Assembly (NCBI GenBank): GCA_016285075.1
Contig: JAEEQB010000007.1
Location: forward strand, 14,302-78,301
Length of the DNA: 64,000 nucleotides
Reading direction: 5' to 3'
DNA from: Prevotella sp.
Lineage (GTDB): Bacteria; Bacteroidota; Bacteroidia; Bacteroidales; Bacteroidaceae
A program made the translations under genes and the position numbers. Positions 1-64,000 of this stretch are shown here, piece after piece (the first letter of the stretch is position 1; each line of letters starts with the position of its first letter). The notes beneath the pieces were generated by a model. That model saw only the letters and a program-made list of their open reading frames with translations. It was not told where the DNA came from and ran no database searches.

Positions 1-2
1 TG

Positions 3-1430
3 GAACGTGCCGTGCAGATGGTGCAGCAGGAGGGTGGCATGACCTTCGAACCCGGCAACCGCCACAACTTCGTGATGCGCGTCTCGTTCATCCTCAACCG
101 CATGGGTGTGGACAAGGACGAGGCCGCCAAGGCGCTCGACGACATGTACCTGGGCAAGATGGACGGCAAGCCCTCGGACGTACTCAGAAGCTGCTACAAG
201 AGGGCTGCCGACGAGTTTGGCGTGTGGATGCCCAGGCAGTCGGCGCTGAAGACCGAGACCATTGCAGCCTTCCTCGCCAAGAAGAACCTGCAGTACGACC
301 TGCTTACCCAGAAGACCCGCCAGCTGATGGGCGACGGCCAGTGGCACGAGCTGAAGGAACGCGACGAGAACGACCTCTACATAGAGTGCTGCGCCGAGTC
401 GGAAATGAACATCACCGACAGGCTGTTCCAGAAGGTGCTCAACTCGAGCACCGTGCCCGAGGTGAACCCGCTCAAGGACTACGTGCAGTCGCGGGCACCG
501 TGGAACCCCGGGATGCCCGACTACATAGGCCAGGCAGCCCGGATGGTCCACATGGCCACCGACGCCGAGCAGCAGCTGTGGCAGCGGTGCTTCCTCAAGT
601 GGTTCGTGGCCATGGTGGCCGGATGGGTCGACAGCAACATCGTCAACCACCAGGTCATTGTGCTCATAGGCCGCCAGGGCATCTACAAGTCCACATGGAT
701 CAACCGTCTCTTGCCGCAAGAGCTGTCGGCCTACATCACCGACAACATCGACATCGACCGGCTGGACAAGGACGAAGAGCTCAGGGCGTCGGAATATGCA
801 GTCATCAACATCGACGAGCTCGACAAACTGAACGACCGCCAGCTGAACAAGCTCAAGTCGATGATCACCAAGACCCACACCGACCTGCGTGTGCCCTATG
901 GACGCCACAAGGAGAAGCGCGTGCGTGTGGCCAGCTACGCCGCCAGCGGCAACAAGGAGGAGTTCCTGACCGACCAGACCGGCAACCGCCGCTGGCTGCC
1001 CTTCCACGTCATCAGCATCGACTCGCCCTTCACCCACACCATGCCCTACGACGGCATGTATGCCCAGGCCTACCATCTGTTGAAGAACGGGTTCAACTAC
1101 TGGTTCGACACTGCCGACACCGACGCCATGGAGCAGCACGTCACAGAGTTCATGATACCCACCAGCGAGGAACAGCTCATACCCCTCTACTACTCGCCCG
1201 CCAGCGACAGTGAACCGGGTGCCAAGTTCCTCACCCTGGCCGAAATCTCAGCCAAGATCACCGGTGCTGGCAACCTGAAGAAAAACCCCGACCCGCGCCG
1301 CTTGGGCGCCATCATGACCAAGCTGGGGTTCGTCAAGGAGCGCAAAGGACATGACAACCGGCGTGGTTACTGGGTACGCGAACATTTACAGATTGAAATA
1401 GAGCAGATGCGCAGTCCTGACATCTTCTGA
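3..1430 (+). CDS. VapE/VirE-family P-loop primase-helicase-like protein of integrated mobile elements (5' end probably outside the window)
   Basis: The reading frame is open to the window edge. It has a Walker A-like LIGRQGIYKST, a Walker B-like INIDELDK and a TGNRRWLPF motif characteristic of the VirE/VapE family. Confidence 0.75.
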   Translation, partial: ERAVQMVQQEGGMTFEPGNRHNFVMRVSFILNRMGVDKDEAAKALDDMYLGKMDGKPSDVLRSCYKRAADEFGVWMPRQSALKTETIAAFLAKKNLQYDLLTQKTRQLMGDGQWHELKERDENDLYIECCAESEMNITDRLFQKVLNSSTVPEVNPLKDYVQSRAPWNPGMPDYIGQAARMVHMATDAEQQLWQRCFLKWFVAMVAGWVDSNIVNHQVIVLIGRQGIYKSTWINRLLPQELSAYITDNIDIDRLDKDEELRASEYAVINIDELDKLNDRQLNKLKSMITKTHTDLRVPYGRHKEKRVRVASYAASGNKEEFLTDQTGNRRWLPFHVISIDSPFTHTMPYDGMYAQAYHLLKNGFNYWFDTADTDAMEQHVTEFMIPTSEEQLIPLYYSPASDSEPGAKFLTLAEISAKITGAGNLKKNPDPRRLGAIMTKLGFVKERKGHDNRRGYWVREHLQIEIEQMRSPDIF

Positions 1431-1552
1431 TGCGACCGTTGCGACCGACCATTCTATAGATTTATTAAAAAATGGATATGTATATAAACATACTACATTC
1501 CTTTTTTTAATAAATCTATGAAAACAACGGTCGCAACGGTCGCATGGTCGCA
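1431..1552. repeat. Compound imperfect palindrome with GCGACCG repeats, starting directly after the VapE stop codon
   Basis: Outer arms tgcgaccgttgcgaccg (1431-1447) and cggtcgcaacggtcgca (1528-1544) are exact reverse complements. Inner arms atagatttattaaaaaa (1456-1472) and ttttttaataaatctat (1503-1519) are also exact reverse complements. The centre is AT-rich, and an extra tggtcgca follows at 1545-1552. Confidence 0.8.
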
Positions 1553-1581
1553 TTTTGTGGAACGAGGAAACTCCCCACCCC

Positions 1582-1664
1582 GATAGTATCATACTAAAGT
1601 GCTGATAGTATGATACTAAAGGGCCGATAGTATCATACTAAACACCCTTTAGTATCATACTATC
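1582..1664. repeat. Iteron-like array A: three direct units and one inverted unit of GATAGTATSATACTAAAG at 22-bp phasing
   Basis: Direct units start at 1582, 1604 and 1626. An inverted unit TTTAGTATCATACTATC sits at 1648-1664. The core AGTATSATACT is a near-palindrome. Confidence 0.9.
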
Positions 1665-1820
1665 GTCACTTTACAAACACCTTTTGTCCGTTGACTATGT
1701 TCAAGTTGTTGCTCGTTGTATTCGCCATAAATCGATTGCATCGCCGATGCATCAGCGTCGCCTGCCCGTAGGGGATGTCAAGGGACAGGTCAGTGACATC
1801 TCGTTGAAAACAGATAAGCA

Positions 1821-1883
1821 GAATCAGGGGGACAGGTTTTTGAATCGTTAATTCTCAGATTCAAAAACCTGTCCCCGTGATTC
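1821..1883. repeat. Long hairpin-forming inverted repeat (19-bp perfect stem plus 6-bp extension)
   Basis: ggggacaggtttttgaatc (1828-1846) is the exact reverse complement of gattcaaaaacctgtcccc (1858-1876). The flanking gaatca (1821-1826) pairs with tgattc (1878-1883). Confidence 0.85.
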
Positions 1884-2200
1884 CGTTACTTCCATGTCTT
1901 GTTAAGTTTTTGTGATTTGTGGGCAAAGGTACATCATGATTCCCAGATAAGCTCATTCTGAAAAAATCTTATTGTGAAATAACACTTCAGGGAAACAAAA
2001 GCCTGATATCTGTCGAGCTTGCTCATCAGAAAGCAGACAAGCATCTTTTTGTGGCATTTCACAGAAAAGTGCGTATTAGGCAACACCCTTCTATGGCATT
2101 GCAAGCAAAAATCTGTGCAGAATATTCCCATATCAAGAGAAAAGGCCACTCTTTTTCTTAATTTATGTTCACAAATTATCCTATTCTCGACATTTTTGAT

Positions 2201-2208
2201 TATATTTG
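2201..2208 (+). promoter_or_regulatory. Bacteroidota -7 promoter box TATATTTG upstream of the HTH-protease-LRR/exonuclease operon
   Basis: It matches the TAnnTTTG consensus and lies about 44 nt upstream of the ATG at 2252. Confidence 0.5.
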
Positions 2209-2251
2209 CGCACAGAACGCTCAATGTTGGGCAAGAATAACTAAAAGCAAT

Positions 2252-2458
2252 ATGGAGATACAACGCTATAACAGACTAAAGATAGTATTGGCCGAGAAAG
2301 AAAGAACTGGCACATGGCTCTCAGAGCAAATGGGTCACAGCATCAGTACTGTTTCACGCTGGATGACCAATAAGGTGCAACCATCAGTGGAACAGCTCTA
2401 CGAGATTGCACGCCACCTTGACGTGGATGTCAAAGAACTATTGATTTCATCAAAATAA
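2252..2458 (+). CDS. XRE-family helix-turn-helix transcriptional regulator (68 aa)
   Basis: The pattern LKIVLAEKERTGTWLSEQMGHSISTVSRWMTNKVQPSVEQLYEIARHLDVDVKELL is typical of HTH_3/XRE. The start was moved to the internal ATG, downstream of the promoter box. Confidence 0.8.
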   Translation: MEIQRYNRLKIVLAEKERTGTWLSEQMGHSISTVSRWMTNKVQPSVEQLYEIARHLDVDVKELLISSK

Positions 2459-2488
2459 AGCTTCTTTTATGAACATCTAAATACATAA

Positions 2489-3151
2489 ATGAAGATGATT
2501 ATGGAAACGTCATTGAATACTAATATTTTGGAATATATTGTTCCGATTCGTTTTCGTTCAAAGCTGCTTGGCACAGGAATAATACACAAGTCTTTATTAA
2601 TTACAGCAGCACATGTGGTTGAAGAACTTGAAAAAGAAAAAATAGAATTCTCTTTCGTGTATCATCACCAACATTTTGCCATGAACTGGAATTGCAAATT
2701 ATTTTACGAGTATGATAAAGAAAAAAAGAGAATTTATAAGGATTTGGCAATATTCAAAACTAATATAATATCAGGAGGTTTGCCGATAGAACCTGAGAAT
2801 AATTATGATGAAGCCAAGGCTTTATTGTGTGGTTATAACGATGAAAATAACGATATTACACTCAATATTAGTGAAGGTAATATCAGATTAAAGCCTTTCA
2901 ATGATGGAAGGACTTGCATCGCTATGAACAAAAACACCCTATTGCTAATGAATGTTCAGCCTCTTTTTATTTGTAATAGTGGGGGACCATTAATAAGTGC
3001 TGACAATAGTGCTATAGGCATATTGTCAGCAGGAAATATAGATATTCATTTTGCTCGATTTATTTCATCAAGTCACATATTGGAAGTTTTTTCTAAAGAT
3101 GATTGTTGCAGAGAAGCACTAATAGAATACGAGAAATCACGATTTTTGTAA
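2489..3151 (+). CDS. Cytoplasmic trypsin-fold (S1/Trypsin_2-like) serine protease
   Basis: The catalytic triad context is ITAAH(42)VV, YKD(85)LAIF and CNS(164)GGPL. No signal peptide or lipobox is visible, and the start is 30 nt after the HTH gene. Confidence 0.7.
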   Translation: MKMIMETSLNTNILEYIVPIRFRSKLLGTGIIHKSLLITAAHVVEELEKEKIEFSFVYHHQHFAMNWNCKLFYEYDKEKKRIYKDLAIFKTNIISGGLPIEPENNYDEAKALLCGYNDENNDITLNISEGNIRLKPFNDGRTCIAMNKNTLLLMNVQPLFICNSGGPLISADNSAIGILSAGNIDIHFARFISSSHILEVFSKDDCCREALIEYEKSRFL

Positions 3152-3184
3152 TAAGTTCATCATTATCAACATAATCAAATAATT

Positions 3185-5764
3185 ATGTCCACGCTAAAAA
3201 TTCTATCTGATACGCATTGTATGGTTAGATGCGACTTTCAAGAAGTTGGCAACATACAGGCTGGAGAGCTTTATAAACTCCAACTCAAAAGGGGATGCTA
3301 TATATTAGAATTCCTTGTTGAAGATATTGTCATTTGTTCAATGGATTATACTATAGAAACAAATGATGAAGAGCCCCTTCTTCGATTGAATATAAAGGAG
3401 CAGGCAGAAAAGAAGATAATGGAGCGTAAGTTCGCTTCTGTTTTTTCAGAAGACGGACGCTCTATTTTGGGGTGTAACAAATGTTTTGAAGGTGTATTTA
3501 TTGTGCCAGAAGGTATTGAACGCATTGAAAGGTACGCATTCAGCGAATGTGAATTTACTTCTGTAAATATTCCTAATAGTGTGAAGAGCATAGGAGATTA
3601 TGCTTTTATACATTGCCACGGCCTGACTTTGCTAACAATCCCCAACAGCGTGACATCAATTGGAGAAGGTGCTTTTCTGCATTGCAGCGGCCTGACTTCA
3701 CTGACAATTCCCAACAGCGTGAAATCAATTGGAGAAGATGTTTTCTCCCACTGCTCTGGCCTTACTTCCATTACTATACCCAACAGTGTTACGAGTATAG
3801 GCACTTGCGCTTTCGTTGGCTGCTCTGGCCTTACTTCCATTACTATACCCAACAGTGTGACGAGTATCGGCGCTTATGCTTTCAGTGGCTGCGACGGTCT
3901 GACTTCCGTTCACATTTCAGACATAGCAGTTTGGTGTAAAATTGATTTTTGTGAGTTGTATTCAAATCCTCTAGAAATTGCCCATCATCTTTTCCTAAAT
4001 GGAGAAGAGATAAAGGATTTGGTGATTCCCAACAACGTGACATCAATTGAAGGAGAAGTTTTCTCCGGCTGCTCTGGCCTTACTTCCATTATTATACCCA
4101 ACAGCGTGACATCAATTGGAGAGGGTACTTTCTCCCACTGTTCTGGTCTTACCTCCGTCACCATCCCCAACAGCGTTACATCAATAGGAGCATGTGCTTT
4201 CTATTATTGCTCTGGCCTTACTTCCATTACTATACCCAACAGTGTGACGAGTATCGGTCTTAGGGCTTTCGAAGGCTGTTCTGGTCTTACCTCCGTCACC
4301 ATCCCCAACAGCCTGACATCAATAGGAGAAGAAGCTTTCTGCTGCTGCTCTGGCCTGACATCCATTGTTGTTGAAGAAGGGAATACCAAATACGATTCTC
4401 GCAATATCTGTAATGCTATTATTGAGTCATCATCCAACACATTAATAGCTGGATGTAAAAACACCACAATACCCAACAGCGTAACAGCCATCGGTAGTTA
4501 TGCTTTCTTGCGTTGCAGCGGCCTGACTTCGGTGACAATCCCCAACAGCGTAACATCAATTGGAAAAGGTGCTTTTAAGTATTGCAGCGGCCTGACTTCG
4601 GTGACAATCCCCAATAGCGTGACATCAATTGAAGAATATGCTTTCTCCGGCTGCTCTGGCCTTACTTCCATTACTATACCCAACAGCGTGACATCAATAG
4701 GAGCATGGGCTTTCTCCGGCTGCTATGGCCTTACTTCCATTACTATACCCAACAGCTTGACATTAATAGGAGCATGGGCTTTCAACGGCTGCCACGGCCT
4801 GACTTCGGTGACAATCCCCAACAGCGTGACATCAATAGGAACATGTGCTTTCAGGGGTTGCAGTGGCCTGACTTCGGTGACAATCCCCAACAGCGTGAGA
4901 AGCATAGAAGTAGGCGCTTTCTCCCTCTGCTCTGGCCTTACTTCCATTACTATACCCAACAGCGTGACATCAATTGAAGGAGAAGCTTTCGATGGCTGTC
5001 CTGGCCTTACTTCCATTACTATACCCAACAGCGTGACATTAATAGGAAAAAGAGTTTTCTTGGAATGCGTCAATTTAAAGGAAATTATTATTCCCAAAGG
5101 AACAAGAAAGAAATTTGAAGATATGTTGCCAGACCAAAAAGACAAACTTGTGGAATATGAACAACTGACAATAAAAAGAACAAAAGATAATAAAACGTTT
5201 TTCTTTTTTGACACAGAAACAACAGGTGTTCCATTGAATTACAAAGCGCCAAGCTCAGACACAAATAATTGGCCAAGACTTGTTCAGCTGGCTTGGATTC
5301 TAACTGACCAGGAAGGTAATAGGATTCATACGGGCAACTTAATTGTAAAGCCAGAAGGTTTTATAATTCCTACTGATGCGACAAGAGTTCATGGTATCAC
5401 CACGCAGAGGGCAAATGAAGAGGGTGTTCCATTAACCGAGGCAATAGAACAGTTCAAAGCAGACTTGGATTTGGCAACCTATATTGTTGGCCATAACGTA
5501 GACTTCGACAAGAAGATTGTGGGGGCTGAGATGATTCGCCTTGGCATGAAGGACGAACTAGAAAAGAAGAAAAGCTATTGCACAATGCTATCGTCCATAG
5601 ATTTTTGTAAGATTCCTGGCAAGTATGGTTATAAGTATCCCAAACTACAAGAGTTGTATAAGAAACTTTTCGGCAATGAATTTGACGATGCCCATAATGC
5701 TATGAGTGATATCGAGGCAACAGAGCAATGCTTTTGGGAATTAAGAAAACGTAAACTGATCTAA
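3185..5764 (+). CDS. Fusion protein: N-terminal small beta-rich domain, about 20 BspA-type leucine-rich repeats (LRR_5), and a C-terminal DEDDh 3'-5' exonuclease (DnaQ-like)
   Basis: The 23-aa repeat IPNSVTSIGxxAFxxCSGLTSxT occurs about 20 times. Exo I is FFFFD(676)TE(678)TTG, Exo II is GHNVDFD(775) and Exo III is H(837)NAMSD(842). There is no signal peptide and no T9SS C-terminal domain. Confidence 0.85.
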   Translation: MSTLKILSDTHCMVRCDFQEVGNIQAGELYKLQLKRGCYILEFLVEDIVICSMDYTIETNDEEPLLRLNIKEQAEKKIMERKFASVFSEDGRSILGCNKCFEGVFIVPEGIERIERYAFSECEFTSVNIPNSVKSIGDYAFIHCHGLTLLTIPNSVTSIGEGAFLHCSGLTSLTIPNSVKSIGEDVFSHCSGLTSITIPNSVTSIGTCAFVGCSGLTSITIPNSVTSIGAYAFSGCDGLTSVHISDIAVWCKIDFCELYSNPLEIAHHLFLNGEEIKDLVIPNNVTSIEGEVFSGCSGLTSIIIPNSVTSIGEGTFSHCSGLTSVTIPNSVTSIGACAFYYCSGLTSITIPNSVTSIGLRAFEGCSGLTSVTIPNSLTSIGEEAFCCCSGLTSIVVEEGNTKYDSRNICNAIIESSSNTLIAGCKNTTIPNSVTAIGSYAFLRCSGLTSVTIPNSVTSIGKGAFKYCSGLTSVTIPNSVTSIEEYAFSGCSGLTSITIPNSVTSIGAWAFSGCYGLTSITIPNSLTLIGAWAFNGCHGLTSVTIPNSVTSIGTCAFRGCSGLTSVTIPNSVRSIEVGAFSLCSGLTSITIPNSVTSIEGEAFDGCPGLTSITIPNSVTLIGKRVFLECVNLKEIIIPKGTRKKFEDMLPDQKDKLVEYEQLTIKRTKDNKTFFFFDTETTGVPLNYKAPSSDTNNWPRLVQLAWILTDQEGNRIHTGNLIVKPEGFIIPTDATRVHGITTQRANEEGVPLTEAIEQFKADLDLATYIVGHNVDFDKKIVGAEMIRLGMKDELEKKKSYCTMLSSIDFCKIPGKYGYKYPKLQELYKKLFGNEFDDAHNAMSDIEATEQCFWELRKRKLI

Positions 5765-5873
5765 AAATGTCAAAGACTATAGGCATCAAGGAATTATGGG
5801 GAAAGGTTATTGATTCCCTAAAGGTGCTATAGCGAAATAACGAAATAATTGATTAATTTTGCCGGCAATTAAT

Positions 5874-6998
5874 ATGGAACAGAAACAAATAACAGCGACG
5901 TATGATGAGGCAGTAAGCGCGATAAAAGAGGCGATATTGGAAAGTCGCTATCGTGCAGCACGGTTGGTGAATAAGGAAGTGCTGGCTCTTTACTATGCTA
6001 TTGGTGGGTATATTTCCGTTCAAAGCAGAGCTGCAAGATGGGGTAGCAATGCTATTGGCACTATCTCAGAATTGCTGCAACAGGAATTGCCTGGGTTAAG
6101 AGGTTTTTCTGAGACAAGCATCAAACGTATGCGTATCTTCTACGAGGCATGGTGCAGCATGTTCGAGAATCGTCCATTGTCAGCGGACGATTTGCAAAAC
6201 AGCATCATTCCAGTAGGCGACAAAGGACATATTGAAATTCGTCCATTGACAACGGACGAATTACCTCCAGAGACATTAGATGCCTTTCTTGCCGTTGGAT
6301 TTACGAACCATTATGAGATACTGGCCCAAAAGAAGGATGTAGAGCAACGATTGTTCTATATCGTGAATTGTGCCACTGGATTTTGGAATGGCGACAAGTT
6401 GAAATATTATATGAAGGACGATTTGTTTGGAAAGCGTGGCAAGATGCCTAATAACTTTGCAACAACAATTGAAAATGTAGATTTGCGTAGTAAGGCATTA
6501 CGCTCGTTCAAGGACGAATATCTGCTCGACTTTGTGAACATTGAAGATCCTGACGAGACAGATGAGCGTGTGATAGAGCAACAGATTGTTCACAATATCA
6601 AGAACTTCATCATGGCATTGGGTAGTGATTTCTCGTTTATGGGTAATCAGTATCGTCTTGTTGTATCCGAAAAAGAGTATTTCATAGATTTACTGTTCTT
6701 CAATCGCCGCCTTCAGGCACTAATCGCGATCGAATTAAAGCGGGGTGAGTTCAAGCCAGAGTATGCAGGGAAGTTGAATTTCTATCTTTCAGCACTTGAC
6801 GAGTATGTGAAACTGCCTCATGAGAATCCTTCCATCGGAATTATTCTCTGCAAGGACAGAGATTCAAAAACGGTGGAGTTCGCATTCCGAGACATCAACA
6901 AGCCAATGGGTGTAGCAACCTATCGCACATCTTCAGAGTTACCCAAGGAATACCAAGGTATACTTCCTGAACCAGAGGAGTTGAGAAAACTCATGTGA
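5874..6998 (+). CDS. DUF1016/YhcG-family PD-(D/E)XK nuclease-like protein
   Basis: The N-terminal region NKEVLALYYAIGGYI...GFSETSIKRMRIFY and the C-terminal core IDLLFFNRRLQALIAIELKRGEFKPEYAGKLNFYLSALDE...PSIGIILC match the family pattern. Confidence 0.75.
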   Translation: MEQKQITATYDEAVSAIKEAILESRYRAARLVNKEVLALYYAIGGYISVQSRAARWGSNAIGTISELLQQELPGLRGFSETSIKRMRIFYEAWCSMFENRPLSADDLQNSIIPVGDKGHIEIRPLTTDELPPETLDAFLAVGFTNHYEILAQKKDVEQRLFYIVNCATGFWNGDKLKYYMKDDLFGKRGKMPNNFATTIENVDLRSKALRSFKDEYLLDFVNIEDPDETDERVIEQQIVHNIKNFIMALGSDFSFMGNQYRLVVSEKEYFIDLLFFNRRLQALIAIELKRGEFKPEYAGKLNFYLSALDEYVKLPHENPSIGIILCKDRDSKTVEFAFRDINKPMGVATYRTSSELPKEYQGILPEPEELRKLM

Positions 6999-7241
6999 GT
7001 GTACCCAATGTATGCGATACGGCACAGATATTGGGTAATAGGACATAGCCTAATACGCACCTTTCTGGCAAGTGCCACAAAAGGTGCCGCAGTTAGTTCA
7101 AGAGCGTTGAGCAAGCTCAGAACAAAAAGATGTGAATAGATTTGATTCATTCAAAAAGAATGATTACCTTTGAGACGATGTCTCGAAGTTACTCACGTTC
7201 GAAAATACTCAAATAAATTTGGTATTTTGCTCACTTATTCG

Positions 7242-7249
7242 TAACTTTG
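7242..7249 (+). promoter_or_regulatory. TAACTTTG -7 box with an upstream TTTG (7218-7221); orphan promoter with no convincing downstream ORF
   Basis: It matches the consensus. The string cgtaactttgcacccga (7240-7256) is identical to 30894-30910. Confidence 0.45.
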
Positions 7250-7295
7250 CACCCGATGATGAGTCATAAAACGGCTGATGGCTCATTATCGGGTG
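7250..7295. repeat. 46-nt near-perfect inverted repeat overlapping the predicted transcription start of the orphan promoter
   Basis: cacccgatgatgagtcat (7250-7267) pairs with atggctcattatcgggtg (7278-7295) over 18 positions, including two G-T pairs. A T-rich tract follows. Confidence 0.75.
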
Positions 7296-7717
7296 TTCTT
7301 TCTTGCGTCCCGTTGGTAGCAAGCGAGCATAGCTCGAGCGGATGCAGTTTATAGCAGAATGTGGAATTGAGAACGGTCTCCAATTCGTAACCCCATTTTC
7401 CTTCAATTCCCCAGACTGCCTTTATACAAAGAAAAGCTGAGAAATCTTCCAAAATTACGAAAAAAATCCTTTCCCCCAAATATTTCTCATTGTTAGCTGC
7501 ATTTTATTTGGTTATTCAACTTTCTCAAGTGCGCCCTGAAGGGGCAGCAGCTGTAAGGGTAAGCTTTTAGTTGCTAAAGTTTCCCACCCTTATAACAGCT
7601 TTGTTCAAGACGCTTCCAGCGTCGGTGGATGAAATGCTTTCATTGGGGTGGGGGAACTTAAGTAGATAAAAATTAAAAAAAGTCTTTTTTTTATTTTGTA
7701 TTGTTCTCACTTATTAG

Positions 7718-7725
7718 TACCTTTG
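7718..7725 (+). promoter_or_regulatory. TACCTTTG -7 box for the lipoprotein gene at 7800
   Basis: It matches the TAnnTTTG consensus and lies about 75 nt upstream of the ATG. Confidence 0.5.
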
Positions 7726-7799
7726 CCGCGTCAAACGCCATGTAGCAGCTCGCACTTGGTCAATCGTGGGCTTGCGGCGTAATTGAGAAACATCTGAAG

Positions 7800-8639
7800 A
7801 TGAACAGGTTTTTGATGGTCATTCTTGCAGCGTCGCTGCTGTTCTCGTGTGGCGGGAGCAGGCGGACGCCTATAGCCGACACTCCAGCCGACTCGGTGGA
7901 CACCGTGCCCCAGGACACTACGGAAGTGGACTCGCTGGAGATGCTGGTAACCGACACACCGATGCCCAAGGCTGCCGACGAACTGTTCGACGACTTCATC
8001 TTCAACTTTGCCGCCAACCGTAATCTCCAGATGGAACGAATACTATTCCCGCTGCCCGTCACACGCAACGGACAGACGGACAGCCTCGACAAGAAGAGGT
8101 GGAAGACCGAGCGTTTCTTCCTGCACCAGGACTACTACACCGTGCTGTTCGACTCGGAGCGCCAGATGGCGCTGATGAACGACACGTCAGTAAACAAGGC
8201 CACGGTCGAGAAGATCTACTTCAACACCGGGGCCGTGATACAGTATGAGTTCCACCGCATCAGGGGAGCCTGGATGCTCACCAGCGTGCAGACTATTCCC
8301 ATTGCACAGAACAGGAATGCATCGTTCCTGGACTTCTACCATCAGTTTGTGACCGATTCGGTGTACCAGGCAGAGAGCCTGCATGAGACAGTACAGTTCA
8401 CTGGACCCGATCCCGACGATGACTTCGCACAGATGGAGGGGGTCATCACTGCCGACACGTGGCCAGCCTTTGCACCAGTGCTGCCTGAGAAGATGATCTA
8501 CAACATTGTCTACGGTGAACCGTCGAAGTCTACCGGGGTCATTATCTTCATGATGAGGGGCATAGCCAACGGCTTTGAGATGATGATGACGTTCCAGCAG
8601 CAGAACGGGCGGTGGGTACTGACGAAGATGAATACTTGA
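7800..8639 (+). CDS. Hypothetical lipoprotein
   Basis: The lipoprotein signal is MNRFLMVILAASLLFSCGG. Coding-like composition runs through the ORF. Confidence 0.65.
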   Translation: MNRFLMVILAASLLFSCGGSRRTPIADTPADSVDTVPQDTTEVDSLEMLVTDTPMPKAADELFDDFIFNFAANRNLQMERILFPLPVTRNGQTDSLDKKRWKTERFFLHQDYYTVLFDSERQMALMNDTSVNKATVEKIYFNTGAVIQYEFHRIRGAWMLTSVQTIPIAQNRNASFLDFYHQFVTDSVYQAESLHETVQFTGPDPDDDFAQMEGVITADTWPAFAPVLPEKMIYNIVYGEPSKSTGVIIFMMRGIANGFEMMMTFQQQNGRWVLTKMNT

Positions 8640-8647
8640 CATGTGAA

Positions 8648-8694
8648 GCGGCCTGCGGCCTAAATGATAAATGATAAATGATAAATGATAAATA
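8648..8694. repeat. GC hairpin (ggcc tgc ggcc) plus four AAATGAT heptamers; the murB start codon lies inside the array
   Basis: The 41-nt string gcggcctgcggcctaaatgataaatgataaatgataaatga (8648-8688) recurs exactly at 9684-9724. Confidence 0.9.
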
Positions 8695-9683
8695 AAAAAA
8701 TTGCTGCCGCCATCCCCAATACGTTTGGCATAGACGCCAGATGCAGCCGTTACGTGGAGTATGCCGATGTGGCAGAGGCCCGCGAGGTGGCCGCCATGCT
8801 GCGCGGCAGCCACGAGCCCTTCCTGGTGATAGGCGGAGGCAGCAACCTGCTGCTGACCCGTGACTTCCAGGGCACGGTGGTGCGCTCGGCCATCATGGGT
8901 ATCAGCTATGACGACGTACGCGTTACCTGCGGCAGCGGCATGGAGATGGACCTGGTGATAGCACAGTGCATAGAGCATGGGCTCTATGGTGCCGAGAACC
9001 TGTCGCTCATACCCGGCGACGTGGGAGCCTGCGCCGTGCAGAACATAGGAGCCTACGGTGTGGAGGCCAAGGACATCATAGAATGTGTGAGAGCCGTCGA
9101 CATAGCCACGGGCGAGTTGCACGAGCTGGCCAACCGTGACTGTCAATACGGTTACCGCCAAAGCCGGTTCAAGCAGGAGTGGCAGGGCAGGTATCTCATC
9201 ACCGAGGTGGTGTTCAGGCTGAGCAGGGAGTACCGGCCACATCTGGACTACGGCCACATACGTGCCGAGCTGCAGCGGCAGGGCATCGGCAATCCCGATG
9301 CACAGCAGCTGCGCAATGTGATCATTGGAATACGCCAGTCGAAACTGCCCGACTGGAAAGTAACAGGCAATGCCGGCAGCTTCTTCATGAACCCCGTGGT
9401 GGACCGTGAGAAGTACGAGGCACTGGCAGCACAGTACCCCGGCATGCCCCACTACTACATTGACGAGCAGCACGAGAAGATTCCCGCAGGGTGGATGATA
9501 GAGCAGTGCGGGTGGAAAGGACGCTCGCTGGGCCGGGCCGGTGTCTACGCGAAACAGGCACTGATACTGGTGAACCTGGGCGGTGCCACGGGCGCAGAGA
9601 TAGTGACGCTGTGCGACACCATCCGTCAGGACGTGCAGCAGAAGTTCGGTATTGACATTCACCCCGAAGTGAACATCGTTTAG
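8685..9683 (+). CDS. murB: UDP-N-acetylenolpyruvoylglucosamine reductase
   Basis: Motifs NTFGIDA, an FAD-binding VIGGGSNLL, and C-terminal [12 protein letters not shown]...GAEI all fit MurB. Confidence 0.9.
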
Positions 9684-9830
9684 GCGGCCTGCGGCCTAAA
9701 TGATAAATGATAAATGATAAATGAGAAGTGAGAAGTGATAAATGAGAAGTGAGAAGTGATAAGTGAGAAGTGAGAAATGATAAGTGAGAAGTGATAAGTG
9801 AGAAATGATAAATGAGAAGTGAGAAGTGAA
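9684..9830. repeat. GC hairpin plus 19 tandem heptamers AA[AG]TGA[TG], running up to the start codon of the next gene
   Basis: Units were counted from 9698 to 9830 with a strict 7-nt period. The first 41 nt duplicate 8648-8688. Confidence 0.9.
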
Positions 9831-9831
9831 G

Positions 9832-10599
9832 ATGAAACTGACTTTTCTTGGAACCGGGACCTCTACAGGCGTACCTACGATAGGATGCCAGTGTGAGGTG
9901 TGCCGAAGCACGGACCCGCACGACAAGCGGCTGCGATGCTCGGTGCTGGTCGAGACAGAAAGCACACGGATACTGGTGGACTGCGGACCTGACTTCAGGC
10001 AGCAGATCATGCCGCAGCCGTTCCGTCGCATCGATGCCATCCTTGTCACACACTCCCACTACGACCATATAGGCGGTATGGACGACATACGCCCCTACTG
10101 CCAGTTCGGCGAGATCAACGTCTATGCCGACCCGCATTCGTGCAAGGAGATGCTGCAGATGCTGCCTTACTGCTTTGCCGAGCACCGCTACCCCGGCGTG
10201 CCGGCCATAGGGCTGCACCAGATACTGCCTCACCAGCCATTGCGCTTCGGCGACATCGACGTGATGCCCATCGAGGTGATGCACGGTAAGCTGCCCATAC
10301 TGGGCTATCGGTTCGGACCATTAGCCTATATCACCGACATGAAGACCATCAAGGACAGCGAGCTGCCCTATCTGGAGGGCGTAGAGATACTGGTGGTGAA
10401 CGCCCTCAGATTCACCGACCCGCACCACTCCCACCAGCTGGTGGACGATGCCGTCGGCTTCGCACGCAGGATTGGTCCCAGGCAGACGCTGCTCATACAC
10501 TCCAGCCACCATATAGGACGTCATGAGGAGGTGAACCGGCTGTTGCCCGAAGGCATTGAAATGGCATACGACGGACAGGTAGTGGAATGTGGAAAGTGA
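9832..10599 (+). CDS. MBL-fold metallo-hydrolase (PhnP-like)
   Basis: The metal-binding motif is [10 protein letters not shown]. The start was set to the ATG at 9832, although a GTG at 9826 is also possible. Confidence 0.8.
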
Positions 10600-10611
10600 A
10601 GAATCAATGAT

Positions 10612-13600
10612 ATGCAGACAAGAATGATACTGACAACAAGACTAAAATCCATAACAGGCAGGGTGGCCCTGGTGCTGTTCGGCCTTTTTGCCTTCATGCC
10701 TTCCCATGCGCAGGAGATCATCTCGCTGGAAGGTATCTGGGACTTCTATCAGGATGACGGAAGGTTCAAGAATCCCCAGTACAACCGTTTCAGCGACTAC
10801 GTGAGCCTGCCGGGCTCCATGCTGACCAACGGCAAGGGCAACCCCGTCACGGTGAATACACAGTGGACAGGATCGCTCTACGACTCCAGCTTTTACTTCA
10901 ACCCCTATATGGAGCGTTACCGGAAGGAAGGACAGATGAAGTTCCCCTTCTTCCTCACTCCCCAACGCCACTATGTGGGTGCTGCCTGGTATCGTCGCTT
11001 CGTCTATGTGCCCGACGAATGGAAGGGTCGCCGCATCATCCTGTTCCTGGAACGGCCTCACATTGAGACAACCGTATTCGTCAACGGTGACAGCGTGGGA
11101 CACCAGATGAGCCTTTCGGTACCCCACCGCTACGACATTTCCAAGTATGTCAAGGCCGGAGTGAAGAACCAAATCTGCATACGCGTCTACAACGGCATAG
11201 AGAATGTGTGCGTAGGACAGGACTCACACTCGGTGACCGACCAGACACAAGGCAACTGGAACGGCATAGCCGGACGGATAGAGCTGCAGGCATCGTGGAA
11301 GAAACTCAGCGCGGGCAATATCAAGATACGCTCTGTCTTCAACGTGGTGAAATGGAAAAAAGGCAAGTACATGCGTAATGACTTAGGAAAAGTAGTGCCC
11401 AATACCCAGAAGAAGGACCAGTTGTTGCGGGCAGTCGATGTTACCGTCGAACTGAACAACCGCCTCAGGAACATATTGCCCGTATGGGACTACTACTGCA
11501 CACTGTCTGTTGCTCCCCTGAAGAACGGCAAGCCCGGCATGGCCATCCGTACATACAATGCAAGGGTGAATTCAGACAATAGCGTGCATACCTCATTCTA
11601 CCTCTATGACGACATAGGCATGTGGGATGAGTTCTCACCACAGCTCTACCGGCTGACAGTCAGCGTGGGCGATGAAAGCATAGAGAAAGACTTCGGTGTG
11701 CGCTATGTGGAAATCAAGGACCGCCAGTTCTACATCAACGGACGGCCCATGTTCCTGCGCGGAACGGTGGAGAACTGCTGCTTCCCCGAGACAGGCTATC
11801 CGCCCACCGACAAGGAGTCGTGGCTCAAGGTGATGAAGAAGTGCAAGGAATACGGACTGAACCATGTGCGCTTCCACAGCTACTGTCCGCCCGATGCCGC
11901 TTTCCAGGCTGCCGACGAGATGGGCATCTACCTGCAGCCCGAGGGACCCTCATGGCCCAATCATGGCGTCAAGCTGCGCCGTGGACAGAAGATCGACCAG
12001 TACCTGCTCGAGGAGTCGAAACGCATTGTCGATGAGTATGGCCACCACCCGTCGTTCATCATGATGGCAGCAGGCAATGAGCCCGCAGGCGACTGGGTGA
12101 GCTATTGCAACGACTGGGTCAGGCAGATGCATCAGTACGACTCCACACGCGTCTATTGCGGCGCCAGCGTGGGCGGCGGATGGGCTTGGGACGACGGCTC
12201 GCAGTATCACGTCAAGGGCGGTGCACGAGGACTCGACTGGGACAGGCATGCGCCGCATAGCGATGACGACTATTACGACCAGATAGAGTTCCCCCGCAAC
12301 TACAAGGGGACCACGCCCAACCAGTCGCCCATCATTGCCCACGAGCAGGGACAGTGGTGTGCTTTCCCCGACTTCAAGGAGATATACCAATACACGGGTG
12401 CCTACAAGGCCGGGAACTTCGAAATATTCCGTGACCTGCTGCGTGACAACGGCATGGAGCAGATGAGCGAGAAGTTCCTGGAAGCCAGCGGAAAGCTGCA
12501 GACACTCTGTTACAAGTACGAGATAGAGCGCAACCTGCGTACCAAGGACTATGCCGGGTTCCAGCTGCTTAGTCTCAACGACTACAGCGGACAGGGAACA
12601 GCCCTCGTCGGACCACTCAATGTGCACTGGAAGGAGAAGGGCTACACCAATACCATTGACTGGCACGCCTTCTGCAGCCCACTGGTTGCGCTGGCCAGGT
12701 TCCCCAAGTTCGTCTATACCAACAACGAGACGCTGGAAGTGCCCGTCGAGGCATGCAATGCCACCTTTGCCGTACTGACGAACGTACACGTCACCTATTA
12801 CATCAAGAACGACAGCAACAGGATATACACCCAGGCAGAGTTGTCCTATCACAAGAAGATGCCCATCGGCAAGAACTATTCACTGGGCACCATAAGGTTC
12901 CCACTCGACAGCATTCAGACACCACAGAAGCTCACACTCGCCGTACAGTTCTCAGGACGGTTCCAGAACCTGTGGGAGTTCTGGGTCTATCCACAGTCCC
13001 TGCCCGACGTTCCACAGTCCTCTATTACCGTCACCGATACCCTTGACCAGAAGGCTCTCGACGTGTTGGACAAGGGAGGCGATGTGCTGCTGACGGCGGC
13101 AGGCAAGGTCAGGTTAGGCAGCGATGTGGTGCAGCACTATCTGCCCGTGTTCTGGAACACATCATGGTTCAAGATGCGTCCGCCACACACCACTGGAGCC
13201 TACATCGACAAGGATCATCCCCTCTTCAGCCACGGCTTCCCCACCGACTCCTGGTCTAACCTCAACTGGTGGGAACTGCTGAACAGGGCACAGGTGATGA
13301 ACCTCATGGAACTGCCGAAGGACTACCAGCCACCCATCCAGCCCATCGACACATGGCACGTGTCGCGCAAGCTGGGCATGCTCATTGAGGCACGTGTGCT
13401 GAATGGAAGGCTGCTCATGACGACAATGGACATAGGCACCGACCTTGGCCACCGCATTGTTGCACGGCAGATGCGCAGTGCCATCCTCAGCTATATGCAG
13501 AGCGCCGACTTCCAGCCCAAGCTCACGCTCAACCCCGAAGTGATCAACCATTTCTTCACCCGCCAGGCACCGCCCGTGAATATGTTCACCAATGATTCGC

Positions 13601-13629
13601 CCGACGAACTGAAGCCGAAACTGAAATAA
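10612..13629 (+). CDS. Secreted glycoside hydrolase, GH2-like (beta-galactosidase/beta-glucuronidase superfamily)
   Basis: It has a signal peptide, an N-terminal sugar-binding-domain pattern (WYRRFVYVP, VFVNG..VG) and a TIM-barrel segment with AAGNEP. Confidence 0.6.
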   Translation: MQTRMILTTRLKSITGRVALVLFGLFAFMPSHAQEIISLEGIWDFYQDDGRFKNPQYNRFSDYVSLPGSMLTNGKGNPVTVNTQWTGSLYDSSFYFNPYMERYRKEGQMKFPFFLTPQRHYVGAAWYRRFVYVPDEWKGRRIILFLERPHIETTVFVNGDSVGHQMSLSVPHRYDISKYVKAGVKNQICIRVYNGIENVCVGQDSHSVTDQTQGNWNGIAGRIELQASWKKLSAGNIKIRSVFNVVKWKKGKYMRNDLGKVVPNTQKKDQLLRAVDVTVELNNRLRNILPVWDYYCTLSVAPLKNGKPGMAIRTYNARVNSDNSVHTSFYLYDDIGMWDEFSPQLYRLTVSVGDESIEKDFGVRYVEIKDRQFYINGRPMFLRGTVENCCFPETGYPPTDKESWLKVMKKCKEYGLNHVRFHSYCPPDAAFQAADEMGIYLQPEGPSWPNHGVKLRRGQKIDQYLLEESKRIVDEYGHHPSFIMMAAGNEPAGDWVSYCNDWVRQMHQYDSTRVYCGASVGGGWAWDDGSQYHVKGGARGLDWDRHAPHSDDDYYDQIEFPRNYKGTTPNQSPIIAHEQGQWCAFPDFKEIYQYTGAYKAGNFEIFRDLLRDNGMEQMSEKFLEASGKLQTLCYKYEIERNLRTKDYAGFQLLSLNDYSGQGTALVGPLNVHWKEKGYTNTIDWHAFCSPLVALARFPKFVYTNNETLEVPVEACNATFAVLTNVHVTYYIKNDSNRIYTQAELSYHKKMPIGKNYSLGTIRFPLDSIQTPQKLTLAVQFSGRFQNLWEFWVYPQSLPDVPQSSITVTDTLDQKALDVLDKGGDVLLTAAGKVRLGSDVVQHYLPVFWNTSWFKMRPPHTTGAYIDKDHPLFSHGFPTDSWSNLNWWELLNRAQVMNLMELPKDYQPPIQPIDTWHVSRKLGMLIEARVLNGRLLMTTMDIGTDLGHRIVARQMRSAILSYMQSADFQPKLTLNPEVINHFFTRQAPPVNMFTNDSPDELKPKLK

Positions 13630-13647
13630 CACCAAACCACAGCAATC

Positions 13648-14466
13648 ATGGAAATAGTCATTGGAATAGACGTGGGCATCTCCACCACGAAAATCGTTGG
13701 ACTCAAAGACGGACGCGTCACTGCCCCTATCCGCATCACTGCTGCCGACCCCATCACCTCACTCTACGGAGCCTTCGGCAAGTATCTGCACGACAACAGC
13801 ATTGAACTCTCGGCTGTAGACCAGGTCATGCTTACCGGCGTTGGCTCTGCCTACATCAAAGGTCCTGTCTACGGTCTTCCCACCACCAAGGTGGAGGAGT
13901 TCGTGGCCGACGGCCTGGGTGCACGCTATGAGTCTAAGCTCGACCATACCATCGTCGTCTCCATGGGCACGGGTACCAGCTTCGTGCTCTGCGACGGCAA
14001 CGAGATGCGCCATATCGGCGGTATCGGTGTAGGCGGTGGAACACTTGCAGGCTTGTCACGCCTGTTGCTCAACACCAGCGACATCAAGCAGGTGGCATCG
14101 CTCGCCATGCAGGGGGAGATACAGAATGTCAACCTGCTGATTGGCGACATCTCGGCAGAGCCACTGCCCAACCTTCCTATGGACGCTACTGCCAGCATAC
14201 TGGCCAAGGCACAGAACGGCGCACGCAAGGAAGACATCGCCGCAGGCATCATCTCAATGGTGCTGCAGACCATCGGTTCGGCAGCATGGCTGTCGTCACG
14301 TGGGTCCGATATACGCGACTTCGTACTCATTGGCAACCTGTCGCTGCTGCCACAGTGCAAGGAGGTGTTCCCGCCGCTGGAGAAACTGTACAACATACGG
14401 TACCACATACCCAAGTATTCACAGTACTGTACAGCCATCGGTGCCGCACTGAACTACAGGAAGTGA
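13648..14466 (+). CDS. coaW: Type II pantothenate kinase-like ASKHA ATPase (CoaW-like)
   Basis: GIDVGISTTK, VSMGTGTSFV, IGGIGVGGGTL and C-terminal SQYCTAIGAAL resemble the Staphylococcus CoaW motifs as recalled from memory. Confidence 0.55.
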   Translation: MEIVIGIDVGISTTKIVGLKDGRVTAPIRITAADPITSLYGAFGKYLHDNSIELSAVDQVMLTGVGSAYIKGPVYGLPTTKVEEFVADGLGARYESKLDHTIVVSMGTGTSFVLCDGNEMRHIGGIGVGGGTLAGLSRLLLNTSDIKQVASLAMQGEIQNVNLLIGDISAEPLPNLPMDATASILAKAQNGARKEDIAAGIISMVLQTIGSAAWLSSRGSDIRDFVLIGNLSLLPQCKEVFPPLEKLYNIRYHIPKYSQYCTAIGAALNYRK

Positions 14467-14528
14467 TTTTTTTGTGTCAGCCATTAAACCTTTTGGCACT
14501 GAGTTTCGTCAAACAAGAAAACTAAACT

Positions 14529-15746
14529 ATGAGGCGTTTGGTTCTGATGTGGCTGACCCTGATGTTGGGGGTGGTGGCACTGGCGCAGCGGACTGTGGTC
14601 AGTGGCACTGTTAGTGATGCAAAGACGGGCGACCGGCTGGCACAGGTCAGTGTGACTGCCAGCGGCAGCGGTGAGGCCGTAGTGACCAACGAGGACGGTG
14701 TGTTTACCCTGAAGACCGAGAAGGAGGTGGAGACACTCGTCATTTCGTATGTGGGCTACCGTACACGCCGTGTCAATGTGAAGGGAGAAGGTAACAAACC
14801 CCTGGACATACGTCTTACAGCCGCACCGGTACAGCTGGGCGAGGTGGTGGTGTGGACCAATGACCCGCGTCAGCTACTGCGCATTGCCATGAGCAAGATA
14901 TCCGAGAACTACAGCCGCAAGCCGGAACTCATGGAGTGCTTCTACCGCGAGACGGCCATGAAGCGCCAGCATTACATCTATGTGGCTGAGGGGGTGATAG
15001 ACATGTACAAGACCCCCTATACCAAAGGAGTGGGGCGCGACCGTGTGGCCATCCGAAAGGGACGCCGGTTGCTGAGTCCGCGCCAGAAGGACACCCTCAG
15101 CGTGAAGGTGCTGGGAGGACCGGTCCAGCCAGTACAGCTGGACGTGGTGAAGAATACGGAATTCCTGCTCAATCCATTGGATCTGGAGAACTATGATTTC
15201 CAGCTGCTGCCCTCGCAGATGATAGGCGACCGCGAGCAGTTTGTGGTGGCCATCTCACCGCTGATACCTCAGCATTATGCCCTTTATTACGGACGGTTCT
15301 ACATTGACCGCGAGACACTGGCATTCACTCGTGTGGAGCTGGAACTCGACATGAGCGACCGCCAGAAGGCTACTAACTTCATGTTGGTCAAGAAACCCTT
15401 CGGCGTGCGGTTCCGTCCGAAGGAAATGTCGCTGCTCATTGACTATAAGACCGATGATGGCGTGACCCGCATCAGCTATGTGCGCAACACGTTCCGTTTC
15501 AATTGCGACTGGAAGCGGCGGCTGTTTGCCACTTCGTTTGCGGCCGTTTGCGAGATGGTGGTTACCGACCGTGCCGACGAGGCACACCCCATCAGCGGGC
15601 GGCAGACCTTTGACAGCCGCGACGCGTTCTATGATAAGGTGGATTATTTCCGCGATCCCGACTTCTGGCGCGACTATAACATCATAGAACCTTCTGAGTC
15701 GCTTGACCGTGCCATTGACAGGCTGGTGAAGCGACACCAGAAGTAA
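14529..15746 (+). CDS. Carboxypeptidase-regulatory-like (CarboxypepD_reg) domain protein, secreted
   Basis: A signal peptide is followed by VSGTVSDAKTGDRLAQVSV...TNEDGVFTL...ISYVGY. Confidence 0.65.
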   Translation: MRRLVLMWLTLMLGVVALAQRTVVSGTVSDAKTGDRLAQVSVTASGSGEAVVTNEDGVFTLKTEKEVETLVISYVGYRTRRVNVKGEGNKPLDIRLTAAPVQLGEVVVWTNDPRQLLRIAMSKISENYSRKPELMECFYRETAMKRQHYIYVAEGVIDMYKTPYTKGVGRDRVAIRKGRRLLSPRQKDTLSVKVLGGPVQPVQLDVVKNTEFLLNPLDLENYDFQLLPSQMIGDREQFVVAISPLIPQHYALYYGRFYIDRETLAFTRVELELDMSDRQKATNFMLVKKPFGVRFRPKEMSLLIDYKTDDGVTRISYVRNTFRFNCDWKRRLFATSFAAVCEMVVTDRADEAHPISGRQTFDSRDAFYDKVDYFRDPDFWRDYNIIEPSESLDRAIDRLVKRHQK

Positions 15747-15815
15747 GTGACTTACTGCGTTACGATGTTATTTCCTTACTGTTAGTATAAGGTAATAATA
15801 ATCAGTAATAAAACG

Positions 15816-16697
15816 TTATTCTGCCCCTTCGGCTAGTTGCATGAGATATTGGCCATAGCCATTCTTGAGCATCGGCTGGGCCAGACACTTCAACTGCTGG
15901 GCATTGATCCAGCCTTTCTTGTAGGCAATTTCCTCAAGACAGGCCACCTTGAGCCCCTGACGCTTCTCAATGACCTCGATGAACGTGGAGGCCTCGGCCA
16001 GCGAGTCGTGGGTGCCGGTGTCGAGCCATGCAAAGCCGCGCTGCAGGGTCTGCACCTTCAGCTTCTGCTGGGCAAGGTATTCCTGGTTGACGGTCGTAAT
16101 CTCCAGCTCGCCACGGGCAGAAGGCTTGATGTGCTTAGCTATCTCTACCACGCTGTTGGGATAGAAGTAAAGTCCTACGACAGCATAGTTGGACTTGGGA
16201 TTCTCGGGCTTCTCCTCAATGCTGAGACAGTTGCCGTCGGCATCGAACTCGGCCACACCGTAGCGCTCAGGGTCGTTCACATAGTAGCCGAAGACGGTGG
16301 CCAGTCCCAGCTTCTCGGCATTCTCCACACTCTGGCGCAGCAGCCCGGTAAAACCTGAGCCGTAGAAGATGTTGTCGCCCAGCACGAGGCAGGCACAGTC
16401 GTTGCCAATGAACTCCTCGCCGATGATGAAGGCCTGTGCCAGTCCGTCGGGGCTGGGCTGCTCGGCATATTCGAAGTGTACACCCAGCTCTTCGCCTGTG
16501 CCTAAGAGCCTGCGGAACCCCGGCAGGTCATAGGGGGTGGAGATGATGAGTATGTCACGTATGCCAGCCAGCATGAGTGCCGAAATGGGGTAGTAGATCA
16601 TCGGCTTGTCGAAAATGGGGATGAGTTGCTTGGAGATTCCCTTGGTGATGGGGTAGAGGCGTGTACCGCTACCTCCGGCTAATACGATACCTTTCAT
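15816..16697 (-). CDS. rfbA: Glucose-1-phosphate thymidylyltransferase
   Basis: [18 protein letters not shown] and the C-terminal [10 protein letters not shown] fit RfbA. The start was trimmed to the conserved MKGIVLAGG. Confidence 0.9.
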
Positions 16698-16857
16698 AAT
16701 TGATTCTTTGATTTGACGGTGCAAATATACGAATTTATTTCCGAACGGCCATTCTTTTTCCTGATACTTTTTTGATTGGCGTATTATTTTCACGTTTTGT
16801 TTGCCGTTTCAGTTTTTTATTCGTAATTTTGCCGAAAAATTCGGCGAACAGGTATTG

Positions 16858-17799
16858 ATGACAGACAGGATGATGACCATACTCGGTCCGACAGCTACCG
16901 GCAAGACACAGCTGGCAGCGGCAGTGGCGGCCACGCTCTATCGTGAGGGCAGACAGGCGGAGATTATCTCGGCCGACTCACGACAGGTGTACCGGCGTAT
17001 GGACATAGGAACAGGCAAGGACCTGGAGGACTATACGGTGGACGGACGCCAGGTGCCCTACCATCTGATAGACATCTGTGAGCCGGGTACGAAGTACAAC
17101 CTCTTCCAGTATCAGCAGGATTTCTTCGATGTGTACCAGCAGATACGGAGCAGAGGATCGCTGCCCATACTTTGCGGTGGAACGGGGTTGTATATAGAGG
17201 CGGTGCTGAAGGGTTACAAACTGTCGCCTGTGCCGCAGAACCCTGAACTGAGGCAGCGGCTGGAGGGACGGACGCTGGAGGAACTGACACAGATACTTGT
17301 GGAACTGAAGCGGCAGAACGGCTCCGTGATGCACAATACCACCGACGTAGACTCCTGCCAGCGGGCCATCAGGGCCATTGAGATTGAGACATACAACCTG
17401 GAGAACCCTGTGCCACGCAGGGAATTGCCGCCGGTGGATTCGCTGATCATCGGGGTGAGCATAGACCGCGAGCTGAGGCGCGAGAAGATTACCCGGCGGC
17501 TGAAGGCCCGATTGGAAGAAGGTATGGTGGACGAGGTGCGGGCACTGATTGACAGCGGTATCCCGGCAGAAGACCTTATCTACTATGGACTGGAGTATAA
17601 ATACCTGACGGAATATGTTTTGGGGCGGCTGAGCTACGATGAGATGTTCCGCCAGCTGGAGATAGCCATCCACCAGTTTGCCAAGCGGCAGATGACATGG
17701 TTCCGGGGCATGGAGCGCCGGGGCTTCCGGATACACTGGATAGAAGCAACGCTGCCCATGGAGCAGAAAGTGGAAATGATACTGAATATTGAAGAGTGA
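16858..17799 (+). CDS. miaA: tRNA dimethylallyltransferase
   Basis: GPTATGKT P-loop, SADSRQVYR.MDIGT and GGTGLY motifs fit MiaA. The start was trimmed to an ATG. Confidence 0.9.
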   Translation: MTDRMMTILGPTATGKTQLAAAVAATLYREGRQAEIISADSRQVYRRMDIGTGKDLEDYTVDGRQVPYHLIDICEPGTKYNLFQYQQDFFDVYQQIRSRGSLPILCGGTGLYIEAVLKGYKLSPVPQNPELRQRLEGRTLEELTQILVELKRQNGSVMHNTTDVDSCQRAIRAIEIETYNLENPVPRRELPPVDSLIIGVSIDRELRREKITRRLKARLEEGMVDEVRALIDSGIPAEDLIYYGLEYKYLTEYVLGRLSYDEMFRQLEIAIHQFAKRQMTWFRGMERRGFRIHWIEATLPMEQKVEMILNIEE

Positions 17800-17802
17800 G
17801 AT

Positions 17803-18735
17803 ATGGACAATGAAACAAAGTGGGGAGTGCTGTACTGCCCCAAGACAGGAATCGGTAACAAGCAGAAACGCTGGAATAAGATAGAACAGGTGCTGCGTGC
17901 CCATCGCGTGAAGTACGATATGGTGCAGAGTGAGACTTCCGAAAGTGTGGAACGGTTGGTCAAGATGCTGATCAGCAACGGTTACAAGACCATCATTATT
18001 GTAGGTGGCGACTCGGCACTGAACGATGCCGTGAACTGTCTGATGATGGAGGAACGCAGCGTGCGCGAGAGTATTGCGCTGGGCGTGATTCCCAATGGCG
18101 TGATGAATGACTTCGCCCGTTTCTGGGAATTTGACGAGGACAATCTGGAACAGACAGTCAGTTGGCTGGTGAAGCACCGCGTCAGGAAGATAGACCTGGG
18201 CTGCGTGCGCTACAACAATGCCAAGGGAGAACGCTGCCACCGCTATTTCCTGAACTGCCTGAACATCGGAATGACTGCCGACATCATGAACCTGCGCCGG
18301 CAGACCCGCCGTCTCTTCGGCAGCCGCACCCTGTCGTTTGTATCGTCACTCTTCGTTATGCTGTTCCACCGTATGGAGTATAAGATGAAGCTGCGTATCA
18401 ACAGCGACGTGATCGACCGTAAGGTCATGACTGTCTGCATCGGTTCGGGACCAGGCTACGGACAGACTCCCAATGCAGTGCCCTATAACGGGATGCTGGA
18501 TGTCAGTGTGGTCTACCATCCCGAGGTGGTACAACTCATTGAAGGCTTATGGCTGCTTGTGTCTGGACGATTCCTGAACCACCGCAGTGTTCACCCCTTC
18601 CGCACACAGGAAATCCATGTGGACGAAGCCAAAAAGGCCATGGTGGGCATTGACGGACGACTGATGAAAACGCCCGTGGGTCCCTTCCGCGTGGATATAG
18701 AAGAGGAGGTCATCAGTTTCCTGATACCTGATTAG
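17803..18735 (+). CDS. Diacylglycerol/lipid kinase family protein (YegS/BmrU-like)
   Basis: IIIVGGDSALNDAVN is the DAGK catalytic-domain motif. Confidence 0.75.
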   Translation: MDNETKWGVLYCPKTGIGNKQKRWNKIEQVLRAHRVKYDMVQSETSESVERLVKMLISNGYKTIIIVGGDSALNDAVNCLMMEERSVRESIALGVIPNGVMNDFARFWEFDEDNLEQTVSWLVKHRVRKIDLGCVRYNNAKGERCHRYFLNCLNIGMTADIMNLRRQTRRLFGSRTLSFVSSLFVMLFHRMEYKMKLRINSDVIDRKVMTVCIGSGPGYGQTPNAVPYNGMLDVSVVYHPEVVQLIEGLWLLVSGRFLNHRSVHPFRTQEIHVDEAKKAMVGIDGRLMKTPVGPFRVDIEEEVISFLIPD

Positions 18736-18967
18736 GTGAAGGGTAAACGCTGGTAACTACTTAATTCACAACGGGAACCCTCACACTCCCCAGCAATACG
18801 GGGAATGACAAGTCTGTAGCATAGGAGTCCTCACATGCTTTAAGTATTAGCCTAATTGTTGGTAATTGCTCAGCACGCTTAGGCATAAGTGGTTACTATA
18901 CTGTTGGGGGAAATCATAAAAACGTGGTTACTATATTGTAGAGGGAAATCATAAAAAACGATAAAAA

Positions 18968-18998
18968 ACGGGAGAGTAGTCTTGCTCTTCCGTTTTTT
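18968..18998 (+). terminator. Rho-independent terminator-like hairpin plus T-run
   Basis: acgggagag pairs with ctcttccgt over 9 bp (one G-T pair), followed by tttttt. Confidence 0.55.
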
Positions 18999-19034
18999 AT
19001 TCGTATCTTTGCATCCTAATCAACGTATTATAGC

Positions 19035-19820
19035 GTGAAAATTAAGGAAGTGTTGAGCGCCCTTGAACGATTCGCGCCCCTGCCACTGCAGGAAAGCTGG
19101 GATAACGCTGGCCTGCAAGTTGGACTGACAGAGGCGGAGGTTTCAGGGGCATTATTGTGTCTGGACGTCACTGAGAAGATTGTCGATGAGGCAGTAGCCA
19201 AAGGCTGCAACCTCATTGTGAGTCATCACCCGCTGCTGTTCCGTGGGCTGAAGACCATCAGCGACCTTACCGATGTTCAGCGCACGGTGATGAAGGCCAT
19301 CAAGGCCGGTGTCTGTGTGGTTTCCATGCACACCAATATGGACAATGCCAAGGGTGGCGTGAACTACCGTATCGCCCGGAAACTGGGATTGAAGGACGTA
19401 GTCTTCATGGGTCCCCGTCAGGTTGACGGGGTGGAGTGCGGCAGCGGTGTCGTGGGAGAGTTGGAAGAGCCGATGGTGGCCTGCGACTTTGTACTGAAGC
19501 TGAAGAAGACCTTCGACGTGGAGTGTGTCATGACCAACGAACTGCTGCAGCGCCCCATTCGTAAGGTTGCCCTCTGTGGCGGTGCCGGCGATTTCCTGCT
19601 CGACGATGCCATTGCCCTCGGGGCCGATGCCTTTCTGACGGGTGAGATGCATTATCACCAGTATTTCGGCCATGAGCAGCAGATACAGATCTGCGTCATC
19701 GGACACTATCAGAGCGAACAGTTCACCAGTGAGGTGTTCCAGGAGATTATCGGTGAGGAATGCCCGGGAGTACGTACAGAGATAGCAGAGACGAATACCA
19801 ACCCGATCTGTTATTTTTAA
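19035..19820 (+). CDS. Nif3-like dinuclear metal center protein (GTP cyclohydrolase 1 type 2 homolog)
   Basis: The N-terminal WDNAGLQVG and SHHPLLF motifs fit Nif3. The start codon is GTG. Confidence 0.85.
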   Translation: MKIKEVLSALERFAPLPLQESWDNAGLQVGLTEAEVSGALLCLDVTEKIVDEAVAKGCNLIVSHHPLLFRGLKTISDLTDVQRTVMKAIKAGVCVVSMHTNMDNAKGGVNYRIARKLGLKDVVFMGPRQVDGVECGSGVVGELEEPMVACDFVLKLKKTFDVECVMTNELLQRPIRKVALCGGAGDFLLDDAIALGADAFLTGEMHYHQYFGHEQQIQICVIGHYQSEQFTSEVFQEIIGEECPGVRTEIAETNTNPICYF

Positions 19821-19866
19821 TCATGGATATACGTGAATGACAATATAACAAATAAAAGAAAGAATT

Positions 19867-20724
19867 ATGGCAAAGAAAGATCCTACAGACCTGACAGTAG
19901 AAGAGAGACTGAAGACGCTCTATCAGCTGCAGACGGCGCTCTCGGGTATTGACGAGAAACGCACATTGAGAGGCGAACTGCCTCAGGAAGTGGACGACCT
20001 GGAAGACGAGCTTGAGGGACTCAGAACCCGTGTCCAGCGCATCCAGAACGAGATTGACGAGTTCCAGAAGGCCGTTACCCAGAAGCGTGGCGAGATTATC
20101 GACGCCGAGAACAGTGTGGCACGCTATAAGGCACAGCTCGACGAGGTGAGGAACAATCGTGAGTACGACACCCTGTCGAAGGAAATAGAGTTCCAGTCAC
20201 TGGAGATTGAACTGTGCAACAAGAAGATCCGTGAAGCACAGGCCAAGATTGAAGAGAAGAATCAGGAACTGGCAGCTAACCAGTCGGTCATCAGTGAACG
20301 CGAGAACGACCTGGATATCAAGAAAGGCGAGCTCGACGAGATTATGGAAGAAACCCGTGCCGAGGAAGAGAAACTGAAGGAGAAGGTGAAGGAACTGGAG
20401 TCAAAGATCGACCCACGTCTGCTCTTGTCCTTCAAGCGCATCCGTAAGAATGCACGCAACGGCCTGGGCGTGGTCTATGTGCAGCGCGACGCCTGCGGTG
20501 GCTGCTTCAACAAGATTCCGCCCCAGCGCCAGCTCGACATCAAGATGCACAAGAAGGTCATTGTCTGCGAATATTGTGGACGTATCCTCATCGACCCCGA
20601 ACTGGCTGGCGTGAAGATCGACAAGCCCGCTAACCCCACAGAGAAGAAGACCCGCAAACGCGCCATCCGTAAGACGTCGACTGCATCATCGAAGAAAGCT
20701 GCCGATGCCAATGATATGGAATAA
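19867..20724 (+). CDS. Coiled-coil zinc-ribbon protein (COG1579/DUF164 family) that commonly accompanies Nif3
   Basis: A long coiled coil is followed by CGGCFNKIP...CEYCGRIL. Confidence 0.75.
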   Translation: MAKKDPTDLTVEERLKTLYQLQTALSGIDEKRTLRGELPQEVDDLEDELEGLRTRVQRIQNEIDEFQKAVTQKRGEIIDAENSVARYKAQLDEVRNNREYDTLSKEIEFQSLEIELCNKKIREAQAKIEEKNQELAANQSVISERENDLDIKKGELDEIMEETRAEEEKLKEKVKELESKIDPRLLLSFKRIRKNARNGLGVVYVQRDACGGCFNKIPPQRQLDIKMHKKVIVCEYCGRILIDPELAGVKIDKPANPTEKKTRKRAIRKTSTASSKKAADANDME

Positions 20725-20842
20725 TTATCCTGTTAGATAGATGGGAGTAGAAAGGGGAGAGCAGTCTCCCGCTTTCGCTCCCATTTTAACTACCTATTAT
20801 TAACTCCCTTTTTAAAATCAACATTTTACCCAACAAAAAACT

Positions 20843-22966
20843 ATGAATATTACAAGAACTCTTATGAACGTCGCAGTAGCATCAGCAGCCCTGATGACAT
20901 TGAGTGCCTGCCAGCAGACACAGCGTGAGAATCCCCTCTTGCAGGAAAGTTCACTCCCCTTCGGAGCACCCGACTTCAGCAAGATACAGTATGAGGACTA
21001 TATGCCAGCCTTCGAAGCTGCCATACAGGAACAGCGTGACAACATCCAGAAGATTGTGGACTGTCCCGATTCTGCCACCTTCGAGAACACCATCCTGGCT
21101 TTTGAGGAGAGCGGAAGACTGCTTGACCGCGTCAGCCGTACGTTCTTCGCACTTGTCAGTGCCGACAAGACTCCGGAAATAGCCGAGATCGAGAAGAAAG
21201 TGCAGCCATTGCTTACCGACCTTGAAAACGAGATATCGTTCAACAAGAAGCTCTTCGAACGTATACGCAAGGTGTACGACGAGCAGCACGATTCCCTGCA
21301 GGGAGAAGACCAGAAACTCCTGGAGGAAACCTATAAGAGCTTTGTACGCATGGGTGCCCTTCTGCCCGACGACAAGATGGAACGGATGAAGGAAATCAAC
21401 CTGCGTATCTCCGACCTCCAGCAGCAGTGGGGCGATATGCTTCCTAAGGCTACCAACGAAGCCGTTGTATGGGTAGACAGCAAGGAGAAACTGGCTGGTC
21501 TGAGTGATGCAGACGTTGACCAGTGTCAGAAAGATGCTGAGAGCCGTGGCGGCAAGGCTCCCTATGCCATTGTCATCATCAACACCACGCAGCAGCCCCT
21601 GCTGGCCTCGCTCGACAATCGCGACCTGCGCCGTCAGGTCTACGAGGCATCTATACACCGTGCCGATGGAACAGGACAGTTCAACACTTTCCCCATCGTG
21701 ACCGAGATTGCCAAGCTGCGCGCTGAGAAGGCAGAGATCATGGGTTACCCCAACTATGCCTCCTATTCGCTGGAGAAGACCATGGCCAAGACGCCTGAGA
21801 ACGTCTATGCCTTCCTGAAGAGTCTTATCAGCCAGTATACGCCAAAGGCCAATGCCGAGACTAAGGCCATTGAGGACTTTGCCCGCCAGGCCGAGGGCCC
21901 TGATTTCCAGCTCCAGCCATACGACCGGTTCTACTACTCAGCCAAGATGAAGAAGCAGCTGCTCAATGTCTCTGACGATGAGGTGAAGCCATACTTCACC
22001 GTTGACAGCGTGCTGCAGAACGGTGTGTTCTATGCTGCCAACCGCGTCTATGGCCTTACCTTCAAGGAGCGTACCGACATTCCTATGTACCATCCCGACA
22101 TGAAGACCTTCGAGGTGATTGACAAGGACGGCAAGACCCTGGCCCTCTTCTGTTGCGACTATTTCCGTCGCCCCACCAAGCGCGGTGGTGCCTGGATGGA
22201 CGGTTTCCAGAAGCAGAGCCGTCAGTGGGGACAGCAGCCCATCATCTTCAACGTGTGCAACAATGCCAAGGCTCCTGACGGAAAGCCTTCGCTGCTCACA
22301 TGGGACGAGGTGTGCACCATGTTCCATGAATTCGGCCATGCTTTGCATGGCATGCTGTCCAACTGTCAGTACAACAGTCTCAGCGGCACCAGCGTAGCCC
22401 GTGACTTTGTCGAGATGCCATCGCAGTTCAACGAGTCGTTTGCCTCCATACCCGAAGTGTTCGACCACTTCGCACGCCATTGCGATACGGGCCAGCCTAT
22501 GCCTGTCGACCTGAAGGAGCGTATGCTCAAGAGCATCAACTTCCAGACAGCCTATGCGCTGGGTGAGAACCTGGCTGCCACCTGTGTCGATATGGCTTGG
22601 CACATGCTGCCCTCCAAGGATATTCCCACTGCCGACAAGGCCATGGAGTTCGAGACCGAAGCCCTGCGTCAGGTAGGTCTGCTCAATGCACAGATACCTC
22701 CCCGCTATAGCACCAGCTACTTCAACCACGTGTGGGGCAGCGGCTATGCTGCAGGTTACTACAGCTATCTGTGGACCGAGGTGCTGGCAGTCAACATTGC
22801 CGATGTATTTGCCCAGCGCGGAGCCTTGAAGCCTGAAACAGGTCAGGACATGCGCGACAAGATCCTGAGCCGGGGCAACACGGGTGACCTGATGCAGATG
22901 TTCACCGACTTCACAGGTATGAAGCAGCCCGATGCCTCTAGTCTGCTTAAGGCCCGTGGCCTGTAA
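20843..22966 (+). CDS. dcp: M3-family peptidyl-dipeptidase
   Basis: It has a signal/lipoprotein-like N-terminus and the HEFGHALH zinc motif. The length is typical of Dcp. Confidence 0.85.
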   Translation: MNITRTLMNVAVASAALMTLSACQQTQRENPLLQESSLPFGAPDFSKIQYEDYMPAFEAAIQEQRDNIQKIVDCPDSATFENTILAFEESGRLLDRVSRTFFALVSADKTPEIAEIEKKVQPLLTDLENEISFNKKLFERIRKVYDEQHDSLQGEDQKLLEETYKSFVRMGALLPDDKMERMKEINLRISDLQQQWGDMLPKATNEAVVWVDSKEKLAGLSDADVDQCQKDAESRGGKAPYAIVIINTTQQPLLASLDNRDLRRQVYEASIHRADGTGQFNTFPIVTEIAKLRAEKAEIMGYPNYASYSLEKTMAKTPENVYAFLKSLISQYTPKANAETKAIEDFARQAEGPDFQLQPYDRFYYSAKMKKQLLNVSDDEVKPYFTVDSVLQNGVFYAANRVYGLTFKERTDIPMYHPDMKTFEVIDKDGKTLALFCCDYFRRPTKRGGAWMDGFQKQSRQWGQQPIIFNVCNNAKAPDGKPSLLTWDEVCTMFHEFGHALHGMLSNCQYNSLSGTSVARDFVEMPSQFNESFASIPEVFDHFARHCDTGQPMPVDLKERMLKSINFQTAYALGENLAATCVDMAWHMLPSKDIPTADKAMEFETEALRQVGLLNAQIPPRYSTSYFNHVWGSGYAAGYYSYLWTEVLAVNIADVFAQRGALKPETGQDMRDKILSRGNTGDLMQMFTDFTGMKQPDASSLLKARGL

Positions 22967-23004
22967 TGCTGACACGATACGAAACCAACAGAAAAGCAAA
23001 TAGA

Positions 23005-23997
23005 ATGAAACAGAACGGAATCATGCGCGTCGGTATTGTCGGCGCAGGATGGATTGCCGAAAAAGCTGCCATCACCCTTAACGGTCTCCAGGAGTGCGAG
23101 TGCTATGCCATAGCCTCGCGCTCACTGGAGAAAGCTCAGGCATTTGCCCGCCAGTGGCATTTCACCAAGGCTTACGGCTCGTATGCCGAGTTGATAGCCG
23201 ATGAAAACGTTGACCTGGTCTATGTGGCTACTCCCCATTCCCATCACTTTGATGTGACAAAAGAAGCCCTTCAGGCAGGAAAACCCTGCTTGGTGGAAAA
23301 AGCGTTTATGGCCAACCTCCGCCAGTCGAAGGAGATTGTCAGTCTGGCCCGTGAACGTCAGGTGTTCCTGGCAGAAGCTATCTGGACACGCTACCAGCCT
23401 GCTGTCGGTATGGTCAGGGAACTCATCAGCAGCGGACGTATAGGTACGCCGCGCCTCGTCACTGCAACGCTCGGTTATTCCATGGGTGACAAACCACGTA
23501 TCATGCGGCCTGACCTCTGCGGCGGAGCTTTACTTGACCTTGGAGTCTATGCCTTGAATTTCGTCCGGATGTTCTTCCCTGCACCCATCGTCAGCATGGA
23601 GAGCCAGTGCGTGAAGTCTGCGACGGGCATGGACCTGACCAATGCCATCAGTCTGGTGTTGGAAGACGGCCTTCTCTGCAACCTTCAGTCGAGTGCCGCC
23701 TGTGTGGGTGATAATATCGGCGTCATTGCCGGTACCGATGGCAACCTGATTATCGACAACATCAACAATCCGCAGAAAATCACCGTCAACGGTCCCGACC
23801 GTACGTTCGTGGAAGATATTCACGTGCCTCGTCAGATTACCGGCTACGAGTATCAGTTCCTTGCCTGCCGTCAGGCACTCATAGACGGTATTCTGGAGCC
23901 GCATGAAATGCCTCATGCCGAAACCCTGTTCGTCATGGAACTGATGGACACACTTCGCCAGAAGTGGGGTGTACGCTATCCGATGGATAGTGAGTAG
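23005..23997 (+). CDS. Gfo/Idh/MocA-family oxidoreductase
   Basis: MRVGIVGAGWIA is a Rossmann N-terminus, followed by the EKAF motif. Confidence 0.8.
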   Translation: MKQNGIMRVGIVGAGWIAEKAAITLNGLQECECYAIASRSLEKAQAFARQWHFTKAYGSYAELIADENVDLVYVATPHSHHFDVTKEALQAGKPCLVEKAFMANLRQSKEIVSLARERQVFLAEAIWTRYQPAVGMVRELISSGRIGTPRLVTATLGYSMGDKPRIMRPDLCGGALLDLGVYALNFVRMFFPAPIVSMESQCVKSATGMDLTNAISLVLEDGLLCNLQSSAACVGDNIGVIAGTDGNLIIDNINNPQKITVNGPDRTFVEDIHVPRQITGYEYQFLACRQALIDGILEPHEMPHAETLFVMELMDTLRQKWGVRYPMDSE

Positions 23998-24004
23998 AAG
24001 ACGG

Positions 24005-24760
24005 TTATTTCCTTACGATGACACTGCCGCTGGCCTGATGTGTGGCCAGGATCAACACCTCGGCTATCTGTACGTGTTCTGGTGCGTTGGCGGCAAAGAC
24101 GGCCACGTCGGCAATGTCGTCGCCTGTCAGCGGCTTGATACCTTTATATACGTTGGCAGCGCGGTCTGTGTCGCCGTGGAAGCGTATGTTGCTGAAGTTG
24201 GTCTCTACCAGTCCCGGCTTCAGGTTGGTCACACGGACGGCAGTGTCGGCCACGTCAATGCGTAGCCCGTCAGAGAGGGCTTTCACTGCAGCCTTGGTGG
24301 CACAATAAACGTTTCCTCCTGCATAGGCAGCATCGCCGGCCACCGACCCAACATTGATGATGTGGCCGCTGTTGCGCTCTATCATCTGGGGCACAATGAG
24401 CCGCGTCATGGTGAGCAGTCCCTTGACGTTGGTGTCGATCATCGTCTCCCATTCATCAAGATTCCCTTCATATTCGGGTTCGAGTCCTAAAGCCAGTCCG
24501 GCATTGTTAACGAGAACGTCAATCTGCTGCCATTCCGTCGGCAGACTTGCTACAGCCTGGCTGGCTGCTTCACGGTCTCTCACATCGAAGGGTAGTGCAT
24601 AGGTCTCTGTTCCTTGGGCAGCCAGTTCCTGGCAGATGGCCTGAAGCTTTTCAAGGTTTCTGCCGTTGAGGATGAGTCTGTCGCCGTTGGCAGCGAACTT
24701 ACGTGCGCAGCCAAGGCCGATGCCACTGGTTGCACCTGTAATGAAAACGGTCTTTTTCAT
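24005..24760 (-). CDS. SDR-family NAD(P)-dependent oxidoreductase (YdfG-like)
   Basis: TGATSGIG, NNAG and Y..TK motifs fit the SDR family. Confidence 0.85.
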   Translation of the reverse strand: MKKTVFITGATSGIGLGCARKFAANGDRLILNGRNLEKLQAICQELAAQGTETYALPFDVRDREAASQAVASLPTEWQQIDVLVNNAGLALGLEPEYEGNLDEWETMIDTNVKGLLTMTRLIVPQMIERNSGHIINVGSVAGDAAYAGGNVYCATKAAVKALSDGLRIDVADTAVRVTNLKPGLVETNFSNIRFHGDTDRAANVYKGIKPLTGDDIADVAVFAANAPEHVQIAEVLILATHQASGSVIVRK

Positions 24761-24773
24761 ACGTTTCTGCTGT

Positions 24774-25046
24774 TTAGTTTTCTATGGGTGTATTCTTGAG
24801 TTTCTCGAGTGCACGGCACAGCTGGTCAGGGCAGGATGTGCCCTTGGTGCCGCATCTTATGCCGTCGAGCTTTCTGACGACGTCGTCAATCTTCTGGCCG
24901 CGCACCAGTTGGCTGATGCCCTGCAGGTTGCCGTTGCAGCCGCCTAAGAAGAATACCTGCTGTATGATGTCGTTCTCGTCGGCAGTGACGTCAATCATGA
25001 CGGAGCAGGTGCCGCTGGTCTGATATTGTATATGTTTTGTCTTCAT
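24774..25046 (-). CDS. TIGR03905-like 4-Cys TSCPD-domain small protein
   Basis: The pattern is GTCS...FLGGCNGN...IRCG.KGTSCPDQL. Confidence 0.65.
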   Translation of the reverse strand: MKTKHIQYQTSGTCSVMIDVTADENDIIQQVFFLGGCNGNLQGISQLVRGQKIDDVVRKLDGIRCGTKGTSCPDQLCRALEKLKNTPIEN

Positions 25047-25059
25047 TATTCTTTTCTTT

Positions 25060-25092
25060 TTTTAAAATGAGGGCTGGCAATCGCCAGCCCTC
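25060..25092 (-). terminator. Terminator hairpin downstream of aroC
   Basis: gagggctggc pairs with gccagccctc in a 10-bp stem around a 4-nt loop, with A/T runs on both sides. Confidence 0.6.
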
Positions 25093-25232
25093 AACCAACA
25101 CAAAAACTAAACTAGACTTAACTAAAGCTTATTTGGGAATTTCACAATCCCCAGAATAGCGTTGCAAAGATAGTATTATATTTTGAAACACCCAAGTGTT
25201 TTGAGTTTTTTTTTCATGAAAAGGCTTTTTTT

Positions 25233-26309
25233 TTATAATTTTACGGATTTATTTAACAAATAATGGTCTAAAACCACCATTGCAGCCATTGCTTCTACCA
25301 CGGGAACAGCCCTTGGCAAAACACACGGATCGTGACGTCCTCGTGGGGTCACTGTGGTCTTATTGCCTTCCATGTCTACTGTCTGTTGTGGACGCAGCAG
25401 TGTGGCTACGGGTTTGAACGCCACACGGAAATAGATGTCCTGACCATTGGAGATACCGCCCTGTATGCCGCCGCTGTGGTTGGTCTTTGTGGATAGTGAG
25501 GAATTTTCGCTGACGAACACATCGTTCTGTTCCGACCCTCTGGCAGTGACACCGCTGAACCCTTCGCCGTATTCAAAGCCCTTGACGGCGTTGATGCCAA
25601 GCATGGCGGCTCCCAGTTCGGCATGGAACTTGCTGAACTCCGGTTCTCCCAATCCAGTGGGACACCCCTTGATGACACAGGTGATGATGCCGCCTATGGT
25701 GTCGCCTTCGGCCTTCACCTGTTCTATCAGCTGTTCCATCTGCCTGGCCTTCTCCTGGTCGGGGCATCGTACGGCGTTCTGTTCCGTCAGGTCCAGATTG
25801 TAGAGGCGATAGTCGCGTTCCAGGGCAATGTCGCCCACCTGCGAGGTATAGGCCTGCACACTGATGCCCAACTGGCGCAGTGCCAGCTTGGCCAGTGCAC
25901 CACCCACACATCGGCTGATGGTGATGCGGGCAGATGAGCGTCCGCCCCCACGGTGGTCGCGGAGCTCATACTTATTATAATAGGTATAGTCGGCGTGTGA
26001 CGGACGGAACACCGTACGCAGGTTCTCATAGTCCTGCGAGTGCTGGTTCTGGTTGCGCACGATGAACCCGATGGGGCAGCCCGTGGAGCGCCCCTCGAAC
26101 ACGCCGCTGAGCAGTTCGACCTGGTCGGCTTCCTGCCGCGAGGTGGTGATTCTGCTCTGTCCGGGACGCCGGCGGTTCAGCTCCTGCTGAATGAAGGCGG
26201 TGTCTATCTCTATGCCGGCGGGCATACCGTCGACCACACCTCCTATGGCTTCACCGTGGCTCTCGCCAAAGGTTGTCAGTGTGAACAGATGACCAAACGT
26301 ATTTCTCAT
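25233..26309 (-). CDS. aroC: Chorismate synthase
   Basis: [23 protein letters not shown] and RHDPCV motifs fit AroC. Confidence 0.95.
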
Positions 26310-26333
26310 ATCTCACGTTCTACAGTCCACATA

Positions 26334-26933
26334 TCAGTGGCAGTGTCCGCATCCGCATCCGTCACCGTGCTGATGGTTGCAGTCGCCCTCATGATGCTCA
26401 TGGTGGCAATCGCTGCAGTTGCACCCGCAGCCTTCGCCGCTGAGCATGTTCAGCATGTTCTGAATCTCCTGAAGGGTGGCCTCGCGGTTCTCCAGGACAA
26501 TTCCTGTGAAGTTCAGGGTCTTGCCAGCCAGGGGATGATTGGTGTCGATGGTCACACCGTCGGCATCAACGTTTACCACCTTGGCCATGAAATGGCGGTC
26601 GTCCTCGTCTTTCAGTGTAATAACAGCTCCGGGATATATGTTCTCATGGTCGAAGTGGCCGTTGATACTGAAAGTCTCACGTTTCAATGTATGAACGCCT
26701 TCGGGTTCATACTGACCGAAGCATTCCTCGGGCGACAGGATAAAGTCAAAAGGTGTGTCCTTCTCCACCTCCATCAGTCTGTTCTCGAAACTTTCCAGTG
26801 CAATACCAAAACCGCTGACAAACTGGAACGGGTGTTCCCTCGAGGTCTGTTCTTCCAGCGTCTTTTCTCCATTCTCGTTCACCGTATACAGCTGGTAGTG
26901 TACGGAGAGGAATTTGTTCTGTGGCTTATCCAT
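26334..26933 (-). CDS. slyD: FKBP-type peptidyl-prolyl isomerase SlyD with a His/Cys-rich metal-binding tail
   Basis: It has an FKBP/IF-domain pattern and a C-terminal CGCNCSDCHHEHHEGDCNHQHGDGCGCGHCH. Confidence 0.8.
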   Translation of the reverse strand: MDKPQNKFLSVHYQLYTVNENGEKTLEEQTSREHPFQFVSGFGIALESFENRLMEVEKDTPFDFILSPEECFGQYEPEGVHTLKRETFSINGHFDHENIYPGAVITLKDEDDRHFMAKVVNVDADGVTIDTNHPLAGKTLNFTGIVLENREATLQEIQNMLNMLSGEGCGCNCSDCHHEHHEGDCNHQHGDGCGCGHCH

Positions 26934-27097
26934 TAAATGTTATGTTTATATGATTGTTGTTTTTGAGAGTGCAAAGGTACGAAAAATTCAATGAAGTGAA
27001 AACAAAATGAATGTATTTATTTCATCGGACGTGATAAATTCATCAATAGACGAGCTAAAAGCATCGTTTTTGGACGTGCCGACTGTGTAAGACATCC

Positions 27098-27221
27098 GTA
27101 TGACACCTGACATCCTCTGGTATCATACTAAAGGTCCTCTTGTATCATACTAAAGGTCCTCTAGTATCATACTAAAGGTCCTCTAGTATCATACTAAAGG
27201 TCCTCTAGTATCATACTAAAA
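27098..27221. repeat. Iteron-like array B: one degenerate unit plus five units of (TA)GTATCATACTAAAGGTCCTC at 22-bp phasing
   Basis: Unit cores start at 27098 (gtatgacac variant), 27120, 27142, 27164, 27186 and 27208. Orientation is the same as the direct units of array A. Confidence 0.9.
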
Positions 27222-27688
27222 TCTATCTTGTGTCTTATTATTAAGGTGAGTAGGTTGAACAATCCCCCAGTTTTTACCAATAATCACCACAGAAAATAGC
27301 GTTATTCTTTGGGGCTTATTGTACATAACCTAACTTGTTTGTCGTACCTAACTATTTTTTGGAGTTTCAGACATAACCATTGTGGTGTCTTCAACCTAAC
27401 CTGATTTTTAATATTTGATTTCTTGAAAATGACAGAGACGGATGAGTTATGAATATCCGTCTCTGTGCTTAACACGTTATCTCACGACAACGAATTTAAT
27501 AACTTTGTCATTTCTGTTGTGAAAGTTTAACATTTATCATAACTGACAGATTTATAGGTATTTGAAACACTAACCATACTGATTTTCTTGTCAAAATTCT
27601 GAAATCCTTACAAAATTCAGCAAACTACTTTTTCTTGCAGAGTTATTTATAGCAATAATCACGTTTAACAAGTTAAAAAGTAAGAGTT

Positions 27689-28259
27689 ATGAACACAAAG
27701 TTTTTATTGGATTTCAAGTCCGAAAGAGAATTTCTAAAGCACTTCTCAACCGAAAGAAGATGCGTTAAGTATCTGGAGCAGAAAATCTACAATGGCAGGG
27801 TAAAGCCACTGGGATAAGAAAGTGAAGAATAGCCAAGGTAGGAGTTTTAAGGACAAGACACCCGTGCTTGGAATACTCCAGCGAGGCACTGGTGTGATTT
27901 GTAAAGTACTGAAAGATACAACCTCAAAATCTCTGAATGCGCCCATCCTTAGAGCAGTTAGCAAGCATGCTAAAGCCGTTTATTCTGACGAGTGGAGTGG
28001 CTACAAGACTATCCACAAAGTCTTCAATCATTATGTAGTTGACCACGGTCGCAAAATCTATGCTGTAGGTGATATTCACACAAATACTATTGAGGCATTT
28101 TTGTCAAACTATTGTAAGCGTGCCCTTATGGGAACTTATAGCAAGGTGGCTAAGAAACACTTGCAATTATACTTTGATGAATTCTCATTCCGTTACAACA
28201 ACCGCAGGTACAACGGTGTGAATAGATTTGAGGTGGCTATGTGCCAATGTTTAGTCTAA
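27689..28259 (+). pseudogene. Decayed IS1595-family (ISXO2-like) transposase
   Basis: A 42-aa N-terminal fragment (27689-27817) ends in a stop. A second fragment lies in another frame (27822-28259) with YSDEWSGY...NTIEAF...HLQLYFDEFSFRYNNR. The region carrying the first catalytic Asp is missing. Confidence 0.7.
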
Positions 28260-28316
28260 TTGAAATACAAACTGCAATTTTTTCTATGATTTCGCATAAA
28301 ATCGCCTAACTTTTCG

Positions 28317-28324
28317 TACCTTTG
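28317..28324 (+). promoter_or_regulatory. TACCTTTG -7 box
   Basis: It matches the consensus and sits directly upstream of the structured leader. Confidence 0.5.
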
Positions 28325-28341
28325 CACAGACGATTGTGTCT

Positions 28342-28483
28342 CACCCTCGTTAGAATCGCCAAATTTCAAATAAGGGTCTATATGGAGGCACGGACGGCAG
28401 TTCATACCAGTGGACTGCCCATCTGTGCATATAGACGAGTGTTTGGCGATACTCTACGAGGTGTGACGGATGGAGCAGTCCAC
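28342..28483 (+). ncRNA. Candidate structured RNA or 5' leader: four stacked helices plus a competing or pseudoknot pairing
   Basis: Four helices are visible: 28342-28350 with 28456-28465, 28355-28363 with 28442-28450 (9 bp perfect), 28376-28384 with 28428-28436 (9 bp perfect), and 28396-28401 with 28414-28419. In addition, 28475-28483 is complementary to 28410-28418 (9 bp). Confidence 0.45.
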
Positions 28484-28523
28484 CTTTCGTTGTATAGTAT
28501 TAACTCGTAAAAATATCGCCATT

Positions 28524-28838
28524 ATGTACACTTTAGAAGAAATCAATCAAGCGGCATCAGCCAAAGCGTGGAAAATCTTTTGGGTCTGGTTACTGGTATT
28601 CGGTATTCCAGTAGGTTTCCTGAACTATAAAGCAATATCTTATGGTGACCCTCCATTGTTCATGCTCGACTTATTTCTAATCTTTGGCGCTGGGATAATG
28701 TCTTGGGTTGCGTATGCTAACGAAAGAAAGAAACTGAATAATGAGAACGCAGAAGAAGAACGACAGCAGCGTGAAGAACATTACCGCAAGATGGAAGAAC
28801 TCTTAGAAAAGATGTCGAAAGACAAGGAAACCACATGA
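28524..28838 (+). CDS. Small membrane protein (two predicted TM helices, charged coiled-coil tail)
   Basis: Hydrophobic segments are WKIFWVWLLVFGIPVGFL and LFMLDLFLIFGAGIMSWVAY. The start was set to the internal ATG after the leader. Confidence 0.5.
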   Translation: MYTLEEINQAASAKAWKIFWVWLLVFGIPVGFLNYKAISYGDPPLFMLDLFLIFGAGIMSWVAYANERKKLNNENAEEERQQREEHYRKMEELLEKMSKDKETT

Positions 28839-28917
28839 TTACCACACTACAAGCAATGCTACGTGCTTAATACAATTCAGATAGTAACTTATACGCTCAC
28901 TTATAAAACTCATCGTT

Positions 28918-29391
28918 ATGCGCAATTATTCGATTACAAACTTAGAGCAAAGCAAAAGGCTCTTTTATGCAGGTCTGAAATTCCGAACCGCTGATTATAT
29001 CGTTGATTCTACATTCTCCAAGGTCGAAAGCGTTATGAACGTTATCGAAAAACCGATTAGGATTGAAGCACCATCGGACTTGAAGAAAGCAGAAACAAGT
29101 AAATATATGTCCGTTGCATGGTCTCTTGGTAAACTCATTCACATGCTACCAGATAGTATTCCATCGGCTTATGATGAAAACAATAATGAGGTTGCCAATG
29201 GTGAACCCATAGACTTCAATCTTGTCATAGGTCGTAACTCTATTCGTTACGTTTCGGATAATGGCGTATGCCGTTTAAGTGCTTTGGGTGCTTGTCTGCT
29301 TGATGCTGCGGTAGATATGACAGAGAAAATACTAAAAGAAAGTTATTATCTGTACGATGACGATGGAGAAGATGAATGGTACGATGAATAA
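28918..29391 (+). CDS. Hypothetical protein with a strongly acidic C-terminus
   Basis: The ORF is followed by a terminator. I recognise no family motif. The tail is YLYDDDGEDEWYDE. Confidence 0.45.
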   Translation: MRNYSITNLEQSKRLFYAGLKFRTADYIVDSTFSKVESVMNVIEKPIRIEAPSDLKKAETSKYMSVAWSLGKLIHMLPDSIPSAYDENNNEVANGEPIDFNLVIGRNSIRYVSDNGVCRLSALGACLLDAAVDMTEKILKESYYLYDDDGEDEWYDE

Positions 29392-29407
29392 TATAAGAAC
29401 CAAAAGG

Positions 29408-29446
29408 AAATGAGGATTGCTAAAACTATCCTCATTTTTCTTTTTC
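29408..29446 (+). terminator. Rho-independent terminator
   Basis: aaatgaggat pairs with atcctcattt in a 10-bp stem, followed by a T-rich run. Confidence 0.65.
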
Positions 29447-29677
29447 TCTAATCGCCATTTGACAAAACATACTGACAAATTGGCAAGATATTCTGACATC
29501 AACACTTCGGCATAGAATTTGCGAAATCGCATTAGAGCCTAAAGGCTTTCACAAGCCTTTGAGTCCGATAGGATTGTGACGGGGAACACTAATCTTTGCC
29601 TGTTAACCAGAAGATAGCAGAGTACCTCTCTGTATAAAAGGAGGATAACACGTTTAATCATAAAATTTTGAGACAAA

Positions 29678-29929
29678 ATGGCAGAACGAAATACAAGTAA
29701 GTATGAGTTGACCAGGGGTAACAAAGTTGTTTATGTCGGTATCACTGAAGACCCTGCTGGCAGAGAAGCACAGCACCGCCAAGATAAGGACTTCGACAAA
29801 ATGAGGATTGTCGGTGCAAAGTCCACTCGAAGCGGTGCTGAGCAGTGGGAGACGGAAAGGATACATACCTATATGAAAAATCATGGAGGTAATACACCTG
29901 AATACAACAAGAACACTTCTGGCAAGTGA
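29678..29929 (+). CDS. Stand-alone GIY-YIG-like mini-protein (83 aa)
   Basis: YELTRGNKVVYVGIT (a GIY...YIG-like pair), then REAQHR and AEQWETERI, which could supply the conserved Arg and Glu. Confidence 0.45.
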   Translation: MAERNTSKYELTRGNKVVYVGITEDPAGREAQHRQDKDFDKMRIVGAKSTRSGAEQWETERIHTYMKNHGGNTPEYNKNTSGK

Positions 29930-29983
29930 TTTGTTATACCGTCCAGTCAAATAGTGTTGGGAGCACTATTCTGACTCTTTCCA

Positions 29984-30021
29984 AGCGACTGGCGTTTTAG
30001 GCTCTGCGGCAGTCGCTTTTT
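29984..30021 (+). terminator. Terminator hairpin between convergent genes
   Basis: agcgactg pairs with cagtcgct in an 8-bp stem, followed by ttttt. Confidence 0.55.
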
Positions 30022-30040
30022 ATTATAACGTTGTCATCTA

Positions 30041-30457
30041 CTATTTATTGTCTTTAGTCAGCATAAGTTCACGGATATATTGCTGAAACTCTCTCTGCGT
30101 TGAAAACTTGCTTTCGTCAAACTTAACGTTTGCAAGCCGTTCAAACTGACGGATAGTATTCATTCCTACAATTTGGAATTTAATGTTTTGCTGAGAATCT
30201 AATGATAATAGTTTCCCCTCTTTCTTTTTACTCCTTATCAATATAGATAGCAGTTTACGGATGATACCTATTGAAAATCTCTTTTTATTGCTTTCCACTT
30301 CTTTATCGACAATGGGAAATAGATTGATAAAGTCATCTTTGTCCTCCAAATCAAAAAGTTCAGAAAATAGCGGATTACTATTTTGTTCACCTCTAATCTC
30401 CATTTGGCAACCATTATCGGTCTCTACTTGCTCTATAATAATCTGAGTTCTTCGCAT
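30041..30457 (-). CDS. Hypothetical protein (138 aa)
   Basis: It is an AT-rich ORF convergent with the GIY-YIG-like gene. I recognise no motif. Confidence 0.4.
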   Translation of the reverse strand: MRRTQIIIEQVETDNGCQMEIRGEQNSNPLFSELFDLEDKDDFINLFPIVDKEVESNKKRFSIGIIRKLLSILIRSKKKEGKLLSLDSQQNIKFQIVGMNTIRQFERLANVKFDESKFSTQREFQQYIRELMLTKDNK

Positions 30458-30895
30458 AGTTCTTTTTTTCTATTGTAACAATGATATAAATATGTGATAT
30501 TTTATAGTTGTGGCTTTTCATACCTAATTGTCAAAAATCGGTTTGATTTATATACCATGATTTCCCATAAAAATGTAGTCACGACTGTGGGTGTCATGAC
30601 TACAAAATTTCTTGGTAAGTTTGGAGAAATAGTTTTTATATTGCGGAATGCCTTTATTTATCGTGGTTTGCGGAGATTTTTGGGTGATTGTTATACTTTG
30701 TCACCATTATTAATAAGGTATATAATATCATATAGAGAATGGCCATTGTCATGCAAAAAGGGACAATTTGTGTGTGTAAAATACCGAAGATGTATTAAAA
30801 ATCCGTTTTCCCCGTCATTATTTGACCTTTGTCAACAAAAGGGCTGTTTGCGCACACAATACGATGGAAAATATTGCCAGTTTGAAAAATCGCCG

Positions 30896-30903
30896 TAACT
30901 TTG
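30896..30903 (+). promoter_or_regulatory. TAACTTTG -7 box for the gene at 31014
   Basis: It matches the consensus. It lies inside a 17-mer identical to 7240-7256. Confidence 0.5.
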
Positions 30904-31013
30904 CACCCGAAAACGAGAGCGAAAGCACTCGAAAAAGGATAACATACACAAACTAACAAAGTAGGGGAGCAACGGACTGACACATCCGCCCCGAGTAAAG
31001 AAAAGAAAGGAAA

Positions 31014-31385
31014 ATGAAAATGAAAAGATTGTTTTTGATGACGATTGCAATGCTTAGCATGACTATGGCATTTGCAGAGAATGAGGAAGTAAAGAACGTT
31101 AACAACGTTGAGGCCTACGACATGACAGTCAACATGCGCAAACTGGGTGAGGCACTCTCGCTGACTGCCGACCAGATGGAGGCTGTTCAGGACATTCACC
31201 ACACCTTCAACGCTGAGATGCAGTTCGCTGCCCAGCTGAATAAGGATGAACGTGATGCCATGGTGAAGCAGGCCGTCAAGAAGGATGTGAAGTATATGCA
31301 CTACATCCTCAACGACAAGCAGTACCGCAGGTATCTGTTGCTGCTGAACACCACGCTCAACAACCGTGGCCTGAACGTAGAGTAA
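31014..31385 (+). CDS. Small secreted protein
   Basis: It has the signal peptide MKMKRLFLMTIAMLSMTMAFA and is followed by a strong terminator. Confidence 0.6.
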   Translation: MKMKRLFLMTIAMLSMTMAFAENEEVKNVNNVEAYDMTVNMRKLGEALSLTADQMEAVQDIHHTFNAEMQFAAQLNKDERDAMVKQAVKKDVKYMHYILNDKQYRRYLLLLNTTLNNRGLNVE

Positions 31386-31420
31386 GAGTAAAGAACGTTA
31401 GTAAAAAAGAATTTGAGAGA

Positions 31421-31450
31421 GGGATGCGCCAAGGACGCATCCCCTTTTTT
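31421..31450 (+). terminator. Rho-independent terminator
   Basis: gggatgcg pairs with cgcatccc, followed by tttttt. Confidence 0.75.
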
Positions 31451-31627
31451 GTACGCTGCTCCCCAGTTTCTCCCTACTAAACCTCTACCTAACCTCTACC
31501 CGTCATCTACCATTCGTCTGTACAGAAGGAGCCTCGGAGTTCGGTATATCCAGGCACATAGCGAACTGCGCGATGCGGTGAATGTCCGTCTCGGCACCCC
31601 CTTTTTGGGGGTGGACTAAGACTCTGC

Positions 31628-32353
31628 TCACGGTTGTGAACTAGTGTCTTGTGGATGGGAATTGAGTATGTCCATGTATCTGTCGTAAGTGATATGCCTG
31701 CCACCCATGGACTTGAAGAGTGGGGTCTCGAACTGGCAGTCTATGAAGTGACCGCCGATGGTTTCCATTGCCTTTGCCAGATGGATCAGCGCCAGTTTCG
31801 AGGCATTGGGAACCTGCGAGAACATGCTTTCGCCGAAAAAGGCCCTGCGCAGGGTGACTCCATAGAGACCTCCTACAAGCCTTCTTCCCTGGGCGTTCAC
31901 TGATGGCGAGTCCGGACGAGGCTTGTCTGCATCCTGCCTTTCCCATACTTCTACGCTTGTGGCATAGCCAAGCCGGTGCAGGCGGGTGAATGCCTCGATG
32001 ATATTCGGTCCGAGCCATGCACCGCTCTCCTCGTTGCGTCCCTGTGCAGTGGCGCATCCACGTATGACACCGTCAAAGTCCTGGTTGACAGTCACTTCAT
32101 ACTTGCGCTGCCTGATGAGTTGGCGCATGGAGTGGCTGACGTGGATTTCATGCGGGAAAATGACGTAGCGGTCGAGTGGACAATACCAATGAGGCTCACG
32201 CTCCATCTGGAAGGCATACCAGGGGAAGAATCCGTTGCTATAGGCCAGCAGCAGACGCTCAACGGACAAGTCGCCACCAATGGCCACCAGCCCGTCGTCC
32301 TCTCCCCATCGTGGATTGGGGAACCACAAGTCGTCGTCTAATTGCCAAACCAT
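31628..32353 (-). CDS. aat: Leucyl/phenylalanyl-tRNA--protein transferase
   Basis: FPNP....DGLVAIGGDLS.ERLL.AY..G.FPW fits Aat, and it sits next to clpA and clpS. Confidence 0.85.
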   Translation of the reverse strand: MVWQLDDDLWFPNPRWGEDDGLVAIGGDLSVERLLLAYSNGFFPWYAFQMEREPHWYCPLDRYVIFPHEIHVSHSMRQLIRQRKYEVTVNQDFDGVIRGCATAQGRNEESGAWLGPNIIEAFTRLHRLGYATSVEVWERQDADKPRPDSPSVNAQGRRLVGGLYGVTLRRAFFGESMFSQVPNASKLALIHLAKAMETIGGHFIDCQFETPLFKSMGGRHITYDRYMDILNSHPQDTSSQP

Positions 32354-32356
32354 GGG

Positions 32357-34594
32357 TTAATTGATGATTGAAAGCCGGGAATTGCAGGTTCCTATGGTGA
32401 CGGTGCCGCCCTGCTTCAGACTACCGAAAAGTATCTCGCGCATGAGCAGCGGTTTCAGCTGCTGCGATATCACCCTGTCCATCTCTCTGGCTCCGTACTC
32501 AGCCGTAAAGCCTTCTTTCAGCAGATGGTCGAAGGCTTCGGGGGTGAGTGTCATCTTCACCTGTCTGACTTCGAGCTTGGCATCCAGTTCGCGTAGTTTT
32601 TTCTTCAGGATCAGTGTAGCCATCTCCTTGTCCATGTCACGGAACACCACTGCTCCCGACAGCCTGTTGAGGAACTCGGGCTTGAAGGTTCTCTTTACCT
32701 GCTTCATCATGGCTTCGCCACGGCTCACACTGCTGTTGAAACCGATGCTGCCTTGTGATGCGAACTGAGCTCCGGCATTGGAGGTCATGATGAGGATCAC
32801 ATTGCGGAAATCGGCTTTGCGCCCTTTGTTGTCAGTCAGACGGGCATAGTCCATCACCTGCAACAGTATGTTGTAGATGTCCTGATGTGCCTTTTCTATC
32901 TCGTCGAGCAGCAACACACTGTTGGGGGTCTTGCGTATGGCATCGGTCAGCAGTCCGCCGTCCTCATAGCCCACATAGCCTGCAGGCGAGCCAATGAGCT
33001 TTGCAACAGTGTGTTTCTCAGTATATTCGCTCATGTCGAAGCGTATCAGCTCGATGCCCAGTTCCTTGGCCAGCACCCGTGCCACCTCGGTTTTGCCCAC
33101 TCCCGTGGGACCGACGAACAGCAGCGAGGCCAAGGGCTTGTTGTCGTCAAGCAGGCCGGCACGTGACATCTGCACGGCCTCTACTACCTGCCTGATGGCT
33201 TCGTCCTGCCCATAGATCTGTGAGATCATGCGGCCCGACAGGGTCTCTAGCTGCTCATAGTCGTGTTCTTCGGCCATCGACAGCGCATCCACCTTGCAGG
33301 TCTTCGACAGGACATCGGCAATGTCGGCTTTGGTAACAGCAGCGGTGCATGCCGGCTTCTCTCTCGTTGTTCCCGATGCCTCACTTTCCTTGGCTGCTCC
33401 GGCTTCGTCTATCAGGTCAATGGCTTTGTCGGGCAGGTAACGGTCGTTGATGTATTTGGCACTGGCTTCCACGGCAAACGAAATGGCATCGTCGTCATAT
33501 TTCACCATGTGGAACTCCTCATACCTCGGTTGCAGCTGCTTCAGGATGTGTTTGGCCTCGTCTACGGTCGGCTCGCCGATGTCTATCTGCTGGAACCTGC
33601 GGATCAGCCCTTTAGAACGTGAGAAGTGTCGGTTGTACTCCTCGTAGGTGGTGGAGCCGATGAAGCGTATGGTGCCTGATTCCAGGTAGGGCTTCAGCAT
33701 GTTTGATGCATCCAGTGCACTGTCGCTCGTGGCGCCGGCTCCTACCAGCGTATGTATCTCGTCAATATACACAATGTTGTTGCCGCCCTCCGACTGAATA
33801 CCCTCCATAATCTGCTTGATGCGGTTCTCGAAGTCGCCTCGGAACTGTGTTCCGGCCACGAGTGTACCCATGTCGAGCTGGTAGATCCTGCTTCCTTTCA
33901 GCCGCTGGGGTACCTTTTGCTCCTCGATGAGTCGTGCCAGCCCCCAGACAAGTGCTGTCTTGCCCACACCCGGTTCACCTACGTGCAGCGGATTGTTCTT
34001 GTCACGCCGGCACAGCACCTGAATGGTGCGTTTCAGTTCCTGTTCCCTGCCAATCAGGGGGTTCTGGTGCTGGTAGAGGTCGTTCATGCAGGTCACCAGC
34101 CGTTTCCATGAGGCCTTGTTGTCAGCCGGTTCCTCCTTTTCCTGCAGAGAGTCGTCGAAATCGTAGAAATTGATCATCTGGCTCAGGAAGTTCGCTTCCT
34201 TGCCGTAGAGACTGTCTTTCAGCAGGTAGGCAGCCCACGAGTCTTCGAGTGCAAGAATGCCTCTTGTCAGGTGTGGAATGTCCAAAGCCTCGGCACTGCT
34301 CGATACCACGGTCTGGACAGCCAGCTCTAACACTTTTGACAACTGTTCTGACACTTCTGGCTCATATTCTGTTCCTTCGGGAATGGTCTCAACGCTTTCC
34401 AGATACTCCTTGATGCGGACTTCCAGCTGGTAGGGACTATAGAAGATGTTCAACGCAGCATTGAAGTTGAATTCTCCTATCAGTTCCAGCAGCAGGTGCT
34501 CGGGCATGATGAACTCATGCCTATAGCTCTTGCAGCATTCTAGAGCCTTGTTCAGTATCTTCGAGGCACGTTCTGTTTGTTTTATCTCTGACAT
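32357..34594 (-). CDS. clpA: ATP-dependent Clp protease ATP-binding subunit ClpA
   Basis: It has two AAA+ modules (GEPGVGKT and GPTGVGKT) and no ClpB-type middle domain. clpS lies upstream. Confidence 0.9.
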
Positions 34595-34641
34595 AATGTT
34601 TGCTTCTCTTGATGTTTCACATAGAGTCCCTGGCTTTTCGG

Positions 34642-34953
34642 TCAGTCGCTGACTTCCGGTTCTACGGTCAGTCTGAGCGGATATCCCTTCTCGCGTGCCA
34701 TGTTGGTGGCCTTACGCGTCTTCGACATGGCAATGTCGTAGCTGTAGATACCCACCACTGCCTTGTCCGAGTGGTGTACCTGCAGCATCAGTGCATTGGC
34801 ATCTTCCTCGCTCTTCAGGAATACTTGCATGAGTATCATCACTACAAACTCCATTGTTGTGAAGTCATCGTTGTGGATGATTACCTTGTATCGTCGCGGC
34901 TCTCTCAGGTTTGTGTGTTGCCGTTCTCTTATTTGTGACTGTTCCTTTGCCAT
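34642..34953 (-). CDS. clpS: ATP-dependent Clp protease adaptor ClpS
   Basis: YKVIIHNDDFTTMEFVV fits ClpS. The start was trimmed to MAKEQ. Confidence 0.9.
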   Translation of the reverse strand: MAKEQSQIRERQHTNLREPRRYKVIIHNDDFTTMEFVVMILMQVFLKSEEDANALMLQVHHSDKAVVGIYSYDIAMSKTRKATNMAREKGYPLRLTVEPEVSD

Positions 34954-35078
34954 ATGTATAATGATAATTGGCGGCAAATTTAGCAAATTCTTTCCGATAA
35001 TCAATCTAAAAACGATAAAAAATGCCGATAGCGCTTAAAAATGTCAATTGTCGGTTGTCAATTATCAATTAATTGTCG

Positions 35079-35086
35079 TACCTTTG
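35079..35086 (+). promoter_or_regulatory. TACCTTTG -7 box ending 4 nt before the ATG at 35091
   Basis: It matches the consensus. The spacing suggests a leaderless or near-leaderless mRNA. Confidence 0.4.
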
Positions 35087-35090
35087 TGCC

Positions 35091-37316
35091 ATGATTTACC
35101 GGTTATTGGTGTGCTGTGTCTTAGCACTAAGCTCTTGCCCTGTCTTCTCCCAACAAGAGAAGATGTCAGCGTTTATCCGTCAGTTGGCCTCACGCCAGCA
35201 CTCATCTCCTTCCTCCAAAGTCTTTCCTCCTACTTCCAGGGTCAATGCACCCCGAGGCTCGTCGGCTGCCGAGAGCGAGGTGTGTGCCTTCGTTCGTATC
35301 GAGGGTGGACAGCCGGAGCGTGTGCTGTCCGAGAACGGCTGTCGAAGCCTGGCCCATTGGGGCGACATTCATATTGCCATGATTCCGCTTTCCTCAATCG
35401 ACAGGTTGGCAGCACAGCCAGCCGTGAGCCGCATTGAGGCACGTCGGTCCTGCCACCTGCTCATGGACACGACGGCCCTTTGTGTCAATGCACTGCCGGT
35501 CTACGAAGGCAACCATCTGCAGCAGGCCTATACTGGCCGGGGGGTGGTGATGGGGGTGATGGACATAGGCTTTGACCTCACCCATCCTAATTTCTATAGT
35601 GCCGACCTCAGCGACTATCGCATACGCCGGTTCTGGGACCAGCTGGACCTGGCACGCAACGATACGCTGCCTGTGGGCAGTGACTATGACGGTGCCGATG
35701 CCATTCTTGCCTATGCCCACTCTCGCGACGGCCTGGACCAGACTCACGGCACCCATACCTTGGGAATAGCTGCCGGCAGCGGCTATGATTCTCCCTATAG
35801 AGGCATGGCCTTCGAGAGCGACATCTGTCTGGTGGCCAATGCCACTACCGAGGATATAGCCCTCATCGACAGTACAGAGCTCTATAAGTACACTTCGGCT
35901 ACCGATGCCCTGGGCTTCAAGTATATTTTCGACTATGCCCAGTCTGTTGGACAGCCCTGTGTCATCTCGTTCAGTGAGGGAGGACCTCAGGGATTCTCAG
36001 ACGAAGAACGTCTGTTCTACGAGGTGCTCGACTCTCTCACCGGCCCGGGACGCATCCTCGTGGCTGCTGCTGGCAATTCCGGCGATGACGACTGCTACGT
36101 GCAGAAGCCTGTAGGCAAGGAGCTGGCCGGGACCTACATTTTCGATTTCGACAAGGACGCGTCCTTTGCTGCCCGTGGCGATTCACCTTACACCGTGCGT
36201 GTGGTGGCCTATATGGAAGACGAGGAGCCCGATACACTTCTCATCCACCCCTTCTCTGATGCATTGGCGCCCGACACCATTATCCATGTATTTCCCAGGG
36301 ATGTCACCCTCAAAGCCCTTTGCTACCGTTCTTTCTACAACCCCCAGGATATGGCAGTGGAGGTGGGCCTGAGTGGACCTGACAGCTGGAAAGCATTGGA
36401 CTGGATTGGAATGAAGCCTGAGTTCTCTATTGAGGTGATAGGCGAGGATGCCGAAGTCGAGCTGTTGCTCCAGGACGGTTACTTCTTGGGTGGTGTGAAC
36501 TACGACGTTGTCCATGAGGATGCAGAGCCGTCACATAGCATCCACTCTCCCGGCGCAGCTCCATCGGTCATCTGTGTCGGAGCCTCCTCCCATCGTACGG
36601 CCATCCGCAACTATGAGGGGGCTTGGCGCATCTTTGATATGGGTACCAATGGCAGGCGTGCCGACTTCTCATCGGTAGGTCCCACATTTGACGGCCGCAT
36701 CAAGCCCGATGTGATGGCTCCCGGTACTAACATCATCTCTTCCTACAGCAGTTTCTACTGTGAGACACATCCCAATGCATCGGACATAGCTTCCAACGTG
36801 AGCCTGTTCGACTTCAACGGACGCTCTTACGCATGGAACAGCAATGCCGGCACGTCCATGGCTACCCCCGTTGTGGCAGGTGCCATAGCCCTTTGGCTGC
36901 AGGCCAAGCCCGACCTCTCGCCCCAGCAGGCACTCGATGTCATCAGCCGTACTGCACGCCATTATACAGATTCTCTGGCCTATCCCAACAACTATTACGG
37001 CTACGGCGAGATTGATGTATACGAAGGTCTGCTAGCTGTGCTTGAATTGGATGTGGTTGACGGTATCAGCCACCATCATCCTGCCAGTGCGCGTATCTCG
37101 GTTGCGTCAGACCGCCAGCTGGTTGTCAGTCAGTGTAAGGAGCCAGTCACTGTACGTATCTTCAACCTCAAGGGTCAGTCGGTTCTCACCTTGCCTCTCA
37201 ACATAGGCGAAGACGGACGGGGCAGTGTCTCGCTTCAGAGTCTTCCGGCAGGGGTCTATGTGGTCCAGCTCAACGGCTCGCCTGCAGTCACCGGTTCCAC
37301 CCTTGTCCGTCTTTAG
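35091..37316 (+). CDS. S8-family (subtilisin-like) serine peptidase with a T9SS C-terminal sorting domain
   Basis: It has a signal peptide, MDIGFD, HGTHT and GTSMATP motifs, and a C-terminal LPAGVYVVQLNG....TLVRL. Confidence 0.85.
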   Translation: MIYRLLVCCVLALSSCPVFSQQEKMSAFIRQLASRQHSSPSSKVFPPTSRVNAPRGSSAAESEVCAFVRIEGGQPERVLSENGCRSLAHWGDIHIAMIPLSSIDRLAAQPAVSRIEARRSCHLLMDTTALCVNALPVYEGNHLQQAYTGRGVVMGVMDIGFDLTHPNFYSADLSDYRIRRFWDQLDLARNDTLPVGSDYDGADAILAYAHSRDGLDQTHGTHTLGIAAGSGYDSPYRGMAFESDICLVANATTEDIALIDSTELYKYTSATDALGFKYIFDYAQSVGQPCVISFSEGGPQGFSDEERLFYEVLDSLTGPGRILVAAAGNSGDDDCYVQKPVGKELAGTYIFDFDKDASFAARGDSPYTVRVVAYMEDEEPDTLLIHPFSDALAPDTIIHVFPRDVTLKALCYRSFYNPQDMAVEVGLSGPDSWKALDWIGMKPEFSIEVIGEDAEVELLLQDGYFLGGVNYDVVHEDAEPSHSIHSPGAAPSVICVGASSHRTAIRNYEGAWRIFDMGTNGRRADFSSVGPTFDGRIKPDVMAPGTNIISSYSSFYCETHPNASDIASNVSLFDFNGRSYAWNSNAGTSMATPVVAGAIALWLQAKPDLSPQQALDVISRTARHYTDSLAYPNNYYGYGEIDVYEGLLAVLELDVVDGISHHHPASARISVASDRQLVVSQCKEPVTVRIFNLKGQSVLTLPLNIGEDGRGSVSLQSLPAGVYVVQLNGSPAVTGSTLVRL

Positions 37317-37337
37317 TCATTCCATATACCACAATTT

Positions 37338-38012
37338 ATGCGCATAGATATCATCACCGTACTGCCCGAAATGATAGAGGGCTTTGTCCACGAGAGCATA
37401 CTGGCCCGTGCCGAGAAGAAAGGGCTGGCAGAAATACATCTTCACAACCTGCGTGACTATACACTTGACAAATGGCGTCGCGTAGACGACTATCCCTATG
37501 GCGGTTCCGCCGGAATGGTGATGCAGTGTGAACCTATAGACCGTTGCATCACGGCGCTCAAGGCAGAACGCGACTACGATGAGGTAATCTTCACCTCGCC
37601 CGATGGGGAGCGGTTCGACCAGCATATGGCCAACGAACTGTCGCTGATGGGGAACCTCATTATCCTGGCAGGCCACTACAAGGGCATAGACCAGCGCATA
37701 CGCGACCACCTCATCACCCGTGAAATCTCCATTGGCGACTTCGTGCTGACAGGAGGCGAACTGGTGGCGGCAATGATTGCCGATGCGGTAGTACGTGTCG
37801 TTCCCGGCGTTATAGGCGATGAGCAAAGTGCACTGAGCGACTGCTTCCAGGACGACCTCCTGGCTGCACCCATCTACACCCGTCCTGCCGACTACAAAGG
37901 ATGGAAAGTGCCTGAGATACTGCTCAGCGGCAATGAAGCCAAGATCCGTAACTGGGAACTGGAACAGGCCTTGGAACGCACACGAAGGCTGCGTCCCGAC
38001 CTGCTTGATTGA
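37338..38012 (+). CDS. trmD: tRNA (guanine37-N1)-methyltransferase
   Basis: [19 protein letters not shown] and [11 protein letters not shown] motifs fit TrmD. Confidence 0.95.
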
Positions 38013-38105
38013 AGGTCGTATGGCCTGCTGCTTGCATGGCCGGACCATAGACAACAAAGACAATGATTATATGATTAACACAATAGCAATGGAAACCCAA
38101 ACAGT

Positions 38106-40295
38106 ATGAAAAAACAACTAATGATGATGATGCTCGCAGCAGCCCCTTTGGTGCTGCAAGCCGAGCAAGTGACTGTCCAGACCAAGAGCATGACTTTGGT
38201 GCTCAACGTAGAAGAGGGCAACCAGCCCCAGTATCAGTATTTTGGTGCCAAACTGTCGGAGACTGACCTGCAGCATCTGCAACAGCCCCGCAACGGACGC
38301 ATGGATGCCTATCCAGCCTACGGCATGAACTGCCCGGCTGAGGCTGCCCTGGCCATGCGTCATGCCGACGGCAACCTGTCGACCCAGCTCGTGAGTACCG
38401 GTGTGAGCCGTGAGGACGGTGTGGTGCGTATTCACATGAAAGACCCCGTCTATCCTGTCACAGTGGATCTGTGCTACAAGGCTTACCAGGAAGTGGACAT
38501 GATTGAGACATGGACGGAAATTACCAGTCAGGAGAAGCCGCAGGTCACCCTGACGCAGTTTGCCAGCTGCTGCCTGCCCATCCGCCGCGGCAATGTGTGG
38601 ATGAGCCATTTCTACGGCTCATGGGCCAACGAGGCGAGACTGTGCGAGGAACCGGTGCTGCCGGGCGAGAAGGTGATCAAGAACAAGGACGGTTCCCGCA
38701 ATTCCCATACTGACCATGCCGAGATGATGTTCTCACTCGACGGAAAGGCTCGGGAACTGTCGGGCGACGTAATCGGTGTGGCATTGTGCTATTCAGGCAA
38801 CTATCAGCTGAAGGTGGAAACCGACGATACAGAGTATCACTACTTCCTGGCTGGCATCAACCCTGACAACTCGGAGTATCACCTGAAGCGCGGAGAGACA
38901 TTCGTCACTCCTAAAGTGGCTTTCTCGTTCTCTAAAGAGGGGCTGAGCGGAGTGTCGCGTAACTTCCACAACTGGGGACGTACCTACATGCTGGCTCATG
39001 GCAACAGGATACGTAAGATCCTGCTGAACTCATGGGAGGGTGTATACTTTGACATCAACCAGCAGGGTATGGACCAGATGATGGCCGACATTGCCAAAAT
39101 GGGGGGTGAACTGTTTGTGATGGACGACGGATGGTTTGGCGTGAAGTATCCCCGCAAGAACGACTCCTCATCGCTGGGCGACTGGGAGGTGGACCGCCAG
39201 AAGCTGCCCGATGGCATTGAGGGCCTGCTGCGCGATGCAAAGAAAAACCACGTGAAGTTCGGCATCTGGATAGAGCCTGAGATGACCAACAGCGTGAGTG
39301 AACTCTACGAGCAGCACCCCGACTGGATAGTGAAAGCACCCAAGCGCGATGCTGTGAAAGGGCGTGGCGGCACACAGCTGATACTCGACCTGAGCAATCC
39401 CAAGGTGCAGGACTTTGTTGTGGGTGTGGTGGATAATCTGATGAGCAAATATCCTGAGATAAACTACATCAAGTGGGATGCCAACATGCCCATCCTGAAC
39501 CATGGCTCGCAGTACCTGACCATGAACGACCAGAGTCACCTCTATATAGCCTATCATCGTGGATTTGAGAAGGTGTGCCAGCGTGTACGTGAGAAATATC
39601 CTGACCTGACCATCCAGGCCTGTGCCAGCGGTGGCGGACGCGCCAATTGGGGCGTACTGCCTTGGTTCGACGAGTTCTGGGTATCAGACAATACCGATGC
39701 ACTGCAGCGCATCTACATGCAGTGGGGCACCAGCTACTTCTTCCCCGCCATTGCCATGGCCAGCCACATCTCTGCCACTCCCAACCACACGGTGTTCCGC
39801 ACCACGTCGCTGAAATATCGCATCGATGTGGCCATGAGCGGACGACTCGGTATGGAGATACAGCCCAAGAACATGACTGACGAGGAGAAGGCGCTCTGTC
39901 GCAAGGCCATCAAGGAGTACAAGGACATCAGACCTGTAGTGCAGTTTGGAAACCTCTACCGCCTGGTGTCGCCTTACGACAAGCTGGGACTGGCATCGCT
40001 GATGTATGTCAACGACGACAAGAGCCGTTCGGTGTTCTTCTGGTGGAAGACGGAATCATTCCAGAACGAGCACTTGCCACGAGTGAAGATGGCCGGACTC
40101 GATGCCAAGAAACTATATAAGGTACACGAGTTGAACCGCATTGACCTCCAACCTATGGACATTGAGGGCAAGGTCTTCACGGGTGCCTACTTGATGAACC
40201 ACGGTCTGGAGATGCCTTATCGCAATGAGCCTGAGTGGAACAAGAAGACCGACTGGAGCAGCCGTGTGCTGCTGCTGGAAGAAAGCGGAATGTAA
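38106..40295 (+). CDS. Alpha-galactosidase (GH36)
   Basis: It has a signal peptide plus FVMDDGWF, YIKWDAN and CASGGGR motifs. Confidence 0.85.
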   Translation: MKKQLMMMMLAAAPLVLQAEQVTVQTKSMTLVLNVEEGNQPQYQYFGAKLSETDLQHLQQPRNGRMDAYPAYGMNCPAEAALAMRHADGNLSTQLVSTGVSREDGVVRIHMKDPVYPVTVDLCYKAYQEVDMIETWTEITSQEKPQVTLTQFASCCLPIRRGNVWMSHFYGSWANEARLCEEPVLPGEKVIKNKDGSRNSHTDHAEMMFSLDGKARELSGDVIGVALCYSGNYQLKVETDDTEYHYFLAGINPDNSEYHLKRGETFVTPKVAFSFSKEGLSGVSRNFHNWGRTYMLAHGNRIRKILLNSWEGVYFDINQQGMDQMMADIAKMGGELFVMDDGWFGVKYPRKNDSSSLGDWEVDRQKLPDGIEGLLRDAKKNHVKFGIWIEPEMTNSVSELYEQHPDWIVKAPKRDAVKGRGGTQLILDLSNPKVQDFVVGVVDNLMSKYPEINYIKWDANMPILNHGSQYLTMNDQSHLYIAYHRGFEKVCQRVREKYPDLTIQACASGGGRANWGVLPWFDEFWVSDNTDALQRIYMQWGTSYFFPAIAMASHISATPNHTVFRTTSLKYRIDVAMSGRLGMEIQPKNMTDEEKALCRKAIKEYKDIRPVVQFGNLYRLVSPYDKLGLASLMYVNDDKSRSVFFWWKTESFQNEHLPRVKMAGLDAKKLYKVHELNRIDLQPMDIEGKVFTGAYLMNHGLEMPYRNEPEWNKKTDWSSRVLLLEESGM

Positions 40296-40371
40296 ATAAT
40301 ATGATCCGCCCCAGTAGTAGTGTTCTACTGGGGCGGATCACATTTTTACTTCATTACAACCTTACGACCAT

Positions 40372-40794
40372 TTACGCATTTAAGAAGTTCAAATTCTTAT
40401 TGGCTATATATTGTTTGATCTTATCAATCAGCTGGCGGGTGGGATCAATTTTATCTTCTGCCTCTTTCTGCTGGATGTCAATGGAGCAATTGTAGTCACC
40501 ATCTTCACGAAGGGTCTGCAGTTGAGAATAGAGACGACCTTCTTCACTGGTGAAAAGACCAGTCTTCACATAATAAAGACTGAATCTATTGATGGCTCCA
40601 CGATGAGTTCCCACCTCATGCCCGTCATTGATGAGCAAAGCACTCACGGCGTGGAATAAGGCATAATAGAGTCGATTGGCCACCATTCCCCAGAGACCAT
40701 TCTGCTGTTGGATGTCCATCTCTTTCAGAGTTTTGTCCACTCTCTCAAGTTCCAATGTGACGAGGATTCGTCTGTCTTCTTCTTTAAGACTCAT
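40372..40794 (-). CDS. HEPN-domain protein (toxin partner of the MNT nucleotidyltransferase)
   Basis: A helical HEPN pattern NRLYYALFHAVSALL...GTHRG...LREDGDY is present. The gene overlaps the upstream NTase gene by 11 nt. The start was trimmed to MSLKEE. Confidence 0.7.
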   Translation of the reverse strand: MSLKEEDRRILVTLELERVDKTLKEMDIQQQNGLWGMVANRLYYALFHAVSALLINDGHEVGTHRGAINRFSLYYVKTGLFTSEEGRLYSQLQTLREDGDYNCSIDIQQKEAEDKIDPTRQLIDKIKQYIANKNLNFLNA

Positions 40795-41107
40795 ATAGTA
40801 TCTTCTTGTCTTCTTCGACGTTAAAATAGAACAGGGAATGAGGACCGTTATGCCACATATCTTTGGTAAACGTCCGCGCACTGATGTCTTCCTCAAGATC
40901 CCATCCTTTTTGTACAAAAGGAAATGCGTAGTTGTCCCAGTCATGGATGTCGCGTTCTGGTTTGTCAAGCAGTATGAGTAAGTCCCAGTCAGAGTCCTCG
41001 TGATAGTCGCCACGAGCCCTTGAGCCATACAGGTAGAGACTGCTTCCCTTGGGCAGCACTTGGCGCGCTACCTGTTTAATGCTGTCTATAACCTTGTTTG
41101 CTTCCAT
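40784..41107 (-). CDS. Minimal nucleotidyltransferase (MNT) antitoxin-like protein
   Basis: The Pol-beta NTase motif is LYLYGSRARGDYHEDSDWDLLIL. Confidence 0.8.
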   Translation of the reverse strand: MEANKVIDSIKQVARQVLPKGSSLYLYGSRARGDYHEDSDWDLLILLDKPERDIHDWDNYAFPFVQKGWDLEEDISARTFTKDMWHNGPHSLFYFNVEEDKKILYES

Positions 41108-41332
41108 CTCTCTAACATCATTTCTACGCTTGCAAAGATAAGGATTATTTTCGAAATGACAAAGAAATTATTTAAAAAGATGCTCAATAGAGTTTCTTCC
41201 CTCCATAAAACTCTTAAACACTTAACTAGACAGGCCGCGAGGCCTCTCGCCATCGGAGTTAAAAAAAGAGGATGTGCCTATTTTGACACACCCTCAATTG
41301 TCTATGGATAGTCCGCTCAATGGGGACACTAT

Positions 41333-42724
41333 CTATTGCTGAATGGCTTTGCTGATGAATTCGGCCATGTGGCGTGCTCCCTTGTCGTTGGGGTGGATCA
41401 TGTCGGCTGTCATCTCCTTCTTGTCTGTGAGTACGGGGTGCAGGTCTATGACTTCCAGCTTGTTCTTCTTGGCTATCTGACGTATGGCTGGAATGACACC
41501 GTTGACAATCACCGAGTCGGTAATGCCCCACTTGTCCTCAAAGGCCTTGATAGGTGTGCAGAGATAGATGGTGGGCTTCGAGGGCAGTGCCTTCAGCGTG
41601 TCAACCATAGCCTGAAGGTCAGAGGCAAACTCGCTGCCGTGGGCATTCCAGTTGTAGTCCTTGGAATCGTTGGTTCCCAGTTTGATGACAACGATGTTGG
41701 GCAGGAAAGCCTGCGCGTCGCGCCAGGCCCGTTCGCGGACGTAGGGAATGTCGCCATTACGAAGCAGGGTACGCGCACTCACACCGAAGTTCTTCACCCA
41801 GTAACCGTCGCCTAACAGCCGTTGCAGCTGTGCCGGATAACCCAGCTGAGAGGACATTTCAATGCCCATTCCCTCAGTGATGCTGTTGCCGATGCAGGCC
41901 ACACGTACGGCGTTCTGCCGAGGTGACTTGAGGTCTTGCAGCCAGGTGGCCAGGTCGCCTAGCATCTGCCAGTGGTACTTGTAGGTGGGACGGAATCCAA
42001 AGCCGTGTCCGCCGGTGGGGTAGACATGAAGTGCACATTCCGTGCCTTGGTTTCGCATGGCCGAATAGTAGGCTATGCCGTTGGTCACAGGCGGCACGGC
42101 ACGGTCGTCGTTGGCCAGCAGGATAATGGCTGGCGGTGTCTCGTGACAGCGGACGGCGTTCTGGTTGGAATACTTCCTCACCAGCTCCTTGTTGGTCTTG
42201 TCCTTGCCTAAGAATCCGTTGACAGAGCCGCTATGGGTCTCGATTTCGTTCATGGAGATGACAGGATAGAACAGGATGCTGAAGTCTGGACGACAGTCAA
42301 ACTCGCTGTGGGTGGACACGGTGCTGGCCAGGTGTCCGCCAGCCGAGAAGCCCATGATACCTACATCGTGGGGATTGATGGCCCAGGCCTGTGCCGAGTC
42401 GCGGACGGTGCGTATAGCCTGCTGGGCATCACTCATGGGTATAGTGCGGTCGCCTCCGGGCATGCGGTAAGTCAATACGAAGAATGCTATACCCTGACGG
42501 TTGAACCATTCCGCCCAGTCGTGGCCTTCGTTCTGCATGGAGAGATGGCTGTAGCCGCCGCCAGGACAGTCCACGATGGCACGGCCAGTAGGCTGCGAGG
42601 GCAGGTAGCCCTCTATCTTGGCCTTGCCGTCAGGGGTCACGTTCACGGTGAGTTTACGGGCTGTCTGTGCCTGTGCTGTGAGCACAAACACACTGAGGAG
42701 TGTCAATAATGCTGTCTTTTTCAT
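41333..42724 (-). CDS. Secreted bifunctional esterase: alpha/beta-hydrolase domain fused to an SGNH/GDSL hydrolase domain
   Basis: It has a signal peptide, a GFSAGGH nucleophile elbow, and VACIGNSITEG (GDSL block I) in the C-terminal half. Confidence 0.75.
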   Translation of the reverse strand: MKKTALLTLLSVFVLTAQAQTARKLTVNVTPDGKAKIEGYLPSQPTGRAIVDCPGGGYSHLSMQNEGHDWAEWFNRQGIAFFVLTYRMPGGDRTIPMSDAQQAIRTVRDSAQAWAINPHDVGIMGFSAGGHLASTVSTHSEFDCRPDFSILFYPVISMNEIETHSGSVNGFLGKDKTNKELVRKYSNQNAVRCHETPPAIILLANDDRAVPPVTNGIAYYSAMRNQGTECALHVYPTGGHGFGFRPTYKYHWQMLGDLATWLQDLKSPRQNAVRVACIGNSITEGMGIEMSSQLGYPAQLQRLLGDGYWVKNFGVSARTLLRNGDIPYVRERAWRDAQAFLPNIVVIKLGTNDSKDYNWNAHGSEFASDLQAMVDTLKALPSKPTIYLCTPIKAFEDKWGITDSVIVNGVIPAIRQIAKKNKLEVIDLHPVLTDKKEMTADMIHPNDKGARHMAEFISKAIQQ

Positions 42725-42795
42725 TAGCTTTTACTTTCAATCAACATAAAAATCCCCCACCTATTCTGGCAGGGAATTTTTAGTATAGGGATGAT

Positions 42796-44244
42796 TTATT
42801 GATTATTGTTCTGAGGTTTTGCAATGAACCATTCAACAGGAACCTTTACACGCTCGTTCTTCCAAAGGGTTAAGACAGGCACAGCAACAATCTTCGGGGC
42901 CTCACCTGCCTCCGGGAACGGGATAGTAAGCACACCTTCTTTGTTTTCACCTCTGTTCTCAACAGACACAGAAATGTTGTTCGCAACGGCATCATAACCT
43001 ATAGGATTAAACTCGCCCAGGACGTAGTAGGGGTTGTAACCAGGCTGGGTGTTGATCATATCGGTAGTTTTGATTGTTTTGACATCACTCTTACTCCATA
43101 CTTTCTTGCCTGCAATCATGATGTCGAAGTCGAGAGTACCACCTGCTGCGCGGACAACACCCAAGTTAGGCAGAGTCTCCTCTTTGGTATTATAGGGCTC
43201 GGTGTCATCTTCGTTATGATAGTAATAGGTGATTTTCTTTCTGTCATACATAATATCAAACACCACGTCGTTGAAGTCGAAGTCATCGGTCTCACCGAGG
43301 TCTTCCATGAGGTAGCGTTTTGTCTTCTGCTCTATAACCTCATCCACACGCTCTGTCGGAGGTACGGGATTTCCGTAAACCATGAACACCAGGTCCTCAA
43401 AGTCTTTGTCGCCTGTCTTAGCGTCCTCACAGCCGATGATAGTGGCCGTATAGCCCTCAGGCAATCCATCGGGCACTGGGACATTATCCTGCAAATCAAT
43501 CATCCATTGGTCGACAGAGGAATTGATGATGGGATGATTAGCTTCATCGAGGGGATTGGCATAAAATTTCTGGCATTGGTCATAACCCTCAGTCCACACT
43601 CTCAGGGAGAAAGACATAGACTTGCCTACGGGCAGATTGGTGAAAGTGTAGGTGGGAGCCTTCACCTCGTATGGACCTTTTTTTGAATCCATACCATCCT
43701 GGCCAATACCTACACTTTGGTAATCATTCGTTCCGACCTTTCTGAATTTGAGGTCTTCACCCTTCGACCAGATCTTATGTTCGCCGACACCATCTACAGT
43801 CATCCACAACTCCCAGTAGTAACTGGCACAGCCCTGGTAGATGGGCACGATGGTGAAGTCGTTTCGAATAACCATCTTAAATTTTCTACCCTTATCAGAG
43901 TTGTTTTTTCCTTTCGGCAGTTTTTCAGCTATGTATTCGCTGATCTCCTTCTGGATATCCATGGTTCCTTTCGTAAAGGTGAAATCAGCTGTTTCTACAG
44001 ATGTAGCGGTACGGGTAATGCTGCTTGAGGAAACCAGACTGTAAGTGGGCGTATTCGTTGAAAAGTCCCAAGTCTGATTCGGATCAATCTTGCCATACCT
44101 CTTTTCGAAGTTAGCTGCGTAGATTGCGTTCTGCTGTTTAATAGCAGCTTCTTCATCGAAGAGGTCTTCGTTAGAAGAGCAAGCTGTGAAAGCGATACCC
44201 ATTATGGCTATGCTTCCCATCAATAATAACTTCTTAGTAATCAT
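42796..44244 (-). CDS. Lipoprotein with an LruC/DUF4842-like domain
   Basis: It has the lipobox IAFTACSS and DDFDFNDVVFDI, which resembles the LruC-domain signature. Confidence 0.55.
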   Translation of the reverse strand: MITKKLLLMGSIAIMGIAFTACSSNEDLFDEEAAIKQQNAIYAANFEKRYGKIDPNQTWDFSTNTPTYSLVSSSSITRTATSVETADFTFTKGTMDIQKEISEYIAEKLPKGKNNSDKGRKFKMVIRNDFTIVPIYQGCASYYWELWMTVDGVGEHKIWSKGEDLKFRKVGTNDYQSVGIGQDGMDSKKGPYEVKAPTYTFTNLPVGKSMSFSLRVWTEGYDQCQKFYANPLDEANHPIINSSVDQWMIDLQDNVPVPDGLPEGYTATIIGCEDAKTGDKDFEDLVFMVYGNPVPPTERVDEVIEQKTKRYLMEDLGETDDFDFNDVVFDIMYDRKKITYYYHNEDDTEPYNTKEETLPNLGVVRAAGGTLDFDIMIAGKKVWSKSDVKTIKTTDMINTQPGYNPYYVLGEFNPIGYDAVANNISVSVENRGENKEGVLTIPFPEAGEAPKIVAVPVLTLWKNERVKVPVEWFIAKPQNNNQ

Positions 44245-44376
44245 AATTTTTATTGTTAATTAATACATCTAGTTTTCGCTGCAAAGTTACAAAGAATTAT
44301 TGTTCTATTAAATAGGCTTTTAGTTAAAAAAAGTTTAATTGCCTGTATCTTTGACTGCAGAAGTCTAAGAAAAGTT

Positions 44377-44526
44377 GTTTTAAACATTACAATACCGTTT
44401 AAAATAGAATATGGCGTTTTCTATGGGCTACCTTCCGATGCCACCCTATACGTACCAGCAGGTACGAAAGCAAAGTACGAGGCAACAGAGGGTTGGAATA
44501 GATTCAAGAATATCGTGGAGATGTAA
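44377..44526 (+). pseudogene. Remnant of the C-terminus of a BspA-type LRR protein
   Basis: The frame ending at the TAA (44524-44526) reads ...NITIPFKIEYGVFYGLPSDATLYVPAGTKAKYEATEGWNRFKNIVEM, a typical LRR_5 C-terminal cap. No intact upstream ORF remains. Confidence 0.6.
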
Positions 44527-44580
44527 GAATGTATTTCGTCGACAGATAGAATCGTAATCACGGTATGATTACTCACTAAT

Positions 44581-44636
44581 GTTTTCCGCCTTTTGAAGCA
44601 TCCCTGTTACAGATGGGATTTCAAAAGGCGGAAAAC
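44581..44636 (+). terminator. 17-bp hairpin downstream of the LRR remnant
   Basis: gttttccgccttttgaa (44581-44597) is the exact reverse complement of ttcaaaaggcggaaaac (44620-44636). Confidence 0.5.
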
Positions 44637-45138
44637 TATAGTTAATCATACAACTATCTCAAGTGGTCGCTTTCTAATCAAGAATTTGAGAGATTTTGTC
44701 GAAGACCCACTGACCGTAAGGGAGGTAATTTGATAATTTGAGAATTATGTCGAATTGGTATATATCCCAAAAAGGATCTTAAGCTAATTCGCTTAGGCAC
44801 TGAACCTCGTTCACTCCCGTTCTCTCCTCGGTTCACAAGGGATGTAAACGGCAGAGAGAACGTAAGCGGATAACAGAGAGTGGCAAGGTGAACTGGCCTT
44901 TAGGTCGACCAATGCCTCTGCAGAGTCATTCAATTCCAAGATGAAAGGACTTAGAGCACAAGTACATGGAGTTAGCGACCTGCCGTTCTTCATGTTCCGC
45001 TGCATATTATATGGTGAATGAGCAGTAACTCTTCCGCGACATTTATTATCAGGCACGGATGACGCGAAATATTGCGGATATAAAACACGAAAGTACGAAA
45101 AAAAACCGTAAAATGATGGCTATTTGGAAAAAAAGTTG

Positions 45139-45146
45139 TACCTTTG
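45139..45146 (+). promoter_or_regulatory. TACCTTTG -7 box for rpsO
   Basis: It matches the consensus and lies about 118 nt upstream of the ATG. Confidence 0.5.
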
Positions 45147-45263
45147 CAGCCGATTTCGGAAAAACCGAGGCATTCGAAGACGTGAAACGCCCTGTGATTA
45201 AGGCTGATAAGCGTTGGAAGGATGTTAATGATCAAACAACATTTTAATCACATCAAAAAAATC

Positions 45264-45533
45264 ATGTACTTAGACAAAGCTAAGAAAGAAGAGATTTTCG
45301 GCCAGTATGGCAAGTCTACCAACGACACAGGTTCACCCGAGGCACAGATTGCCCTGTTCACCTATCGCATCAAGCACCTGACGGAGCACCTGAAGCAGAA
45401 CCACAAGGACAATGTTACTGCCCGTTCGCTGACCATGATGGTAGGTAAGCGTCGTAAGCTGCTGAAGTATCTCTATGTAAACGACATCAACCGCTACCGT
45501 GCAATCATCAAGGCTCTCGGCCTGCGTAAGTAA
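45264..45533 (+). CDS. rpsO: 30S ribosomal protein S15
   Basis: [12 protein letters not shown]....[37 protein letters not shown] fits S15. Confidence 0.95.
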
Positions 45534-45558
45534 TCGGTTAATAAGTCAAAAAAAGAAT

Positions 45559-45595
45559 AAAGGCTGCGCATTGGTAATCAGTGCGCAGCCTTTTT
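45559..45595 (+). terminator. Rho-independent terminator of rpsO
   Basis: aggctgcgca pairs with tgcgcagcct, followed by ttttt. Confidence 0.8.
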
Positions 45596-45634
45596 CAGAT
45601 GCTGATGGCTAAGGGCCGGAACAGGGGCAAGCTT

Positions 45635-46207
45635 TTACTTACCGATGTGCCTTACGGGCTTTTCGGTCGCTGCGGTGCTGTCGTCATCGTTGGCTGTACG
45701 GGTGCGTGCCCAGTAGCGGTCGTCGTACCAGCTGTCGTAGCCCCAGTGGTCGTAGTAGCTCCAGTTAGGTGAGGAAATGTGGATGAGGTCGAACTTCACA
45801 TCGTTCTCGCCGTCCTGAAGCCATCCACGGAAGTGGTCGTTGTTCAGCCGGTAGTCGCGGATGCGTACCGTTGTACCCTCTTCGCGGAACCAGATGACAA
45901 TGTCGCCGAAGTCCACGCGCCAGGTGATATGGTTGGCCACGTAGTCCCAGGGTGCACCGGAATAGAAGTCTACCCAGTAACCGTCGCCTGAGCTGTAGGT
46001 GTAAGGATCGCGCAGGAAGGTGATCTCCGTGCGTGTGGCATCATAGATGCGTCCGTTCCAGCTGGAGTACACTTCCATGTCGCCTCTCCAGGTTCCCTCA
46101 AGGGTGTATGCGATTTCATCATCATCATCCCAATCACAGGAAACGAACAATGCGGGAACGACTGCTGCGAGGAGCAGTACCATCAGGGTGGTGTATAACT
46201 TCTTCAT
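45635..46207 (-). CDS. Hypothetical lipoprotein
   Basis: The lipobox is PALFVSCDWDDDDE. Confidence 0.6.
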   Translation of the reverse strand: MKKLYTTLMVLLLAAVVPALFVSCDWDDDDEIAYTLEGTWRGDMEVYSSWNGRIYDATRTEITFLRDPYTYSSGDGYWVDFYSGAPWDYVANHITWRVDFGDIVIWFREEGTTVRIRDYRLNNDHFRGWLQDGENDVKFDLIHISSPNWSYYDHWGYDSWYDDRYWARTRTANDDDSTAATEKPVRHIGK

Positions 46208-46383
46208 AACTGTATCTTTTTTAATAGTTAATAATCAAGTTTTCTGGTGCAAAGATACACTTTTTTTTTCATCCCTACAAGAGGGAAACGCATAAATCGT
46301 CATAGGGAAACCCCTAAAGTGCCGACGGGGAATGGTGCAACGCACAATTCCCCGTCGGTAAAATCTGTTTTTTAGGCTTTTTC

Positions 46384-49300
46384 TTAGAATCTTCCCGGTC
46401 CTCCGAAGCCGCCGCCACCGAAGCCGCCACCTCCGAAGCCACCTCCGAAGCCGCCACCGCGATTGCCGCCACGATTGTTACCGCCGCGATTGTTACCGCC
46501 GCCAGGCATCGGGCCACCGAAACCGCCCTGTCCGCGTCCGCCGCGTCCGCCACCGAAGCCTCCGAAGCCGAACATTCCGCCGCCGCCGAAGACGTTCAGA
46601 CGATAGCTTGCACGGAACATCACGTAGCTGTTGATGGCATTGTACTCATTGTCGGTACGTGACATGTCGTTGATCATAGTCGTGAAGTTGGACTGCTGGC
46701 CTAAGATGTCGTAGAACTGGAGTGAGAGTGTGAGCGGCTTGCCTCGCAGCAGGCTGTGGGAGATCTGTGCATTCCACAGGAGTTCGTTGGTATTCATGGT
46801 CTCATCGCTATAGCCTCTGCGGCTGTTCATGCTCAGATCTGTGGTCACCTGAGTGCCCCAAGGCAACTGCAGGGTAGAGTTGAAACCGTAGGCGTAGGTC
46901 CAAGTGTCGAGGTTCGACTGCGGCTGCTTCTCATTGCGGGTGGAATTGTAGTTCACCGAACCGTTGACCTCTACTTCCAGCCAGTCGTTGCGGAAGCCGA
47001 GTCCTGCACGACCACCGATGATGTTGGATTTGGTGACATTCTTCACGGCTTGCCTGTTCTGGTCTACATAACCCACGCGGTGGTTGTAGTTGTCGTTCAC
47101 CGAGACGTTGTAATTGAAGTATCCCATAGAGTCGATGGCCGAGCTGAACATGATGTTGGCACCTGCATTCCAGTTGCCGTTGATGTTTTCGGGCTTGGTC
47201 TCTCTTCCACCATTGTCGAAGTAGGTAACCTTGTTAGAGATGCTGTTAGCCGTTGTCGAGAAGTTGGCGTTGGCATTGATGAAGCGCTGGCGATTCATGA
47301 TGTAGTTGTTGAAGCGCAGGTTGAAGCGCTGGGTGAACGAAGGCTTCAAGTTAGGATTACCTCTGGTTTTGCTCATGGGGTTGGTATCGTCGTTGATATC
47401 GAGCAGCTGCTCAATGGAAGGCTGGCTGGTGGTGCCGCGATAGTCGAAGCGCAGCTGGCCCTGCTGTGAGAAACGCCAGTTGATTCTGGCCGTCGGGCTC
47501 CAGTTGGTCACCGAACGGTTCACTACGGTGTCAACGCCTAAGTAGCGCTGCGTGTATTCCGAAGTCTGGGGGACGATCTGCACACCTACATTGAAATCGT
47601 AGGTGTTGCGAATGAAGCGCAGCATAATCTCACCAGTGTGAATGTAGTTGGAGTAGGCAGAGTAGCGGCTCTGGTCCTTGCTGTAATACTCATCGTCGTG
47701 AGTTGGAGTATAGCCTTCGCTTATCAGGTTGAAGTAGTTGCTCCACTTACGGTAAGTATTCGGAACGCCGTTGAAATCATAACCCTTGGTAGGATCGGAC
47801 AGAAGGGGACTTGAGTAGTCGAAGGTAGAACGGTCGCTCTCGTTGTAGCGATACTGGAAAGTATAGCTGAACTGCAGGAAGGTGGCGTAGGCTATAGGCT
47901 CGCTGTAAGTGGCGCGGGCACTGTAGTCATACGACGTGGTGGGCGACAGGTTGTAACGGTTAGCCTGGTACTCTGTCAGATTTTTCACGCCATTGTATTC
48001 TCCGGTCTTGCCTTGGAAGAACTTTGTCTGGTTGCTTGTCAACTGCTTGCTCTCGTTGTCGCTGTAGTTACCTGTCAGCTGTATGGTGATGTTACGTCCC
48101 TTGCCGTTCAGCAGTCGGTTTACCTGCAGCGTACCGCCCAGACGTTTGTTGTCACTATAGGTGAGCGATTTGTTGTTGCTGCTGTTGGTGATGATTTCGC
48201 TCAGGTCGCCACCGTTCTTCACAATCTCGGACATGATGGCTGCGTTGAGCTGATAGTTGACGATGTCATACGGGTCGGCGTTGAATGTTGCCGACGTATT
48301 GTCGCTGCGTCCGTCGTTACTGCCGAAGCTCCAGTTGGGGCGGAAGGCAATGTTCCACAGCGTGTCGGGTGTCCACTCCACACGTCCCTGTACGCTCCAG
48401 TTGTTGGAACGCGAGAAACTCTGGTTGATAGAGCTTGAGAACTGCTTCTTTGTGGGGTCAGCCGTGTAATTCTCGACAAAGCGGCGTGACCAGGAGTCAC
48501 CGTCACGATGGTTGTAGTTCACACTGGCCTGTGCAATGATGAGGTTGGGCTTCTCGTAGTTGAAGTTCACCATTCCGGTCTTGGCAGCATTCAGGCCGCC
48601 ACCGCCCATGCCTCCCATGCCGCCTCCGCCACCGAAGCCGCCCATGCCACCGAACCGACGGCCGCCGCCGCCGCCCATGCCCATGTCGTTGGTATTGTTG
48701 GCATTGAGCATACCCATGATGCGGTAGTCGTCACGCATATACATACCAAAGAGACGACCGGAATAGCGGTCTTTTGTACCGGCACCCAGGTCGGCGTTCA
48801 TGATGGTACCACGGTTCATTCCGGCGCGGACACCGAAGTCGAGCACCGTCTGCTCGTTGCCGTCGTCTATACCTGTGATACGGGCCAGGTCGCTCTTCTC
48901 GTCATATGCGCGTACCTTTTCTATAATATAAGTGGGCAGGTTCTTCAGCGCTGTCTTCGCATCGCCGAATTCCTTGCCGTCCACTTTGATCTTTGATACC
49001 TGCTTACCATTGATGGTGATGTTGCCGTCATCGTCGAGCTCTGCGCCTGGCATACGCTTCACCAGTTCCTCTACGACGGAGCCCTCTGGAGTGCGATAGG
49101 CGTCAGCATTGAAAATCAGAGTGTCGCCTTTCGACTGCACCTTTGCTACATGGGCTGTGGCAGTCACGCCTTTCAGCATGATGGCATCGGGCTTGAGGGT
49201 AATGGTACCTACCTGTTGGGGCTTGCCGCTAACGGTGATGCGCTGGGTGTGGGGTTTGTAGCCGACAAATGTCACTTTCATGATGTAGGTTCCGTCCTTC

Positions 49301-49500
49301 GGTGCTGTCATTTGGAATTGGCCGTTCATGTTGGTCAAGGCATTCGTCACTACCGAAGAGTCAGTGTTTAAAAGGGCTACTGTGGCCTGAATGACGGCTT
49401 CGTTCAAATCTCCGTCCATTACTTTTCCTGAAATTGTGCGTTGTGCAAGAACTGAGAGGGTCGCCATCATTGCGACCGTCATGAATAGTAATCTTTTCAT
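46384..49500 (-). CDS. Outer-membrane beta-barrel protein (TonB-dependent-receptor-like, CarboxypepD_reg N-domain) with internal and C-terminal Gly/Arg-rich tracts
   Basis: It has a signal peptide, ISGKVMD...TNMNGQF...VTFVGY, a plug-like segment, long alternating beta-strand composition, and a barrel-like terminal ASYRLNVF followed by a G/R/F tail of about 65 aa. Confidence 0.75.
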   Translation of the reverse strand: MKRLLFMTVAMMATLSVLAQRTISGKVMDGDLNEAVIQATVALLNTDSSVVTNALTNMNGQFQMTAPKDGTYIMKVTFVGYKPHTQRITVSGKPQQVGTITLKPDAIMLKGVTATAHVAKVQSKGDTLIFNADAYRTPEGSVVEELVKRMPGAELDDDGNITINGKQVSKIKVDGKEFGDAKTALKNLPTYIIEKVRAYDEKSDLARITGIDDGNEQTVLDFGVRAGMNRGTIMNADLGAGTKDRYSGRLFGMYMRDDYRIMGMLNANNTNDMGMGGGGGRRFGGMGGFGGGGGMGGMGGGGLNAAKTGMVNFNYEKPNLIIAQASVNYNHRDGDSWSRRFVENYTADPTKKQFSSSINQSFSRSNNWSVQGRVEWTPDTLWNIAFRPNWSFGSNDGRSDNTSATFNADPYDIVNYQLNAAIMSEIVKNGGDLSEIITNSSNNKSLTYSDNKRLGGTLQVNRLLNGKGRNITIQLTGNYSDNESKQLTSNQTKFFQGKTGEYNGVKNLTEYQANRYNLSPTTSYDYSARATYSEPIAYATFLQFSYTFQYRYNESDRSTFDYSSPLLSDPTKGYDFNGVPNTYRKWSNYFNLISEGYTPTHDDEYYSKDQSRYSAYSNYIHTGEIMLRFIRNTYDFNVGVQIVPQTSEYTQRYLGVDTVVNRSVTNWSPTARINWRFSQQGQLRFDYRGTTSQPSIEQLLDINDDTNPMSKTRGNPNLKPSFTQRFNLRFNNYIMNRQRFINANANFSTTANSISNKVTYFDNGGRETKPENINGNWNAGANIMFSSAIDSMGYFNYNVSVNDNYNHRVGYVDQNRQAVKNVTKSNIIGGRAGLGFRNDWLEVEVNGSVNYNSTRNEKQPQSNLDTWTYAYGFNSTLQLPWGTQVTTDLSMNSRRGYSDETMNTNELLWNAQISHSLLRGKPLTLSLQFYDILGQQSNFTTMINDMSRTDNEYNAINSYVMFRASYRLNVFGGGGMFGFGGFGGGRGGRGQGGFGGPMPGGGNNRGGNNRGGNRGGGFGGGFGGGGFGGGGFGGPGRF

Positions 49501-49720
49501 TTTGATTGATTTTTTATTTCCATTCTGGGTTTTTGACGCATCGCAGCCCAAAACGTTTAATCCATTGCCCGATTTTTTTTCACAATTATCTGTTTATTTT
49601 CTCCTCTTGACTGAAGAACGCACTCGATGATCATCCTTTTACTGTTCTATCTTGCTTGAGTTCCGGGAATTGTTTGCAAAGTATCCGCAACGTGTGACTT
49701 CTACCGACCCTTCTTTGCAA

Positions 49721-49844
49721 AGTATGACACTATCGGTGCTTTAGTATGACACTATCGGCCCTTTAGTATGACACTATCGGTGCTTTAGTATGATACTATC
49801 GGCCCTTTAGTATGATACCAACGCGCCTTTAGTATCATACTATC
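49721..49844. repeat. Iteron-like array C: six units of (TTT)AGTATGAYACTATC at 22-bp phasing, inverted relative to arrays A and B
   Basis: Unit cores start at 49721, 49743, 49765, 49787, 49809 and 49831. Spacers ggtgc and ggccc alternate. Confidence 0.9.
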
Positions 49845-50031
49845 GACCTTTTCGTATTACGATCCCAATTCACGTTTGCAGCAAAAAGCAAACTCAGGCG
49901 CTTCGCGGAGGCCTTGCAAAGATCTTTCGAAACTTCTACTATCTTATATGATCCGGCAGGGGTGTTGCTGGCAGAATAAAATATTTTTTGAAAAAAACGG
50001 AGAAAAGTTTGGTGGTATGAAAAAATAGTCG

Positions 50032-50039
50032 TACCTTTG
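50032..50039 (+). promoter_or_regulatory. TACCTTTG -7 box for the tRNA pair
   Basis: It matches the consensus and lies about 50 nt upstream of tRNA-Ser. Confidence 0.5.
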
Positions 50040-50089
50040 CACCGCGTTTGAGAGATAACCCCACGGTGAAGGCTTACGAAGCATCTTTT

Positions 50090-50176
50090 GGAAGGATGGG
50101 TGAGTGGCTGAAACCAGCAGTTTGCTAAACTGCCGTACGGGTTCCCGTACCGGGGGTTCGAATCCCCCTCCTTCCG
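50090..50176 (+). tRNA. tRNA-Ser (anticodon GCT)
   Basis: The acceptor stem is ggaagga/tccttcc and the anticodon stem-loop is gcagt-ttGCTaa-actgc. It has a long variable arm (gtacgg/ccgtac) and a T-arm ggggg-ttcgaat-ccccc. Confidence 0.9.
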
Positions 50177-50203
50177 CAGGGGTGACTCTTGAAGACGCTT
50201 CCT

Positions 50204-50278
50204 GGTCGGTTCATCTAACGGTTAGGATACAAGATTCTCAATCTTGGCATAAGGGTTCGATTCCCTTACCGACTACCA
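50204..50278 (+). tRNA. tRNA-Glu (anticodon CTC), CCA encoded
   Basis: The acceptor stem is ggtcggt/accgact (G1-U72 wobble) and the anticodon stem-loop is caaga-ttCTCaa-tcttg. The T-arm is aaggg-ttcgatt-ccctt. Confidence 0.8.
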
Positions 50279-50291
50279 TCCAAGTTACGTC

Positions 50292-50317
50292 AACGCCCCT
50301 TTTCAGGGCGTTTTTTT
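50292..50317 (+). terminator. Rho-independent terminator after the tRNA pair
   Basis: aacgccc pairs with gggcgtt, followed by ttttttt. Confidence 0.75.
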
Positions 50318-50379
50318 GTTTTGGTTAGCCAGATTTCATGAAGAAGCATTCTGTGAAGTGAACAGACAAGATAAAAACG

Positions 50380-51261
50380 ATGAGCAATATGTATTGGGTT
50401 CTTGTTTATTTCTTATTCGTCATTGTCTATGTGGTTATTTCTACATATAGGAAAAAAGCAGAGATAGAATCTCACAATTGGAATACTGACGAAAAAAATG
50501 TTGATGAAAAACTCAAAAGCATGATGCAAGAACTGGCTTGCTGTCACACTACCTTTTATGATTCGACCGATCCTGTCAAGATAGAAAAAGCCTATAAAGA
50601 GGCATGCGAACGAGGAGAAAAAGAGGGATTCTTTCCTGTGCTTCTTGTATTGGAAGACATTTTCATGGTCAACATTTTAAACCAGCTTGGAGTTAGGAAT
50701 GGCAAGGAAGAGGTAGACTTGGGAAAAGTACGAGCGCATCGTCAAGAACTGATGCATTCGACGGAAAATGGCAGAGTTTGGTTGGGTTTACGACTTCGTG
50801 AGTTGAAGAATGGCTTAAAGAAAGAACACCCCGATTTCTATAAAACTGATGTGCTGGGTGAGTATGTGGCAAATGGTATTGGCAACACGTCTTTCAATGG
50901 TATCGTCAATGGCGAGACTGGGCGAACACTTCCGCTGCTTCTGGCCGAAGTACCGGTAAAACAACCTTGGCAGATATTGGCGTGGTTTCCTATTGGAGGA
51001 TGGGGTAATTGTCCTAAAGCAGAACACCTCGTCAGTGTTGCCAAGCATTGGTATGAAGCATTTGGAGCCGTCCCTGCTGTCATAAGCGAAGACATCATTG
51101 AGTTTGCAGTCCCCAAGCCCGTCAGTGATGAGGAAAGCCTTTCTTTGGCCAAAGAGCATTATGCTTTCTGCCCAGATATTGTTGACCAAAATCTCGGGAC
51201 GATCAATGCATTGGCCGATGTATTGAGAAAGTCCACGGTTTGGTTCTTTTGGTGGGAATGA
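50380..51261 (+). CDS. Membrane-anchored hypothetical protein, possibly DUF4253-like at the C-terminus
   Basis: It has an N-terminal TM helix YWVLVYFLFVIVYVVIS. The C-terminal WFPIGGWGNCP...VAKHWYEAFGAVP resembles DUF4253 as I recall it. The region is AT-richer than its flanks. Confidence 0.45.
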   Translation: MSNMYWVLVYFLFVIVYVVISTYRKKAEIESHNWNTDEKNVDEKLKSMMQELACCHTTFYDSTDPVKIEKAYKEACERGEKEGFFPVLLVLEDIFMVNILNQLGVRNGKEEVDLGKVRAHRQELMHSTENGRVWLGLRLRELKNGLKKEHPDFYKTDVLGEYVANGIGNTSFNGIVNGETGRTLPLLLAEVPVKQPWQILAWFPIGGWGNCPKAEHLVSVAKHWYEAFGAVPAVISEDIIEFAVPKPVSDEESLSLAKEHYAFCPDIVDQNLGTINALADVLRKSTVWFFWWE

Positions 51262-51379
51262 CCATTGGGGACAACTAAGAAGGGGGGGATAGCCTGATGA
51301 AAACAGCTAAAATAGCCCCGCAAGTCATTGACCTGCGGGGCTTTGTCTGCTATCTGCCCATATGTCAGTGTTGGCAGAG

Positions 51380-51919
51380 CTATTGTTTCCTATTGGAGTG
51401 TGGTCTGTTACCGTGATTCCAGTTGCCTGGGTTTCCGAAGCCCATACCAGGTCCCTGGAAGCGTCTCATTCCTTCGCCCCAATTCCTCAGTTTCTGCCGG
51501 TGGAACCGGTCTTCGGCCTTGATGGCATCATAGAGCTTGGAGGCGGGTACAATGCTGAGCAGGCGGTTGTGATAGGTCTGCTGTATGCGTTTCAGCTCGA
51601 GCTCTATCTCGTCGCGTTGCCGGATGGCTTTTTCGCAGCCTTTTTCATCGGAAGGCTTCTGTCGCCCTAATTGCTGCTGTCGTCCGAAGAGTGCGCGTTG
51701 TTTCTTCTGCATCTCATGGTAGACGGGGAAGAACTTGGCTGCTTCCTGTGGTGTAAGACCAGCTTCCTTGGTGATGAACTGCTGCAGTTCTTTCTCAAAC
51801 TGTTCGGGTGAGAACTGTTGTGCCTGTTGTGGCTGCTGCGGCCAGTTTCTCTTCTGTGCCTGAACCGAAACAAAGCTCAGCTGTGTGAAGAGGATGGTCA
51901 ATAGAACTACGCGTCTCAT
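51380..51919 (-). CDS. Periplasmic Spy/CpxP-like (LTxxQ-type) protein
   Basis: It has a signal peptide and helical repeats with LTPQEAAKFFPVYHEMQKK. It is the third gene of the ECF sigma cluster. Confidence 0.55.
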   Translation of the reverse strand: MRRVVLLTILFTQLSFVSVQAQKRNWPQQPQQAQQFSPEQFEKELQQFITKEAGLTPQEAAKFFPVYHEMQKKQRALFGRQQQLGRQKPSDEKGCEKAIRQRDEIELELKRIQQTYHNRLLSIVPASKLYDAIKAEDRFHRQKLRNWGEGMRRFQGPGMGFGNPGNWNHGNRPHSNRKQ

Positions 51920-51946
51920 AGTGGTATTATTCTTTTTCTTTCTGTT

Positions 51947-52309
51947 TTATTCACTGTATAACGCTGCATAGATGTCATGATTGTCCATCATGGCGTAGTT
52001 CATTGCCTCATCAATGTAACTATCAGAGTAGACAGCTGCAGGGGTTGCTTCCGAGAACTGCTGCGGCTGCGGCGCTTCCTGCTCCTGGAAGAGGAAGTAG
52101 GCAGATACTGTGAACACGGCGATGACTGCCGAGGCGGCAGCGTACATCCACATTCTTACTACTGGCTTTCGTTGAAGCCTGATGGCAGTGCTTTGCTCTG
52201 GCAACTTCGCCATGAGATCCTGCGTGAAGTTGTCGAAGTATCCGTCGGGTACCTTAAAGGCGTTGCGGGGACTGCCTAACCGTTGATTGAGATATTCTTC
52301 GTTTGTCAT
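51947..52309 (-). CDS. Putative anti-sigma factor (single-pass membrane protein)
   Basis: It lies immediately downstream of the ECF sigma gene and has one TM helix, MWMYAAASAVIAVFTVSAYFLF. Confidence 0.5.
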   Translation of the reverse strand: MTNEEYLNQRLGSPRNAFKVPDGYFDNFTQDLMAKLPEQSTAIRLQRKPVVRMWMYAAASAVIAVFTVSAYFLFQEQEAPQPQQFSEATPAAVYSDSYIDEAMNYAMMDNHDIYAALYSE

Positions 52310-52339
52310 ACTATATGGACGTTATTCGTTTCAAAAGGT

Positions 52340-52882
52340 TTAATCGCGTGCCTTAAAAAATTCAGTAATCTTTTTCACTGCTATGTGGTAGGAGGCTTTG
52401 AGTGCTCCTTCGCTGGTGCCGAGCAGCTGGCTGATGTCGCTGTATTTCATGTCTTCGAAGTATCGCAACTCGAATACTGTGCGCTGTACGTCGGGCAGCC
52501 GTGAGATGGCTTCGTGAAGCATGGCCTCGGTCTCGTCTCCGTCGAAGTATTCGTCGGCCATGAGCTGGTTGGCTATGCCGGTGTCTACATCGTCGGTGCT
52601 GAGTGCGTTCTTCTGCCGGCGCAGGAAGTCGAGGCTCTCGTTGATGGCTATGCGTGATAGCCAAGTGATGAGCTTGGAGTCGCCCTTGAACGTGTCGAGT
52701 GCCTGCCAGGCTTTGATGAGTGAGTTCTGGAGCACGTCGTTGGCATCCTCATGGGCGAGTACGATGCGGCGTACCTGCCAATAGAGCTGTTCACTGTAAA
52801 GGCGTACCACCTGTTCGAAGGCCCTGCGCTGGGTCTTCGGATTCATCAGTTGTTCTATGAGCAGCTTGTCGTCGGTAATCAT
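52340..52882 (-). CDS. ECF-type RNA polymerase sigma-70 factor
   Basis: Region 2 (VLQNSLIKAW) and region 4 (QRTVFELRYFEDMKYSDISQLLGTSEGALKASYHIAVKKI) are both present. Confidence 0.85.
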   Translation of the reverse strand: MITDDKLLIEQLMNPKTQRRAFEQVVRLYSEQLYWQVRRIVLAHEDANDVLQNSLIKAWQALDTFKGDSKLITWLSRIAINESLDFLRRQKNALSTDDVDTGIANQLMADEYFDGDETEAMLHEAISRLPDVQRTVFELRYFEDMKYSDISQLLGTSEGALKASYHIAVKKITEFFKARD

Positions 52883-52892
52883 TGCCTTGTCT

Positions 52893-54485
52893 TTATTGCA
52901 TATATGTCTTCAGTGCCCGTTCCAGTGCCTTGTCGTAACCATATACGTCGGGGTAGGTCTGCAGGTGTCCGTTGGCAGGGTCGGGGTAGACTGTATAATA
53001 AGTAATATAAATAGGTACGCGAGGCTTGATGCCTATCCAGTCGATGAGGCGTGGATGGCTGGGACGGTCTTCGCGTTCCATGTATTCTTTTCCACGATCT
53101 GTCTCGGGGGGCAGCCCCATTGAGATGCGCAGCTTGTCCATCTGCCACTCGTCAGGATTGTTCGTCAGGAACTTAGCCAGTTCGAAGGGGTGCTGTACGC
53201 GTACGCATCCATGACTTACTCCTCGGTTGTCGTGTCCGAAGAATGCACGTGTGGACGTGTCGTGGAGGAACACCGAGAAATTGTTTGGGAAACGGAAGAT
53301 GATGCGTCCCAGCGAGTTTCCGGGGCCTCCCTGCTGTGCCACCCTGTAGGCTCCAGAGAGCAGTTGGTCGCGGGTGACTTCAGCAGCTGACAGTCGGTTT
53401 CCCGACTTTTTGTCGGATATGTAGTAGCCGTGCCGGCTGAAGTAGGATGGGTCTCCGGCGTGTCGGGCTATGTCGTTCTGTATAATGCTCATGGGTATCA
53501 CCCAGTCTGGGTTGACGTTCATGTGGGTGAAATAGCTGTTGAGCAGTGGTGTCTTGGTCTTCAAGGCTCCGCAGCCCACACGCATGTCGATGACGGTGTC
53601 AGGACTGACGCCCCACAGGTGGAATGCAGCCACGTTGACTATCACGTATTTCTCCTTGGATCCGGGCTTTTGCTGCCGCCAGCGTCTGCGCTCCATGTTG
53701 CAGAGCAGCCTGTTGCGGCTGGTGGCATCGGCTGTGGGCAGCATGCTCTTCAGACGCTGGTAGAGTGTGTCGCGGGGCTGTATCTCGCGCAGGAAAGCTC
53801 CCAGGCTGTCTTTTCTCACCTTCCACAGCAGTTGCTGGTAGGTGTCTCTTGCTGCATGATCCATATCAACGTCGAAGAGCCGCTGGTAGTCGAGCACGTT
53901 ACCCAGGGTGTCGGTGCGGCTGGGCTCCAGATGATTGAAGAGGTAGGTGGGGTTGACGAATCCGTAGCGTTGTCCTAAGGCGTAGCGCAGGTAGGCTTTT
54001 GTCAGGTTGTACTCCAGCCGTGCTGCCACCTGACTGATACTGTTGTCTGTATCGAAATCCAGGTTTTGCAGTCGGCGCAGGTCTGCGTCTATCTGCTCCA
54101 TCCTGAAGGAGCGTGGCGTGAATCCCATATCGGGCACGGTGGCATTGAGTACGCTGAGCAGGGTATCGGCCCAATGGCTGGCTCCCTGACGGTTCACCCA
54201 CACCTTAGCACCGCCGTGTCTGTAGTAGTCGCGTGTACGGAAGTCGGCAGTAGCAGAGTCTTTGTCCTGTTTACAAAGATGCTCTAAACTCTCGTCTATC
54301 AACTGAGAATTCAGAGCATATTCATCAGCCTTCCACTTGGCGAAGGCATCTATAGAAAGGTTTTTGTTCGGATTGGCTGATTTCTCATCGCATGAACCGA
54401 GCAAAAGCAAAAGGACAATCGCTGCTGCTGATGCTAACGGATGGAAACCTTTCTGACCACCTTTCCTACTTTCAGTATGTAGCAA
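52893..54485 (-). CDS. L,D-transpeptidase (YkuD-domain, YcbB/LdtD-like) lipoprotein
   Basis: It has the lipobox LLLLGSC and the catalytic LHDTS......SHGCVRV. The 5' end overlaps the upstream gene by 52 nt if the ATG at 54485 is used. Confidence 0.8.
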   Translation of the reverse strand: MLHTESRKGGQKGFHPLASAAAIVLLLLLGSCDEKSANPNKNLSIDAFAKWKADEYALNSQLIDESLEHLCKQDKDSATADFRTRDYYRHGGAKVWVNRQGASHWADTLLSVLNATVPDMGFTPRSFRMEQIDADLRRLQNLDFDTDNSISQVAARLEYNLTKAYLRYALGQRYGFVNPTYLFNHLEPSRTDTLGNVLDYQRLFDVDMDHAARDTYQQLLWKVRKDSLGAFLREIQPRDTLYQRLKSMLPTADATSRNRLLCNMERRRWRQQKPGSKEKYVIVNVAAFHLWGVSPDTVIDMRVGCGALKTKTPLLNSYFTHMNVNPDWVIPMSIIQNDIARHAGDPSYFSRHGYYISDKKSGNRLSAAEVTRDQLLSGAYRVAQQGGPGNSLGRIIFRFPNNFSVFLHDTSTRAFFGHDNRGVSHGCVRVQHPFELAKFLTNNPDEWQMDKLRISMGLPPETDRGKEYMEREDRPSHPRLIDWIGIKPRVPIYITYYTVYPDPANGHLQTYPDVYGYDKALERALKTYMQ

Positions 54486-54745
54486 CCTTTCGGAATATTA
54501 AGTTCTATGCGCTGTGCGGGGCTGTCGATGGCAATGGTCTTGACGACCTTGCCTGTGAGCGACACAACCTCTAAGGTTTGTCCCTGGGCGCCGGTAATGC
54601 TGACCGTCTGCTGATCTATCTGGATGGTAATCTGCTCCTCCCCCTGCTCTGCGGCCGGTGCTTCCAGACTGGAGGCAAATGCCACGACAGGGGCCATTGT
54701 CATCAGCGGGAGGGTCAGTGCAAATATGAGTAGTCTTTTCTGCAT
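54434..54745 (-). CDS. Small secreted protein made of little more than a signal peptide and a T9SS type-A sorting-like domain
   Basis: It has a signal peptide, and the C-terminal VVSLTGKVVKTI......LNIPKGCYILKVGKVVRKVSIR has a CTD-like pattern. Confidence 0.6.
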   Translation of the reverse strand: MQKRLLIFALTLPLMTMAPVVAFASSLEAPAAEQGEEQITIQIDQQTVSITGAQGQTLEVVSLTGKVVKTIAIDSPAQRIELNIPKGCYILKVGKVVRKVSIR

Positions 54746-54838
54746 AAGCTATTGGAACTATATAATTCGTGGCAAATTTACTAATTTCTCTTGAAACTAC
54801 CAAACTTTTTCCGAAGAAATTGCATTTTTGGGGTATTT

Positions 54839-55753
54839 TCACACGTCAAACACGCTCAGTTCGTTGGCCAAAACGGTGTTGGGGAACACTTCTTTGGCTT
54901 CGTCCAGGAGTATATTCTCGTCATTGTAGCGTGAGGAATAGTGCCCCAGGATGAGCTGGCGTACACCTGCGTCACGTGCCACGAGAGCAGCCTGACGGGC
55001 AGTGGAGTGATAGTATTTCTCGGCCTTCTGGAGATTGTCTTCCCCATAGGTGCTCTCATGATAGAGAGTGGTTACTCCGCTGAGCTGCTTGTATAGTTGT
55101 GGCAGGTATCGGGTGTCGCTGCAGTAGGCATAGCTGCGTGGCGGCTCGGCTGCTGTCACCAGACGGCTGTTTTCTACCACTGTTCCGTCTTCTGTGGTCC
55201 AGTCTGCTCCGTTCTTGATGTTCTGTATCTGTGAGGTGGGAATCTGGTAGAAGTCGATCATCTCGCGCCTGATGTGGGGCAAACCAGGTTTTTCGCGGAA
55301 GAGGAACCCGCATGTGGGCAGCCTGTGGCTCAGGGGTATGGTCTCCACTGTCAGCGAACGGTCTTCGAATACCACCTGCTGCTGTGTGGCGTCCAGTGGA
55401 TGGAACACCACTTCATAGTCCAGGTCGCGGCAGAAGGCGTTCTGCTGCTGCAGGAGCAAGGGCTCGAGTGCCGGGTCTGCATGTACGTGTAGGGTGGCAG
55501 TACGTCCCAGGAGTCCGAAGGTGGATATCATGCCGATGAGTCCGAAGCAGTGGTCGCCGTGAAGGTGGGAAATGAACACATGCCCCACCTTGTTGAAGTG
55601 TACGTGGCAGCGTCGTAGCTGCATCTGGGTACCTTCGCCGCAGTCCACCATAAACAGCTTGCCCCTTACCTCCACCAGTTGGGCGGAGGCATAGTGGCGT
55701 AGTGTGGGCAGTGCGCTGCCGCATCCAAGAATGTGTACTCTGAACGGCTCCAC
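54839..55753 (-). CDS. rnz: Ribonuclease Z
   Basis: LGCGSALP, the SHLHGDH motif and the C-terminal HYSSRY fit RNase Z. Confidence 0.9.
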   Translation of the reverse strand: MEPFRVHILGCGSALPTLRHYASAQLVEVRGKLFMVDCGEGTQMQLRRCHVHFNKVGHVFISHLHGDHCFGLIGMISTFGLLGRTATLHVHADPALEPLLLQQQNAFCRDLDYEVVFHPLDATQQQVVFEDRSLTVETIPLSHRLPTCGFLFREKPGLPHIRREMIDFYQIPTSQIQNIKNGADWTTEDGTVVENSRLVTAAEPPRSYAYCSDTRYLPQLYKQLSGVTTLYHESTYGEDNLQKAEKYYHSTARQAALVARDAGVRQLILGHYSSRYNDENILLDEAKEVFPNTVLANELSVFDV

Positions 55754-56458
55754 TTAGATCTTGAAGTCATCGAACGACGACTCCTCCAGCTTGATGTTAT
55801 TGTTGATTTTGCGTTCCTGCTGTCGGCTGTATTCAAACACCTCTTCACCGTCCAGGAAGTCACGCTTGCCGTCACTGTTGGCGTTGGGCAGTACGTAGGT
55901 GAGCGAGTCGGCTGTCAGTTTGGTGATGTCGTAGAGGTATATTTCCTCTTCGTCGCCGCCACCGTCACGCTGTGAGAAAATCTCCAGTTTGCCGTTGAAG
56001 ATGCGCCAGGTCTTGTAAATGACGCTGCTTTGCTCGATGCTTTCGGCTATGCCGCCTTCCTTGATGGCGATACCCATTTCCGACGAGCCGTCGATGGGGT
56101 TGGGCATAACCCAGTTGCCCAGCAGTGTTGACAGGTTGATGACGAGTTTGGCAGCGTGGTTGTTCTTCAGCATCACAGCCATCCGATCGCCCACTGCATA
56201 TCCGCCGAACACCTGTTTGTTGTTCTTAGCTTCGGCCAAACTGAGCATCAGTGTGTCGCCCATGTCGGTCAGCAGTTCAAGGGAGTTCATAGCTGATCCA
56301 TCGCCACAGATGCCGTAGACAGTGCTGTCACGATTGATGTTCGACACGTAGGTAGTGTCCTGCTCATAGTTCTGCTGCTGTTGCTGCTTGCCGCCGCAAC
56401 TGGTAATGGTCAGTGCTACTGCGGCTACCATTCCGATAATTTCCAGTCTTTTCATCAT
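55754..56458 (-). CDS. Hypothetical lipoprotein (lipocalin-like)
   Basis: The lipobox is ALTITSCGG. Confidence 0.6.
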   Translation of the reverse strand: MMKRLEIIGMVAAVALTITSCGGKQQQQQNYEQDTTYVSNINRDSTVYGICGDGSAMNSLELLTDMGDTLMLSLAEAKNNKQVFGGYAVGDRMAVMLKNNHAAKLVINLSTLLGNWVMPNPIDGSSEMGIAIKEGGIAESIEQSSVIYKTWRIFNGKLEIFSQRDGGGDEEEIYLYDITKLTADSLTYVLPNANSDGKRDFLDGEEVFEYSRQQERKINNNIKLEESSFDDFKI

Positions 56459-56468
56459 TATCTTCAGT

Positions 56469-57326
56469 TTAAGTTTTTTCCAATTCTTTAGCTTCGTTCC
56501 ACAGTGCGTCCATCTCTTCGAGGGTCATGTCCTTCAGAGGGCGTCCGGCACGGATGCTGTGTTCCTCGATGTAGTTGAAACGTCTGATGAACTTCTGGTT
56601 GGTCATTTCCAAAGCGTTGTCGGGATTCAGCTTGTAGAGCCGTGCTGCATTGACCACAGCGAAAAGCAGGTCTCCCAGCTCCTGGGTAGAGCGCTGCTGG
56701 TCACCGCGTTCCAGCTCAGCCTCCAGTTCATCCATTTCCTCGCGTACCTTTTTCCACACGTCGCGCCGGTCTTCCCAATCGAAACCCACATTACGGGCCT
56801 TGTCCTGAATGCGGTAGGCCTTGATGAGCGAGGGTAGGGCAGCGGGCACGCCCGACAGCACCGTTTTGTTGCCGTCTTTCTCGCGCAGCTTGATCTGCTC
56901 CCAGTTCTCCAGCACCTGTTCCTGTGTCTTCGCATCAGCAAACTCGCGCTGCTCCGTCTGCTCTTCACCGTAGGGCAGGGGTTTGGGCTCTGGCGCTCCT
57001 ACCTGCGAGGGATGGTAGATGTGAGGGTGACGGAATATCAGTTTGTCGGTCAGTTTGTTGCACACGTCGGAAATGTCGAACTGATTTTTCTCCTGTCCTA
57101 TTTTGGCATAGAAGCACACGTGCAGCAGCACGTCGCCCAGCTCCTTGCAGATTTCATGCACGTCGTCCTTCACCAGGGCGTCGCACAGTTCGTAGGTCTC
57201 CTCAATGGTATTGGGGCGCAACGAATCGTTGGTCTGCTTCTTGTCCCACGGACATTTCTCGCGGAGCTGATCGAGCACGTCGAGCATTCGCCCGAAGGCT
57301 TTCATTTGTTCTTCTCTTGTATGCAT
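56469..57326 (-). CDS. mazG: Nucleoside triphosphate pyrophosphohydrolase MazG
   Basis: There are two MazG repeats (CPWDKKQT...EETYE and FDWED...EEMDELE). The start was trimmed because the longer ORF runs into the caaaggta promoter box at 57345-57352. Confidence 0.85.
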   Translation of the reverse strand: MHTREEQMKAFGRMLDVLDQLREKCPWDKKQTNDSLRPNTIEETYELCDALVKDDVHEICKELGDVLLHVCFYAKIGQEKNQFDISDVCNKLTDKLIFRHPHIYHPSQVGAPEPKPLPYGEEQTEQREFADAKTQEQVLENWEQIKLREKDGNKTVLSGVPAALPSLIKAYRIQDKARNVGFDWEDRRDVWKKVREEMDELEAELERGDQQRSTQELGDLLFAVVNAARLYKLNPDNALEMTNQKFIRRFNYIEEHSIRAGRPLKDMTLEEMDALWNEAKELEKT

Positions 57327-57390
57327 CTTTTCAATAATTCGGGGCAAAGGTACGAAAAATAATGTAAACTGCCAAAAGCTATCGGCTGTT

Positions 57391-60300
57391 TTAATGAATA
57401 TGTTTTTTCCCGTTCCTAATGTAAAGCCCCTTGGTGTGGCCGTTATACTGTCGCCCGCTCAGGCTGTAGGTTGTCTGCTGGGCATTCCCGGCAGGCTTTA
57501 TGTCAGCATCTGTGGCCTTCACGCCGACAGGGTCGTAGGGACGGACATAGAGCACCCCCTTTGACAGCAGTTCGCTGGTGTCCCATGCCTGGGTGGATGA
57601 CGGCTGTGCAGGCTCTATCTGCGAAAAGCCCTGACCGCTGACCTTTCCGTTGAACACCTGTATGGCAGTATTGTCGGCAAAGGTGGTGCCCATCATGGCA
57701 TCGTTGAGCCGCAGGATGGCCCCCTCCTCCAGTTTCAGCCCACCGCTGAAGGTGAGTCCTTTGTCGGTAGCGAGAGTGTCACCTACCCAGAGCATTGCGC
57801 CGCTCTTGATGGTTACGGCACCGGCTATGGTACCCTTGCCGCCCAGTGCTGCTCCGGCATTGACGGTGACGGCACCCGTTCCCGTGTGCTTGCCGTTGAC
57901 GATGAGGAGTCCGTCGTTGACGGTGGTGGTTCCTTTATAGTCGTTGGTGCCAGTAAGACGCCAGAGGCCTGTTCCCGTCTTGGTGATGCTGACGGTGCCC
58001 GCGTGTCCGCTGCCGCTGCACGACCAGTTGTTGATGCTCCCCCGGAAAGTCTCGTCGGTATTGGCAGAACCTACTGTCCACTTGCATGTAAAACCGTCGG
58101 TCTGTTTGCTGGAGCCGTTGATGTAGGTGCCGGAAGAGCCTGAGATACCTCCGATGGTCTGGGTACCGTTGGTGCTCCAGTAGCACAAGTTGGCATTGCC
58201 CTTGAGTTCAATGACGGCTTTGTCGAGCTTGGGCTGCTTGTCGAGCAGCAGCAGCGAGCCGCGCTTGTCGGAAGAGACGCCGTTGGCAATGAGCCTTCCC
58301 GTGAAGCCGCTCCAGTCGCCTTGCACGTATTCGCGCAGATAGGGGATGTTGAGCTGCAGGGTGCCTGCACCGGTCACCTTGCTGTTGATATAGCAGTTGC
58401 GGTTAGGCGACAGCTGCGATGTAGTACCCTCCACCACTTCAATGGGGAAGGCGTAGGTCTCGTAGCCGCTGGATTCGCCCTTGGTCTGCAGGTGTCCGCC
58501 GCTCATGACAAGCTTTGACGAGGAGCCGATGCCTGCCTTTGAGATGTCTGTGGTGCTGAGGTAGAGCTTTCCCCCTTTGAGCACGGTGGCCCCTTTGTAG
58601 CCGAAGAACTTGCTGGTGCCTATGGTGAGCTGTCCGCTGCCGTTGAGGGTGAGGCTGCAGGCAGCATCAGAACCTTCTACGGTACCGTTCATAGTGACGG
58701 TGGCCTTCGTGATGTCGAGTACGGAGGAGGCTGAGAGTTTGGCAGAGCGGTTGGTGGTGGTTGTGGCACCTGTGTACCGGCACGTGCCGCCGTCGAGAAT
58801 CCAGTTCTGTGCAAATTCCACGCTGGCACCGATACTGCTGGGCTCGCCACCGTTCTTCAGGGTTGAGAACTCCAGCACGCCGTCGTGTACAACGGTGGCT
58901 CCTGTATAGGTGTTGGTGGTCTGCAGACAGAGGGTGCCCTCGCCTGCCTTGTTGACAGAAGCTGCACCTCCGATGGCACCGGTGCCGCTGACGGTAAGCA
59001 GTACGGGTTCCTTGTAGACTACGGCTGCTGGTTCTATGCTTTCATTGATTGTTAGTGTAGCTTCTTCAGCAGGAGCCAGCAGTACGTTCCTGCCGTCGGC
59101 ACTGGTCTTGCTGAAGTCGCCTACAGTCCACGTATAGTCGGGTAGATAGGAGTCGGTATCGATGATACCAACCTCCAACGGGCGGGTAGACATCTCCAAA
59201 GGCCCCGCATAGTCAGACTCCTTGTCGGCGGCGAAGGCTTTCACGCGTACATTATATTTAATGCCAGGCTCGAGCCCAGTAATGGTATAGCTGGTGACAT
59301 TGGCGGCAGTACGTCCTGTCTCCACATAGTTGTCACCTTGCTTCACCTCGATGGCAAAGCCTTCTTCCTCGTAGGTATAGTCACGCCACGAAATCTTCAG
59401 CGTGGTGGTGGTGGCTGTGGTCAGTTCCAAAGCCACAGGGGTGCGGAGGAAGAAATCGCGGTCTTCGGAGGTGATGCCGTTGATGTAGTTCTCGATGTTG
59501 GCGTAGCCGTTAGCTGCCAGTTTCATGGCATCGTCCTTGGCAGGGTCGGTGCCGTTGGCCTTTTCCCATTCGTCAGGCATACCGTCACCGTCAGTGTCCG
59601 TACGTTTCACGCCGGGAAAGACATTCCACGTGGTAGGGGCGCCGTAGGCCAGTGTCTCCTCGTTGGAGATGAGCGCTCCCTTCTTGCCATAGCTCATCAC
59701 TTCGTCCACCATATAGCAGTCCACAGGGTCGCGATAGGGCAGCGAGGCTCCTACTGTGGGAAGGTTCGTCTCCAGGAGCGTGCGTCCGGGGTTCAGCTGC
59801 AATGCGGGATAGTCGTAGGGTTTCGATTCGCGGGTGGCAGCGTTGTAGTCTGTAATCTCGAAGGGGTTGAACACACCGTTCATGTCGTTGTCCTGCCAGT
59901 TGTCCACACCGTAGCAGTGGAAGTCGGCATTGCCGCCTGTGAAGGCGGCGCCTCCCTTTGCAGGACCGTTGATGAAGAGGTTCGACTGTATGTTCACGTA
60001 GGACTTTCCCTCGGAGTCGCCGCCCATGATATAGGCACCGTTACTCCAGTTGTAGACCATGTTGTTGGCATACTGGTTGATGCCTTTCACCTTGAAGTTA
60101 CGCGTGTTGTTGTCGCAGAGGAAGTTGCCGATGAGCGACACGTAGTTGGTCTGCATCAGTCCTCCTGCTGAGTGTGTCATCAGTCCTTGTCCCACAATAC
60201 TGTTCTGCAGGGTGATATGTTCGGGCGATGCTCCCTTGCCGTCAGGGTTGATGGAGAAAGTCTCGTCGAGTCCCCATGCAAACGAGCAGTGGTCGAAAAT

Positions 60301-60735
60301 CATGTTCTGTCCGTTGGCAATACCTGCACAGTCCTTGCCGCTGGAGCCGTTGTGCCCCATGCGGAATCGCATGTAGCGGACGATGATGTTCTCGGCGCCC
60401 GAGAAGCTGACGCCGTCGCCATAGACGGTAATTCCCTCTCCAGGTGCCGTCTGACCTGCCACATAGAGGTTCTTAGAGAACACGATGCGGCTATTGATGT
60501 GGATGACTCCAGCCACGTCGAATACCACAATGCGGTTAGGCTGGCTCACGGCGTTGCGCAGGGAGCCTGCGCCCGTGTCGTTGAGGTTGGTGACGTGATA
60601 GACCGTTCCCGTGCGTCCACCAGTGGCAAAGCGCCCCCAGCCTTGTGCACCCGGAAAGGCCAGCTGCTGGGCAGAGGCAGTGAAAACTGATAACAGACAG
60701 GTGACAGACAGTAAAGACAGGATTCTTCTTTTCAT
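57391..60735 (-). CDS. Secreted pectate-lyase-like protein with an FN3 domain, autotransporter-associated beta-strand (PATR) repeats and a T9SS sorting domain
   Basis: It has a signal peptide, AFPGAQGWGRFATGGRTGTVYHVTNLND.GAGSLR (pectate lyase N-terminus) and repeated TGxTxVxxGxL units. The C-terminus is YSLSGRQ....GLYIRNGKK. Confidence 0.7.
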   Translation of the reverse strand: MKRRILSLLSVTCLLSVFTASAQQLAFPGAQGWGRFATGGRTGTVYHVTNLNDTGAGSLRNAVSQPNRIVVFDVAGVIHINSRIVFSKNLYVAGQTAPGEGITVYGDGVSFSGAENIIVRYMRFRMGHNGSSGKDCAGIANGQNMIFDHCSFAWGLDETFSINPDGKGASPEHITLQNSIVGQGLMTHSAGGLMQTNYVSLIGNFLCDNNTRNFKVKGINQYANNMVYNWSNGAYIMGGDSEGKSYVNIQSNLFINGPAKGGAAFTGGNADFHCYGVDNWQDNDMNGVFNPFEITDYNAATRESKPYDYPALQLNPGRTLLETNLPTVGASLPYRDPVDCYMVDEVMSYGKKGALISNEETLAYGAPTTWNVFPGVKRTDTDGDGMPDEWEKANGTDPAKDDAMKLAANGYANIENYINGITSEDRDFFLRTPVALELTTATTTTLKISWRDYTYEEEGFAIEVKQGDNYVETGRTAANVTSYTITGLEPGIKYNVRVKAFAADKESDYAGPLEMSTRPLEVGIIDTDSYLPDYTWTVGDFSKTSADGRNVLLAPAEEATLTINESIEPAAVVYKEPVLLTVSGTGAIGGAASVNKAGEGTLCLQTTNTYTGATVVHDGVLEFSTLKNGGEPSSIGASVEFAQNWILDGGTCRYTGATTTTNRSAKLSASSVLDITKATVTMNGTVEGSDAACSLTLNGSGQLTIGTSKFFGYKGATVLKGGKLYLSTTDISKAGIGSSSKLVMSGGHLQTKGESSGYETYAFPIEVVEGTTSQLSPNRNCYINSKVTGAGTLQLNIPYLREYVQGDWSGFTGRLIANGVSSDKRGSLLLLDKQPKLDKAVIELKGNANLCYWSTNGTQTIGGISGSSGTYINGSSKQTDGFTCKWTVGSANTDETFRGSINNWSCSGSGHAGTVSITKTGTGLWRLTGTNDYKGTTTVNDGLLIVNGKHTGTGAVTVNAGAALGGKGTIAGAVTIKSGAMLWVGDTLATDKGLTFSGGLKLEEGAILRLNDAMMGTTFADNTAIQVFNGKVSGQGFSQIEPAQPSSTQAWDTSELLSKGVLYVRPYDPVGVKATDADIKPAGNAQQTTYSLSGRQYNGHTKGLYIRNGKKHIH

Positions 60736-60737
60736 GA

Positions 60738-61649
60738 TTATTCCTCCAATGCTCCGATGATTTCATAGACAGACTTGCAGCCGTGACTGTCGAGCCACGC
60801 GTTGATGCCGTCGCGCACCTTGATGCTCACGGCGGGATCAAGGAAGTTGGCTGTGCCAATCTCAATGGCAGTGGCACCAGCCATCAGGAACTCTATGGCA
60901 TCCTTCGCCGAAGAGATACCACCCAGGCCAACGACGGGAATGCTCACCGCCTTTGCTACCTGCCAAACCATTCTCAGTGCTACGGGCTTCACGGCAGGAC
61001 CCGACAGTCCGCCAGTCTTGATGCTCAGCACAGGGCGGCGTCGTTCAATGTCGATGGCCATACCCATGAGGGTGTTGATGAGCGACACGGCGTCGGCGCC
61101 CTCATCCTCCATGCAGCGTGCTATGGCGGCTATGTCGGTAACGTTGGGCGACAGCTTCACAATCAGCGTCTTGTGGTAGGCCTGTCGTACGGCCTTGACC
61201 ACGCTGGCAGCACCGGCACACGTCACACCGAAGGCCATACCTCCGTCCTTGACGTTGGGACATGAGATGTTCAGCTCTATGGCGGGTATTTCTTCCAGTG
61301 CATCGATGCGGGCAGCACATTCGGCATAGTCCTCAGGCGACGAGCCGCTGACGTTGACTATCATGTTCGTATCAATATCCTTGATCTGCGGATAAATATG
61401 TTGGCAGAAGTAGTCCACGCCCTTGTTCTGCAGCCCCACACAGTTGAGCATACCCTGCGCCGTCTCCGCCATCCGGGGATAGTCATTACCCTCTCGAGGC
61501 TTCAGCGTGGTGCCCTTCACAATGATGCCGCCAATGCCGTCAAGCGGCATGAAGTCCTGGAATTCCAGACCGTAACCGAACGTACCCGAGGCGGTCATCA
61601 CGGGGTTCTTCAACGCCAGTTTCCCTATCTTTACACTTAAATCAGCCAT
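60738..61649 (-). CDS. pyrD: Dihydroorotate dehydrogenase (class 1B) catalytic subunit
   Basis: [19 protein letters not shown] and GGISS motifs fit PyrD, and it overlaps pyrK. Confidence 0.9.
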
Positions 61650-62470
61650 GTTAAGTCCTCCTTGTCAAAAACGGGTCCATCCTTGCACACACACACATTT
61701 CTCAAAGCCACTGTGCCGTCGTCCTCGCGTTGCCTGATCTTCTCGACACAGCACAGGCAGGCACCCAGGCCGCAGGCCATCATGTTCTCCAGCGACACCT
61801 GGCACTGCTGCTCCGTCTGTGTGGCATAGGCCACAACAGCCCGCATCATCGGCGTGGGACCGCAGCACTGTATCATGTCGAAACGCTCCTCGCGCAGCAA
61901 CGAGTGGTTGGTCACAAAGCCCTTCTCGCCCAAAGAGCCGTCTTCTGTGGTTACGCACACGCGCCCGTACTTATGAAATTCATCCATCATCAGCAGGTCC
62001 TTCGCCGTGCGGGCACCTAACAGGAACGTCACGTTGGCACCACAGGCCTCTTTCAGCACAGCGCCTTGATAGAGCAACGGTGCCACACCCACACCGCCGC
62101 CGACAAGCAGGTATTTCCCCGCTGCTGCGACGGAATCTTGCTCGCCAGCCTGCTGCTGGGGGAGATAAAAACCGTTGCCCAAGGGCAGCATGCAGTTCAG
62201 AATCTCACCTTCCTGCAGCTGTGCCAGACGTCGCGTTCCGTCGCCTACGACGGCCACCAGGAGCCACAGCTCGTTGCGGGCTCTGTCAACGAAATGGACG
62301 GATATAGGGCGACGCAGGAACGTGGCGGGACTTCCGTCCACACGCACCTCCACAAACTGGCCTGGCAGCGTCTGTGGCAACGGATGCTCATTGGTGAGCT
62401 TCAGCAGCACATAACGCTCGTGAATCCGCTTTACCGACTTCACTTGCAAGTCTAAAACATATTTCTTCAT
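61637..62470 (-). CDS. pyrK: Dihydroorotate dehydrogenase electron-transfer subunit
   Basis: It has the FAD/NAD-binding pattern RRPIS and [10 protein letters not shown]. The C-terminal 2Fe-2S cysteines are [11 protein letters not shown]. Confidence 0.85.
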
Positions 62471-62626
62471 GTCATTCAATTAGTTTTTGCCTACAAAGGT
62501 ACGAAAAAATCGATGAAGCGAGCACAGAGAAAGTATAATTTTCTGCTGTGCACTGGAAATTTATGCAATATGTGGGTGAAAACCAGCGTCAGAAGCAGCT
62601 GCAGCGGTGAAAGCCGTGCTGCCGCG

Positions 62627-63085
62627 TCAGAGACTGTCGTAGCTGGGAAAGTCCTTCAGGAACGTGTAGCACTGGCGTTCATAGTCCATCTTGCAGCAAT
62701 AATGCTGCACGCCGTTGCTCACAACCAGGTAGTCGACATGGAGCAGCAGGTTGTAGACGGAAATCTGGTCGAATGTCTTCTGCTGCAACTGGACGGTGGG
62801 AGCCTTGTATTCCACAATCATCTGGGGACGCAGCTCGCGTGTATATAATAAGGTATCGCAGCGCAGCCGCTTGCTGCCTACTTTCAGCTCCACCTCGTTG
62901 GCGAGCAGCCCCTTGGGGTAGCCCTTCTGCGTAATCATGAAGTGGACGAAGTTCTGACGGACCCATTCCTCGGGGGTCAGAGCCACGTATTTCTGACGCA
63001 GGATGTCGAAAATGGTACGCTTCCCGTCCTTTTCTGCTGTTTTTATTTGGTATTTCACTCGATTTGCATTAATTTTATGGCACAC
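62627..63085 (-). CDS. HsdR-N-terminal-domain (type I restriction enzyme R N-terminal-like) small protein conserved next to holA in Bacteroidota
   Basis: IFDILRQKYVALTPEEWVRQNFV...CDTLLY......MIVEYKAP.V.L....DQI..YN fits this family. A GTG start is inferred. Confidence 0.65.
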   Translation of the reverse strand: MCHKINANRVKYQIKTAEKDGKRTIFDILRQKYVALTPEEWVRQNFVHFMITQKGYPKGLLANEVELKVGSKRLRCDTLLYTRELRPQMIVEYKAPTVQLQQKTFDQISVYNLLLHVDYLVVSNGVQHYCCKMDYERQCYTFLKDFPSYDSL

Positions 63086-63156
63086 TCCAAGTTAGGCTGC
63101 ATCTCGGAAATACAAAGAAAAACGAGTTTTCCTTTGGTATTTCACTCGATTTGCAC

Positions 63157-63164
63157 TAACTTTG
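63157..63164 (+). promoter_or_regulatory. TAACTTTG -7 box for holA
   Basis: It matches the consensus and lies 35 nt upstream of the ATG at 63199. Confidence 0.5.
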
Positions 63165-63198
63165 CGGCAAAAATACGAAATAAAATCGAGAAAACGAA

Positions 63199-64000
63199 AT
63201 GGCAGAGGCAAAAAATGCTACTTACGAGGGTATAATGCGCGATTTGCAGGCAGGAAAGTACCTGCCTCTGTACTACCTCATGGGTGACGAGCCGTATTAT
63301 ATCGACAAAATCACGGACTATATAGCCGAGCACGCTCTGCAGCCCGAGGAGCGCGACTTCAACCAGACGGTGATGTTCGGTTCCGACGTGAATGCCTCTC
63401 AGGTGGTGGATGCTGCGCGACGCTATCCCATGATGGCCGAGCGGCAGGTGTTGATTGTGAAAGAGGCACAGAACATCAAGCAGACCGATGCACTGGAGAA
63501 GTATTTCCAGAACCCTATGGCTTCCACCGTGCTGGTGATGTGCCACAAGAACGGGACGGTGGACGGCCGCAAGCAGAAATATGTGAAGGCCATCCGTGAG
63601 GCGGGTGTGCTCTTTGAGAGCAAGAAACTGAAAGACGCCCAGTTGCCGTCGTTCATCGAGAACTATCTGCAGCAGCGTAACGTGAGTATTGATGACAAGT
63701 CGACACAGCTCATTGCCGAGTCCATCGGAGCAGACCTGAGCCGCCTCTCCGGCGAGCTCGAGAAGATGATCATCTCGCTGCCTAAGGACAACCTGAAGGT
63801 GACCCCCGAAGTGGTGGAAGAACAGATTGGGGTGAGCAAGGATTTCAACGGATTCGAACTGCGCGATGCCATTGTCAGACGAGATGTTTTCAAGGCAAAT
63901 CAGATTGTGAAATATTTTGACAATAATCCGAAGGCTGGTAGCATCTACTCATTTCTCCCGTTGCTCTTCAATTACTTCCAAAACCTGATGATCGCATTTT
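63199..64000 (+). CDS. holA: DNA polymerase III delta subunit (3' end outside the window)
   Basis: My own translation from 63199 gives MAEAKNATYEGIMRDLQAGKYLPLYYLMGDEPYYID...RYPMMAERQVLIVKEAQ, a HolA N-domain pattern. The frame stays open to the window end. Confidence 0.8.
   Translation, partial: MAEAKNATYEGIMRDLQAGKYLPLYYLMGDEPYYIDKITDYIAEHALQPEERDFNQTVMFGSDVNASQVVDAARRYPMMAERQVLIVKEAQNIKQTDALEKYFQNPMASTVLVMCHKNGTVDGRKQKYVKAIREAGVLFESKKLKDAQLPSFIENYLQQRNVSIDDKSTQLIAESIGADLSRLSGELEKMIISLPKDNLKVTPEVVEEQIGVSKDFNGFELRDAIVRRDVFKANQIVKYFDNNPKAGSIYSFLPLLFNYFQNLMIAF

Follow-up and report, generated by a model that had tools for sequence, protein, structure and literature searches.

A trypsin-fold protease beside an LRR–exonuclease fusion on a Prevotella mobile element: a candidate conflict module

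A 64,000-nt stretch of Prevotella sp. DNA (the window) carries an operon that encodes an XRE regulator, a trypsin-fold protease and a fusion of BspA-type leucine-rich repeats (LRRs) to a DEDDh exonuclease. Gene order and sequence comparisons across collected loci (L numbers below; P numbers denote proteins) show the protease family and repeat proteins as a recurring, swappable pair, and the operon is thus a credible candidate for a bacterial conflict module of a new kind, probably an immune one. We give a probability of roughly 45% to the reading that it is cargo of a Prevotellaceae integrative/mobilisable element, in which a two-protein repeat-sensor/effector plus protease conflict module is placed under an XRE repressor.

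Anatomy and genomic setting of the operon

The three genes lie on the + strand and are separated by 30 nt and 33 nt: the XRE ORF (2252-2458, 68 aa, starting at an internal ATG of the 2165-2458 ORF), the S1 protease ORF (2489-3151, 220 aa) and the ORF of the N-domain/LRR/DEDDh exonuclease fusion (3185-5764, 859 aa). TAnnTTTG is the Bacteroidota -7 promoter element, and a box matching this consensus only, TATATTTG (2201-2208, + strand), is located 44 nt 5′ of the XRE ATG. A motif scan found it to be the sole + strand TAnnTTTG between 2201 and 5854, while 43 such motifs were found window-wide vs. 26 expected, making the box weak evidence by itself. The co-directional genes, short gaps and single box suggest that the trio is transcribed together, and every checkable detail of this layout in the earlier note was right. 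Hydrophobicity nowhere reached the level of a TM helix or signal peptide (KD19 maxima of 1.44 and 1.30), and no secretion-tail domain was found by Pfam in the trio proteins. These results agree with the earlier note that export signals and secretion tails are missing, and all three proteins are predicted to be cytoplasmic. As the same note had expected, PADLOC reported no named defence system at the operon, only component matches.

The operon was also said to lie in AT-rich cargo between a VapE and a DUF1016 gene, which was borne out by a drop in G+C (36–38% around the operon and 47% in the LRR array, vs. 55–61% in the flanks) and by Pfam matches of the VapE gene in the left flank (12-1430) and of the DUF1016/YhcG PD-(D/E)XK nuclease gene downstream (5859..6998, + strand; YhcG_C 6e-55, DUF1016_N 2e-22). 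The latter has an ATG at 5874 and its own TAnnTTTG at 5854, matches the PADLOC candidate PDC-S02 (6e-121), and comes after the exonuclease gene in L018, L030 and L003-L008, being nearby in L009. It is probably a separate one-gene unit that is often co-localised with the exonuclease. At its left edge, the shared cassette has a hairpin formed by a 26-nt inverted repeat (1821..1883; arms 1821-1846 and 1858-1883, 96% complementary), and DNA homology with L018 and L019 begins at 1886-1887. On the right, a non-coding segment (7028..7465) is shared by differing cargo cassettes at their right edge, with 69–93% identity by blastn to L003/L005, L009/L010 and L029, contexts that are otherwise different; it matches no Rfam family and is a possible cassette or element boundary. 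The flanks of the cassette differ between loci, with at least four contexts, and these elements have mosaic cargo. Across loci, the neighbours include DUF1016 (PDC-S02), DarT, SLFN/AlbA_2, RhuM, DUF1848, R-M, AIPR-like and AAA_21 genes, which are kinds typical of defence and MGE islands, and several protease loci sit in long co-directional MGE arrays with DarT, DUF1810, DnaB-like and DUF3127 genes.

The XRE protein has a Cro-C1 type HTH (Pfam HTH_26 7e-9, HTH_3 3e-8) and matches PHROG transcriptional repressor families. Its homologues, with 51–100% identity, head the protease cassettes of L018-21, L023, L025, L026, L028, L029, L031, L032 and L038. Upstream of it, tblastn with the L038 remnant as query revealed a decayed Bacteroidota-type tyrosine integrase remnant with an Arm-DNA-binding N-terminus (2061..2181, + strand; E 4e-5 over three frame-shifted pieces). 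Remnants are also present in L025, L029 and L038, and an intact 406-aa integrase precedes the XRE gene in L019. Because the XRE gene heads variable cassettes together with an integrase or its remnant, and is missing from several protease loci (e.g. none is detectable in L001 and L040-43), it is a regulator of the cassette and part of an integrase-XRE cassette head, not a specific component of the system.

The protease and its repeat-protein partners

The protease (2489..3151, + strand) is a stand-alone S1 enzyme of the chymotrypsin fold with a C-terminal helical extension (aa 194-218). Pfam matched Trypsin_2 (1.7e-6) and Trypsin (7e-6), both over cut-off, and the triad H42/D85/S164 was invariant in 12 homologues and also in a more distant set of 9 that includes fusions, confirming the intact trypsin-fold protease described earlier. 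The AF2 model has a mean pLDDT of 88, and Rv3671c, Esp, SplA and HtrA came up in a Foldseek search of the PDB with TM scores of about 0.6. The best PADLOC matches were the trypsin domains of RT-Protease_XI (2e-14) and LmuA (6e-7), and a relative, P0144, matched HamA. The family comprises 358 representative clusters, nearly all of 185–250 aa, and no homologue was found in 50,697 phage genomes, IMG/VR or plasmid collections.

At least five architectures place members of this family next to a cytoplasmic protein with LRR_5 or WG repeats. In the window clade the protease precedes the N-domain-LRR_5-exonuclease protein; in L025 an XRE gene is followed by a 795-aa WG+LRR_5 protein and then the protease, with overlapping genes; in L024 the protease is flanked by LRR_5 proteins on each side; in L040-43 an 851-aa Pkinase-LRR_5 protein lies only 2 nt before a protease of 31% identity; and in L001/2 a 1051-aa WG_beta_rep protein comes before the protease. 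The partners in L026 and L044 contain WG as well. Further, two direct fusions with intact triads were found among database proteins, one to LRR_5 (P0281) and one to WG_beta_rep (P0196). Each LRR/WG ORF detected by BLAST in the 471 kb of collected DNA either adjoins a protease or is an exonuclease fusion used for sampling, and BLAST found none elsewhere in that DNA. The recurrent adjacency and the two Rosetta-stone fusions support the functional link between protease and intracellular LRR protein that the earlier note had proposed.

The trio as a conserved three-gene system did not hold. The exact XRE-protease-fusion combination is restricted to a single narrow clade from the rumen, with cassette DNA 80–98% identical to the window where aligned; LRR-exonuclease fusions occur without protease or XRE in three other contexts, and L030 encodes LRR protein and exonuclease in two distinct genes. 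Conservation of the trio carries little weight, since it is limited to one shallow clade.

The LRR–exonuclease fusion

The fusion starts with an N-terminal domain of about 100 aa (3185..3493, + strand) without assigned fold, which had no Pfam, PHROG or PADLOC match and whose AF2 prediction was too poor to use (pLDDT <50 over aa 1-102). It was found in only 6 database proteins, and in every carrier locus that reaches upstream (the window, L018, L019, L020, L030 and L038) a protease gene lies next to the carrier. L038 is the locus of P0136, one of these six proteins. Next come twenty BspA-type (LRR_5) 23-aa LRRs, arranged as three blocks and containing two inserts that are not repeats (3494..5083, + strand; Pfam LRR_5 3e-191 over six blocks); the earlier figure of about 20 repeats before the exonuclease matches the count from TRF (period 69 nt) and the repeat register. 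Per-position entropy showed variability to be concentrated at repeat positions 12, 13, 16 and 17 (2.4–3.1 bits vs. ≤1.2 at most others), and copy number varies among near-identical cassettes, giving fusions of 813, 859 and 960 aa. The solenoid is connected to the exonuclease by an LRR C-cap and linker, KEIIIPKGTRKKFEDMLPDQKDKLVEYEQLTIKRTKDNKT (5084..5197, + strand), of which the linker is conserved in the LRR-exonuclease fusions P0005, P0014 and P0095; an LRR protein of L024 that lacks an exonuclease ends in the same cap part.

The C-terminal domain is a DEDDh (DnaQ-like) 3′-5′ exonuclease (5198..5764, + strand) that is collinear with stand-alone homologues of 191–195 aa. It matched RNase_T in Pfam (aa 674-846, 4e-13), DEDDh (1e-26) and PDC-S48 (6e-13) in PADLOC, and the PHROG family phrog_192, 'DNA polymerase exonuclease subunit' (2e-37). 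D676, E678, D775, H837 and D842 (alignment position + 630) were all invariant in 18 homologues, so the description of a complete exonuclease stood. Stand-alone homologues are abundant among Prevotella MGE proteins (60–84% identity), and Bacteroidales phage proteins from Parabacteroides, Bacteroides and Alistipes phages are about 40% identical. Phages and giant-virus contigs are typical carriers of the family, with at least 398 viral contig loci, and members extended by LRR, Sel1 or TM segments are a minority.

A reading of the fusion as a gated pro-nuclease was considered and is not indicated, given the protease-free LRR-exonuclease fusions, the abundant stand-alone exonucleases and the domain's lack of any insertion relative to them.

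Known systems, alternative readings and proposed mechanism

Trypsin-like proteases paired with MBL pro-nucleases are known from Hachiman (HamMAB), AVAST (Avs1/2), Lamassu and DRT (Tuck et al., Science 2025, PMC12799240; bioRxiv 10.1101/2025.09.03.673762), where RT-Protease_XI, LmuA and HamA protease classes were shown to activate their partners (PMC12799240). Common to them and the window are a conflict locus that encodes both a trypsin-fold serine protease and a nuclease, and a sensor, protease and nuclease logic; their protease domains are exactly the best PADLOC matches above. In contrast, the 220-aa window protease is a stand-alone protein free of any HamA, Avs, LmuA or RT fusion, its nuclease is a downstream DEDDh enzyme without gating insertions and fused to a putative sensor, rather than MBL-fold, and helicase, STAND or SMC components are missing. 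Canu caspase-nuclease loci likewise combine a stand-alone protease, a nuclease and repeat or protein-interaction (TPR/Ig-like) domains in variable small defence-island loci (PMC12799240), but with a caspase, an MBL nuclease and TPR/Ig repeats instead of S1, DEDDh and BspA-type LRR_5/WG. The fusion resembles Avs/NLR-like STAND proteins in joining a repeat-based ligand-binding domain with variable surfaces to an effector domain, for example a nuclease or a protease, although their repeats are TPR or WD40; no NTPase or STAND domain was detected in any trio protein, and the NLR/Avs analogy drawn earlier fails for want of this defining NTPase domain. Compared with BspA-family surface proteins of Bacteroidota, which have the same 23-aa LRR_5 repeat type, the fusion lacks signal peptide, lipobox, TM segment and secretion tail and is joined to a cytoplasmic-type nuclease. 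Its C-terminal 190 aa correspond to a full-length phrog_192-type phage/MGE exonuclease, which unlike the usual members is placed behind an N-domain and 20 LRRs.

The viral character of the exonuclease family and the MGE arrays around several protease loci fit an element-serving or anti-defence role equally as well as defence. LRR/WG solenoids could recognise immune or other host proteins, which, or whose nucleic-acid signals, the exonuclease, kinase and protease would inactivate, helping an element or phage to establish. The overwhelmingly viral/MGE-borne exonuclease family would suit this, as would the arrays of L001 and L040, in which SSB-like DUF3127, DnaB-like, DarT and DUF1810 genes resemble transfer or establishment regions, and the fact that all loci sit on mobile elements carrying a VapE primase or an integrase. 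It nevertheless appears unlikely, as the protease has no homologue in the phage genomes or IMG/VR searched, its closest profile matches are defence effectors, the neighbour genes are mostly of defence type, and a repressor-type XRE heads the operon as in many defence and toxin modules. That no system exists at all, with independent cargo genes packed by chance, the fusion being an LRR-tethered replication/repair accessory and the protease unrelated, is suggested by the mosaic cargo and by protease-free fusions and stand-alone exonucleases adjoining VapE primase, PIF1 helicase and DUF1016 genes. We regard it as quite unlikely in view of the five or more adjacent architectures, the two fusions, the zero background of LRR/WG genes in the 471 kb, and the tight spacing behind a single box.

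The earlier note had offered an alternative in which XRE and protease act as a repressor/anti-repressor switch of the integrase-XRE backbone, like ImmR/ImmA or CapH/CapP, and the LRR-exonuclease is controlled cargo. Those systems also have a small XRE HTH gene adjoining a protease gene near an integrase in a mobile or defence locus. Here, an integrase or remnant lies directly upstream of XRE in L019, L025, L029, L038 and the window, and XRE homologues of 51–79% identity head cassettes with differing intervening genes and proteases only about 47% identical. The ImmA and CapP proteases are Zn-metallopeptidases (M78/ImmA), a domain missing here by Pfam, whereas the window protease is of serine type. 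The protease is moreover tightly or translationally coupled to repeat proteins and not to XRE, is present without detectable XRE in L001 and L040-43, and is fused to LRR_5/WG repeats, which an anti-repressor role leaves unexplained. The switch is thus less likely and in our view improbable.

For the favoured conflict module, XRE would hold operon expression low, and the stand-alone S1 protease may work physically with the repeat protein, as a complex. The hypervariable face of the LRR solenoid would bind a protein ligand, in the defence reading an invading phage or MGE protein, and binding could switch on proteolysis. A cut in the N-domain or in the LRR-exonuclease linker might then free or activate the enzymatic head, the phage-type DEDDh 3′-5′ exonuclease; alternatively, proteolysis may be a second effector. 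Nucleic acid with free 3′ ends would be degraded as the outcome. This Prevotellaceae element cargo is best read as a module whose composition is new and whose logic is known.

Anatomy and setting of the operon

The operon comprised three ORFs on the forward strand, encoding a 68-aa XRE regulator (2252–2458; Pfam HTH_26/HTH_3), a 220-aa S1 protease (2489–3151; Pfam Trypsin_2/Trypsin) and an 859-aa LRR-exonuclease fusion (3185–5764; Pfam LRR_5 and, at aa 674–846, RNase_T), and the gaps of 30 nt (XRE/protease) and 33 nt (protease/fusion) reproduced the arrangement that an earlier note had read from the sequence alone. A match to the TAnnTTTG consensus, TATATTTG, lay at 2201–2208 on the forward strand and was the sole one on that strand until 5854, right before the next gene, consistent with the single promoter box proposed for the operon. 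Scans for sigma-70 promoters and terminators returned chance-level matches only and are uninformative for Bacteroidota, and an Rfam scan of window positions 1–9000 gave spurious miRNA-model matches on palindromes and nothing else. The G+C content was 36–38% in the operon region and 47% in the LRR array, compared with 61% in the VapE gene and 55% in core genes. Pfam confirmed both claimed flanks of this AT-rich cargo, the VapE gene (12–1430) and a DUF1016/YhcG PD-(D/E)XK nuclease gene (5859–6998; PADLOC candidate PDC-S02, 6e-121), and an integrase remnant (2061–2181) lay upstream of the XRE gene.

Just downstream of the VapE gene, a 47-nt inverted repeat surrounds an AT-rich core (1430–1545) and is followed at 1580–1673 by copies of the palindromic motif GATAGTATCATACTA at 22-nt spacing; these repeats (1430–1673) look like an iteron/operator array, possibly the replication origin of the element or a regulator-binding site. 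A non-coding stretch at 7028–7465, for which Rfam held no family, has 69–93% identity to the right edges of otherwise different cassettes among the related loci collected for comparison (L003/L005, L009/L010, and L029), and may mark the boundary of a cassette or element, or a recombination site. A second low-G+C island (35–40%) at 27000–31000 contains several small ORFs without obvious function, and a 145-aa ORF there (27822–28259) resembles by eye an IS1595/ISXO2-type transposase fragment.

No signal peptide or membrane segment was found in any of the three proteins by hydropathy. The N-terminus of the fusion was hydrophilic (maximum KD12 0.98 and no TM segment, in a crude hydropathy test), Pfam detected no secretion-tail or T9SS domain in it, and its C-terminus was occupied by the exonuclease. 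These results agree with the earlier view that the operon carries no export signal, and a cytoplasmic location is predicted; a surface or secreted BspA adhesin was rejected, as the LRR_5 repeats are present but the export signal is not. The LRR array (LRR_5, 3e-191) consisted of twenty 23-aa repeats with a 69-nt period, as expected from the earlier estimate of about twenty BspA-type repeats, and its variability was concentrated at repeat positions 12, 13, 16, and 17. The N-domain, the first 100 aa of the fusion, had no match in Pfam at E ≤ 10 or in PHROGs, and an AF2 model of the N-terminal 170 aa, built from a 7-sequence alignment, had a pLDDT below 50 over aa 1–102.

The exonuclease domain scored 50.8 bits to RNase_T (cut-off 24) and carries the Exo I, II, and III residues D676, E678, D775, H837, and D842, all five being invariant across 18 homologues, in support of the proposed complete DnaQ-like exonuclease. 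PDB sequence searches returned nothing beyond remote matches, for the exonuclease distant relatives only (TREX1, DnaQ, and ExoI at ~1e-4). In PADLOC-DB v2, searched by hmmscan at the level of single proteins, the full marker set of any named system was absent and the trio gave domain-level matches only (RmrA-HTH, RT-Protease_XI, LmuA, DEDDh, and PDC-S48), as had been anticipated.

The S1 protease and its repeat-protein neighbors

The protease matched Trypsin_2 at 29.2 bits (cut-off 27.6) and Trypsin at 26.4 bits (cut-off 20.6) in Pfam, and its AF2 model (mean pLDDT 88) showed a chymotrypsin fold with a 25-aa C-terminal helical tail. The model had 348 PDB matches at E ≤ 1e-3, the listed top 50 all being chymotrypsin-fold proteases or their homologues, and a generic likeness to bacterial S1 proteases was observed, with TM of ~0.6 to Rv3671c, Esp, SplA, and HtrA. 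The catalytic triad H42/D85/S164, noted earlier as intact, was invariant in two alignments, of 12 close and 9 distant homologues. In PADLOC the protease scored best against RT-Protease_XI (2e-14) and LmuA (6e-7), in each case against the protease domain. When 1.84 billion representatives were searched exhaustively with an HMM, the family proved small (358 clusters at E ≤ 1e-3, of which 89 reached ≤ 1e-10), and nearly all of its members are stand-alone proteins of 185–250 aa. The word-index search gave 15 homologues, and 16 metagenome loci, largely rumen, were obtained; no relatives were found in IMG/VR, GenBank phages, or PLSDB plasmids.

Distant protease lineages have other neighbors, and these too are cytoplasmic proteins with LRR_5 and/or WG_beta_rep repeats. 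In detail, an XRE gene is followed by a 795-aa WG+LRR_5 protein and then by the protease with a stop/start overlap (L025), the protease lies between LRR_5 proteins, one on each side (L024), a 1051-aa WG_beta_rep protein precedes it (L001/L002), the partners contain WG (L026 and L044), or an 851-aa protein-kinase-LRR_5 fusion lies 2 nt upstream of a 31%-identical protease (L040–L043). Direct fusions with an intact triad were also found, of the protease to LRR_5 (database protein P0281, 3e-51) and to WG_beta_rep (P0196). Across the 471 kb of collected DNA, every LRR/WG ORF detected by BLAST was either next to the protease or part of a fusion with the exonuclease used to sample the loci. Assuming a background of at most about one LRR/WG gene per 300 kb, the probability that five independent architectures show this adjacency by chance was roughly estimated to be of the order of 1e-8. 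This coupling is the strongest result of the analysis and supports the core idea of the earlier note, which paired the protease with the intracellular LRR protein.

Similar acidic/aromatic C-terminal tails (...DAFEGDSDAYWNID; ...MTDGMYGDxPDxxDxDYxxMGY) were observed on otherwise unrelated proteins encoded upstream of the protease (L001, L023, L026, L033, and L044); this common tail could serve in docking or recognition, or it could mark a recombination junction. Some cassettes encode two paralogous small S1 proteases with a 156-aa membrane protein between them (L029, 5144–5707; L028, 1233–1796), the second paralogue resembling the protease part of P0281. The kinase-LRR/protease pair of L040–L043 is followed by a conserved gene string, DUF6939–DarT–260-aa protein–DUF1810, which also occurs near a stand-alone exonuclease (L009, there followed by DUF3268); its DarT has no obvious DarG, and the array is a shared mobile-element gene string.

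Distribution of the trio and its parts

The complete trio was kept only in a shallow clade. In seven loci the protease was at least 97% identical to that of the window (L018–L021, L030, L032, and L038), with the XRE gene upstream in each and an N-domain-LRR gene downstream wherever the contig reaches, while the cassette surroundings differed: VapE lies upstream in the window, L019 carries an intact tyrosine integrase, and L038 carries parC with an integrase remnant. The fusion varied in length with LRR copy number between these cassettes (813, 859, and 960 aa). In L020 (1120–4558) the N-domain-LRR gene breaks off after 293 aa and HTH_17 and tyrosine-integrase genes come next, which suggests that another integrative element was inserted into it. 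In L030 a DUF1848 gene separates the gene of the 1059-aa LRR protein from that of a 647-aa exonuclease protein whose N-terminus is membrane-like. Outside the clade, three LRR-exonuclease fusions (P0005, P0014, and P0095) had neither a protease nor an XRE neighbor. Because the trio is restricted to this shallow clade, and because both the fusions and the exonuclease also occur without the protease, the three-gene unit is a recent combination and not an old conserved system.

The XRE gene appears to be linked to the cassette. In the protease clade of 47% identity, the cassettes are headed by XRE homologues with 51–79% identity, variable genes lie between XRE and protease (for 301–795 aa proteins, a second protease, or a 155-aa membrane protein), and a Bacteroidota tyrosine integrase or its remnants are located directly upstream; no XRE was detected in L001 and L040–43. 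The XRE protein reads as the regulator heading an integrase-XRE-cargo cassette rather than as a dedicated protease partner.

The exonuclease is far more widespread. Stand-alone proteins of 191–195 aa, collinear with the domain and 60–84% identical to it, are very common; their contigs carry mobile-element genes, the named sources are Prevotella/Prevotellaceae, and VapE, PIF1, DUF1016, DarT, M78, R-M, and AIPR-like genes were among the neighbors. The domain matched phrog_192, "DNA polymerase exonuclease subunit", at 2e-37, phage proteins of Parabacteroides, Bacteroides, and Alistipes were ~40% identical to it, and at least 398 IMG/VR contigs had relatives. Of these contigs, 80 were retrieved; most relatives on them were ORFs of ~190–230 aa, and no protease, XRE, or LRR homologues occurred near them. 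The motif of the family (IMG/VR loci L047–L126) is NWPR[LM]VQL, giant-virus MAG contigs are included among the viral contigs, and a few of the exonucleases sit inside 730–1450 aa ORFs, presumably polymerase fusions. A search of genome contigs with the exonuclease returned a single relevant locus (L034) and three distant Prochlorococcus matches. The DUF1016/YhcG gene (PDC-S02) was repeatedly next to or near the exonuclease gene (window, L018, L030, L003–L008, and L009), a proximity that persists without protease and XRE, with a decayed copy in L003; either a link between the two nucleases or a shared hotspot may lie behind this.

Relation to known systems and proposed function

Among experimentally understood systems, the nuclease-protease pairs of Hachiman, AVAST, Lamassu, and DRT come closest in logic; TPR and Ig domains occur in the related caspase-nuclease (Canu) loci (PMC12799240). 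The operon has the same ingredients, a sensor, a protease, and a nuclease, and its protease is of the same lineage at profile level. However, the protease of those systems is fused to HamA, Avs, LmuA, or RT and an MBL pro-nuclease gene lies immediately upstream, while the 220-aa protease of the window is unfused and the related loci that were scanned, like the window genes, had no MBL domain; membership in the trypsin-MBL group was rejected on these two grounds. In addition, the nuclease there is gated by insertions that the protease removes, whereas nothing is inserted in the DEDDh domain when it is compared with its stand-alone homologues. STAND/NLR-like systems (Avs and bNACHT) possess a central P-loop NTPase (NACHT or NB-ARC), and none of the three proteins had an NTPase match in Pfam, NCBIfam, or PADLOC, so that membership was rejected and the NLR/Avs likeness first suggested did not hold. 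Similar to ImmR/ImmA, an XRE-family repressor adjoins the protease, but ImmA-type proteases are Zn-metalloproteases (Peptidase_M78), while the window enzyme is a serine protease without an M78 match in Pfam. The literature searched (protease with LRR_5/WG and DEDDh; LRR with trypsin-like and anti-phage; BspA with exonuclease; WG_beta_rep) held no description of this architecture. A repeat sensor, protease, and nuclease effector on a mobile island is a known logic, and the composition is new: NTPase-free, it combines BspA-type LRR/WG repeats with an S1 protease that stands alone and with heads (exonuclease or kinase) that can be swapped.

The model that we favor, with a probability of about 0.45 as a whole, is an LRR sensor with a protease partner and a proteolysis-triggered effector under XRE control. 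The LRR solenoid would bind a protein ligand, with the stand-alone protease as its putative physical partner; ligand binding would lead to proteolysis, which may free or activate the enzymatic head or serve as a second effector, and the XRE protein would set the expression level. The analysis itself documents the gene anatomy, the intact active sites, the predicted cytoplasmic location, the mobile setting, and the repeated coupling of protease and repeat proteins; the complex, its trigger, and the cleavage are what we infer, as are the substrate of the exonuclease and which way the conflict runs. A broader proposal is tentative: an undescribed, NTPase-free, modular immune class on Bacteroidota mobile elements, in which intracellular BspA-type LRR/WG solenoids would act as direct sensors with heads that can be exchanged, such as a DEDDh exonuclease or a protein kinase, and would signal via, or be processed by, a dedicated small S1 protease.

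A counter-defense or establishment function serving the element itself would fit the viral affinities of the exonuclease and the mobile-element arrays of L001 and L040, in which long runs of genes point the same way, but we consider it unlikely, as the protease is missing from the phage collections searched and its profile matches are of the defense type. Coincidental packing of independent cargo genes is somewhat less probable still, given five protease-repeat architectures, two fusions, and no LRR/WG background in 471 kb. The same coupling bears on the remaining explanation, in which XRE and serine protease form a repressor switch and the fusion is unrelated cargo: the two do co-occur beside integrases, but some protease loci have no XRE, translational coupling runs to the repeat proteins, and protease-repeat fusions exist; this is the least probable of the three. 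The operon is a candidate system with good support rather than a demonstrated one.

Gut and rumen Bacteroidota have BspA-type LRR and WG repeats in abundance, and these are usually taken as surface adhesins; if the protease-repeat pair works in immunity or counter-immunity, they would also have an intracellular role. The recent protease-activates-nuclease principle would then reach another nuclease class, without an NTPase or helicase sensor, and the NTPase-free immune class, if real, would give prokaryotes a counterpart to cascades of LRR receptors and proteases. Swappable exonuclease and kinase heads on a common repeat scaffold would be attractive for sensor-effector recombination studies, and the operon would offer a handle on the poorly charted defense repertoire of Prevotella, which is a dominant genus and hard to handle genetically.
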